Origin: Octopus vulgaris
Taxonomy: Eukaryota
Length of the DNA: 64,000 bases
Reading direction: 5' to 3'
Assembly: GCA_951406725.2 (NCBI GenBank)
Contig: OX597815.1
Coordinates: 135,036,001 to 135,100,000, forward strand
Shown here one piece after another: positions 1 to 64,000 of this stretch. Made by a program: the position numbers and the translations under genes. How positions within the stretch are numbered: the first letter of the stretch is position 1; each line of letters opens with the position of its first letter. Below the pieces are notes generated by a model, which saw only the letters and a list, made by a program, of their open reading frames with translations, was not told the DNA's origin and made no database searches.

Positions 1-294
1 TTTCATCATCGTAGTTTGTATATATATATATATATATTACTGAGATATCAAATGAATTATATATATATTTACTAACAAAGATATGGCTATGTAAAAGGTA
101 TGTATATGGATAGACTGATAAGGGAGGAAACTTTCCCACTAAGACACATTAATTGTGTGCTAGTTGGCAAGTAAATACTCACAGTTGATGTACTGCTGTC
201 AGGTTCACATGAATCGTCCGACCATTGTAAAAGCATAGACTGATCAGACTATAAGGAGAAAATGGGCAAGAAAAAGAGGCCAACTTTAACAATA

Positions 295-332
<38 letters not shown>

Positions 333-788
333 ATCTATATATATATATATATATATATATGACTGTATATGTATATATAAACATGAATAAATGAATGAAT
401 GAATACATATAACTATATGTAAAAGTGTATTGTTAAAGTTAGTCTTCTTCTATATTTTTTTAAAAAAACAATGATAGCAACCGAGATAGCAATTATGTGT
501 GGACATATAGAATCCAATATCCTAACGATAGAATATTTAAAATTTCTAGGCAAATATAATATGTATGTATACATGCTCACACACACGTGTGTATATGTAT
601 GTATACATATATGAATATGTATGTATATATGTATGTATGTGTGCGTGTGTATGTGTATGTGTGTAATAGTGATGGGTATGGCTATGAGTTTAAGAAGTTC
701 ATTTTGCAACTATATGGTTTTAGGTTTAAATCTCACTGTGTTTCACTTAGATAACTAGAGGTGCTAGTTTCCAAGTGAGCATTATATA

Positions 789-833
<45 letters not shown>

Positions 834-921
834 GGGGGGATTCATGTGTGTATGCATATATGTGTGTGAGCATATATAATGCATATGTGTACATGCAGAC
901 ACACACACTCACACATATATA

Positions 922-1781
922 CGAGGTCTGATTAAGAAGTATCTGTAGCCATAGTAATGAACCTAAAGCACAGAGTGAAGCTTCTTGGCACAGATTGATT
1001 TGAATTCTGTTGTGTTTGTGCACAAAGTTTTAACATTCTAGCTCACTTCCACTGTTTATAGCAGTACTTGGAAGGAAGGTGTGTAGCATGTGATCGTTGC
1101 ATTGACCCATAACAGAGAAAGTTGTCATGGTGATACCTGCTCAGAAGCCTACGAAAAGTTGCAGAAAGTGTATGGAGAGGAGTTGTATAAGTCACACACA
1201 AGTGTACAAGTGGTTCAGACATTTTCAAGATGGCCAAAAAAATGTCAATTTTGATGACTGCTCTGGGAGACCCACAGCCAGCGGAACTAAGTAAAACATC
1301 ACAGATACGTGTGAAACTGTGGGAAAACTGTCGAATCACCATCCATGAATTATCAAAGGATGTGCAGATTAGTTACAGTTCAGTTTAGTCCATTATCACT
1401 GAAGATTTGGGCATGAGACGCGTGTCTACCAAGTTTGTGCCAGAACTGCTTTCAGTTGCACAAGATCTCCGTGATTGTGTTGAGAACAATGAAAACTTTT
1501 TGGAAACTCTGCGTAGGCCTCTGAGCAGGTATCACTGAGCTTTTGACAAAATTTGATGTAGATTCTCTGTTCAACTTTCTCTGTCATGGTCAATGCAACA
1601 ATCACACGCTACATACCTTCCTTCCAAGCACTGCTGTAAACAGCAGAAGTGAGCTAGAATGTTAAAACTTAGTGTGCATGCACAGCAGTGTTCAAGATCA
1701 ATCTGTGCCAAGCGGCTTCACCCTGTGTGATTTAGCTTCATTATTATGGCAACAGTCTGGATACTTATTGATCAGACCACG
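922..1781 (+). mobile_element. Non-autonomous mariner derivative with ~230-bp inverted ends
   Basis: TA-flanked termini CGAGGTCTGATTAAGAAGTATC / GATACTTATTGATCAGACCACG. The internal disrupted frame reads EAYEKLQKVYGEE..VYKWFRHFQDG..SGRP..RITIHEL..IITEDLGMRRVSTKFVPELLS (mariner HTH region and WVPHEL-like linker). No catalytic domain. Confidence 0.9.
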
Positions 1782-1797
1782 TATATATATATATATC

Positions 1798-1831
<34 letters not shown>

Positions 1832-2020
1832 GAGAGAGACAGATAGATAGAAAGATAGATACACATGATTTTTAGTTCAGTTTGGTTGTAAAAGAATATA
1901 TCAATAATATGCAGTTTTCAAACCCACACTAGCATGGTAAAATGGATATGTATATATGTATTTGTGTGTATATACATACATGCATGTGTGTGCATACATA
2001 TATATATATATATATATATA

Positions 2021-2356
2021 TAAATTAGAAAAAAACCACCTTTTATCAATTCAAAATGAAAAATTTAATTATACCATCTAGAAAATTACATATAATAGAA
2101 ATATTAAATATAAGATAAAAAATAATATACCGATGATTAAGTAATGTGCAAAATAATAAATAAACGTATATAGCCACAAAACACGTGTCGTTATTCTACC
2201 AAATACATACATTTTATTTATTATTTTGCACATTACTTAATCATCGGTATATTATTTTTTATCTTATATTTAATATTTCTATTATATGTAATTTTCTAGA
2301 TAGTATAATTTAATTTTTCATTTTAAATTGATAAAAGGTGTTTTTTTTCTAATTTA
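2021..2356. repeat. AT-rich fold-back element (~145-bp arms, ~40-nt loop) embedded in (TA)n
   Basis: TAAATTAGAAAAAAACCACCTTTTATCAAT...GTGCAAAATAATAAATAAA is reverse-complemented at ~2207-2356; (TA)n on both sides. Confidence 0.9.
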
Positions 2357-2375
2357 TATATATATATATATATAT

Positions 2376-2729
2376 AACAATTGCAGCGAGGAAGGTGTTT
2401 ATAAGCCATTTAAGAAACACACAAAAGCCGTTCGATTCACTTCAACATTTAAGTTTAATTTGTCAAAATATTTTCGGTGCTAAAATCCGCGACCTGTTCA
2501 CTGACAAAAATCCGTGCTGCAGGAGATGCAGCACGGATTTTTGTCAGTGAACAGGTCGCGGATTTTAGCGACGAAAATATTTTGACAAATTAAACTTAAA
2601 TGTTGAAGTGAATCGAACAGCTTTTGTGTGTTTCTTAAATGGCTTATAAACACCTTCCACGCTGCAATTGTTTTCGTTTCAGCACACGATCTCAGATCAA
2701 ATTACTTGCTATGCGAGTACATCTCCGTA

Positions 2730-2730
<1 letters not shown>
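2376..2730. mobile_element. Near-perfect palindromic insertion in (TA)n, probable Penelope-like element end (inverted pseudo-LTR)
   Basis: Arms 2376-2521 and 2527-2672 with about 4 mismatches by eye, 5-nt loop GGAGA, one-sided extension 2673-2730, CpG retained, hammerhead-like motif in each arm. The palindrome is directly seen; the Penelope assignment is inferred. Confidence 0.65.
2540..2589 (+). ncRNA. Candidate minimal type-I hammerhead ribozyme, G3-C8 core variant
   Basis: Stem I TTTGTCA/TGACAAA; core GTGAACA plus extra G; stem II GTCGC/GCGAC with 8-nt loop; GAA; palindromic AATATT stem III; T at position 17. A second copy with a damaged stem II lies on the minus strand at ~2459-2508. Confidence 0.55.
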
Positions 2731-2777
<47 letters not shown>

Positions 2778-2845
2778 TGAAATTTGATTTAGTTTTTCTA
2801 AATTGAATTTTTCCCTGTAAGTTTGAAATAATATTCCCTCAATTT

Positions 2846-2877
<32 letters not shown>

Positions 2878-2885
2878 TATATATG

Positions 2886-3134
2886 TTCTTTTATTTGTTT
2901 CAGTCATTTGATGGTGGCCATGCTGGAGCACCGCCTTTAGTTGAGCAAATTGACCCCAGGACTTATTCATGCGATGGGCTTCTTTCAGTTTCTGTCTACG
3001 AAATCCACTCACAAAGCTTTGATCAGCCTGAGGCTATAGTAGAGGACACTTGCCCAAGGTGCCATGCAATGGGACTGAACCTGGAACCATGTGGTTGGTA
3101 AGCAACCTACTTACCACACAGCCACTCCAGTGCC
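2886..3134 (-). mobile_element. tRNA-derived SINE family A, internally deleted copy
   Basis: Reverse complement of the head and tail of the full copy at 20990-21400; central microsatellite segment missing. Confidence 0.85.
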
Positions 3135-3182
3135 TGTATATATATACAATATGCATGAATGTATATATATTTATATACATGT

Positions 3183-3216
<34 letters not shown>

Positions 3217-3225
3217 TTCACATAG

Positions 3226-3600
3226 CATCATTTAATGCTGGCATGGGTTGGATGGTTTGATTGGAGCTGGTAAAGCTGGAGCCACACCAGGTTCCATTGT
3301 CTGTTCTAGCATGGTTTCTATGACTGCATGCCCTCCCTAATGCCAACCACTCTACAAAGTGTACTGGGTGCTTTTTATATACATGCAAATATCATTATCA
3401 TAGTTTAACATTTGGCCTCCATGGTTTCATGGACTGGGTGGTTTGACAAGGTCTGATGAGTTAGAGGATTCTGTTAAGCTCCAATGTCAACTTCAACATG
3501 GCTTTTTCTTACGGCTAGGTGCTGTTCCCAACATGAACTACTTTACAGAGTGTAGTGGGTGCTTTTTTTCACAGCACCAGCACTAGAGAAGATTTCTTCG
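3226..3600 (-). mobile_element. Two tandem copies of an RTE-tailed short repeat family
   Basis: CATCATTTAA..GCATGGGTTGGATGGTTTGA..CCTAATGCCAACCACT..GGGTGCTTTTT. The family recurs at ~6480-6700 (opposite strand), 21430-21620, 22885-23100, 26630-26757, 32765-33236, 47710-47870, 55100-55325 (opposite strand), 59940-60170 and 60535-60665. The (GAT)n tail end resembles the RTE 3' fragment at ~5400-5640. Confidence 0.75.
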
Positions 3601-4619
3601 AAACTTGCAAGGTTAAGAGCCTAAATACTCCCTATAACTGAGAAGAAAGAAAAAAGATAAAGTGAGCTATTTTAGTAGGTGGGTAAGTATGGTGAGTGGA
3701 ATAGACTTCTAGTTGTGATAGGGTGGTAGTGAAGCGAGTAAGAGAGTAGTAGGGTAGTCCTAATTGGGATGAGGATGGCAGAGAACAGGGGAAGGCATTA
3801 GTGATAGGGATTATTGGGAAAAGTGGGTGTGTAGAATGGAAAAGTGTTAGAGTGAGTTGTGTAGGTGAGGTCTAGGGCTTTATAAGAGCATAACAGGAGA
3901 TATGAGGGAAAGGTTGCAGGAAGGGAACAGTGGATTAGAGTGGAGAGAAATCCAGAGAGAGTCACTGAAGGAAAGAGAAACGTTGGGGTAAGCCAGAGGC
4001 AGAAAGATGAGAATGAGTGAAGGAGCAGAGAAGCTATAGGGAGAAGATTTGAGAATGTAAAAGAAAATGGAGAAAAAGATGATGGAGCAGTGGGGAGCAA
4101 AAACAGTGAAAAAGACCCTGGAGAATAACAGAAAGATAGAAGGAAGGAAATGAGCAAATTGTGAATGCAACAAAAGCTTCCCATGAGGCAGTGGAAAGGC
4201 CACCAATGAGATGTCAGTGGAGAGAGGTTGGTGAGAAAGAGAGATGGTTAGACTGAGATGTAGATGGTTGCAGCAAGAGCAGTGAGGGAAATGCTTAAGG
4301 ACACCCTAGAATGGTGAGGGCAGGTAGTGAGACAAAGATAAGAAATGTTGTTTGAATATATCATGAAATATATGAAAGATATCACAAAAAATTTTCTTCT
4401 TTTTTTCTTAAATCATGTGAATAATTTGATTCAAAACAACTCCTTTAATTTCTGGATCTGATGAGAATATTTCAAACATCATTTTTTAAAGTAACATTGC
4501 ATTCTGCTTTTAAACAATATATACAAGGCTATATATAAAATATGTTTATGTGTGTGTGCCTATACACATATATAATATATATATACACATGCACATATTT
4601 ACATTTGTTCATGCCTGTT

Positions 4620-4920
4620 TTTCCTTGCAAGAAATGAAAAGATATACAGTCATTGTTGCTATATGTGTGGAAAACAGAAATTGCAAAATTTCTAAATGTC
4701 ATAAAATCTTTTGTGCACTAAGTTCAGATGGATGTAGACGGCACTGACAGGAATGTTTGAACTGTATCAAAGAAACAAAAGTATTTTAAAATTCAGACAC
4801 CACAATTCACCCAATGTGTTCAAAACATTATCAATGATGATTCTGCAAAATCAATGATGATTGGAGAGACCAATTCATATCAGCAAAGACACAGGAAGAC
4901 CATTTCATCTATGCCAAGTA
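4620..4920 (+). mobile_element. Degenerate 5' fragment of a Tc1/mariner (maT-like) transposase
   Basis: QEMKRYTVIVAI..(E)IAKFLNV resembles the N-terminal HTH of DD37D transposases; heavily decayed. Confidence 0.4.
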
Positions 4921-7900
4921 GTTACTTAACAAGACTAAAAAAAACCCACAAACATGGCCTGCTTTGGTTCTTCTCGAATGAGAGAACCTCTGATCTAGCA
5001 TGAGAAATGACAGATTAAGTGTATGTGTGTATCTGTGCACACATGAATATACTTACATATAAATAAGTATAAACACACATATACATATATGTATCTATCA
5101 TCATGATTTTATGTCCACTTTCCATTGGAATCTTTAAGCCTTGTATTTTACATCATGGGATTGGAGGACAGTTTGTAAGCTTATATTTGTATCAGAAAGC
5201 AGAAATTGTAAGCAGATTATAGGTTAGTGCTCCAGTGGTGAGATTTTATGAAGAATTTGATATGAAAATGACAAGAGTCTGAGATATATTAAAGGTGAAG
5301 TAGAAACTCAGTTTATTTTCTTTAATGCAAATTGTAAATTCTCAGCTATGTCTGTAATAGAGCAAAATTGAGCAGAGGGAAAAGCTGGTGTGATAGGAAT
5401 GAGATGTAGTGTTCAAGACCAGGCAGGTAAAGTTATGGAGAAAGTTAGTTGCCAAGCACTCAAACTGGATATAACCTGTCAAAGAACAAGACATAGGAAG
5501 AGATGAGGTGAAGTAAAGAAGATTAACCTCAAAATGTTGAACCACACAAAGGGGATGACAAAGAACTGCAATACATAGCAACATGTAATACTGGAGATCT
5601 GCTCACCCATGAAAACATGGCAAAATGGATATTAAAATGGTAGAAGAAATGAAAGTTGGCTGTGTAATATCTACATTTGGGTTTCTTGCTCACTACATAA
5701 ATCTCCTACTGCTATTTCCCTCCTGCATTACCTTCTCGCCTATCACTGTACACCTGTGTAATGACAGGTAAGCATTAGATCTGTATATGTTAAACTGCAT
5801 CCTACATTTTCCCTTTATCATTCTTCCTCGCCACATGTGTAATGCGAGATGATATTAGACTTGTCTGTGTGTAATCCCTTTACGATTACTCTTCTTTATT
5901 ACTAGTCCCTCTTGCTCACATCATTCCCTTCCACAATGTCCATTACTGTCATCACTTTCTTTTTCTCTCCCTTTTATCAACAACCAACCCTACTGCTATT
6001 CATCATTTTCTCTTTCTCTTACCATTGTGCAGTCTCATCATCTTTATTGCTACTCATCACACTTTTACCTTTTTATTGGTGACACACTACTCTCACTCTC
6101 TCTCATCATCTGTCATTCCTCTTCTGTCACCAGTCTTCGCATCTATCACTCATTCACCATATTGCTCATGCTGCTTTTCTACTCAATTCCCCTACCAGCA
6201 TGTATCAGCTTATCATAATTACTCTCTAGTCACTCACTCCTTTATCACACTCTTGGCCTATCCATATATTTCATCTTATTCTCCCTTCTATTACCATCTC
6301 TCATTCATTCTTGATCATGCAGTCTTGAATGAATTAGGACATTGTAGAATAGAATGGACAATTTGGACTTACCAAGACAGACAACCTCAGCAAGGCTGCT
6401 GTCAAGATAAACATACTCAGTAAAGGTTGTTGGCAAAAGAACTGAGCCAATATACAATAGAAAGAATTCTCAAGTCTTTCTGAAGGCACAACAGATTCTC
6501 TGTAGCTGGTGCTACAATAAAATACACTTAGTACACTCTGTAAAGTGGTTAGCATTAGGAAGGGCATCAGCTGAAGAAATCATGCTATAGATGAAATATA
6601 TAAGTGAGATGTAGTTCTTTGATCCATCTAGAAGGACAGCAAGACTGTAACAACCAGTTCAAATGATGCCAATATGGAAAGCAGACATAAAATGATGTTG
6701 ATAAGTACATGCACGCATGTGTGTGTGTGCGTATACATGTCAGAGGGTGAAAGTGCATAAGCTAGTGGTTGGGCTCATGACTGCAATGTCATGAGTTCAA
6801 TTCTTGGACCAGGCAGCATGCTGTGTCCTTGAGAGAGGTACTTCATTTCACATTGCTTTTGTTTACTCAGCTGAAAATAAGTACCCACTAGCTGTAGGTG
6901 CGACTCTCTATCCTTCCAACCATTCAATCCCCAATGTTCTACAGGGTTAAGAGTGAGTCTATGTCTGCTTGTCAGTAATTAGGGACTTAAAATAATTAGC
7001 AAATGTGTGGGAGCAAACAACTATATAAGCTACTCATTTACTAGTGATACCTGAAATTATATATATATGTGTATATATATGTGTGTGTGTGTCTAGGTGT
7101 GTATATACACACACATGAATGTATGTGTGTGTGTGTGATATTTTCTAGAAATGTTAATATTTTGTGTTTGGAATATTGGATTCTATGTATCCAGTAATAA
7201 TTGCTATTTTGGTCACTGTTATTGATATCGGTACCATGAAGCAGCAGCATTTATATAAATTCAACAGTTTTATATCATATAATTTTACAAAATATGCATA
7301 CATTTCTATATTAAAGTATTTAAAAAAAAAATATGTAACTTAAAGAAACATACACAGCTTATAAGCACATATGTTTCAGTGTCTTAGTAACATTAGTTAT
7401 GTCTGTGGAGTAGAGAACAAAAAAAAAAAACAACAAAAAACTGATACCTTTCATGATAAAGGTTCTAATTGGGAACTGAACTGAAAAAAATTACATGGAA
7501 TACACATATGTATGTATGTATGCATGTGTGTGTGTGTGTGTGAATGAATGCAGGTGTGTGTGTGTATATGTACATATATATAATGAACAAATAAAAACAA
7601 TTTAGACATTGATCCAATTGGACTGTTGCAGATTGTGACATTAAATGTTAGAATAATACATTGGAAAACCGAGATTACTTGACAATAACTCACCTAAAAT
7701 TATATACATGTAGATTAAAGCATTATACCAAAATACCTTTTCAGTATCTAATACAGAACTGATTCACTTAAAATATTGATTTCACCTCTAAAGTTACACA
7801 TTTTTATGTAGGATACACTTGATTAAATCATTTAACTGGATCTTATTTTAGAAACCCTCAGATTGTTGACAGTCAATATAAACCTCAGAGGTATTGAGCT

Positions 7901-7992
7901 CACAATGTAAAAGGACAAAACAAAATACTGCTAGACATTTTGTCCAAACTCTACCAATGTCAGTCCAGCATTGCAGATGGAAAGTTCTAATC

Positions 7993-8190
7993 CAGTGGTT
8001 CCCAAACTTTTTAGAGTCGCGACCCACTATTTATCACACCAGTTTATGATGACCTACTAATAAGTCTTGAACTATCTCGATAGACAGCAGTTAATCAAAG
8101 CTAATGCGTAATTTTATAACTTTTAGTGACCCACTAAGATTCCGTTCGCAACCCATCTGTGGGTCGCGACTCATAGTTTGGGAACCACTG
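7993..8190. mobile_element. hAT (Charlie/Buster-type) MITE
   Basis: TIRs CAGTGGTTCCCAAACT / AGTTTGGGAACCACTG; perfect 8-bp TSD TTCTAATC (7985-7992, 8191-8198) with central TA; subterminal GTCGCGAC motifs. Confidence 0.95.
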
Positions 8191-8824
8191 TTCTAATCTA
8201 TTTAACTAAACCAGAAACATACTGTGTATAATACAGTTTGGGTTCTGTCCCCTTACAAACAGTTAATCTGAAGATCTTATTTTTAATAAGCCAATTTTTA
8301 AATGAATTGCTAATCATCAAACTGCATCACCATCACCACCACTTTTAACATCATCAAGGTAGATTTTCTATGGCTGGATGTTCTTCTTGTCACCAATGCT
8401 CACCTGTTTCCAAGCAAGCTATATGCATATTACAGAATTTCAATGAATTCATATAACTGCATGCATAATTATAATGAAATTCATAATCAAGCACCTAGTT
8501 TACTACAGTGTTAGAGAGCACCATTGTTATAATTATTTATACCTATAATATTGTTTTTCAGAACATTTATGTGTTCCAGTGTTATACTTTAAACAACCTT
8601 AACCATGGAAGAAAATCAAAGACAATCAAAATCTTTGTATTTAATGAAACAAGTCTGAGTGTTATATTTCAAACAAGCTTAACTATAGAAAACTGAAATT
8701 ATAATTAAAATCTATAACATAATGAAATTAAGTTATGTTTATTTCTATAAACAGAAATAAAATTATAAACAGTGAAATTTCCATGGTACCTGCTAATTCT
8801 TGTTGTTGTTGTTGTTGTTGTTGA

Positions 8825-8857
<33 letters not shown>

Positions 8858-10109
8858 AAGGTAGTGGATTAGCAGAATCATTAAAGCATTGAAATTTATA
8901 ACACGTGTTTTATAGCAAGTCATTGTTGTAAAAATTGAACATCTGTCTATCTATTGTATTATCTGTATGTTAATAACTGTGTTCTTGCTTTGTAAAAAAT
9001 AGGTAACGGTATATCCTGGATATGAGTATTACCAACTATATAATACTTAAGTATCTCTTAAATAGTTATTGTCGAAATGAAGTTTGGTGTTTTATAGCAG
9101 AAAATAACCATAGAACATGACAGCAAGAATTGAATTGAGAGAGGCAGAGGAAAGATTAGGGAAAAGACAATGAGAAAAAAATAAAAATTAGGAATAAATA
9201 GAGTAGAACTAGGAACAGTGAGAAACAGGATGTACAGAATGAAATTTATGCAACAAATGGAGTTAGAAGATGTCATGTGATGAATGATGAAGTTGAAACT
9301 TATAGGAAAAGAATGAGAAATGTTAATCAAGAAAGAAGGCAAAATATAAACGATGATGATATGCAAACAGAAAACAGACTGAAGAGAATTGACAAGATTT
9401 CCCAGAAATTAATCAAAGGATTATGAATGAAAAGATAGAATATTATTACTGAGAGGGGAGAGGTTTATGACTGATACTCTACCAAAAATGGAATGTGAAT
9501 TTTCCACAGGTATTGCAAGTAATTTGAGGAAGTTGAACACTAATAAAAAGACAAGTTGTAGTTACATGAAATTCCAGTTTGGTAAAAATATGATTTGCAC
9601 ATTTTCAAAAGTTAAGAGGAATAGATGCAATTAAAATGACACTGACAAATATAGAGGCACCCTCACAACTGTAGTGGCACTTCTGGAAGTGGAGAAGTAT
9701 AAAATTAACAAATGTGGTAAAGCAAATTATCACTTGATAGAAGCAATGTAGTACCTTGGTATAATATATATCCTGTGTACTGATAATAAATGGTGAACTA
9801 CAAAAGATGGGAGGAAAGGAATTTTTCACTGTTCTGAAATTGTTATGGTTTCTTTCAGTATGGGAAACTTTAGTTGAAGGTCGGTAGCCAATCATTTTCA
9901 ATAAAAATAAACGTTTACACTTGTTTTTTGAATAATGAAGTGAAACATTTTATCTGAATATAATGAGTTAATTCTTAGCTTATTTAACTAAAACTCAAAA
10001 ACAGATTCTGGGGCATGTTTTTTCAGTGAAATACAACAATAACAACAAGAAAATGTCATTGGTAACATCATTCTGAATGCAATTCATCATAAGATATATG
10101 TCAATAAAT

Positions 10110-10890
10110 GCTATATGTATTTCAAGTTGGTTGATGCTTGTTCCAGTTGCAAAGTTAGCCTTCGGTGTGACTAATGCATAAGTGCTTTGAAATGTACTTA
10201 CTCATTAGTTGCATCAAAAACAGAATGATAACTAACAATAATACCAAAGAAGTTCACACCTATCTTGATGATGCCATTGATATTGCAAAAAATATTGAGA
10301 TGCACAATGAGAATTTGGTTTCATTATTGTAGTTACTGCAAAAGTTAACATTACATTAAACAATGAGAAATATCTCAGCTACACATCCATTCATTACCTA
10401 AGATACAATAGAAGATAATTCTTTGCAACTTGAAGATTGCAATCCTTTGTTGATTATACATCTTGCTATTCTAAACAACTACTATGACAACAAAGTTCGT
10501 TTAGTTACTGTTCTGAATTGGTGTTCTCTGATTTGGAATTAATTCAACTCCTTGCAAGAACCTTAATTTTATACAGCAAAAAAAGACACCTAGATACTAA
10601 CCATTTGTTTAAAACTTCAATTTTTAATGTGTTTCTCACCTATTTTAATTGAAGTTCACATGTTGAAACTGGTGCTTCTAGAAGTACGATTTCTGGCACC
10701 CTTTCATAGTGTAATAAACCTATTGTTTTCTTCTCTAGAACTCTTTTTTCATTCCGAACAAACTCTTTCAACAATTGCAAAAGACAGTATGCTTAAAGTG
10801 TTAGGAAATTGCAAACTATATTTTACTCTGAAACTACTTATATATTGTACACTGATTGATCAACAAGTGATCATGTTCATGGATTATAGA
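10110..10890 (+). mobile_element. Decayed Ty3/Gypsy pol fragment (RT + RNase H)
   Basis: LAFGVTNA (~10155; cf. PFGL.NA), YLDDAIDIAKNIEMHNENL (10261), and VETGASRSTISGTLS*CNKPIVFFSRTL..SEQTLSTIAKD (~10660-10785; cf. TDAS..PIAFFSRTL..E..YSTIEKE). Frameshifted, with stops. Confidence 0.75.
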
Positions 10891-11084
10891 AAATTTTCTA
10901 AAGATCTTGGCCTTGAAATACTACAGAGTGGCTTTACTTGTTCCGGGTAAAGTCAACAAGCATGGCTATGTTGAAACTGCCTGAAACTGAACCTATCTAA
11001 GAAGTACTTAGGGTAACTCCTTTCTCCATATAGCATGCATTTGTTCAGTGTTGGTGCATTGCTGATTTGTGGATTTATTCTGAA

Positions 11085-11275
11085 GGGTGTGGGAGTCATG
11101 ATTGTAAGATTGTGGTTTTGATTCCTGGACTGGGCAATGCATTGTGTTCTTGAGTAAAATATTTTATTTTTTGTTGCTCCAGTCAACTCAGCTAGTAAAA
11201 ATGAGAAATCCTGCGAAGGTCCAGGGAGGAATATATACACAAGAGAAACTAGGAAACTGGCCCTATGCTCCCTAT
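11085..11275 (+). mobile_element. tRNA-derived SINE family C, decayed copy
   Basis: Matches the reverse complement of 31014-31250 (TTGTGGTTTTGATTCCTGGAC..TTGTGTTCTTGAG..TTGCTCCAGTCAACTCAGCT). Another copy lies at ~6742-6900. Confidence 0.75.
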
Positions 11276-12094
11276 GGAGTAATGTGGACTGACCCACAAT
11301 AATGGAGAAAGCAAAAAAAGAAAAAATGTATCGTACCATGTGTAAAATACATTTGGCTATCAGGTAACTCAACAGTGAAGTTCAACCTACTGCTTTAATT
11401 TGGAAAGGAAGAGTGGACAGTTGTCTTTGGCTTGGAGGTAAAAATAAAGGAAGTCATCCAGAATGTGGTTGGAATATTTGAGAGCAGAGCTTTTCTTCTT
11501 AGACCAAACACTTACAAACTTCTTTAAGTATTTCATGAAAAGGCTAGAGAGGGAATGAACTGCTCTCCAATTAATTTTATAAAAGGTAGATGAGAGTGGC
11601 AAAACTAGTATGGCTAAATGAGCCTAATCTGAATACAAAGCTGTGTGGTGGTAGCTGAAACTAAGACAAAGAACTTGCTTTTGGTATATGCTATGTGTTG
11701 GCTCCACCCACCACTTTGAGGATCTTTTCTTGTTATTCTCTTGATCTGCATAGCTATTTCTATTTATTGTTATTTAATTTGTTAATGTGTCTATTGTGTT
11801 GATTTCAGTTTTATCAATGTCCACAATATCTTAGATGCTTGCAACCAAAAAACAAAATTATCCTAATCATTATTAGAGCCTTTGCTAAGGTGGCAATGCA
11901 GTAAAATTGTTAATGCATGAAACATAATGCAAAGTAGCATTTCTTCTGACCCTTTATGTTCTGAATGCAAATTCCACCTTTCATCCTTTCTTGAGTACAA
12001 CTGGTATCGATATAATAAACCTGCTCTCAACCCTTAAAACTGCTAGCCTTGAGTCAAAATTTGTAACTATTATTACAGCTCTTGGCATCATAAG

Positions 12095-12303
12095 CAGCAG
12101 TATCTGATCAAATGTATTAATATCAGAAACAGAAGTGTCTGACTAAATGTGTTGATTGAAACAGTGAAGTGTCAGTGTTAATGCATTGAGATCAGAAACA
12201 GCAGTGTGTTAGATTAACTGTATTGAGATAAGAAGTGGTAGTGTATCAGAGTGAATGTGTTGATGTCAGAGGCAGAAATGAGTCAGACTAAATGTGTTGA
12301 AGT
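12095..12303. repeat. Degenerate ~35-37-bp minisatellite, about 6 units
   Basis: Approximate consensus CAGCAGTGTGTCAGACTAAATGTGTTGAGATCAGAAA, repeated head to tail. Confidence 0.7.
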
Positions 12304-13834
12304 AGTCACTCATATTCATTCATGCTCATTGAGTTCAACTTGCACTAAAACTAATTTTACCTTTCATCTATATAAAATAAGTATTAGTGATATTTGATTG
12401 AGTCAACTATTGATCCCCCTTTCTCTCTCCAATAATCATGAGACCTTGAGCCAATGTAAGGAAATCATTATTTTGATCAAAGCAATCCAAATACTTGTGT
12501 TTAACTCAAGCTGAGAATAAATGACCAAGAAAACAGAAAAGGTGGAGTGGGAGAAGTATTAGGCATGAAGAAGGTATGTTTGTGGCAGAAACACTGTGAA
12601 ATTTAATGTGATTACTTGTGTTACTTTGGAATCAACGGTCAATGCCCTCTTGATATCCCAAAAAAAAAAAAAAAAAAGAAAGAGAAAATGGAAGGTGGAA
12701 TGAGACAGATAAAAAGAGAGAGAGCAAAAAGGAGAGCAAGAAAAGGGTGAGAGACAAGGAAAGAGGAGAATATTGAGAAGATTCAAAACAATTCAACATC
12801 AAAACCCGGGTAAGTAGTATTGATATAAAAAGTTAACTAGAGTGGCATCAATTATTTTTCTTATTAATAGTAGAAGTTGTAAAATGCATTAATAATAGCA
12901 ATAACTATAAGAAGATGGAAATCAACAAACAGTAACAATAATGATGAGATGGGTTGTGATGATGAAGGATGATGGTGACAGCTTATGGCTAAGGATGTTA
13001 GATTACTACAATTAGGTAAGCTTTTAAGATGAAATCAGTCTGTTCCATTCATCTATCTATCTGGCTTTCTTTTCTCTGTGAGTCAATCAATTTTATTGTC
13101 TTTCTTAAATTGTACTGCACTTCTATCTACCTCATCATCACCATCATCATCATTTTTACACCTGTCTTTTTTTTCATGCTTCCATGGATTAGATAATCTT
13201 CTCCAGTACAACGTCTCATCATTTCACCTGGTCCTTGGTCATTTCTTTCATAAAGTCCAACTATTTTGAGATCAGCTTTCACTACATCTTTCTAAATCTG
13301 CCTCATTCCTCCACCACTGCTGGATCCTTACATTTAGATTGCTTGGCATCGCTTTATAAACTGTCATCTTCCATGTGTATCACATGACTATGCCATCACT
13401 GTTTTCTCTCTTGCATACAAATGATTCCTGTTATCTCTTCTTTTTTCACTGTCAATTTGGCTTTACATTCATATACACTAACATTATATGCAATGGAGTA
13501 TGTTTATGCATTTCTTTCCAGTCTTCACACATATTCTATATTCAACGCTTATGTTTCACAATAATGAAGTATTACAAAATTACATTTTGCACACAGATGT
13601 CTTACAGTCAGAAAAAAAATCCCTTTCTTGCAACCAGAAATAAACTGTTTACACAACATTCTTAATCTTGGTCACCTATCATATCTTAATCTTGGTCAAA
13701 CTATCAAATATATTTATGAAGTCTTCTAAGCAGTTACTTCACAAGTGCTCTGAGTACTAATAACTGCAATAACAATTCCTATCACCCCAGACCCCTTTTC
13801 TTATATACAAATATATATATATATATATTTATAA

Positions 13835-14740
13835 TTGATATAAACCATTGCTAAAGATCTCAAGGTTTCAGAAAGTACCATCAAAAGAGTTGTTTATGAA
13901 AACATCTGGTACAAGTTGTATATGTGTTGTATGAGTTGGAGTCAGATTAAGTTAAATGCATTGAGAGAGAATCATTTGATCCATGCAAAATGCTTGCTAA
14001 ACAAGTTAAAATACCAAGAGGCTGGAATACTTTCGTTTTCCTTTGATGAGAAAAAACTTTGATCAGTACCAAAAGGTAAATGGAAGGAATGACAGTTATG
14101 CAGAGACTGAACAAGGTTCCAACTGTCATGCATACTAAGTTCTCAGCAACTGTGATGGTTTTGGGAGCTGTCAGCAATGAGAGAGATATCGTGCCTCATT
14201 TTTTATTCACAGAGCTTAAGAGCCAATGCTGATGTCTACTCAGAGGTGTTAGAGAAAGTTTTGAGGCCCTGGATAGACAGAGTACACAACAGAAGACCAT
14301 ACATCTTCCAGCAAGACTCTGCTTCATTTCATAAGGCAATAACAACCTAAGCATGGATGTGTGCCAATCTCCAAGACTATGTTCTCTCAATGACATGGCC
14401 TCCTAGCTCACCAGATCTTAATCCACAGGACTATTACAAATGGAGCATACTCAAGAGGGAGGTCAATCAACACCTTTATAACATCACACAATTTCTCAAG
14501 TTTGCCATAACCAGTACTATGTCCAAAATTAATAATGATCATCTGATTTGGGTATGTCAAGGTTTCCAACCTCATACTGAAGCAGCCATTGATACTACTG
14601 GTGGATTCATTAGATAGGTGTGATAAAAGGATTCTCAAGATTATTTATATCAATTTGTTTTCAAATATAGTTTTTCTTTGATGAACTATGAGCCTTTTTC
14701 TAAATTCAAAGAAATGACCTTAAAAAATTGATGCACCCTG
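13835..14740 (+). mobile_element. maT/DD37D transposon, 5'-truncated and decayed
   Basis: DEK..VMHTKFSATVMVLGAVSNE..IFQQDSASFHKA..WPPSSPDLNPQDYYKWSIL; 37 codons between the second and third Asp; ends in ..GATGCACCCTG|TA. Confidence 0.9.
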
Positions 14741-15296
14741 TAAAGCGTGCACACACATTATTGGTTTATTTTAAGACTGCTTTTCCATGTTGACATGAGT
14801 TGCATAAAGACTGTTAAGGCAGTATTTTATGGCTCGATACCCTTTCTGTTGACAATCCCCACCTGTTTTTCAAATAAGGGATTTTTGCATTCCACCAATC
14901 ATCATAAATGAAAAGAGCAGAGCCACAAAATATAAACTTTACAGAGGATGTAAACATAGTAACACCATTTTTGCTCACACAATTTCATGTGAAGACATGT
15001 AGAATGTAAACACTTAAAAACACATGCTAGCATGCATACACAAACATGTATATGATGGGCTTCCAAACAGTTTCCTTGAACAAAGTTTACTCACAAGGCA
15101 TTAAACCTGAGGGTGTATATATATAAAAAATGTTACATGGCCAATATGCTACAAACTGGTTACAGTTTTGCTTGCATCTATTACCTGACCCTATATTGAG
15201 AGAGAGAGATGTATACACAGACAAAGCTATATATGCTTATTGTAGTTAAACAATGACTGAAAAATTAACTGTGTTGTATTCTTTTCTGTGATCAGT

Positions 15297-16280
15297 AGGC
15301 ACCATTCCCCAAGAATACAAGAATGCTACAGTTATTCATGTGTTTAAGAAGAAAAGTAGTGGCAGTTACAGAGGTATTTCTATCCTGTCAAATGCTGACA
15401 AAACTTTGGCAAGAATACACCTGAATTGCTCCTGTTGTTATCTCACCACTAACAATTTCCTATTAGAAAGCCAATGTAGGTTTTGTCATAAAAGGGTACT
15501 GTTGGCATGATCTTTGCAGTAAGACAGATCTAGAAGTGTATAGAACAGAATCAGGCTCTCTTGTGCGTAACATCTGTTCATAACACTAATGCATTTAAGT
15601 CAGTGTGTTGTGATGGGTTGTGGAGAATCAAAGACCACCAATTTCAGGATGGCATACTAGGAAGTGTTATGAGCAATGGAGATATATTTTTTTCGTTTTA
15701 TGCTACAAATGTTGTGGAAACTGTATCATGAAAATTGTTTGTAAACAATTGTCCAGATACAATTATTTGTAAATAATCATTCGAAAAACTGTTATTCGAA
15801 ATAAATATCATTTGTGTACTTGATTTTTAATTTTATCATTTTTGTTTAAATAAAATAAAAAATTTAGAATAATTAACATTTTGTATAATTGTCCTTTTGA
15901 TTAATTTTCATTCATACAATTTTCTATTCAAATAAATATTTTTTGAATAATTGTATCTGAACAATTATTTTAGAACAATGTTCCCATAATTGTGGAAATA
16001 GTGTTGTATCTCAGCATCTACTCTTTTCAACATTATATTTTCTGTGATACTGCTAGAGGCCTGCTGAACACTTCTATCTGGATTGACGTTAGGTACTGAT
16101 CTGATGACAAACTGTGTAGTCCTCACAAATTGCAGGTAAAAACAAAAGTTGGCCTACAAAGTGTTTGTGAATTGCTGTTTGTAGACAATTGTGAATTGCT
16201 TATGCCATATGAGTCCAGCATGGAAACAAAAGTCCATCAATTCTCAAGGTCCTGCAACAACTTTGGCTTTACTATCAGTA
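15297..16280 (+). mobile_element. RTE-clade LINE RT fragment interrupted by a MITE
   Basis: GTIPQEYKNATVIHVFKKK..YRGISILS..KTLARI..ESQCRF..MIFAVRQI..; after the insertion, TLFNIIFS..ELLFVDNCELL (FADD equivalent)..FSRSCNNFGFTIS. Confidence 0.9.
15721..15989. mobile_element. AT-rich MITE with 9-bp TSD (Mutator-like)
   Basis: TTGTGGAAA at 15712-15720 and 15990-15998; imperfect ~45-bp inverted ends sharing AATTGTYCAGATACAATTATT; splits an otherwise colinear RTE RT segment. Confidence 0.75.
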
Positions 16281-16290
16281 CACGCACACG

Positions 16291-16369
<79 letters not shown>

Positions 16370-17125
16370 GTCTCTGGCTAGATTGATTTAACACATACCC
16401 ATGCATATCAAAATCATATAAATTAAGGAAGAAAACATATTGATATAACCACATTTTTCAGTTCAGTCTTATTCCAGGAGGTGCACACTGAGCATATTCT
16501 GAACTGGTTCATGCAGTACTTCTGCTTATGCATGCATACACACACACACACACGTAAAGAGGTTCAGAAGTAGATGGAGAGATAAAAAGTTGGGAACAGA
16601 AGCAAAAAATGCTCAAAAAAGGAAGCAGTTTACTGCTGTGTTCTTCATATCTGTAAACTCCCAACTTTAATAATTTCTCACATAACTAATCAATTTACTT
16701 ACTTTAACTGTATGTGATTTATGATTCTCTGACCATAATCATATTGATTACCTGTGCCTTATTTTAGCACATTGTTCTCATCTTAATTATTTTAATATCA
16801 CTTTTATCTAGGTGTTTTCCTATATCCTTTTTATCATCATATTAAAGGCAGCACTAGTCTACAAATATATAGTCATAAACTTTCACCTCTTTGAAGATTT
16901 CTTCTGTTCTTCACTTTTTATCTCTCCATCTTTAGTATATAAATATATAATAGATTACTCTGTTCCTGATCTGTCGTTATTTGTGGCTATATCTGTTAAC
17001 AATAGCTTTAATCTTCAGGAACTAATAAGTCAGTCTTTATCTATAGTTCTCCCACTTGAGTGTATTTCTGATAACCTTCTGTTTATAACTTATTTCTTTG
17101 CCTTCTATATCCTTCCCTCCTTATA

Positions 17126-18414
17126 TTGGGTCATCCCATAATTAATGCATTTTTTTATACTTCTTTTATTTTTCAAAATTAACATAAAGTTCTTTCTTAA
17201 TCTAAAATATGCTCTCCTTCATTTTCTACAATACTCTTTCATCTATCTAGTAGACTTTCAAGGCCCCTCTTTCAAAATTCACTTGTCCCTGACAAAAAAG
17301 TACTCCTCCAGTACTGTTCTGACCTTGTCTACAGAATCCATATTTTTTCTGTCCAAATGATTTTGAAAACTGCGGAATAAAGGATATCAGAGGGGGCAAA
17401 GTCCAGCAAATGTGGAGGGTGGGACATTGTTTCCCATTCAAACTGGTCCAGCCTATGAAATGTCATCCTTGCTGTATGTGGCTGAGCATTATTATCCTGA
17501 TGGAAGAACAACTTTTATCTTGAAACCAAAGATGGTCATTTTACTTCTAGAGCTGACTTAAACCGCTCAAGCTGCTCACAGTAGATCTACCTTATCATTT
17601 GGTTTGAGCTTAAAAGTTCAAGGTGGACTAAACCTTTCATATCCCTCCAAAAGAATAACAACACCTTAAATGAGTGAAGACCTTCTTTAGCCTGAGATGC
17701 TGGTGTTTCTCCTTTCCCTACCCACTGTCTTTGGCGCTTGACATTTTTATAGAGAACCTAATTCTTGTCACCAGTCACTATTCGTTCCCCCCACCCCTCC
17801 CAAAAAGAAGGTGACAGCAAAGAAGAACACATATTCACTCTCTGTGTGCGACTAGACTCAGAAAGTTTGTGAAGAACTCACTGACTCAATTTGTTGAGTT
17901 TTCCCATGACATGCTGGTGTCGCTGAGTGGTTGAATGATCAAATCCAAGCTTCTTTGCTAGTTCCTCAACAGTTACGATGGTATTTTGTCCCTCCAGGGT
18001 TTTCAGGATGTCCTTGTCAAGCTCTAAAGATCTGGGACAAGGCTCATCTTCTAGGCTGTAAGCTTCCAGCTCAAAATTTCTGGAACCACTGTTGACATTG
18101 TCTTAAGTTTATTGTCCAATCACCATATACTGAATTAATATTCCTTGGACTTTCTGTTGCCTTGTTGTCTTTATTGAACTCCTAAAGCAAAATATGCTGA
18201 ATATGCTCCTTTGTCACTTCCATTATAGCTTTGAAAAAATAACTGTTAAAATCGAACTGCATTCTTCAAAATTTGCACTAAGAATAAGGACAAGGTAAAA
18301 TTACTACCTGCTTTTATAGCAAGGTGATGCAGGTAGTTTATCCCATCCCCTTCCAACTTTTAGTTCATGCAATTGAAAGAAGAAAAAAAACACATAATTT
18401 ATGGGATGACTGAA
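17126..18414 (-). mobile_element. Full-length (1289 bp) decayed mariner DD34D element
   Basis: TA-flanked TIRs TTGGGTCATCCCATAA / TTATGGGATGACTGAA; FHQDNNAQPHTARMT..WETMSHPPHLLDFAPSD (cf. HDNARPH..YSPDLAPSD). Confidence 0.92.
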
Positions 18415-19357
18415 TATTTAAAAGACTAAATTTTGCTATGAAAACCAGTATCTAGTTTGATGCTATCTTTGTAACTAAATCCCAAGAAATAATCAGTAGA
18501 ACTTTCCTTTAATACTGTATGAACATTTAACCTACTGTGTTGATTAATGTAAAAAATTCCACTGATAATTGATACAATCATCACTGATTAAAAAATGTAA
18601 TACTGTCATCTTCAATCTTATTGTTTGTTTAGAACATAAATATAGAATACAAATATTTTATGATGAATGTACCAGCTTCATAATTAGTACTTTTCCTAGG
18701 ATTTACAGTCTCTCTGCGATGTCATTTGGATTTACAGAATACTTTTTCTGATTTTCTTGCCCATACATTTGGAGTGCTGACTTGGTATTTGTCTGAATTT
18801 CCTAAATCCTTATTCCCTCTAGTACACACACACATGTATATATGCTGTGTATATAGTGTATGTATATACTCAGAATGTGGGTGTGAACAAGGATGACAGA
18901 TTCATGCTCTATAATGACACTTTCAAGAAACAGTTTATAACAATTTTCAATGTATTTGGCCTCTGTATGAAGGTGAGATGTCAAATTTAAGCTTCCTGGA
19001 TATAACAATTTACCTAGTCTCTGTGGCCACAGGAGTCATCCAAATATAGCAAACTCCACAAATACAGGAAAAAGACAGTATGGTCACAGATGGGATGTTT
19101 TTAATCATAAATCTGGTTGATCTGCACTAGAGGTAACCAACAATGACAAAAAGAGTACCCCGTCCTAACTGATAAACACCACATAACTAAATCTATGGTG
19201 TCTTATAGTCTCTGATGACATTTCATGGCAACAATGCAATAATTATATTAACAAAGCAGTATTCTTAAGGATAGATTTTCACATTAGAATATGAAAAGGT
19301 TTTATATCAAAATAGTTGCTGACTTTCCTCAAGTCGTAGGTTTATCTCCCTTTAGAG

Positions 19358-19543
19358 CAGTGCTCCGCAACCTTTTTCCCCTTGTGGTACACATATATTC
19401 TTTTCAAAATTTGACAGCACACCTGAACTAAAAACATATCTAAAAGTAGAGGGGAAAAAATTATATTCAGGTTACACTGTGGCACACCTAGCATCATCTT
19501 GTGGAACACCAGTGTGCTGTGATATACTGGTTGCAGAGCATTG
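19358..19543. mobile_element. hAT (Charlie/Buster-type) MITE
   Basis: TIRs CAGTGCTCCGCAACC / GGTTGCAGAGCATTG; 8-bp TSD CTTTAGAG / CTTTAGAA. Confidence 0.9.
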
Positions 19544-19652
19544 CTTTAGAATACTGACACCATGAGGCATCCATCCACCCATTCAGCCATACATACAGAT
19601 GCATATTTATATATATATCCAGCACTGTATTACCTTCACCTCTAGCCTAAGC

Positions 19653-20045
19653 AAAATTAATTTAATTTTTTTGGTTCACAAAGTAAAAGCAAGGCCATGT
19701 AGGGGACGGCATCTTCACTATCTCGTCCGGCAGCTTATTCCACGAATCCGCAACCCGGATGAGAAAGCCCCTCTCCTTCGATTGAGATGAAATCGTCGCA
19801 GATAGAGCTTTTTGGAGTGACCCCGCAGCCCACACTCTGGAGCAGGAGTGAAGAACAGCTCTTTCGAGAGGTTACACTTTCCACTTATGATGTTGCGAGC
19901 GAGAATGAGATCACCACGGCGGCGGCATTTATCGAGAGAATAAAGGTCAAGCGTCTTCAGCCTTTCTTCATAGGACAAATGCTTGAGACCAAGAACCATG
20001 CGGGTAGCCAGCTTCCGAACTCTTTCGAGATGATGTATGTCACCA
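19653..20045 (-). mobile_element. CR1-clade LINE 3' end, 5'-truncated, relatively young
   Basis: DIHHLERVRKLATRMVLGLKHLSYEERLKTLDLYSLDKCRRRGDLI..LRGHSKKL..RRGAFS is a typical CR1 ORF2 C-terminus; open frame and CpG retained. Confidence 0.93.
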
Positions 20046-20709
20046 ATGATGAAGGTCACCAAATATTCTCTTACCAGAACACTACAATCACAAGCATAAT
20101 AACTTTCTGTATTGTTCACTTGTATTTTGTATTACTATTCCAACAGTCTCTTTTTCTGTGGAATTTAAAATTTTTTACCATGCACCTATCCACATCCTAC
20201 TCATCCTTGCTGTTGTAATCATTGTACTCCAAAACTGCATCTCCCGAGAACATTTTCTCAATATATTCAACTTACACTAAATAGTGACCAACAGATTTAA
20301 AGAATTTCAAGCTAGACAGCAACAGTCATATCGATCAACACTGCTTGGAAGGGATTGCAAAAAGTCACATTCACTGTTCTTGCTCATTAAATCAAATAAT
20401 GAAAAATACACACATGCAGAGGATTGGGTTTGGTGTCATAGGTGAAGAACTTTTAACCTAAAGATTCTGTGCAGAAAACCCTAAAGCAACAAACATTGAA
20501 CTGGTCTTTAATTATATGAATAAAATATTTTTAACCAGTTGAGAAGCAAGAACTAGATTAATATGCATCATTGGAGAGAGTAGGATAAAGTATTGGTGTG
20601 TGTGATGGGTTGAGACTGGTAAATATATTTGGCTCAAAAACTAATTCTTATTAAAAAAAAAACAAAAAACAAAACAAAACAAAGTTAATGAAAAAAGCAA
20701 TATAGTTAC

Positions 20710-20817
20710 CATGGGCATGCTGTTGGAGGATTCCTCCATGATATCCGGGCTCTGTTTGCAGGTTGTCCCCACTTCGGAGGTGCCATTTGGCTTCAACGTA
20801 TCGGTACGTGTAGTCAT
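20710..20817 (-). CDS. Putative first coding exon (whole exon 20861-20710) of an unidentified host gene; MTTRTDTLKPNGTSEVGTTCKQSPDIMEESSNSMPM, phase 0
   Basis: Strong acceptor TTCGTTTTTCTTTTTTGCAG|ATC (exon starts 20861); donor ATG|GTAACT (20709); GC/CpG-rich non-repetitive island; AAAAATG context with an in-frame TGA two codons upstream. A second frame from ATG 20824 is also open, so the frame is uncertain. Confidence 0.65.
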
Positions 20818-20947
20818 TTTTCATAGTAAACCCGTTTCATACAACACTAATACGTGAAGATCTGCAAAAAAGAAAAACGAACAATTCAAAAGATGAATAC
20901 CAGCAACAAAACAATAGGCATATAAACAGTAAATAGTAACAATGTAA

Positions 20948-20989
<42 letters not shown>

Positions 20990-20992
<3 letters not shown>

Positions 20993-21167
20993 GTAGGAGT
21001 GGCTGTGTGGTGTAGCTTGCTTACCAACCACATGGTTTCGGGTTCAGTCACACTGCATGGCATCTTGGGCAAGTGTCTTCTACTATAGCTTTGGGCTGAC
21101 CAAAGCCTTGTGAGTGGATTTGGTAGATGGAAACTGAAAGAAGCCTGACGTATATATGTAAATATAC

Positions 21168-21215
<48 letters not shown>

Positions 21216-21400
21216 CTATGTTTGTCCCCCCAACATTGCTTGACAACTGATGCTGGGTTGTTTACATCCCCATAACTTAGCGGTTCAGCAAAAGAGACCG
21301 ATAGAATAAGTACTAGGCTTACAATTCACTCGACTAAAGGCGATGCTCCAGCATGGCCACAGTCAAATGACTGAAACAAGTAAAAGAGTAAAGAGTAAGA
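20990..21400 (+). mobile_element. tRNA-derived SINE family A, near full length, with internal (TA)n(TG)n
   Basis: Head with A-box-like TGGCTGTGTGG and B-box-like GGTTCAGTC; tail TGACTGAAACAAGTAAAAGAGTAAAGAG; near-identical copies elsewhere in the window. tRNA-derived SINEs (OK/OR1/OR2) are known from octopus, but the exact family cannot be assigned here. Confidence 0.9.
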
Positions 21401-22133
21401 GTATATATATATATATATATAGGATAAATCATTATTAGCATGGGTTGGACAGCTTGAGAGGATCCAATGGGTTCAAGGAGTGCACTGTGCTCAAAAGTCA
21501 GTTTTGTTATGGTTTCTACAGCTGAATGCCCTTCTTAATGCCAACCACTCTACAGAGTATACCAAGTGCTTTTTTTCATGCCACAGGCACTAGTGAGGTT
21601 GCCATGCAGTTTTCAAGGTTATGCATCAGTAGGGAGTTTGGGTGGTTTTATGTTGGGAGATAATGGGTTAGAGCATGAGAGAAGAGAGGAAATAGAAAAG
21701 GTTCTCATTGTAGAGGATCTGCATAACTGATCACATTTAGAAGCAGGAGAATGAATAATCAGTAGTAGTTGCAAAGAGATACATAGTGGTGATTAGGTAT
21801 CTTTTCAAGGTAAGTGGAAGTGAGTGAGGACAGAGGAACTAGGAGTGTGGGTGAGTGAGAGTTTGCAAAAGTGTATGAGGGAGTAAGAGATGGAGGCATA
21901 GGAGAGGGGAAGAAAGTTAGGTAACAATGTAAAAACTGAGTAGATTCGAAAAATGAATAAGGGGTGGAGAATGAACACTGATGCAGGAGTTGAGGAAGAT
22001 AGAGGGATGCAAAAGAGAATATTGGGTAAAAGGGGGATAGCAGCAGGACAGTAATGATGATACAATTAGAGGGGAATGATAAGGGAGAAGAGATGGCTAG
22101 TTGTATAAGCTGAAGTGGGAGGAAGGGAGAGAA

Positions 22134-22137
<4 letters not shown>

Positions 22138-22216
<79 letters not shown>
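22138..22216. repeat. (GA)n microsatellite ending a long purine-rich tract
   Basis: About 35 GA units. Dozens of other (TA)n, (CA)n, (GA)n, (CAT)n and (TAT)n tracts occur across the window. Confidence 0.95.
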
Positions 22217-22218
<2 letters not shown>

Positions 22219-24623
22219 CAGGTGTAGTGTATGGCTCAGTGAGGGTGGAAAATTCTCAATGTTTTTATTTTATTTAAAACACAGAATCATATATCAGTTC
22301 ATTTCTATGTAAGAACCATTGAATAACCTCTTATAATATTTTATATCAGATGATCACTAATAACTATTAAACAAACTTCTTGTAATAACAGTTGATCACT
22401 ATGTAATAACTCATTAATTAAATAATCTTTTGCAATAATACATATCAGCTGGTCAATATGTAATAACCCTTTCTCACCTGGTATATGCTATGAAAATATG
22501 TATATAATATTCAAATTCTATTCAGCTATTAAATCCATCTTTAAAGATAGCGAAATAGGAAAATCATTAGAGCATTGCAGTATGTCTTCTGGCTCTTTAC
22601 ATTCTGAGTTCAAATCCTGCAAAAACCAACTTTGCCTTTTATCCCACTGGAGTCAATAAAATAAAGTACCAGTCATATAATGAGGTTGGTGGTATCAACT
22701 AATACCCTCCTCTCAAAATTACTGACTTTATGCCTAAATTAGGAACAATTAAATCCACTTTAGCTTGTCTCAATGCATAAGCATCATAACAGCTCTTATG
22801 GCTAGTTGGCCAAAATTGAGCTACATATATGTTCAAATATTTCATTAACGAAAAAAAAAAAGTAAAGAAAAGAATGTATGTCAATCAACATTTTAAATCT
22901 GCTTCTCCACACTTGCATGGGTCAGATTGGTGACCAATCATCTCAGCTCTTGTCACAGTTCCCTGTCATCTGATATCTACAGCAACAGATAAAATTACCA
23001 TGTTTTCTTTTGATCTGATTTTTATAACTGGATGCTCTTTCCTTACCAAACACTTTACAACTCAAAACTGACTGCATTTCATCAAGCCACTGATGCTACA
23101 CATAATCAGTTTTTGCTTGAAGTTACAGATTACTGATCTTCTAGACTGGTTGCCAACACTGCTGCCAACACAGTCCACATTTCCACCATTGATTACTTCT
23201 TTTTTTTTTGTTTTTGGCTTGGATTTTACAGTTGAAAATCCTTCCTATCACCAGCTACTTTAAAGCATAAACTGAAGACAATTTATTGTGCCATCTGCAC
23301 CAGAGATGTCTGTGCTCTCTTAGATGGGTTACTTTGGCTGCAGTTTGCAAAACTTACATTTCCCATGTCAATGTAGAGAAATTGATCACTATATAATTTT
23401 ACTAATAGTAGAGACCATTAACAACAAAGCTAATGTGAGAAATTTTGTTCAGTGTAGCCGCCATAGCAAATCCACACCATTTTTTTTATGTGTGAGATTT
23501 TAAAATGCCATACTTTACAATAAAGATAGGATAGACAGGCAGAAAAACATTATTGATATGATTTATCTGATCAACTTTCTCTGCAATAGTAAGACAGAGT
23601 GACCAAATCTACTCAACAAAAGCACTAGTAATGTCAACAAACAGCAATAATTAGAAGAACAGCAATGTCAATCATCGATGTTATTGTAGTGAAGAAGAAC
23701 ATTTCGGAATACTGGAGATAAAAGATATTAGGCCAGATGTCTAGGGTGTTCTGACCTTCAATTTCCTCCAGGAATAGTGTGCCCATTATCCAATATGAGT
23801 TTCTTTTAAAATGATATGCTATGGCTTCTGAGAAACTTGGCTGCTATTTCCAACAAGTCGAGCATCTGTATAGAGGTTTCTTCATTGGCTTCAGTGACTT
23901 TAGTGAACCAAGATAATAGTATCATCGATCATATGAGAAGCAGTTACCCAATATCATAACCTGAGTTGTAGTTATAGTTATTTGCTAGGGTGGACTTACA
24001 TTATAGCATCAGTCCTAATTGCTACAGTAAGCTGACACCATGGCAATGGTCCTAGCAGTCAATGTGGACTGATATCCTTATCACTAATCATAATGGCTCA
24101 TATACACTGAAATATAGCATCAGTAACCAGCTACTAAGGAGGATATAAATCAGAGCTTTAATCATTACTCTGATTTATATCAGTAGGATGGCATCATAAT
24201 AGCAGTCATAGTTTCATAGAGACGCCCTATACATATATACATCAACAGGTATAAAGTTCAGCTTCACACCGTATGCAAGTAAAAACTTGGAGACGTAAAT
24301 ACAATACACAAAAACAATAACATGTTTTGAGACACCAAAACACACACACACACTAATAAGCATACTTAAACACACTGATACATGTACACAATCAGTATGT
24401 TCAAATACACGCATGTATACACATGCATAATCTATAAATTAAGATACTTTTGAAACTATTTGCTTTGACAGTGAATAATTTAAAAGTGGGTGTGTTGAAT
24501 GGGGCAGTTCTGATTGAGTAGATTTATGATCAAAGATAGTTCAGCTAAGGCCATTTTGTCTTTTCTGAAGTGCAGAGAAGTCAGGACTATATTATCCAAA
24601 GTACAATTCTAAGATGGTATTGT

Positions 24624-24846
24624 AAGGCGGTGAACTGGCAGAAACGTTAGCACACCGGGCGAAATGCTTAGCGGTGATTCGTCTGCTGCTATGTTATGAG
24701 TTCAAATTCCGCCGGGGTCAACTTTGCCTTTCATCCTTTCGGGGTCGATTAAATAAGTACCAGATACGCACTGAGGTCAATGTAATCGACTCAATCCGTT
24801 TATTTGTCCTCCCTGTGTTTAGCCCCTTGTGGGTAGTAAAGAAATA
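24624..24846 (+). mobile_element. tRNA-derived SINE family B, young copy inserted in an older repeat
   Basis: AAGGCGGTGAACTGGCAGAAACGTTAG..GAGTTCAAATTCC (B box)..TTGCCTTTCATCCTTTCGGGGTCGAT; TSD GGTATTGT at 24616-24623 and 24847-24854. Older copies at ~11887-12072, 22545-22752, 26022-26236 (-) and 28396-28760. Confidence 0.9.
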
Positions 24847-26456
24847 GGTATTGTGTATTTCAAGGGGAGTTTAATTGGTATTTCTAGCAAGTAAAGCATA
24901 CATAAAGAGGTTCCAACTTGTGGTGGATCTGGAGGTAGCGTTAGTTGTTGTATGCAGTGATGATGATAGTAATGGTATTAAGGTTAGATAGAGCAGTGAT
25001 GGTGGCAATGTGGAGTATTATAAGTAAATGTAGTAAATAAATTACAATAATTGTATGAGGTATTAGTAAGTAGGGTAGTAGCATACCTTGGTAGATAGTA
25101 AGAATAAAGAAGAGCTCTAGAGGCATCAATAGATAACAAAGATAGTGAGACAGACAAAGAGAGAAATACAAGATGAGTGAAAGTGGGAAATAAAGGACAC
25201 ACAAGAGATACACAAATCTCCCCTCATGTATGCACACGCTCACACACACACTGGAAAAGAAAGAAAAATTGACAGAAAGGTAGGGAAATGAAGTAAAGTA
25301 ATAAGAAAATGTGAGAGAGAAAGAGAAAGTGAGAGTAAATTAGACTTTTAGCAATTTACATAAAATGTGTTTCTCCATGGTAACAAGATGAATTTAAAGC
25401 TGGAATTGTATTGGTAATTGTGAAGGTTGCAATAAACAATTCTATAACCACACTTGCTGGACATTAATCTTTAGATTGATGGTTCAATAGTTTTATAACA
25501 AGAACAGATGGCTGTTGCTGGTATTAATATCAACTCTTAGTAAATAAACAGTAAACTGGTTGCTGATAACAGCTGGTATTGACTCACTGGTAAACACCAG
25601 ATCACTTCACCGACAGTTAATATTGGTCAATGGTTGTTCATGGTATGAAACAGTAGACAGTGTTATGATGGTGGGAGTGAGTCTTGTAATAAAGTGGATG
25701 GTTGGAACTTAGTCTCCATGGTAATGTGCACCTGAGTCAAGTTGATCTGATAGATTCCATCCTTCTCCAAACTACATCACAGGGGAGTATTTTGAGGTCT
25801 GCATTGCAAGTTAGCAAAAAATTTGTCAGTTACATGGCGTTCACTATTGACACTAACACCAATAACATCTCTAGGACATGAATGGTAGATGGCAGTTATT
25901 TTCATTCATGCAGTGTGTTCCACTTTACCATTCATCTATTCATAGTCAATACAGTAAGTACAAGCCATAAAGTTTGTGACCATAAGTTTGTGAAAGAAAT
26001 CAATTCTGCTTTGTTCCATATCCTTTCTACTAAAGGCACAAGGCCTGAAATTTTGAGGAAGGGAACTAGTCATTACATTGACCCCAGTGTTTCACTGGTA
26101 CTTAATTTATCAACCCCGAAAAGTATGAAAGGCAAAGTCAACTTCGGCAGAATTTGAACTCAAAATGTAGCGATAAACAAAATACTGCTAAGTGTTTTGT
26201 CCAGCATGCTAACAATTCTGCCAGTTTGTAGCCTTATATAGATTTATCTCCATATTATATCTATTCACAGCTAGATGGTTGACTAATTTACAACCAAGCT
26301 TTTTGCCATACATACAATAGTTTTGAATACTCTATATGAGAAACTCATCTCCAGCCATACATAATTCTGTACAGAACAAATGTTGCAATGGACTTTTTTT
26401 CCTAAAACCATCACTTTCTCAGTTTTCTCATTGGTGTATACATCCTTCACCAATAA

Positions 26457-26487
<31 letters not shown>

Positions 26488-27512
26488 CATACACATGTTG
26501 GGCTTCAACACAATTTCCACCTACCAAGTTGTACTCAGAAGGTATTGGTCAACTATAGGTTTTGGTAGAGAAACTTGCCCATGGTAATGAGCACTGGGAG
26601 TAAATGTGCGTTTGAGAAAGTAAAAAACTTCATCATCAACATCATCGTTTAACGTCCGTTTTCCATGCTATCACGGGTTGGATGGTTCGACTGGGGTCTG
26701 GGAAGCCAGGAGGCTGCACCAGGCTCCAGTCTGATCTGGTAGTGATTCTACAGCTAGCGAAGTATGCACCCAGTCTTGACCATCTCATAGCTCCTGGAAT
26801 AACGTTACCAACTGATATACAGAATTATGTTAAACATGGTTTAATGTAGAAAAAAATCATGTAGAATTTATAAAAACAGAGCTTTGTAGTGGATGTTCGA
26901 TGAATTACTAATATCCAGGATGTGTGTAGGACAGGCGTGAAAAGTGTTTGTCCTCACAATCACTGGCAATCTTTCTTGATCTTACATATCACAACATATC
27001 AAACGCTGTATTCCAATTGCTGACTCTTTACAAAGGTCAAGTGATATATCTACAATGGATTACTGCTCTGATATCTGTGACTATGCTGCTGCTACACACA
27101 TAAACATCCAAGACCATGTCCAAAAGAAAGACACCCAACTGATTTACTTGGAATTACTAATGCATTTTCAATCTCATATATATAAGTAGTTCTTAGAGCT
27201 ATTTCGCATCTATTTCTAGCATGTGGCACTATTCATTAGAGCCCTTATTATTATATTTCTAGAATTACACTGAACTGCAAAAGAAACAGGATTTTTTCAA
27301 ATATCATTTTTATATAGTAAATTCTGTAAATTTATTTCAGGGATGTAAGTGTAAATATTTCAAGACATGCTGGTTTATGGCTGAGTCCTGTGGGTGGCAG
27401 TCACAAACAATTGTCATGAAAACTGGAAATGCTTGTGCATCTCATGGAGGTTATGGGTATAAAGGTCAACTTGAACTGCATTCCTGGGATTCATAATTTG
27501 GATGCATCAGGT

Positions 27513-28360
27513 ATGACTCGATTGACAGCAGTGCAGAGAGAAAAAGCTAGTGGATGATTGCAAGCAGGGCAGCATGCCCTGGTTGTTGCAAAAGCTTACA
27601 ATGTCCATCTCAACACCATCTATAGACTGCAAACAGTGATACAATGACACCAAAAGCACTGCAGACCATGTCCACAGAGGGCACCCCAGGTGTCCACACC
27701 CAGGCAGGATTGCTTCCTTCACCGGCAACACCTCCATAATCACTTCAGACTGGTCAGTGTGACAGCTCATGAGACTATTGACACTGGACAGCAACCCATC
27801 GGCGACAACACGGTACAATGTCAACTGGCCACCAACAACCTGCATTGCCGTCATCCTGCCACCACCAGGAATGACTATAGTAGGCTACACAGCACCGACA
27901 TTGGTGGCATCAACAGTGGAGGTCAATAGTATTCTCTGATGAGAGCCTGTACTGTGTTTCCACCTTGGATGGCAGAGTGACGGTGTGGCATAGGAGGGGT
28001 GAACACTACAGAGACACATGTGTCATGGAGAGAGACATGTGGGGTGGCCAAAGCATCATGATGTAGGGAGCTATAGGCCTGAATTAGAGAATCGGGCCCC
28101 ATGTCTTCTAAAATGGTGGGGCTGGCAGAGGGAACGCTGCCTCCTATAGGCCAGGGTCACTATGGACTTCCTGTGTTAGCACAATATCAGAACCATGCTG
28201 TAGCCAGCTCTCAACCCAGATTTAAACCTAAATGAACACCTGTGGGGTGAAATCCAGAGACAGCTGAACCAGGTGGTCCCAAGGCCAACAGCTTGTGTGG
28301 AACTGGAGGCAGTGTTCCTCAAGGTGTGGGCACAGGTGCCAATGGCTTCTGTGAATGATT
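27513..28360 (+). mobile_element. Decayed Tc1-family transposase
   Basis: MTRLTAVQREKASG*LQAG..VAKAYNVHLNTIYRL..STPRQD..VFSDESLY..SIMM*GAI..PALNPDLNLNEHLWGEI (cf. SPDLNPIEHLW); internal deletions. Confidence 0.9.
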
Positions 28361-29397
28361 TTTATTATTACTCATAAAGAAATTATTATTATTATAAAGG
28401 TGGCCATCCTTTCAGGGTCGATAATTAAGTACCAGCTGCGTACTGGATCAATGTAATAATTGACTAGCCCCCTCCCCCAAATTTCAGGCCTTCTGCCTAT
28501 AGTAGAAATGATTATTGTAAAGGCAGCGAGCTGGCAGAATGGTAGCGGAATCATTATACCATTAGAAAAATTGCTTTGCAGTACTTGTTCCAATTCTTTA
28601 CATTTTGAGTTCAAATCCTATTGCAATCAACTTAGCTATTTATCCTCCGAAGAGTCGATAGATAAAGTAAGGTTCCAGTTAAGTATTGGAGCTAATGCTA
28701 TCTACTAACCCATTTCATCTCAAAACTGCTGGCCTTGTGCCTAAATCAGAAAATAATAAATATTGTTGCTATAGAAAACTGAACATCAGATAGTGTGCTA
28801 AACCACATATGCGCCGACTAAAGCCGTTTCAAATGTGGCCTAATTTTTTTTTCCTTTTCAAATATCGTGGATTTATCGAGGACTACGTTATTCAAAGTGC
28901 CGTGGAAGAAAAATGAATAAAAGAAAGAAAAGCATACGGATGGTTTGAATACCTTTAGTCACATGCCTGCTTTAAATAACGTAATTCTGGATAAATACAC
29001 TTTGTTATTTATCAGAAATCGATTTGGCTGCTATTTCTAGAAGCCAAATTCTTTTACAATGATAATCATTGTTGGAAGGACACAATTTTCATAACGCACC
29101 GTTAAAATGAAATGTCCCCGCCTCCCTACTCCACCCTTATTATGTTTCCAGTGCAAGAGTGTGTCATTCAGCTCTACTCGTTTTGTTTTCATCAGCAAGC
29201 AAAATTTTCGAGCTTTAGGCAACGGAGGATGATATGAGTACAACAAGAGTTGACTCCCTTAGATCGACTGAACTAATTGGTCAGAAGTACCGCTGGAAAT
29301 CTACAGCGATTTCTACTGGGATTATTAATTAATTAAAAAGAAACCGTGAGTGATAGGTGTCAACAGTCACACACCAACTTCGTGAATAAAACGATAT

Positions 29398-29494
29398 GGC
29401 GATCCTTCGGTATAGGTACCGTAAGTACCGAAAGTGGCTTTGTTTACATTTCCGAAGATAACAGAAACGCTTTTCTCCCCCCCCCCCCCCCCCC

Positions 29495-29533
<39 letters not shown>

Positions 29534-29584
29534 ACTTTCTTGAAATGTATCCGGTACTTCCGGTACCTATACCGAAGTTACGCC
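29398..29584. mobile_element. MITE with GG-starting ~33-bp TIRs and 8-bp TSD (Merlin-like)
   Basis: GGCGATCCTTCGGTATAGGTACCGTAAGTACCG / CGGTACTTCCGGTACCTATACCGAAGTTACGCC; TSD AACGATAT at 29390-29397 and 29585-29592; internal poly-C and (TA)n. Confidence 0.85.
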
Positions 29585-31013
29585 AACGATATTGATGATT
29601 TCTATCAGCGATACAAGCTAAACACAGTCCTATATTTTGAGGGAAGATGTAGTTGATAAGATTAACTCTAGTTATTTATTCACCCAGTACTTTATTTCTA
29701 TCAACAAGATTTGAGCAACCAATAAATGTAAAGGAGCCACGGCTAAAATGCTGCTAAATATTTTGTTCGCTGTTGCATCAAATCTTACTGTCTACCCCGT
29801 CTAACAACAATAACGAAGATTTCTGAACATAAACATAAGAGCACAACGAACAGCGTAATATGTTAGGGATAGTGATGCAGTTATTAGTTTGACCCCAGTA
29901 CTTAGGTGATGAAAGACAAAGTCAACTTCAGCAAGAATTCAGAAAGCAAACGGATGTAATTAAATACTGGAAAAGGCATTATTGGCCTGCCTCATTACTG
30001 ACTGCCTCGATATCGCGTCCCGCTCGCTGCTCTATGATGCAACGTTCATGTGTGTACACAACAGACACACGGCATCCCTTCTCTTTATCCCTCTCCTACG
30101 CGTGCACAAGCAAAATCATCAGTCGGTTTGACCTTGTTAATTAAGCAGTTAAACATAATAGACATGTGTTTTCCTGTACCATATTAACTGAGCTTCTAAA
30201 TTCTTTTGAACGGAATGAACGACAGTTGTATGTGTGAACAGAAGACATACGATATTAACATTCTTATGCGCACACGAATAATACTGGATATTTTTATTTT
30301 TTTTTGGTACTAGACCCCGCCAGTCGATCCCTCGGGTTTATTGCAAACAAGAAATTGTAACGTGCATGCCTTTTAAAAAAATTATTATTATTAGCAACGT
30401 GACTGATTTCAGAGCGAAACCGAGTTTTAAAATAAGACTTGTGCAGTAATCTTTCGTTTAATGTACATATAATGCCGGACAATAAAGTGAACGGAAATCA
30501 ATTATGAAACATTTCTACGGTAAATCAGTCTTGATTTCGATGAAAGTTCTCTCATATCATATATCTTAGAAAATAATCTCATGTAACTCTTCAAGTTGGA
30601 TAGAGATTATCTGAAGTCATTTACTTTTGATGAAACTCCATGTTCTTCCTATTCGTATGCAACGTCGCATCACTGGAATCAACGAAAGGAAAACTGGTTT
30701 ACCGTGTAATGACTTGGCCGCTGTTTTCCTTTTACTTTGTTATTTGCTATTTGTTATATGTATATACAACGGAAGATCGTCTCTCTCAGGCTCACCAATA
30801 ACTTTTAGTTAACTGTATAACAATATAAAATGTTCCTTACTTATTTAAAAAGCCTGATTTGATTTAATGAGAATGGTTAGCAGTACAGTATCTTGAATAT
30901 AGAAAGTAATAATAATCAGATTCGTACAACCAATCTTATTTATGCGAAAAAATAAGCTCAGTTAATGCACAAGTTTAATGTACCGAAACAGAAACAGGAC
31001 GACGTGGTTATTA

Positions 31014-31250
31014 TTTTTTTTTTCGCCCTTTTAAAGCATAGCCAGGCTCGTGGGCCCGGTTTCAATGGCGTATGTGGTCCCCAGCTGGACGGGACGCCAG
31101 TCCATCGCAGCGTTACTCATTTTTGCCAGCTGAGTGGACTGGAGCAACGTGAAATGAAGTGTTTTGCTCAAGAACACAACGCGTCGCATGGTCCAGGAAT
31201 CGAAACCACAATCTTACGATCACCCTAACCACTAAACCACGCGCCTCCAC
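31014..31250 (-). mobile_element. tRNA-derived SINE family C with A-tail
   Basis: Minus-strand head TGGAGGCGCGTGGTTTAGTGGTTAGGGTG..GGTTTCGATTCC (A/B boxes); TSD GGTTATTA at 31006-31013 and 31251-31258. Confidence 0.9.
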
Positions 31251-32229
31251 GGTTATTAATTAGCTCCCGACAAAATGAAGTCTGTTCATTTAATGTTGCC
31301 ATTAAATTCGACTATTGAAATTTGTTTAATTTAAAGAGCATTTAATCTCGGAAGTATTCTAGTTATTGGGTAACTAAAAAGTTGAAGTAACTAACTATTT
31401 AGTGTGAAACCCGTAGACTACACGACGTTTGCTACTGAGTTAATGCGGCACCGGTCATTGGAATTAACGCACCAATACAATATAGAAAGTGAAGGTATTT
31501 AATTAACCCTTAGGAAGTCTAATTTTATTTAAGAAAGGTCTCGTAGGAATTATTGAAGTTATTACAAAGAATGTGGGCATGGAAAAATCAAAACCATCAA
31601 TTATATCTTGGTCACGGTATTAATATAGATTGAGGATGAAAGGGATAAACAACGACCTCCACAAGATTGTGAAGACGCATGCATTGCCGGCTGATTGCAA
31701 AGGTCACTTAGTAATCATAAAGTCCCACATGTGATTACACTGCGCGGCGACTAAGACAGATCTCTTTGATCATGGAAGCCTTTTGCTTGAAACTGGGTAG
31801 ACAAACTGTGTAAAAATGTGTAGTGTACTCGTTATGTTCTTGGTTTATTTAAGCAAAATGATCAAAGAATGAGTTCTTAGAAAAGTTGAAGAGTGCTTTC
31901 CATCTGATAACATTTTTTTTTTTTGCAAATGGTAGAATCTTACCGTTATTTTATTTCTTCGATAGTATGTACTGAAGTTTGTTACTTTAACACAGAAACG
32001 TACCAATGTTTTGTTATTGTTTTGTTCAGTTACTTCAGATTACCTGATCGTGTAGATCTTTGACTAAAGCTAAAGAATTCCTGCCGTTACCATTCTGCCT
32101 ACGACAAAATGATAATTCCTTTCTTCAGACGGTTAGTAGAGTATGATTCAAAGGATATTTTGCATCCATTTCTATTAGGTCAAACGACCATAGTGTATCT
32201 CATCGCTTAAAGTTCTACGGAAGAATCTC

Positions 32230-32740
32230 AACAATATACTGTTTTCTGTTTAGACAAATAATTTTTGAACCATACTAAAAAATTACGTTAAGTTTCCAAT
32301 AGTTTAAGCATTTGAAATAATTTTTGGTGGGATGTCAAAGGCTTTTGCTATATCCAAATAAATAACATCAATATAGAAATCCTAATCAAATAAAGTAATC
32401 TATGCAGGCTTTTTACTCATTAAGTCATGTTGAAGTTTGGAAATTAAATTTGATTCAAATATTCAAACAATTTTTTCATATAATAGATTCTATTACTTTA
32501 TAACATAAAACTCAACAAACAAAGTAGTAACTTTTAACTGAATTTTGTGAATTGGAGTGACTTTCAAAAACTTCTACATATCAGATTATTTTATTTATTT
32601 GAAATAATATCTAAATGTGTTACAGAAATGTTCGGCAATGCAATACATAATTTGCTTATTTTAAAAACGCCAAAGGAATATCATCAATTCTTGGAGCAGA
32701 CTGATACCCTAGTCTATCAACTCCAAAGGTGTGACAGTTG
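32230..32740 (-). mobile_element. Old CR1-clade RT fragment
   Basis: DVIYLDIAKAFDIP (~32370-32330), followed by KLF..WFKNYLS; upstream QHD..KK motif. Confidence 0.7.
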
Positions 32741-32764
32741 ATTTTTCATCAGGTGTAACAGTAA

Positions 32765-33236
32765 TCATCATCATTTAATGTCCGTTGTCCATGCTGACAT
32801 GGGTTGGACGGTTTCACCAGGGCTGCAACAGACTCCAGTCTCATTTGGCATGGTTTATACGGCTGCATGCCCTTCCTAACGCCAACCACTCCGAGAGTAT
32901 AATGGATGCTTTTACGTGCCACCGGCACGAGTGCCAGCTGCGGACACGAGTATCTTCCACAACTAGAATTTGATGAGTTTTCTTCTTAAGCACGGCATAT
33001 TGCCAAAGGTCTCGGAAATTTGCCATTGCCTCCGTGAGGCCCAACGTCCGAAAGGTGGTTTTTTACGTTCCACCGTCACGGTTGCTAGTTACGCTACGCC
33101 GGCCTCGACCACATTGCCTCCGTAAGGCCCAACACTCAAAAGGTGCTTTTTACGTGCCACGCGCATTAGTGCCAGTTACGTGACACCGACATCGGCCACG
33201 ACTACGATTTCACTTGGCTTGACGGGTCTTCTCAGG
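32765..33236 (-). mobile_element. RTE-tailed short repeat, CpG-intact copy with an internal ~90-bp tandem duplication
   Basis: Same family as 3226-3600; ATTGCCTCCGTRAGGCCCAAC..AAAGGTG..TTTTTACGT occurs twice (~33024, ~33113). Confidence 0.8.
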
Positions 33237-33962
33237 TAATAAAGAGGCCAAAATATATACAAATAAAAGACGTGGTGTAGCAACGGATGCAATATCCGTC
33301 TTCACCTACTTAACTTTTTTTTTCACATGAAATTCCGATATAATCGTGATCTACACTATATGACAGGTAAAAATATCGTCTCTTCACTATGAAAGATCGT
33401 AATCGTTAATCGTAATTGACACCGTCTGAAACGTACTTGTAGAAAATTTCATTAAAATAAATCCATTATTTAGAAAGTTTAAAGGAAACGAATTTGGCGG
33501 GGGGTAAGGGTAGGGGGTAGTGTCTGTAATTGTATCCAATTTACGTAGGCAAATCAAAAACACTTTTCTTCACCCCCCCCCCCAACAAATAAGATGATAT
33601 TGGAATCAACGTGGCTGACACTGGATCAAATTTACAATTTAGAGAAATATTTTTGTTGATATGTCAGTGAAAAGTAGCAAATATCTGGATAACCTTTATA
33701 TTTCCAGAAGAAGTATAAGCAAAAACATTAAAAACGCTATCTTGTGTACGATGACTATGTCATAGTGAATTAAAATTAGTTTTGTGATTGAATTGTGAAG
33801 TTGAAACCTTCAATGAAAGGATTTCAAAATCACATTTTGATAAAAATATATTATTAAATTTTCTAGGCAGTGTAGACTTTAATCATTTATTTTTTTCTAG
33901 TAAATGTTACATAATCCAAACTAAATAATAAGCAACTTTATTATAGTATAGATGGATAGATA

Positions 33963-34002
<40 letters not shown>

Positions 34003-36384
34003 GAGAGAGTTGAATTGTAGATGTAATCACAGCATCCATTACGTTGAACTTCCTCCATAAGTCTCTAACTCCTTTCTGTCAATTGCTTTCATAATATGAA
34101 AGTTCTCAGATAATATGCCTTGAAGTTCCATTGGGTGGGGCAAAGAATTTGCATTCTTGGGGATATATTCTAATCTCACATTACCACGGAGTTGATATGA
34201 GCTCACAGAGTGGCTCGAATAATTGCCTAGAAGGAGCAATACTCTGTTGGTAATGTTATGTCTACAGCAGGATGAAAACTGTTTTTAGACCCAAAGACGG
34301 ACTTTACCACCACCTATACACATTTAACAAGTCCTAACAGAATGTCATTCAGCCTAAAATGAGTTCCAGGAAGTTAAACTGTTTGACTTCCAGAGATATT
34401 TTGAACTCAAGTACGTCTCATTATATTTCCATTTGCAAAAAGTGGACTTTAAGTGAAAAACTGTTATCAGTCTAGTGACAATGACCTACAAGTATAAATT
34501 ATTAGTTAGTACCTATATCTCACTATTGCACTTGTTTGGAACTTAGCACTGGATACAGTAGTAGTCATACATCTAATTGTACACAAAATATTTTACATAT
34601 ATACACACACACATATATATACACACACATATAGTGACCTAGAAAGTCATAATTTAAGAAGTGACTACATACATCCAGTGATACTGACCTAAATAAAGTC
34701 TTGATTTAATAAGTGACTATACAAGTGTATGTACATGCACACACACATACACACATGCATATATGTAATACACACAATTTTTATAAGCTGCAATTAAAAC
34801 AGGAACTAAGTGATAGCATAGTTCTAGCAGAAAATGCTGCCGACATTAAATTACAGGCAATTGTTATCAATGAATTGATAGCGTCTTAGCCAACAGATGC
34901 TGCAGCCAATTATTTCATAGTTGTAGCTCTTTAAAAATTTTACATAATTCACAGTTATTGCATATCTTAAGTTAATGGTTATCATGTAAAGCTGTTGTAA
35001 TAGAAAACTATTTTTAATGTATTAACCCTTTTATAGACCATAGTTATTTTAGATCCTAGATAATAACTATTTTATATTTATGCAAACAATTGCTATTGTA
35101 AACTTAGCTTACTCTGACCTCGGTAGTATTGTTTATATACAAGTATATAACGGTTGTAAATTGTGTCTTTAAACCTTTTATAAACCACAGCTGCTCTTGC
35201 TCAGGCATGTGCACTGAGGGAGGGGTTTTTAAGCCCCTGCCTTTTCTTTCTTTTCATATCAAAGGTGCCCTTTTAGTCAAAATTCGAAAACATATTTTAA
35301 TGAAACACACATTTCTAGCACTTGCTTTTCAGCTACTGGTTCTATTGTTACTAAATCAATGTGAAAAATATCACCGATGTGTGAATATTAAAGTTGATCT
35401 TACTCTTGGCTAAAATAATTCAGAATTTCAGTCATTTTTGACATCATTTTCACCCGAGACAATCACATAAGAAGTTGCCAAATTAGTTATATGGAGGGAA
35501 AGGAAAGTTGGGTGCAAACAGTATACAAAGAAAGAGTGGTACGAGTCAGTTGTAGGATGAGGTATAAACTGATTACACACTGTCCGCATTTTTTAAAGTA
35601 AATCTTTGCAGTTTGGTTTTGATTTTTTTTTTTATAAATGACTGCTTTATATTAGATAAATCATGCATCTGCCTCTAACTGTTTCTATGTCTATTTATTT
35701 ATTTATTGTGAACCTATATTCAGATTTCTTGAATATCAGATTCTAATTTTGCCAAAAATAATATAAAAATTTATATTTTGGTCTTAAAAAATATAACTTA
35801 TTAAAATATTTATCATCTGGAACAATAATACTCTTAAAGTCATCTTTAACACCAGCACTTCCAAACTCTCTCAGCCTCATCTTCAGGATGTAGAGTTATG
35901 GGTTCTGTGCTGACCCTTTTAAGGGAGAATACCCTAATTTATACAGCTTTTCCAAACAAAACCTGACTAGTACATAAGTTTTCTATATCATCATATCAGT
36001 AGCTTTGACATGTGTATGCTGTAGCATTGTATTGTGTTATAAGTAATGCTTCCATAATCATTCTCCTTTTTCTGTTGTGTATTTCATAAAGCATGCAAGT
36101 ATTTTCTCTTAATGTTTTCCTATCAAGTTTTGTCGAACTACAAAAGTTTGGTATACACATACGAAAAAAATTAATAAAGGAGATCAAATTAGAACAATCA
36201 TATTTTCTATACAGGGTGCAAGCACAGACAGACAGTCATGACAGGCAGACATACACACACACAGTGTGTCTGTTAATAAAAGTAGAAAGTGTTTAATTGA
36301 AGTGTGCATAGTGTAAAGTTGACATCCAATGAAGAGCTAAAAGAAATAGCCCTGTCAATTTTTTTGTTTTTGTTTTTGGAAAGA

Positions 36385-37415
36385 TATGGCTTATACATAG
36401 AATATATGAGTAGTTTAGGCAATGATGGAGCTGCTAATCAGTAGATTGTTCCAGGGAGTTCAGTCAAAGATTCTTCTCCACAATGAAAAAAAGCTTTGCA
36501 TGTTCACTGCAATGTACACTGCTTGATCCCTGTACTTGTAGAAGTACAAAATCAAGCCATTATTTTTTGCCTCGTTCTTTAATATAGTAGAGAAGTTATA
36601 CAGTGTTATTTCAGTATCAAGTATGTGGTATGCTTTACTCATATAAACTCAATTCTCTAGCTACCCTGGATTCTCACCTTGAGAACTGAAAAACCTCTCT
36701 GACACAAGATGGGGTTATAGAAGTACTGACACATAGCACCAAATGCAAGTATTTTCTTTGCCTTGACACTGCAATAAGAATTCATGAAGAGAACCAGTGT
36801 AACAGATGCCATTCAGCAGCAAAACTTGGATGAACAAGCTACATTTAGAAACATTGGGGTAAATTTCCAATATATCAGAATGTAGCTCAACATGCACAAG
36901 ATGCAGATATTGAGGTTCCAGAGGAAATTTCTGGTCAGAGCAGTGAGATTCAAGTACAAGTCCATTTTATAACAACAGATAAACATTCACAGAGTCTGAC
37001 AGAGTTGAATCATATGAAAGTATATTACACATTTCTGGATGTATTTGTTCAAGGACAAAGATTTCAAGTTACCACGAAACTGGGAAGTAAGTAATTTGGC
37101 AACAAGTAATAAAGTTCAAGATCTAAATACTCTATGAAAGTCCTACATCTTCAAAGAAGAGGATAAGAAACTTTTGAGATAGAATTTCATTCATCTTACT
37201 CACTGCCAAATATGATCCATTTTTAATTCTATAAGTGAAATGATGTCCATCTTGTTTTCTCAAAAGTAAGTTGCTTAAAATGTATGTAACACTTCCAGTA
37301 ATAGCAACTGGAGAGTGCTTTTTTTTAAGCTCAAGCTAAATATAAACTGTGGAAGCTATATTGAGGAGAGGAGCTTTTCTGCTTTCTTGTTGCTCATCAT
37401 TGAGAAAGACATCAA
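36385..37415 (+). mobile_element. Decayed hAT transposase (ZMYM1/Tip100-like); element may start near 35200
   Basis: NDGAAN (36421), HVHCNVHCL (36499), LKNLSDTRW (36686), TLPVIATGEC..KLKL..EER..IEKD (37289 onward; hAT dimerisation region), all colinear. Confidence 0.8.
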
Positions 37416-38325
37416 AGTTATAATGAAAAACTGATGAACATTTCCAAGCGCATGATAAACAGATGAATATGATTTATGAAAGTATGTTGGCATCGTCATT
37501 CTTCAGTGTATGTTTCATAGTAGATGAATAAAAAATTTAATTATTACTTTAGATAAGGGTTAAAATTCTTCTATTTACTACTTAAAAGCTGAGGTCATAT
37601 TATTAACAGATCTCAGTATATTTCTATAAATTTTTCATTTATAGTTTCATATCGTATTCAAATATATATACATTAGAATACTGTAATTTATACGATAAGC
37701 AAGATAAAATTTAAACTGAAAAATAAAGCTGTAAACAAAACTGCAATTTTTCAGTATCTTCTTATCTTTCAAAAATCTTGCAAAAAAAAATCTTTTTTGC
37801 CACAACAAATTTTCATTTATTTTCTTTCATCAGGTTTGTTTGTATAAATAGTCCATTGAAATTAAGGAAATTTAAAAATATTCATCACATACAATTTTAG
37901 CATTTTTTTGTGTATATATATATATATATTCTCTTTTTTGACTGAGTTTTGCTTGCCTGAAAGTTGGTGCACATTTGTGCAACTGCTATTAGATAATCAC
38001 CATCATACAGAGGTGTTATAATTATCAGCCTTATTGTCCAGGAGTTAACCTGCAGTCCATAAAATTGCTGGCAAGGCTCTTCTACAACTGCTACCTTTAA
38101 GTAGTCTGACAAGTTAAAATCTTCACTGCCCCTAACTAATTAGCAGCACTATTTAACTTCTTTGATTTCAATATGCCGGAGAACTGCCTCCCCATGACCC
38201 TACATTACAAACTCATCTAAAATTACCTACATCAAAGTGCTATTTAAATGAAAATCACCACAGTAAATGTGAAATTTCAGTGGTTAATCACTTGTCGTTT
38301 GATTAGCTGGGTTTCAAACACCAGT

Positions 38326-38591
38326 TTAACCATTTTGTTATCAAGTCTGTAATGAAATACATAGCTTCAGTGTTGCAATTAATTTAGAAAATAATTAAGA
38401 ACTTGGAATGATTTAGCAAAATGAACTTTTGTTTTCATGATTGAGCTGATGTTTAAAATATAAGTTTAAAAAAGCTAATACTAAAAATTGTTATGAAAGG
38501 CTTTTAATCTAAGATATGAAACTAAAACAAGTGCATATTTGTTTCATAAAATCAGAATTAACTTAAGATGGGTTGATATGAAAAGTGTTAA
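38326..38591. mobile_element. Old piggyBac-like (TTAA) MITE
   Basis: TTAACCATTTTGTTATC...GATATGAAAAGTGTTAA; internal similarity to 49794-49985. Confidence 0.6.
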
Positions 38592-38959
38592 CATAAACAA
38601 ATACTGAACAGTTCAGCTATTTTACTTATTTATTTTGGAAAGTAATTAGAGTATATAGGCAATACATTTTTAGAACAATACTTCTGCATTTAATTGTACT
38701 GGAGAGAGAGAGTGAGTGAGTTTGTATGTATTAGTATTAATCATCGCTTTATAGATTGTATTTGTAAAGTTCATGCTCACTGGTCACTTTCTTCACTTGA
38801 AAATTTTAGCTCTTCTAGACTATCACTTAGACATTTACTAATATAACCAAGTGGACTGATACTTATTAATATCAATATAAATTTATAATCAGGATTAAAC
38901 AAGCTGCAAGTTTTGACGCAGTTGTACGTAGATATTCTCCTTGTTGATTTTTGAAAATA

Positions 38960-39480
38960 TGTTCACATCTGTTGGGTAGCTAACCTTTATGACTGTACAT
39001 GACTTTTCTTTTCTGTCTCAGATTACATTGTCAGGTATGTTGTATTTGCACTGATGACATTTTTGAGCAGCTGATGATGACATGTGTTATATCCTCCACA
39101 GAAGAGAGTGACATAACTGACATTTGAGGTTGCATCTTGAGATTTTAAGAGCTTTACTGTTCAATTTGCTCAAGAAATATTTCATGCCTATCACCTGCTC
39201 TTGGATTGCAAAAGTATAGTCATCTAGATGTGATGTAATGTAGCTGTCTTATGTGCATGAGAAGCTACACTTAATGTTAATATTGTCGTCCCTTTCAAGT
39301 TTAGGGGAAATTACTCATGCATAACCTTTGATGAGGCATGTGAGCCCTGCACTTCTGGGTTCATATAAGAGGTCATCAGAATGTGAGTGGCTTTTGAGGA
39401 TTTCATTACTGAACTGCAGGATGTTACTCACTCCACTTTTGAGCTCTTGGTTGATGTATTTACTCTTGCTACTATGTTTA
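38960..39480 (-). mobile_element. R4/Dong-clade non-LTR retrotransposon fragment (CCHC zinc-knuckle region)
   Basis: ITSHLDDYTFAIQEQVIGMKYF..KCQLCHS/SVEDITHVIISCSKMSS with one frameshift; cf. AIQEQ.I.T..Y..CRLC....E.I.HI.S.C. Confidence 0.75.
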
Positions 39481-40756
39481 GAAAGTATTGTTTGAGCAAT
39501 GTCATATGACACTCAAAAGCAGCCTGTATGGATATTGAATATGCAGTGTAGGATATTGTCTTTAGTTAGTCTATCATTGTTCACAATACCGTTGTTGAAT
39601 ACATTTTCATCAATGTATGTGTGCATATGTTTGCACGTGTGTGTGAGTGTTTTGGCACAAATAAAATTGTGCAAACAATAAAGAGAAATGAGAGTATTCA
39701 ATATAAACAGACTGGACAGTATTTTCAACCTTAATGTATAATACTAGCGGACATAAAATTAATTCATATAATTTAGATATCAGTTAAGTCAACATTGGTA
39801 TTGAAAATATGTAGAAGTATATGAAACTGAGTTAAGTACCCCGGCTAGAGGATCTACTGAACTATTTACTCACTTACATCAGTAAGTAGGTGAGTATTTG
39901 ACAGTATACATCCTCTTAACAGAAACAGTAAGATAAAGCATGTAACAAAGCTGGCCCTATGAATTACAAGTACAATCCATGAGATGGTATTCCATACTGT
40001 TTTTGTAGAAGATGTTTGCCCAATGTGTTAATCAGAAGAATTGAATCTGGGACCCCATGATTGTAAAACAAACTTCTTAATCACTTGAACATGTGGTGAC
40101 CACACATACACACACACACACACACAAGGAATGGGAAACATGTGTGTATCTATATATTTTTGCTTTTATGCATATATTTTTATGTATGCGGACAAGTGTG
40201 TGTATTGATATACAAGGAGGGTGTTAGAAAGAGATATCAAGAATGAGAAGGGGAGGGGGTATGACAGGAGGAAGAAAGAAATGATAACAGGAAGGAAGTA
40301 GCAAAGCAAAATAGAGAGAGGGGTAGACAAGACATGAAGAAAGAAAAATGTTCTAAGTAATGGAATTTACCAAGAGAATGTTAATGAAGAAAACAGCAGA
40401 CACATAATTATTGTGTGATTCTTACAGGGAAGAGATGAACTTTTCAGAATGTATACACATATGTATGGGTGTATTCATGTATATATGTGCATGCGTGTGT
40501 GCACACACACACACCCACAAACAATGAATATAGAAATTAGTACATCTGCATATATTTTTATTTATACAATCAATTATATAAGCATATTTGATTTACCAGT
40601 TACTTTTGATTGGTTATTTCCAACTGGATTACAACTGAGTCTTCATACTGAGTCCATCTGGATATTTTATCCCTATTTATTCATTGTGTGTATTATATAT
40701 ATATAATAAGGGTATATAAGTATGTGTATATATATATATATAATAAGGGTATGTAA

Positions 40757-40798
<42 letters not shown>

Positions 40799-40836
40799 GC
40801 ACACACATTCAAATGAATCTTGCTTGTATATACAGA

Positions 40837-41036
40837 TTCTTTTACTTATTTCAGTAATTTGACTGTGGCCATGCTGGAGCACCACCTTTAGTCGAGCCAA
40901 TCGACCCCAGGACTTATTCTTTGTAAGCCTAGTACTTATTCTATCGGTCTCTTTTTCCGAACTAAGTTACAGGGACGTAAACACACCAGCATCGGTTGTC
41001 AAGTGATGTTGGGGGGACAAATACAGACACACAAAC

Positions 41037-41067
<31 letters not shown>

Positions 41068-41230
41068 CGATGGGCTTCTTTCAGTTTCCGTCTACCAAAT
41101 CCGCTTGCAAGGCTTTGGTTGGCCCAAGGCTATAGTAGAAGACACTTACCCAAGTTGCCACGCAGTGGGACTGAACCCGGAACCATGTGGTTCGTAAGCA
41201 AGCTACTTACCACACAGCCACTCCTACACC
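40837..41230 (-). mobile_element. tRNA-derived SINE family A, full length
   Basis: Reverse complement of 20990-21400 over the whole length. Confidence 0.92.
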
Positions 41231-43311
41231 TTAGATTGGTAACGAAATAAAAGAAAATGTACTCAATACATGTTGTAGAGTATATTTTAATTGCTGATGC
41301 CAACTAACAGTTAGTTTTTGCAAGTTACACTTCTTCAGGCAGTAAACATGCACACACACACACACACGATTACATGTGTGTGTGTGTGTGTGTGCATGTT
41401 TAAAGTATATTTCATTTCACTTAATTATGTGTATATGTTATACCTTCATGTGTGTATACACACATATATGAATATGTACAGAAGTATATACATACATTTA
41501 ATTAGATATTTTATACATTATGTATTTGTATACAAAATGTAGACACACACACACACACACACAAAAAACACTTTACACACAATTATTTAGATATACAAAT
41601 CTAAATATTTATAAATAGATTTACATGGATATAGAATATATGCACCTATGTATTCATATATTATACATTTATATAAATAGATACGTGCACATTGAAAAGA
41701 GAAAAAAAAAACTATAGATAAAAAAAAAATCAGGACAGCGATAGAGATATACAGATGCTTATGCATAGTATCATGCACAAAAATATGCACACCCATGCAT
41801 TTACAACTGTACAGATGCACACATGTCTGAAGCCACAAGCACTCACACACATACATGGATATACGCATAAATACACAACCTCGGTTAACAATATATACAG
41901 CCACGTACTACCATAAATAAATACACAAGCACTGACTGAGTAACCAGAAAAGTATCTCTGGTTGTTGTTGTAGTTGTTGTTATTGCAGTTACCAGTTTTA
42001 GAGCCAAAATGTGGAAGTTTAAATAGTTTGTCTGATTTCAGTATCTAAAAAAAAAAATATAAACAAGAACAACAAAATAAACAAGAATCATTTTTGCTTG
42101 TCCATTGTTGAAAAATGTAAGGTTTTCCATTTACCACCACAGTTGTTTGTTATAGTCACCACCACCACCACCACCACAATAATGATTATCAGATCTTCAT
42201 TATTGCCACTGATACACCACTACTATGACAACAACCAACATCATAACAATAATCACCTTTATAGCAATCATAATCACCACTTTCACCATCTCTGTGACAT
42301 CTATCTTTATCACTTTACTACCATTACCGTTTTCTATATTATTCTCTGTGCTTGCATGAATTCCATGAATCTTACATATATATATATATTATTTCATTGT
42401 AATTTTATCCCTTATTGTCAATGCTACCACCACCTTTTCAACCCTCTTTTGTTAATCCACCCATCCATTTTTTTTCCCTCTCTTACTGACATCTGCAGTT
42501 TGCATTGAGTTCATAAGGAGTGGACAGGCCTAAAGAAGTGTGACAGACTTGTTCCAACTCTTGACAGTGTCAGAAGTATCTGATATTGTCAGAATGATTA
42601 CAAAGACCACCACAATTATCATCAAACTTTTTACCAAATTCAAATTTTTCTTCTTTCCCCGATGCATACTTGCACAGAACAATAAAACTGACAGCCTCCT
42701 TCAGAGATTGCAGTTTTCCTTTTTTTTTATTTACTTCATGCGTGCGTGTGTGTTTGTTTGTCATTGGAAAGATAAATGTTCAATTCAACATTTACCAAGG
42801 CTTATGTGTTGTTGTTGCTGTTGTTTCACTACACGTCAACCTTGATCGAACAGACCTGTGATCAAAGGCATTCCAGCTATGATCATAAGTCATTTTAGGT
42901 TTATGTAGGACAGCATTATCTATTGCAGCCTTTTCTTGTTTAAGATGTTATGATGTGATTTGGCTGCTTGCTACAGCTCACAGATCAAATGACCACAAAG
43001 AGATACACTTGATGTTACATATGATATGTAATAGTACAAGTCAAGGTTTCCTATTTTTCCATGTACTGCACTAACATTTAATCGCCAGCAGATATGTATA
43101 TCAAGTGTCTAAAGTTTCTCTACATGTTCTCAGCACATCAGGGCTCCAATCTAGCATCATAAATTTTTTTTCTGTAAGTGATGCATTTTTGAACATTGTT
43201 ATGGGTTTCCAGTGGACCATTCACAAGTCTAGTGTATTTCCATTGCTGAGATTGACAAAGGAGAGACTGTGACTGAAACAAATAAAAACTGCACACACTC
43301 ATTCTCGCATG

Positions 43312-43342
<31 letters not shown>

Positions 43343-43774
43343 GCTTCCACACTTTCCATCTGCTAGATTGATCTCAAAGTAATCCACAGTAGGATTGAAA
43401 TCACATGGTTGTAAAACAAACATTTTAACTACAAAGACATGTCTACCAACAGAACTTACATGTATCACCAGGTCTAGTGGTCTAGAAGATCAAAGTCAAT
43501 CTTGAGGGTCCTGATTATACGTTTAGTGACAGAAGTAATCATTATCTTCAGTGCCACTGTCAGAATTGACACCGCTAATGAAAGTGTCTCAGTACCTCAA
43601 CCTGTTAGAAATAGCAACTCATTCTCCAACAAACTACATTCCACCATCTTGAATAAGGAAGAGATACATTAGACAATGCAGTCTCAGACACCCCACAAAA
43701 GTGGGATGAAGACAGGAAAGATGACGCTAACGATGACATTAACAAACTAAAGAACTTATTAGTTTTTCCATTGT

Positions 43775-44378
43775 TGTCGATGATGTCCAAGGACACCACA
43801 TGAAAGAAGAAGACAGAGTATGGTGTGTTTGGCTGTGGCCAATCAGTCCAGTGTATAATTGGAAGGCTCTACAGCAGGTTGAGCACTGTGATCTGTTGGG
43901 ACTGAAGGAGTTGGCTCTGGACTTTCATAGTTCGTATTTTCTTTGTGCCCCTGAAATCCTGTTTGTAGGAAGTGGCACCTCTGTTTGTGACATCTCTGTT
44001 TGTTCTGTTTTCTAGGAAGTGGCACCTCTTGAGATGCATCTTAGCCAGACAGGGTGGTCTTGTGCTTCTGTTTCACAGGTGTTGGGGTTGGTCTCAAAGT
44101 CCTTCAGTGAGCCTTTGAGTGTGTCCTTGAAGTACTTTTTCTTGTCCACCTTGCATGTACTTGCACTCTGCCAGTCTCTTGAGGCATTGTGTGTCAGGCA
44201 TTTAAACAAGGATAGTTTATGAATGTCATACCAAAAATCTAAACTTATTCCACATGGAGTGCCTGAAAAAGCTGTTGGAAATCACCTAGCAAGACAAGAA
44301 TCCCAGACACAGAAATCCTCTCTGGAACTGATCTGCCAAGCATTTACACACTGCTGTGGAAAGCACAAGTCAGGTGAG
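43775..44378 (-). mobile_element. RTE-clade LINE 3' end with an inverted 5' segment
   Basis: Minus 44205-43775: MPD..KYFKDTLKGSLKDF..AQDHPVW..C.TCCRAF...GLIGH. Plus 44210-44378: IVYECHTKNLNLFHMECLKKLLEIT*QDK.PDTEIL..LPSIYTLLWKAQVR. Confidence 0.88.
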
Positions 44379-45449
44379 CAAACAAAAACTAAATGTTTGT
44401 TGGATGTCAAACTTGACCTGGTGCTAAACAGTAAAACTATTTCAAGACTCTGTTCTTCTCAGCTGCCATGATACTGGCATCAAAGAGGTCTAGTGCCATT
44501 TAAATCAGATTTCACCATTTCTTAGTTTTCTGAAGAAAATACCAGAAGCATTAAACAAGAAATGGAACACTGCAAGAGAGTTATCTTGCTCTTATTGTTT
44601 AATTGAGTGAGCAAGAAAAAGCTAGTGATTAAATGTTACAAACATTCAATTAGAATAATTTGTTAGAAGAAAAATAGATAAATAAATAAAATAACAATTA
44701 TACTATGCCAACATGAGCAGATTTTAATTTATCAAAAATACATATTTCTTATATCTTTATATATTTCATTTGTAATATCTAATATTTACTTAGGAATATC
44801 TTTTGTTCTTTTTTTTTTTTAAATATTATTTCCATCAAAATCTGCATTTTAAAATCAATTTCAAAGTCATATAATCTTATCTATTAAGATATTTCTAATA
44901 TAATTTTCATATTGTTACTTGGTTGGCCATCATGAGGAAGATAGTGATGATTGGCAGAATGATCACTAGGAAAATATTTCAATGCAAATCATTATGACAA
45001 GACCATCTTTCCAACCATCAAAGCTAAAGACAGCATCCACGTGATTTATTATTTCATGCATGCTACATATAAGATAGAGGAGTGAAACCCTAAGAGAATT
45101 ATATAAATAACGCAACATGCAACACTCCTATAGATAAAGTTTCTCTAATCATCTGTCATAAAACACAAATATCAAAAAGAAAAAGAAGTATAAGTCTAAG
45201 GAATATTACAGGTGTGATTTAAGCAATCAATGAATGTAATGCATTGCTTTCAATCTAACAACTGCAGTTAGAAATTTCAAGACAAAACTGTTTACCTAGA
45301 TTGCAGTAGCACCATGCTTACCATAAACTGATCATTCATCAGCAGCAATACTCTGTGGTATCATACTACAAAACAAATTACTATTAATAACTATTCAAGC
45401 ATCTCTATAATACAAGCAATATATAAATATATGCATATATACATACAGA

Positions 45450-45460
45450 TATGTACACAC

Positions 45461-45492
<32 letters not shown>

Positions 45493-45790
45493 GCATATAT
45501 GGATACAGGACATAAAACAAATGTAAACAAAATGAGAAACAAAAACATAGAAAACGAACGTTTCCCGAACACGAAAAAACAAACAGAGAAACGAGACATG
45601 CAACATAAAGAACATTCCCTTCATCAGTTGTCCCTTGTTTTATCTACTCCGCATTTCGAAGGTAAGGACAAGATGCAACTTTGTTTCTATGTTTTTTCTG
45701 TTTTCGTTTCTCATTTTGTCTACGTTTTTATGATGTCCTGTACTCATATATGCATGTATATACACATATATATATGTAGGTATGTACATA
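45450..45790. mobile_element. (TA)n-associated fold-back element (Penelope-like end, inferred)
   Basis: Arms ATACATGCATATATGGATACAGGACAT..ACAAAATGAGAAAC versus GTTTCTCATTTTGT..ATGTCCTGTACTCATATATGCATGTAT; core CCCTTCATCAGTTGT..TTTATCTACTCC..CATTTCGA shared with 47094-47419. Confidence 0.7.
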
Positions 45791-46339
45791 TATACATATA
45801 TTTATACATTATTTATATTATTATATGATCGAACACCATGCATACTTTTCCAAGTAAGTTTCATCTCTATAATCATTGTTATTGCATGATATTGAGGCCT
45901 TTTGTATGATTTACATCTAAATCTCTTTTTGACAAATTATTTAAAATTTAAAAAAAAAAAAAGAAAAAACTTCTTATATTAAGAACTGAAGTTTATAACA
46001 GCATGCTGATGATAACAGCTACTTGACCACACACCTAGGACACAAATCAAATATTGGAGTCCAGCCGTATCTGCATAACTAGTATGCTGGAATTAGAAGT
46101 TGCACTAAAATATTCAATTCTCAACTAAAAAATGTTATTCCACAACAGTGACAACTCACATTTACCTCATTTAATATAATACTGAAATACATTTCAAATC
46201 CAATGTTAACAATGTTAAAACAAACACTATACAGATAAATAGAGTCTTTTTAAACATCCCTTGTTATATGATTAGAAAATACTGTACCTAATGTTAACAA
46301 AAACAAAAGTAGGTGAAAATAATCAGGGTGGAGCAGAGC

Positions 46340-46790
46340 TCTGTTTTCCTACTTACTAAAACTTTGAGGTCTTTTGATTCCATACTTTGCTTCTATAACT
46401 GAAATTTCTGTTCTAATTCTACTACAGATTCAGTCATAGGAATGAGGTCATCAGTATAAAGGAACTTACCAGCTTTAAAACTCCACTGTTATGGCCTGGA
46501 GGTCTCTGAGAATTGAACCCTGGTGAACACCTCCATGTACACTAGATTCATTGCTATACAACTTATTGGAAGCACATCTGTATGACACAAGATATTTGTA
46601 TGCCACTAGCTTCTGCAACAACCACCAAATCACAGAGCGAGGGACCCCTCCTGTCAAAAGCTTTCTCTAGGTCGATGAATGCTAAGTACAGTGGCTTACT
46701 TTTTGTTAAGTACTTTTGCAGTTGTTTCACTTCAAAGAGACTAGTTGTAGTACTTGCCCTGAGAGGAAACAAAGCTGCATCTTATCTAGT
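46340..46790 (-). mobile_element. RTE-clade RT fragment
   Basis: VKQLQKYLTKSKPLYLAFIDLEKAFDR..GVHQGSIL..LYTDDLI. Confidence 0.88.
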
Positions 46791-46916
46791 CAAACTCACT
46801 CTCTCTAACAAATCAAGTTATAATTCTTTTGTAATTTTCACACACACACACACACACACATTATATATGTGAAGATAAATAATAAATAATATAATATATA
46901 TATATATATATATATA

Positions 46917-47068
46917 TTTAATGTAGGATAACATTTTTTTCCGAAAAAAAAAATTTATCAATGGCCAGCATATTAAAAAATACCTTTAAAGATTAAAATT
47001 ATAAACAACTTATAAATAAGGGCAAACAAAATTAGAAATTTTTTCGTTTGCCCTTATTTATAACTTAT
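46917..47068. repeat. (TA)n-embedded AT-rich element with terminal hairpin
   Basis: TTATAAATAAGGGCAAACAAAA / TTTTCGTTTGCCCTTATTTATAA; shares TTTATCA..TGGCCA.CAT..AAAAAATA.CCTT with 61277-61520. Confidence 0.65.
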
Positions 47069-47093
47069 ATATATATATATATATATATATACT

Positions 47094-47415
47094 TGCATAT
47101 ATGGGTACTGGACGTCACCAGCAATGCAAATAACATGAAATATGTAAACAAATGAGTGAAATACGTGAAGAATGAGAAAAAAATGGGAAACAGAACAAGT
47201 AAACACAGAGAAAAGACCCTTCATCAGTTGTTGACTGTTTATCTACTCCTCCTCATTTCGAGCAGTTGTTGAATGCTCAAAATAAGGAGTAGGTAGACAA
47301 CCAACAACTAATGAAGAGTCTTTTCTGTGTGTTTACATGTCCTGTTTTCCATTTTTTCTCATTGTTCACATATTTCATGTTATTTGCACTGCTGGTGATG
47401 TCGTGTACCTATATA

Positions 47416-47419
<4 letters not shown>
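47094..47419. mobile_element. (TA)n-embedded fold-back element with ~150-170-bp arms
   Basis: TGCATATATGGGTAC..CCCTTCATCAGTTGTTG..GAGCA, 9-nt loop, then a diverged reverse complement ending GTACCTATATATGCA. Confidence 0.8.
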
Positions 47420-47460
<41 letters not shown>

Positions 47461-49157
47461 TATTATATTATATATGCTTATTTATAAAAGTGTTTATTTC
47501 TATGTGTGTGCATATATATATATAAACACACTTTTATATGCATCATCATCATATCCACTTTTCCATACATGCATGAGTTAGATGAGAGTACACTGAGTTT
47601 TATACATACATACATATATACATACATTTTTGTAATGTAAGTGCACCTACCTTAACCTTTGTTAAGTATTCCACTTGTCTGATAAATGGAATGGCATATT
47701 CATCATTACTATCATTACTTAACGTCTGTCTTCCATGCTGGCATGGTTTGGACAGTTTGACAGGAGCTTGCAAGCTAGGGGACTGGATTAAACTCCATCT
47801 ATTTTGGAATGGTTTTTGTGGTTGGATGCCCCTTCCACTGCCAATCGCTCTATTGAGTTAACGGGTAAATGACTGAATATTTCTCAAAAACATGCACCCT
47901 TCATGTAAGTCTCAATGATAACCAGCATGACTAAGTGACAAGGCCAAGTCTCTGAATTATGGTTATAGTCCTTCTAAAGACTTTCCAACAGCTTCCATTG
48001 ACTCAATTTCATTTACAAAGCTTGGTTCAACCCAAAGCTATTGTAAAAGCCACTTACTTAAAATGCTGTGCAGTGGGCTTGAACTCAGGCCCTCAAAGCT
48101 GTGAAATGATATTCTTAACCCTTTGGCCAAACCAGCATCTAAATAAAGCCTGCCCCATACACATTTAGACATACCCACACCCATACACAGATACACTTAG
48201 ATACAAACACTCAGTATATGCTTAGATATATGCACGCACAGTGAGATACTCAGATATAAACATTCAAAACAATTTCGCATGTGTGTAATTTGTGACAATA
48301 ACTTTAAATGTTCACATTTGTAAAAATATAATTAAATTCCCCCCCAAAAAACCAAAAAAAACAAGCAATGAAAGAAAGCATGATGGAGAGAAAAAGAGGA
48401 AAATGAAAGAGCATGGAAAAAAGGAAAGAGAGGGAGAGAGAGAGAGAGGAGTGAGACTAACATGCAGACAATAAAACTGAGAGATAAAAATGGAAGTTGT
48501 CTGAACAGAGGTCAAGACTTCTGATAAGCTTCATTTGGAAACAAATGAGCAAAGAAAAATTGAAACCAAGCTCATCAATTTTTCTTTCTCCCCCCTTCAG
48601 CTGAATAAATTCGATAAAAGCTCCCCCATCATCATCCTTGTTTCAAGCCAAATGTTGTTGCTATGATCAGTTACTCGTTATTCTCCCCCAGCTTCCACTG
48701 TCCACACTACTATCACTATTATCATCACCAAAACCTTATTCATTATAATTAGTGGCGACATTATTTCTATGTAAAAGTACTTGCTTCACAAAATATATTT
48801 TTTACTAATCTCTAAAATATTTTAATCACATGTTTTTAGTCTTAAACATTTGAAGAGAGCACTCTCACTCCACAACAACAAAAACTGAACGATTAATTCT
48901 AGGGTGCTCAATGAAGGCTCTGATAGATCAGCTGCTTTTGTGCCATAGATCCTCTGCAACAGAAGAATTGTTTGTTAATATGCCATGATGATTTAAAAAA
49001 GGAAAAAAAAAATTTTAGTCAGGAGATAAGTGCCATGCCTATGACATGACAAGAATTCTATGACTGATGGGGGAGAGTGAAGAAGATATCCTTAAAGTAG
49101 ATATCCTTACCTTGGATGCTTATATTAGTAGAAGGAAAATGAAAAAATAAAATAAAT

Positions 49158-49395
49158 GCGCCCTTTTAAAGCCTAGCCAGGCTCATGGGCCCGGTTTCCC
49201 AGTTTCTATGGCATATATGTTCCTCAGCTGGACGGGACACCAGTCCATCACAGCGTTACTCATTTTTGCCAGCTGAGTAGACTGGAGCAACATGAAATGA
49301 AATGTTTTGCTCAAGAACACAATGTGTTGCCTGATCCAGGAGTCAAAACCACAATCTTACAATCATGATGCTGACACCCTAACCACTAAGCCACG
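49158..49395 (-). mobile_element. tRNA-derived SINE family C, CpG-decayed copy
   Basis: Colinear with 31024-31249 but with CG to TG/CA changes. Confidence 0.9.
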
Positions 49396-49569
49396 AAAGT
49401 GAGATGAAACTTGTTAGGGATAAAACTGAAAACTAAGTGAACAACAATTAGTGAGTGTACTTACAGGCAAATGTAACAATAATTAAACCTTCACTTTTGG
49501 TGTATATGAAGCTGGTGTTTGGAACATAACAAATAGATCTTTGATAAAATTATGATGGAATATTCTTAT

Positions 49570-50276
49570 TTAACCCTTTAGTATTTGCATTATTCTGCCA
49601 AAATTAATGCTTTTTTTATCCACATTGTTTTGAACTAATCATGCATTATCTTGTAGCTATGAGATTTTGATGAGGTAGCTGTTAATTTTTAAAACGATAT
49701 TGTAGGGTTGGTGTGAGACACCAGATCTGGCTAGTTTGAACATAAAACAGGCAGAATACTTTTGGCTGGATATGGCCGGTTTAAATGCTTTAACCCTTTT
49801 GTTACTGTATATATTTTGAGATGCTCTGTGTTTCTTTCAATTACTTTAAATGAAACAAAGAATTTAGTGTTAGGAACATAAATTGTGGCTAAGGTTTAGT
49901 GGAAGATTTGAATTCAAAACTTATGAAAACAAGACATTTGTATTCAGAGCCAGAGCCGGTTTCAGCCGGGTTGGTAACAAAAGGGTTAAGATGATGATTT
50001 TGTAGCATAAAACCAAAAGTGGTTTCTGTCCATTAAGTGTGACAAGGGTTTAATCCTTTAGCATTTAAACTGACCACATCCGGCCAAAACAGTTCACCTG
50101 ATTTATGTTCAAACTGGCTAAATCTAGCCTCTCACGCTAACCTTACAATACCATTCTAAAAATTAACAGTTACTGCATCAAACTCTCAAAGCTACAAGAT
50201 AATGCAAATCAATTCAAAACAATGAGAATAAATAAACATTATATTTGACAGAATAATGTGAATACTAAAGGGTGAA
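49570..50276. mobile_element. Cluster of piggyBac-like TTAA MITEs
   Basis: Element A 49574-~49789 (TTAA|CCCTTTAG..GGCCGGTTTAAATGCT, right end truncated); element B 49794-49985 (TTAA|CCCTTTTGTTAC..GTAACAAAAGGG|TTAA); inverted copy of A at 50054-50272. Confidence 0.85.
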
Positions 50277-53200
50277 ATGGGAATGATATATTTTACTTAA
50301 AAGGAATACCTTGGGATAACTATAAGGAAGTTAGGAGACTAACAGGACCTTATCTAATAAATCATTACCAGACCAATGAAAGAGAAATAAAAGCCTACTA
50401 TCAACAAGTTAACACAAGAGAATTATCAACTTGTGTTTATATAAGGCCAATATTGATTGTTAAAGGATATTGAGGAAAATGTAGACGATGATGATGGTGG
50501 CAATGACTGAAGATAAGACTGCTTACAATGAAGACAATAGAAGAGAATGGTAATGATGGTAAATGACAAAACTGATAAGGATGCTAATAAGAATAATTAT
50601 GAGAAATTTGAAGGTGATAATAGCACTGGAGATGATGAGCATGTCAAACACTGCAACTGAAGATGAATGAAAACAAAGAATGTACAAATGAAAATGATGA
50701 TGGTGGTGGTGGTGGAGGTAGTGTTGAAAATGGCAAAAGAATGCAATTAAAATTAAAGTTCTATAATAATAAAAATGAAAATTCGACAAGCTACCTGCTA
50801 CACGGGTCAACTACTCCAAAAGCTTTTAGCAACAAAAGAGACAGCTATTAAAATAAGAAATATCCCCTCCCAAAATGAGCATGTGTTACTACAGAGGAAA
50901 AGATAGAGAGCTGTCACTTAGATGTTGGGTTTTTCAGAACAAGTATTTTTAAGTTGACACTTAGGAAAACTGCATATGACAACAAAGCCAAACTGTATCT
51001 AGGTTTACACTCTGTTATGGATCATCTGTTCTCTGACACTCTCCATAGCCTTCGAAATCTGATCCAGTACTTTAATGCTGCCATAATATGCTCTCTCTAA
51101 GGTATTTCTAAAGCCATTTACAATGAAATTACTACACCAGTCACAGAGTATGACACCTTCCTGTCCTTGATAATCTTTAAAAGAACAAACTTAATTTCAT
51201 GCACACACACACACACACACACTGCACTAACACATGCATACAGAGTAAAAAAGGATAGAAATGATAGAAGTGTATGTGTGTGTGTGTGAGTGCACACGTC
51301 TGCAATACGGATGTTGAGATTAGTTCAAGTCTGTTGCAGTGTTAAGTAATCTTTGTGTATGTTTATGAGGTGCTGTTTACTTACTGAGGTTTCACAGTCG
51401 GTAGGGTGGGGTAAACTGGTAAGAAATGCAATCACTCAGCAGTTATAGGGCCTCACTACCAGCTCTACATCAACCCACCTAACAATACCCCTACACCGTC
51501 ACTCTAACCAACTTATTAGATTATTTTGTTCTATTTTACTGTCATTACCCGCCTCTCTCTCTCTCTCTTTCTCCCCTTCTCTTATACACATGCACACACT
51601 GTCTCTCTTCCTCTCTCCTAATTTTAAGTAGGTTGGAATGGATAGCTATATTTTTAACTCATTACTCTTTCACACACATACACAAAGTAGATTTAACTAG
51701 AATTAGATCAACATTCTAGAAAAAAATACAGCATCAACAGCAACATGTGTGGTACAGAAAAGTCAGAGCCTGTAACTATATTTCATGTAAATGTAATGTA
51801 TAAATGTATAAAAAAAACATTTATATTATTTATTTATGTGCATAAATAAATACATGTATGTGCATGTTTACACATACATATGTGTATGTGTACTTGTGTG
51901 CGTGTGTACAAGTGACTATGTGTAAATAACACATAACTGAGTGCATGTGTGTATATAGGCTATGTTTATATTAGCAAAGGGAATCAGAAGGGTGTACAGG
52001 TGTACTGCATATACCTATTTTTCAGTTTACAGGTTTTTTTTTTCTATGTTGAATGACTTCTAAAGAAACATTCTAAGCCGTTTGCAAGTTTACATCAAGA
52101 AAAATTTACTAGTTTATATATTTTAGTCATGCATGCATAGTCTATTCAGTTCAGATTTTATAATAAAATACTAAGTAAATATTACATTGCAGTATAGTAT
52201 TCAGAAAAAGAGTGTTTCAGTATTCTTTCTGGTTAGATGTTTGGAGGTAGGGAGTAACAACTAAATGGTATTGTGAAGAGTAGAGTAAAGAAATGTGAAG
52301 TCAGGTCAAGAAATGTGAAGTCAAATCAAGTCAAGTATTACCAGTACTTCCATGCATTGGGAGAGAGAAAGGGGACTAAAATCTCTATCTGTATTTTATG
52401 ATTAATTGATATGATTAAATAATATTGTTTTTTATTTGTATTCTTAATGTGGTTTTGTATTAAATATATAGCATATACTTTCGTGTTTTACATATAATCA
52501 TTAAATTCAAATTTGACAACTGTTTTGTAGAATTTAATAAGACATAAGACAAAAATTTACCATCAATAATAATAGAATGTATTTTTGATTGTGGAGCTAC
52601 CTGAGTAATCATAAAATATTAAAGAATTATGGTGGCACAAAGCCATAACCTCTGGCAGACCACAACCCAACCAAAAATGACACTTGCATCAGAATCAGCA
52701 ACTTCATTTGGAATAGTAGGGGTGATGAGACAGGTTCTTCAATCATAGCTCAAATCTATAAATATACCATTTTAAATATATGTCATAATGACATGTAAAT
52801 CATAGAAACCTTGCAGGAATGCATGTAGTGGTACCCTCTAGAGATGCTTCAACAAATCAACATTCAGCATTCAGTGATCAGCCAATAGAAGAATGTTTTA
52901 CATGGAGCTATCGCTAACATAACCAAAGTGACACTCTGCTTGTGTACCATTGACAACCCAAATGTTGCTCTGCTTGCAAAAGGATAAGCGTGAAGAAGCC
53001 TTTAACATGGATCTTCATCAAAAGAAAGAGATGTTCTGAATATTAAATTCATATGTTGAAGTGAAATCCATGGGAATTTTAAGGCCATTGATATGAACAT
53101 ACACACACCTACCTACCTACCTACCTACCTCCTTACACAGACACACACACACATACATATCAAATATTCAAGGCTGAATTAAATGATTAAAATGTTGTAT

Positions 53201-56200
53201 GACTTGTTTCACAGGTTCACAAAAGGCTGTACAGTATATTTTAGCCATAGCAATGTTTATGATTTTAATTACTCAAAATTAAACTCACACAGACAGATAT
53301 GCTACATCTGGCATGTGCTTCAAATTGCCAGTAAGCAGTTTTTGCCAGTTATACATTTAGCTGTAGGTGCACCACATAAATTACGCCTAGTCAACATTTT
53401 AGGCCTACTTGATTGATGTTCTTCTGTGTGAGGATGATATTACTCGCATAGTAGTTGTATGACTAACTTAACATTGCATATTTAACTGACTGTGGCTAAG
53501 TATTTAGACTGGGTTTACATGATCTTAATTAGAAATTGCTATATTTGGTTTGAATTAGGTAGCATAATACATAATTCAATGCTTTTCTATTGTCTCTCCC
53601 AATAAGATATAACCATTTTTGATTAGGTGTCTGCATTGGATAAGATTAGAATGGACATGGCATAAATGAAATAGGCAGCATCAATAGTTTTTCAAACTAA
53701 AAAGTGAATCGTGAATATTTTACTGGTTCTACTTAGCAACAATGCAACTAGAAAATTATATTCTACACATTTTATTATATTATATATCTAGTATCTATAT
53801 ATTTTGAGAGATACAACCCTGAGAAAATGATTAAACTAAAATATTGTAAAAGACTGCCATTAAAAAAGCAAAATTACTTTAAAATAATGGTTTCATTCAT
53901 ATTGTTCATTCAGTGCTGTCCTTGTATGGTGATGACATTTCAAAAGACACTGAAAAATGTGATCTTCCAAATTGCTGGACACAAGAAATTTGCTTTAAAA
54001 AATTATCACCTGTTTTACTATTGAAAACAGAAAATTAGGTTGTAGTGTATATAGCAAGTATGGCAAACTTGAAGGAACATAAGGAATTCATTTGCTTTGT
54101 GAGTGTTGCAGTGCTGCAAGTGGCAAAGCATCAGTAATGTTAGGGCAAAAATCAAAGACTGCAAAACTATTCCTTGATATTTTCCTGGAATATAAACAAC
54201 ATAATCATATCTGGAACACTTTTGATGACAAGTGGGCTGGATTGGGGTTGATCTATAGATAAATACAACAATGCAGATAGAAATACTCAGTGTCTTAAGT
54301 AAGTTGCACACTTAAGGAATATATATTAAATTGTTACATTATCACATTATCCAATCAAATTAATGCATTAATTACAGATAATCAGATCAATATAAATGTA
54401 AATATGTGCTGCTAACTGGTAATCCATAGTTAGTAAGCCTAAGAATAAGTAAAATTAATTGTGTGAGACCATACAGCACAGTAATTTAATATTTAAGAAG
54501 ATATCTAAAATATGTTTATCTATGGAATTATTCTATAATATAAAATAATACTTATTTTATATATTGACTAAAATATATGAAATCACACACATACATGCAT
54601 GTGTGTATGAGATGAACATACATACTAATATGTATGAAAAGATTTACCTATGGCTTATACATACATATGTATTCTTCATCCATTCAGTTTTATGGCCATC
54701 TTCCTATGGTTAGATGAGTACTTATTATTGAGGCATAGTTTTTCATCCAAATGCCCTTCCTGTTTCCAAGTAAGTAATATTTTCTTGTGGGAAGACATGT
54801 TTTTCAAGGAAGATTGGGAATGAACAATATTTCTTGTATAATGGTGATGCTCATTTACAACAATCGAGTGATTTCAAGACAAGGCAACACACAAACACTT
54901 CTGTATATATGCAGGGCTGGTTGTGTGATTAAGAAGTGTCTCCCAATCATATTGGCATGACATCAGCCACCTTTATCCATTTATGTAAAATGCAAAGTAG
55001 CTATGAATCTCTCCAACATTAGAACCATTCTTACTCCTCCTATCATACACTGACCACTCAACACATCATATAAAGCAACCATTCAAGCTCCTATTGTCCC
55101 TCTCAGGTGAGAGGTTTCTGTAGTCTTCTGAATTATATGGCAACAACCTCACTAGTGTACTTTATACACTCTGCAAAGCGGTTGACATCAGGAAAGGCAC
55201 CTAGCTGTAGAAACCATATCATAACAGAGACACTGGAAGAAAACATGTTCCTATGGTCTATAAAATCTTAACAATCCAACCCAAGTCAGCATAAAAAACA
55301 GATGCAATCATGATGATGATGATAATATATCCATCTTACAAGCATAATATTTACCACATTTGTTACCAATGCTGTTTCTGCCTGCCATATCCACATGGCA
55401 TTAAATTATTTTGCTCAGCAGTATTTTATTGTATTGCATGTCACAGATTTTACATTGCAACTAGAAATAAGACAAGTTCTTAAATCTCATCTTAACCCTT
55501 CTCCGACACCAAAAAGAAAAAGAAATAAAAAACCAAAACAAAAATAATCTAAAATTTCTTCTATAGAAATGCAATAATAATAATAATAATGATGATAATG
55601 AGAACAACAATTACCTAAAATATATAAATAAAAAACATGCAATGTAGGTTTATATATTTCTTTCATTGAAACATTTAATGAGTTTGGAGTGACATCTCTT
55701 AACCCCAAAAGAACTTGAACACTTTAATTAGATGACTGAAAGGGAGGCCCCAGCAGTGCAGCATGATACATGCAGCAGAGAGCAGTGTTGGAAAATGTAA
55801 TTTCAACATTCGTCTCATGTAAGTGAGAACTTACGACAACAACTCTTCAAAAAACCATTTGTTTTTCTCAATGTCTTATTTCTTTCTTGTCAGCTACATT
55901 TAAATGCCTTCCGTTGATTTATCTGGATCTATATCACAAAACAGTTGTTACTGAACCTTTTGTCTCATAAAATAAGCATCTACTGCTGCTTGAAGTGTTC
56001 CATATTTCTTATTATTCCCTTTGCTGCAGCTGTAAAAGACACATGGTCCCAATTCAAATTTAGCATAAATTGTTTTTCCCCAACACAGTGATCACCACCA
56101 CCATCGCTGTTTGTGCATTTAACAGTAAGCGTTAGATGCACTAAATCTTTATAAAAGCTTCATAGTGTCAAAATGAATATAGCATGAGCTATTTTTAAGA

Positions 56201-57419
56201 AACTTCATTCACTTCAATAATTCTTTCAGTAATTTTAGCTAGGTATGGCATGTAAGTTAGCAAGTGGTTAAGCTATACTGTAAGGAATTTGGTTGGTCAA
56301 GTGGTAGCATAACTAAGGTTTTAGTTAAGTATGTATCTACTGAGAAAGTTTCATAGCTTGATCACAAAATTTGAAAAAGAAGGCAAGTATAATATCTAAA
56401 GTTATGTTCCAACAGATGTAATTAATCCATCTAACAAAAGAAGGTTTGAAACTTCTAAGTAAAAGCTTTTACTCCAGAATAGACACATTCAAAGCATATC
56501 AAAATAGATGTGTAAGTCATCGGGATAGAGGTACCACACACTATTTTGCAATCAATTACATAATCAGATGGAGAGAAGTTATACATGGGTAACACCAGAG
56601 AAGCTATGAAAATACAAGAAATATTTGAAGAGTTGCATCACAACAAACCTGTTAGAATAACAGATGCCTGAAACATCTAGACAAAAGTCAACAACCTCAT
56701 CAGCCCATGAAAACACAGTGGGTTTTAAACATCTGTTGTAAACTTTTTGTCAGACTGAAATGTTTAGAGCAAGTAGTCTTTGTAAGCCTGTGCAACTCAA
56801 TTTTCACAGCACAGCTTTATTTTTTTCTTTAATGAATGAATGAATAAATGAATGAAGCCAAATTTTCTTCTCTCATTACAACTCTAAAGCTATGTGTCAA
56901 CAAAACCCTTCCAAGCCAACAAAGGAACCTCTTGAGCCAGTGATTATCACACACAAGAGTGTGATAAAAATATCAATAATATATTTTGAAAAACAGTTTC
57001 TGTAAGGAACCTTCATAAAGCAGTGGATTGCAGACAATAGACAAATATTTCTTATAGGGAAAACTGAACTCAGCACTCTAATACTATGGAAGCTCACTCT
57101 GGTGTACTTGCATGTAAGTTGGTATACTAGGATTTAGGAAATTTAAATGTCTTGGTCATATTGCAACATCAATGAAAGGCTATAAGCCAGCAAATCTTCA
57201 GCTGATTATCACATAACCTATAAAGTACCTAGCAAAGAGTGTCTCTATGGATTTGCTCAATTTGCTAGAAATTTAACCAATTTAGTATCTTAGAAAACGA
57301 GGAATACATCAAGTAATGCCCTTCTAGATATGCCAACAATAAACAAAAATAGGATGGTCACAAATGGAATATGAGCATAGATTTGGTTGATGAGAGATGA
57401 CCAGAATCTAAACAATAAT

Positions 57420-58030
57420 AAACTTTAATTTTGTTTCTTTTGGACGTGATTGACTATGGGTTGTATCTTTTTGTTTTAGGTTTTTGTTTGATTGGAGCAG
57501 CATTGCTTGTGATTGAGAAACCCAATGTGAGAGAGACAAACTCTAGCAATTGCTACATCATCAGCAAACAGCATGTCTTTCATGAGTGGACTACATAATT
57601 TTATTGTGGCACTTGAAATAAACAGAAGAGACTACCATCTAACATGCAGGTAGATCATACAAGGGCATTTTCTGTTTTTGTCACTTCGCTTGCAGTTCAT
57701 AAAGAAAGAAAACCATATCTGCTATTGGTCTTTCAACCTTGAATCTGAACTATGACTGGATATAAATATTCTGCTGGCTTCTGAAGGTAATACAAGATGA
57801 CCTGAACAAGGGTTTTACCAATGTTGTTGAAGAAAAAGATGCCTTTGAAATTGTAGTCATCATCCTTGCCTTCATTTTAACAGAGGGTGTTGTCTTGCTC
57901 TGATCTAGCTCAAGTACCTTAATAATGTCTTGAAATACTCTTTTTTTCCTTAGTGCACCAGTCTCAAGTAGCCCTGCTTTCTGAAGAGTGGCTATATTAT
58001 GTTCATGCAAGATAGGGTGGTGTTATAGAG
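57420..58030 (-). mobile_element. Adjacent LINE fragments: RTE RT (57420-57680) and R4-like C-terminus (~57930-58030)
   Basis: LMKDMLFADDVAIA; NIATLQKAGLLET.ALRK (cf. LQKA.LLGT..ILRK). Confidence 0.6.
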
Positions 58031-59127
58031 TGGTTGCTCATACTCTCATCATATCACTGGCAAATCCAAAGGAATGGCAGAGATGGAACAGTTTGTTACT
58101 GTTGTCACAGGAGCTGCCTAAATGAGTTCATAGGTTATCATAAACTGACTCCAGATTCATCTTCAAAATTCTCTCCTGAAGTGTTGTCTGTAACTGGGTA
58201 TGGCCACAAAGCAGCTGAGGTTAGAAATCAGAGATTTTCTTCTCTTATATGGACTGCCTTCTCAATCTGATGAATATTATATACTTGAAGTACATAAAAT
58301 GAAGTGTTGCCCAGCTTGGGAATCAAACCCACAACCTTATGATCATGACTCAAAAGCCTTAACTACAAAGCAATTGTGCTTGCAGCAAAAATACGGAACA
58401 CTTCATAAACTTAAATGTCATTATTGTGCAGAAGCTATACTCAACTTCTTCGCATTGTTCCAGTTATAAAATATGTACTACCAAGTCTAGAAATAAACAA
58501 GAAAATAATCTATATGTGTCACATCTCTACCCGTAATATGCTTGGTGGATTTAATATATTATACCTTCCCCACCTCGCACAAAAGTTGGCTCTCTTCTTA
58601 ATCAAAAGTCTCCTCTTCCACCTCTTCACTACCACCAGTTAAGAAATCATTATCCTTATTACTAACAAGAGAACAAAAGGAAATAACATTGCACAGATGA
58701 AAATGTACTCAAAAGAAAATATTCAGTACAGTTTGCACAGACATGCATACACATACACACACACACACATGTATACATACACACATGCACACAAACAATA
58801 TCCTTCAGTCTCCTCCAATTATTCCATTTGAAAACAACTTCACCTCAATAAGATATTTTTGATACAGCACTTTTGCCAGTCTTTCTACAGAAATCTCTTT
58901 GTAATCTCATTTCTTGGCAAGCTGGCAGCAGCATTCTTTTGGTGCATTTCATAGAAGGTGTGTGTGTGTGTGTGAGAGAGTGAGTGTGTGTGTGCGCGTA
59001 GTAAGTTTATGAAGACAGACAAAAACATAGAAATGCGGGCTGAAGAGAAAGGGTGGAAAGATAGGCATTTAATGAATAAGTAGTTATGTAGATTTAGATG
59101 TGTTTATGTGTATTTGTGTGTATGTAT

Positions 59128-59171
<44 letters not shown>

Positions 59172-59176
<5 letters not shown>

Positions 59177-59570
59177 AAGTAGTACCTGACCTTCCCAGGG
59201 TATATAAAATTTAAAGTAAACACAATTACACTAATTCATTTCGTTTCGGATAAAATGCTTTGAAAAGGTGCTGACAATCTTCTGTTGGTCTGGGAATGTT
59301 AATTTGCTCAAAATTGTTGTATCCAAGCAATGCAGAAGATGCTTTAGGTTGAGCTTCATAATAATGTCTTCACCCACATAAAAAAAAAAAAAAAGGAAAA
59401 CCAAAACCAAAAAAAAAAACTGTATAGAAGAAACTAAGAAGTGACATAACTTATGACCATCATCTTGACAAGATGCATCTCTGTGCCAAATTTCAGCTAC
59501 CACAGTGCAAAATTGTGGCCCTCAACTTGGAACATACATAGATATGCACACATACTTTCACTTCATGCAT
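59172..59570 (+). mobile_element. Helentron/DINE-1-like non-autonomous element
   Basis: 5' ACTAG followed by a short hairpin TACCTGACCTTCCCAGGGTA, internal TGTGCCAAATTTCAG, then an ACATACATAG microsatellite-like segment. Confidence 0.5.
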
Positions 59571-60227
59571 TGTTATGTCTTTGGGCGTTTGAATATCTCA
59601 TTGCCAATAATGTTATGGCGACATTGGGGTTTGCACAAGGGTGTAGGAATAATATTACCCAAATAAATATTTGGATATGTTTATCTAGAATAATCTTTCA
59701 CAGAAATATGTTCACATAGAATGTGCTCTGTACTATGCCAAACGAAGGTACGTATGATATTACACTAACACAGTAATCCAAACCAAATTATAAATGCTAT
59801 TAACTACCAACAGTTCACACAGTTTCTTTATTTTATTGAAATGCATGTCCACTTTTGGCCACATGGGGGTGGTCAGGATCCTTCCACAACATATATTAAG
59901 AAGATAAAGAATATGTATGTACACATATTTACATCACCAGAATCACAATTTAATATCTGTTTTCCCTGTTGGTATGGGTTGGATGGCCGGTTAGGGACTA
60001 GCATAGTTTGTTTCGGCTTGGTTTTCTTTTTTAAGCTGGACACCCTTTGTAATGCCAACCACTTCAAAGAGTGTACTGGGTGCTTTTTACATGGCACACT
60101 AATACTTGGTTTTAGGATATCAATTCTGCTGTGGTGGGTGGGTCTTCTTGAGTACAGCAATGTGCCATATATTTCAGTCCTCAGTCATCTCCTTCACAAT
60201 ACATACATATAAAAAGTTATGATAAAC

Positions 60228-60453
60228 ACAAGATACAACCTGTATCATTTGTTCCCTACATATGTTTCACCTATGTGGCTATTTGCATCTTTTGCATTAG
60301 ATGTTCTATGTAAAAATGGATGCTGAACCACAAAAGATCATCAGGGGAATACTTTATTGTATTGCTACCATAAATCAAATAGTCAGATCAATGCAAATAA
60401 CTAAAAAATGGTGAAATGTACATAGGGAACAAATGCTATAAACTGCATCTTGT
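60228..60453. mobile_element. MITE-like element with ~44-bp imperfect TIRs
   Basis: ACAAGATACAACCTGTATCATTTGTTCCCTACATATGTTTCACC versus GGTGAAATGTACATAGGGAACAAATGCTATAAACTGCATCTTGT; no clear TSD. Confidence 0.65.
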
Positions 60454-60798
60454 TAGTAGGTTTACTGATATATTTTTAATCATTAATTTCCTACTCGTGT
60501 GTGTGTGTGTGTGTGTGCACTACATGCATGCATATCATCATCACTTAATGCCTGCTTTCCATGCTGGCATGAGTTGGATGCTTTGATAGGAGCTGTTGAA
60601 CCAGGGGACTGTGACAAGCTCTACTGTCTGCTTTGGAATGGTTTCTAGGGCTGGGTGTCCTTCTAGTTTAAAGCACAAGAAATAGTAAATTATGTTACCA
60701 AGTCAAAAGAATCAAAGACTATATGAACTCAAGGGATCGAGACAAACCATTCCAAGTGGTTCCACTTGTGAGTAATGCTGAGGTGTCATTTAAAGATT

Positions 60799-60945
60799 TT
60801 GTTGTTTAGCTCCAGGTGGAGCTGTTTGAGCAGACCTATCATCAAAAGCATCCAAACATGACCATCATGTCATTTTACAAGTATCTAGGATTCTATTATT
60901 TAATGTGTCCTTCACTTTTAAGATGGTCAATTTAAGGGAGAGGTA
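60799..60945. repeat. Fourth dispersed SINE-like repeat family
   Basis: TTGTTGTTTAGC..GAGCAGACCTAT.ATCAAA.GCAT.CCA..ATGACCATC..CTAGGA...ATTAT..AATGTGTCC. Copies at ~19020-19150 (-), 23780-23895, 24500-24920, 32030-32210, 42810-43010 and 57235-57420 (-). Confidence 0.7.
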
Positions 60946-61276
60946 GGAAGATGAATAACTATGTTGTATGTAGAAGTATCCTTGTTAGCTTTTACTTATC
61001 ATTGCATTTCATGGACATGTATATGTATAGTCAGCGGATCATATACCTGAAAAAGAAGCACTCTCTAAAGCATAGAGCAGTAATGTATTTACATGTAGTT
61101 AAATATACGTCCAGTCTTACAGTGATCAATGGTTTCACATCCATAAAGCATTAGCTTTATAGGTGACTTAGTCAGACTCTAATAGTGTTAGAATTTAATG
61201 AGTGGATGAGAAACCACTGGTTACTCTATGACCAGATACATATTTAACTACATGTAAATATATATAAGTATATATA

Positions 61277-61519
61277 AATAAGGATAAGATCGTTAATTTA
61301 AAATAAAATAATGATTTTATCAGAGTGGCCATCATGGAAAAAATAACCTTCAATGGTAATAATTATTGCAATTATAAATTAGGGTATTAGTTTCATCTTG
61401 TCTCTTCGTTTTCTCTCCGTGTTGGTATATGGAAAATTAAGATGGTTTTAGAGTCAGATCATGGCTGCTATTTTCAGCATGGTGGTATCTCGTAGATACC
61501 CTAATTTATAATTTTATAA

Positions 61520-61520
<1 letters not shown>
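61277..61520. repeat. (TA)n-embedded AT-rich element with inverted repeat
   Basis: AATTATAAATTAGGGTAT..ATACCCTAATTTATAATT; related to 46917-47068. Confidence 0.6.
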
Positions 61521-61569
<49 letters not shown>

Positions 61570-62844
61570 GTGCATGTGCATGTGTGTGTAAAGTGAAGTG
61601 GGTGTTAACATATTTGATGTAGTAAGCCAAGAAATTTTAATTAACAAAATTAAAAAGAGTAAGTTTGATCTTTAGCAATTCTGGAAATGTTTCAGTGTTA
61701 TCAAACATCTTTAGCAAAGTACAGGCTAATCATTATTGCAGATCTTAAATTGAACAGAGAAGTAAAGAGTATTTTCTGAATGAACACAAAGTGACATGAT
61801 AAATAAAAAGAAGCATTGGAGAGTAAATGCCAAGGAATATTTTCTGCATGAAAACTTAGTAAACTCTTCATCACTAAATGTGTAATTTCATTTAAATCTA
61901 AACTACTGACTTACTACATCAAGTAAGTTCAGGCCCACTACTTTTTTTTTTTTTACTTTTCTTGTAGCAGATATTTCTGGGTACGTTATCTCTCAGACAT
62001 TCTTTTAAGTAACAAAAATATATTGTATTCATCCAAAAGTCCTATACACTTCTCAAGTCATTGATGATGTGCAGTAACAGTTAAACTATGCTTTGCAGAT
62101 GAGGCCCAATAACACTGAAATATATCTAGAGTAATTGCACTAGTATTAAAGATCAAACTCGTTCATACTGCTTTATAGATAGAATTTGAATAAATTAAAA
62201 TAATTTTTAGAGCTGTTGCTATCTGCCTTTATTGGCCAGGATTAGTAATTTGAAAAAAATGTTGTGCTTATTTTTAGAGTATAATGTTAATTAATTAGAA
62301 TTTTTTTTGTTTACTACAACAAATAGGTTAACCTACATTTTTATTATTCAGTTTTCAGACAGATCTCTCAGGGTATTTATTCACTATCATTGTGTGTGTG
62401 TGTGTGTGTGTGGTGGTGTGTGTGTGTGTGCGCGCGCGTATTCTCAGCCTGGAATTTGGCCATTTATATCCCAGCTTCCTGGCTGGCATTTCAGTACATG
62501 TAATGTTGCCACAACTATTATGCATGCTGGACTAGATGGATAGATAGATAGATAGATAGACAGACAGCCTAAATTAAGTGCAATCTGACATAATATTAGG
62601 AGACTAATTGGATATGGATCAGTAAAGCTTAGCAACTGTGATGATGGTGGTTATGATGATGATGATGATGATCATCATCATCATCATCGTCATGTCCTTC
62701 TCTTTGATAATGCCAATAATGATAATGAGGAGGAAAAAGAGAAAAAAACATGACAAATAACAATATTCTATATTTCATTTGCTAAGATTGTTCTTTGTGA
62801 AATAGTATAATGGCAACAAAGTGTAAGACACGCAAATACACAGA

Positions 62845-62904
<60 letters not shown>

Positions 62905-63129
62905 TCATACATATGTGTGTGTGTGTGTGCGTTTGTGTATTATTTAATGAAAATTTGATTCGAACAAACAATTTACAGATGACAGTAATTCACTTATATG
63001 AAATGTTACAAGTTTTTACAAATAACCAAAAATATTATCAACAAGCATGAAGCATAAAATGTTAATGTCTTCCAGCTGAAAACTGAATATTTTCTTCAGA
63101 ATGTCACTCATCCTCACTCGCTGTGTATA

Positions 63130-64000
63130 TGAGGGTGGACTGAAAATTTCATTGGTTGACTATGAAGAAGTAATGCTAGAGCTGTGAAATCTTGCATGCT
63201 TTAATTTCAAATCTTCATATTGATAACTGCATTGTTTCTATCCAGATAAACTGACATCTCACTGTCCAAAGTAGACTTTAATAGTAATGAGTAGTGATTT
63301 CTCTTAAAAATCGACAAATTTTGGTATCGTGGCATTAAGAATTATCTACTAAAATGAATTTATTCCCTTAAGGACATTCATGCTGACATGGCTGCTACAT
63401 TAGAGCATGATGTTACAATTTTATCAACAAGGCAAAAGTGGGCAGCTGAATTTAGTAGGAGAATGGAAAGTCTTGAAGATGACTCATTGTCTGGACATCC
63501 TGCAACTGCCACCATGGAAGAAAACATTGATTGTGTTCATCATGTGCTGATAGAGGACAGGTGATTGACTATAAATCAAACAGCCAATGCTATTAGCATA
63601 TCCTGTAAGAGAGTTGAGAATGTTTTGTACAACAAACTTGGAAAGACAGTTTCTGCTTGGTGGGTCTTCTGACACCTGATCAGAAGCGCACCAGCCTGAT
63701 TAAATCACAGGAAAATCTTATGTTGTTTGAGGTAGATCCAGCTGGTTTCCTTCAATGTTTTGTAACCCAAGATGAGTGTTGGGTTCATCACTTTGAGTCA
63801 GAGATAATCCTTGTAGTGAAAACACCCCTTGCAGTTATAAAAGTCGTGAAAACACCCTGAGGCAGTTATAAAAGGCTATCAAGATCAAACACCCAGGGAA
63901 ACTGATGAAAGGGGTCTTGCTTATTGAAGACAATACTCCAGCACACAAGTCTTTGGTTTCACTGACTACTGTGAGTGACTGTGGCTTTGAACTGGTTGAT
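63130..64000 (+). mobile_element. Mariner element (irritans-like), decayed, runs off the window end
   Basis: TA|TGAGGGTGGACTGAAAA terminus; DIHADM..L..QKWAAEF..ESLEDD..SGHPATAT..FVTQDECWVHHFE..EDNTPAHK. Confidence 0.9.

Follow-up and report, generated by a model that had tools for sequence, protein, structure and literature searches.

A hammerhead motif with a G3-C8 core pair in the leader of an octopus Penelope-like retrotransposon

A type I hammerhead motif in a pseudo-LTR

Does a hammerhead-like motif in Octopus vulgaris, which carries GUGAACA in place of the literal core CUGANGA, represent a natural hammerhead whose tertiary C3-G8 pair has been swapped to G3-C8, and does it cut? The motif lies in a 64 kb stretch of contig OX597815.1, referred to here as the window, and consists of the following parts.

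2540..2589, plus strand: type I short-stem-III hammerhead motif, intact copy, recognised by sequence, fold and descriptor; identical in long-ORF elements
2547..2553, plus strand: core G3-U4-G5-A6-A7-C8-A9 (GTGAACA), with G3 at 2547 and C8 at 2552
2555..2572, plus strand: stem II of 5 bp (2555-2559/2568-2572), first pair G10.1-C11.1, with an 8-nt loop II
2573..2582, plus strand: G12-A13-A14 (GAA, 2573-2575), stem III AATATT (2576-2581) and U17 (T 2582)

Stem I has 7 bp (2540-2546/2583-2589), and an extra G stands at 2554, between the core and stem II. By hammerhead numbering, the cut is predicted to fall between 2582 and 2583. The initial annotation had read the stems and the palindromic stem III from the letters, which are exactly as it gave them, and its stems I and II are those of the minimum-energy fold (-14.7 kcal/mol, z -3.4, with 1 of 200 shuffles as good). 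It was also right that the core departs from the CUGANGA pattern, as GUGAACA can be read directly. The topology is that of type I, with a three-way junction, stems I and II, and the 5' and 3' ends in stem I. A Watson-Crick 3-8 pair, U4, G5, A6, A9, G12, A13, A14, A15.1-U16.1 and H17 are all present, as are the traits of the short-stem-III hammerheads of Penelope-like elements (PLEs): an extra nucleotide between 9 and 10.1, G10.1-C11.1, a palindrome of 15.2-16.2 with loop III, and location in a pseudo-LTR (pLTR).

We searched the window with a type I hammerhead descriptor that accepts any Watson-Crick 3-8 pair, and it matched at 2540-2589 alone. The same descriptor gave 10 loose matches in 150 dinucleotide-shuffled windows, none of them combining stems of that length with a palindromic stem III. 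Chance does not account for the motif at 2540-2589, which is real. Comparison with the Rfam models, which the initial annotation had proposed, returned no hammerhead model among the 100 matches listed (E up to 10). At the gathering score, Rfam also missed the two C3-G8 sister copies that were tested; because canonical-core copies are missed too, its silence is uninformative.

The motif lies in one arm of a palindrome.

2376..2672, no strand: 146-nt inverted repeat (arms 2376-2521 and 2527-2672), marking where a solo pseudo-LTR inserted with its 5' junction inverted
2459..2508, minus strand: second motif copy, in the inverted arm, with two substitutions (2477-2478) that disrupt stem II

The arms are 97% complementary. 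One hammerhead per strand had been proposed; the palindrome stands, but only one of the two copies is intact, the minus-strand copy having lost two stem II pairs (fold -11.0) and failing the descriptor. In the window, the copy consists of a solo pLTR whose inverted 5' junction falls within (TA)n; many other copies share this geometry, and the palindrome is only a 5'-truncation and inversion product of that pLTR. A folding prediction turns the whole palindrome, as RNA, into a single long hairpin (-243.8 kcal/mol), which bears out the earlier caveat that read-through would sequester the motif. The window copy therefore appears passive and is unlikely to act itself.

Several other features were seen in and around this locus. 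A second palindromic repeat at 2001-2376 of the window (164-nt arms, 98%, 48-nt spacer) is bounded by (TA)n, adjoins the PLE copy and holds no hammerhead by descriptor; another palindromic copy of it sits in locus L126. At about 940-1750 there is an internally deleted DNA transposon, which we take to be mariner-type, with inverted ends (1000-1107/1588-1695) around broken transposase-like frames. In sequencing runs guessed to be RNA, A-to-G differences occur at 2571, 2579, 2617, 2637 and 2638, two of these sites being inside the motif; DNA-like runs lack them. At 2617 and 2637 they make up 7-18% of depth in runs X2, X6, X13 and X7, whose RNA type is a guess, and at most 0.2% in the DNA-like runs X1, X15, X16 and X17; some T-to-C accompanies them. 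If the guessed run types are right, the pattern would fit possible editing of double-stranded palindromic read-through RNA.

The 194 bases from 2527 have many genome matches at 94-99%. Walking upstream from pLTR copies led to RT and GIY-YIG fragments and then to long elements, among them L123, with the structure pLTR-ORF-pLTR, and L113, with a 1,025-residue open frame. The identical 50-nt motif is found in the pLTRs or ends of the long-ORF elements L113, L114, L115, L123 and L124, which establishes the link to Penelope RT/GIY-YIG frames that the initial annotation had asked about. The element protein has a YVDD RT motif and, at its C terminus, a GIY-YIG domain above the Pfam cut-off; RT was called by this motif and by relatives named reverse transcriptase, P0005 having no Pfam RT match, and the best of 99 protein relatives is an Octopus vulgaris protein of that name. 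A single RT and GIY-YIG ORF between pLTRs identifies a PLE with a C-terminal endonuclease (EN), and the tandem or inverted insertions, optional tail and AT-rich targets are PLE habits. A CxxxCxxC linker precedes the EN. A CX2-5CxxC linker before the EN (PMC8557442) is, along with phylogenetic placement, a mark of the Neptune or Nematis clade, to which the linker suggests that the element may belong.

2639..2730, plus strand: PLE ORF from its start codon through ~30 codons; the frame continues into the ORF in L123 and L114
2673..2730, plus strand: optional 'tail' between two 3' ends

The N terminus encoded here aligns by eye with that of a sister family. The motif lies in the 5' UTR, 50 nt before the ATG at 2639, and coding constraint on it is ruled out by this downstream position of the ATG. 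Among 100 copies, 3' ends fall at 2665-2675 in 40 and at 2721-2734 in 56, a two-cluster arrangement like the PLE 'tail' described for an anole element (PMC11167929), and AT-rich sequence follows the 3' end in 68. At L071:3897-6594, 16 pLTR units are joined by (TA)n, each with a G3-C8 motif.

Extent and origin of the G3-C8 pair

To count core variants we used exact genome-wide matches to the core 14-mer, 9,906 in total: 8,796 with G3-C8, 724 with C3-G8, 330 with G3-G8 and 56 with C3-C8. Reversed-pattern controls gave 61, 15, 14 and 12 in the same order. The genome thus holds about 8,800 G3-C8 copies, and the transposon family of the window, family A, has about 9,000 copies. As a motif-independent sample we took the 100 matches that head the list of 11,242 for a 19-mer downstream of the motif, all on one contig. 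The motif was whole in 65 of these 100 copies; 70 had a recognisable core, which was G3-C8 in 65 and C3-G8 in none. In an older subfamily, G3-C8 was present in 98 of the 100 matches listed of 1,972. A distant lineage, 72-74% identical downstream, has G3-C8 in 5/7 copies found by DNA similarity (the rest being T3-C8 and C3-C8) and in 2/2 found by pattern; its loop II is different and its stem III is AATT rather than AATATT, a 2-nt indel that keeps the palindrome. These counts indicate that G3-C8 is fixed across family A. Two family A copies with C3-G8, L077 and L080, were rejected as support, since their numbers are about those of double decay in ~9,000 copies. The palindromic copy at L080:1434-1545 has arms that differ at both core positions, G3-C8 against C3-G8, through either double decay or exchange with family B.

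Conservation of the core relative to its flanks, another proposed check, gave a divided answer. Subfamily-level changes avoid the core, falling in loop II or keeping the pairing (a U-G pair results from 2585 A>G), and in 35 copies found without the motif loop II is the most variable part, with 17.5% differences against 1-7% in the stems and core. In young copies, however, the core is no better conserved than the flanking UTR (3.3% vs 4.3%, and 2.6% vs 1.8%), as expected for neutrally decaying insertions.

Copies with a broken 3-8 pair are informative as well. G3-G8 copies are six times commoner than C3-C8 copies (330 vs 56) and occur in several subfamilies; 13 of 20 inspected G3-G8 matches belong to family A, scattered over the tree, and five close opposite-strand pairs were present among the 100 G3-G8 matches listed. 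The spread over subfamilies and the opposite-strand pairs suggest that some broken-pair RNAs transposed, and a broken pair therefore seems no bar to copying. A basal G3-G8 or C3-C8 intermediate lineage was sought on a low-resolution tree of 128 copies and not found, such copies being scattered.

Where C3-G8 occurs, it is mostly in relatives. Inspection of 30 C3-G8 matches assigned 24 to family B, an older related family carrying a homologous CUGAAGA motif, and six were excluded as unrelated or doubtful. We rejected the 2x2 counts as evidence of strong covariation (83 C3-G8 expected if positions were independent), because the 24/30 belong to family B, which was picked by a pattern demanding C3-G8. 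A protein search led to family C (55% identity over 815 residues), which serves as an unbiased outgroup. In the corresponding position before its ATG it has C3-G8, G10.1-C11.1, GAAA, a 2-bp stem III and U17; this young sister family has C at position 9 instead of A9. At loci L116-L122 (e.g. L118:1624-1680, ORF 1772-5698), a young sister PLE family whose hammerhead has C for A9 has numerous, almost identical open frames of about 1,310 residues, each with a long Asn-rich insertion.

We aligned 12 rows across families, with rows and structure chosen by hand and the rows related and partly pre-selected. Columns 3 and 8 pair in 12/12 rows (7 C-G, 5 G-C), 90% of cells are paired compared to 20-47% in slid controls, and 5/12 pairs changed on both sides, although one stem II G-C/A-U change could reflect two CpG transitions. 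U4, G5, A6, A15.1, U16.1 and G10.1 are invariant. The initial annotation's reading of G3-C8 as a swapped C3-G8 gains from the aligned columns of the sister families, which carry C3-G8. Its proposed covariation check is borne out by 3-8 pairing across families but not by repeated change among copies, the change being one event between families. Because the rows are related and partly pre-selected, the alignment indicates a single fixed, compensated double change that arose on the branch leading to family A and has persisted.

Transcription start, cleavage and function

To look for traces of transcription and cleavage, we mapped the 5' ends of the 100 sampled copies.

2523..2524, plus strand: putative transcription start at A2524, from insertion junctions; the preceding G is absent from the element's upstream DNA

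Forty-eight copies start at 2516-2530, 35 of them at 2524-2527. Among all fetched copies beginning at the AGATGC word, the base before that word is G in 16/28 unrelated-flank and 16/26 inverted junctions, compared to 0/36 copies that retain the element's upstream DNA. Reverse transcriptases can copy the mRNA cap. The extra G was likely copied from a cap, which would place a capped start at A2524, 59 nt before the cut. As an alternative, 2524 could be a splice junction, and the DNA upstream of the start does resemble a 3' splice site with its branch point; the sampled copies showed no upstream exon in common. Near the cut site, 3/100 copies start at 2580-2586 against 2.8 expected from background, and none at 2583. 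As there is no excess of starts near 2583, cut RNA does not appear to be the template, and the junctions point to uncut RNA as the source of new copies under the cap-start and splice readings alike. A 19-codon upstream frame (2526-2585) begins 2 nt after the putative start and runs to a little beyond the predicted cut; subfamilies with a 9-nt loop have a shorter version.

The explanation that we prefer, with moderate confidence, is that the motif is a family-wide G3-C8 leader hammerhead in which slow self-cleavage persists and probably requires dimer formation or assistance from the element's own protein. Selection on source elements would keep the compensated core. Transcription would start at ~2524, so that cleavage at 2582/2583, 56 nt before the ATG, would take off a capped leader of 59 nt. 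New copies would be made from RNA left uncut, and cut molecules would go to translation control or decay; alternatively, cutting may split tandem read-through transcripts into their units. Between two molecules, the AAUAUU duplex is predicted to be very weak (-0.2 kcal/mol) and cofolding, which cannot model tertiary folds, prefers another dimer. Short-stem-III PLE hammerheads reportedly cleave as dimers (the work meant is Lunse et al., RNA Biol 14:1499). In fungal viruses, 5' UTR type I hammerheads drive cap-independent translation (PMC13725137), and by analogy the octopus leader might do the same. Against cleavage mattering speak the lack of cut-site starts, the G3-G8 copies that seem to have transposed and family C without A9, where the C is a hint of relaxed constraint.

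These observations also bear on a tentative second explanation, which we consider possible: the motif descends from a hammerhead and no longer cuts usefully, its fold being a structural or protein-binding leader signal or part of an internal promoter, and its 3-8 pair kept for folding or fixed by drift in a master lineage. The uncut origin of the retrocopies, the hundreds of G3-G8 copies and the missing A9 in family C all agree with this. So do two results on the anole PLE, whose insertion in vitro is unaffected by hammerhead mutants and whose cut site lacks RNA-seq ends (PMC11167929), and the location of the motif 16-65 nt past the putative start, a region that holds an internal promoter in D. 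virilis Penelope (PMC2377424). Yet U4, G5, A6, A15.1, U16.1 and G10.1 are the same in all 12 rows, both tertiary 3-8 partners changed with complementarity kept, and the anole motif, equally traceless in its genome, cuts with protein (PMC11167929).

Less probable by far is that the motif works mainly in retrozyme-like tandem arrays giving circular RNAs of about 170 nt. The 16 head-to-tail units of L071, spaced at about 170 nt, and the proposed pLTR origin of animal retrozymes (10.64898/2026.07.22.740005) would suit this model. However, the L071 units join at (TA)n and about 2530, away from the cut site, and their stem I has a C-to-T change. Most copies lie dispersed or in inverted arrangement, and the window locus is an inverted solo pLTR, not a non-LTR retrozyme. 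A chance look-alike within a repeat, with no hammerhead kinship, would explain the empty Rfam result, but Rfam misses C3-G8 sister copies too, none of 150 shuffles was as good, and the PLE pLTR position, the alignment to canonical-core relatives and the homologous CUGAAGA of family B contradict this very improbable idea.

A bolder version of the preferred leader hammerhead, that an active natural G3-C8 ribozyme behind a capped start switches RNA between copying and translation or decay and has been missed by CUGANGA searches and Rfam, is in our view unlikely; if it were true, eukaryotic genomes would harbour swapped-core hammerheads that have gone unseen. If the motif cuts at all, a third Watson-Crick option at the tertiary 3-8 pair would be in natural use at scale and search descriptors would have to be broadened; should it not cut, the fold would be conserved for another reason. 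Matched G3-C8 and C3-G8 families in one genome, with long ORFs, make a tractable system for the purpose of PLE hammerheads, and the mapped 5' end adds evidence that new copies come from uncut RNA.

Comparison with known hammerheads

The octopus motif shares with the metazoan PLE hammerheads of Cervera and de la Pena 2014 (PMC4209133) type I topology, the extra nucleotide, G10.1-C11.1, a tiny palindromic stem III, a permitted U17, the pLTR location and nearby opposite-strand copies. Two earlier caveats dissolve in this comparison. The extra G corresponds to the nucleotide between 9 and 10.1, which that paper describes, with G10.1-C11.1 and the palindromic stem III, as a PLE hammerhead trait, and the supposedly weak UUU triplet is met by many rows of its alignment that end in U17. 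The extra nucleotide is G in the octopus and H in the published consensus, one Nasonia motif there having G. The core pair differs: it is G3-C8 here, whereas only C3-G8 and U3-A8 appear in PMC4209133, with no G3-C8 row in the part of its alignment covered. The PLE hammerheads reviewed in PMC6765202 also have the short palindromic stem III, the PLE link and the dimer model.

The closest experimental counterpart is PAc, from the Poseidon element of the anole (Frangieh et al. 2024, PMC11167929), a hammerhead that likewise lies at the pLTR-ORF junction of an element with two 3' ends defining a tail and AT-rich targets. Uncut RNA is the template in both, as judged from genomic junctions here and in vitro for the anole. 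In PAc, the ORF begins within stem II, while the octopus motif is wholly in the UTR, and the octopus protein has a Neptune/Nematis-type CxxxCxxC linker, unlike anole Poseidon. Cleavage by the anole hammerhead needs the PLE protein; a single C3G or G8C change kills it, and the double mutant partly restores it. That double mutant has the same core as the octopus motif, engineered in PAc and natural, fixed in thousands of copies, here.

A natural compensatory 3-8 change is also known from the U3-A8 hammerheads of Perreault et al. 2011 (PMC3088659). U3-A8 amounts to two transitions, whereas G3-C8 takes two transversions, after which position 8 is a pyrimidine; the main-text section of that paper covered here does not name G3-C8. 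No natural G3-C8 was found in the literature searched, which did not extend to the alignments of Lunse et al. and several supplements, and in the printed sources covered G3-C8 was found only as an engineered, partly active laboratory mutant. What appears new here is the natural, putatively catalytic G3-C8 core in an otherwise known PLE hammerhead type.
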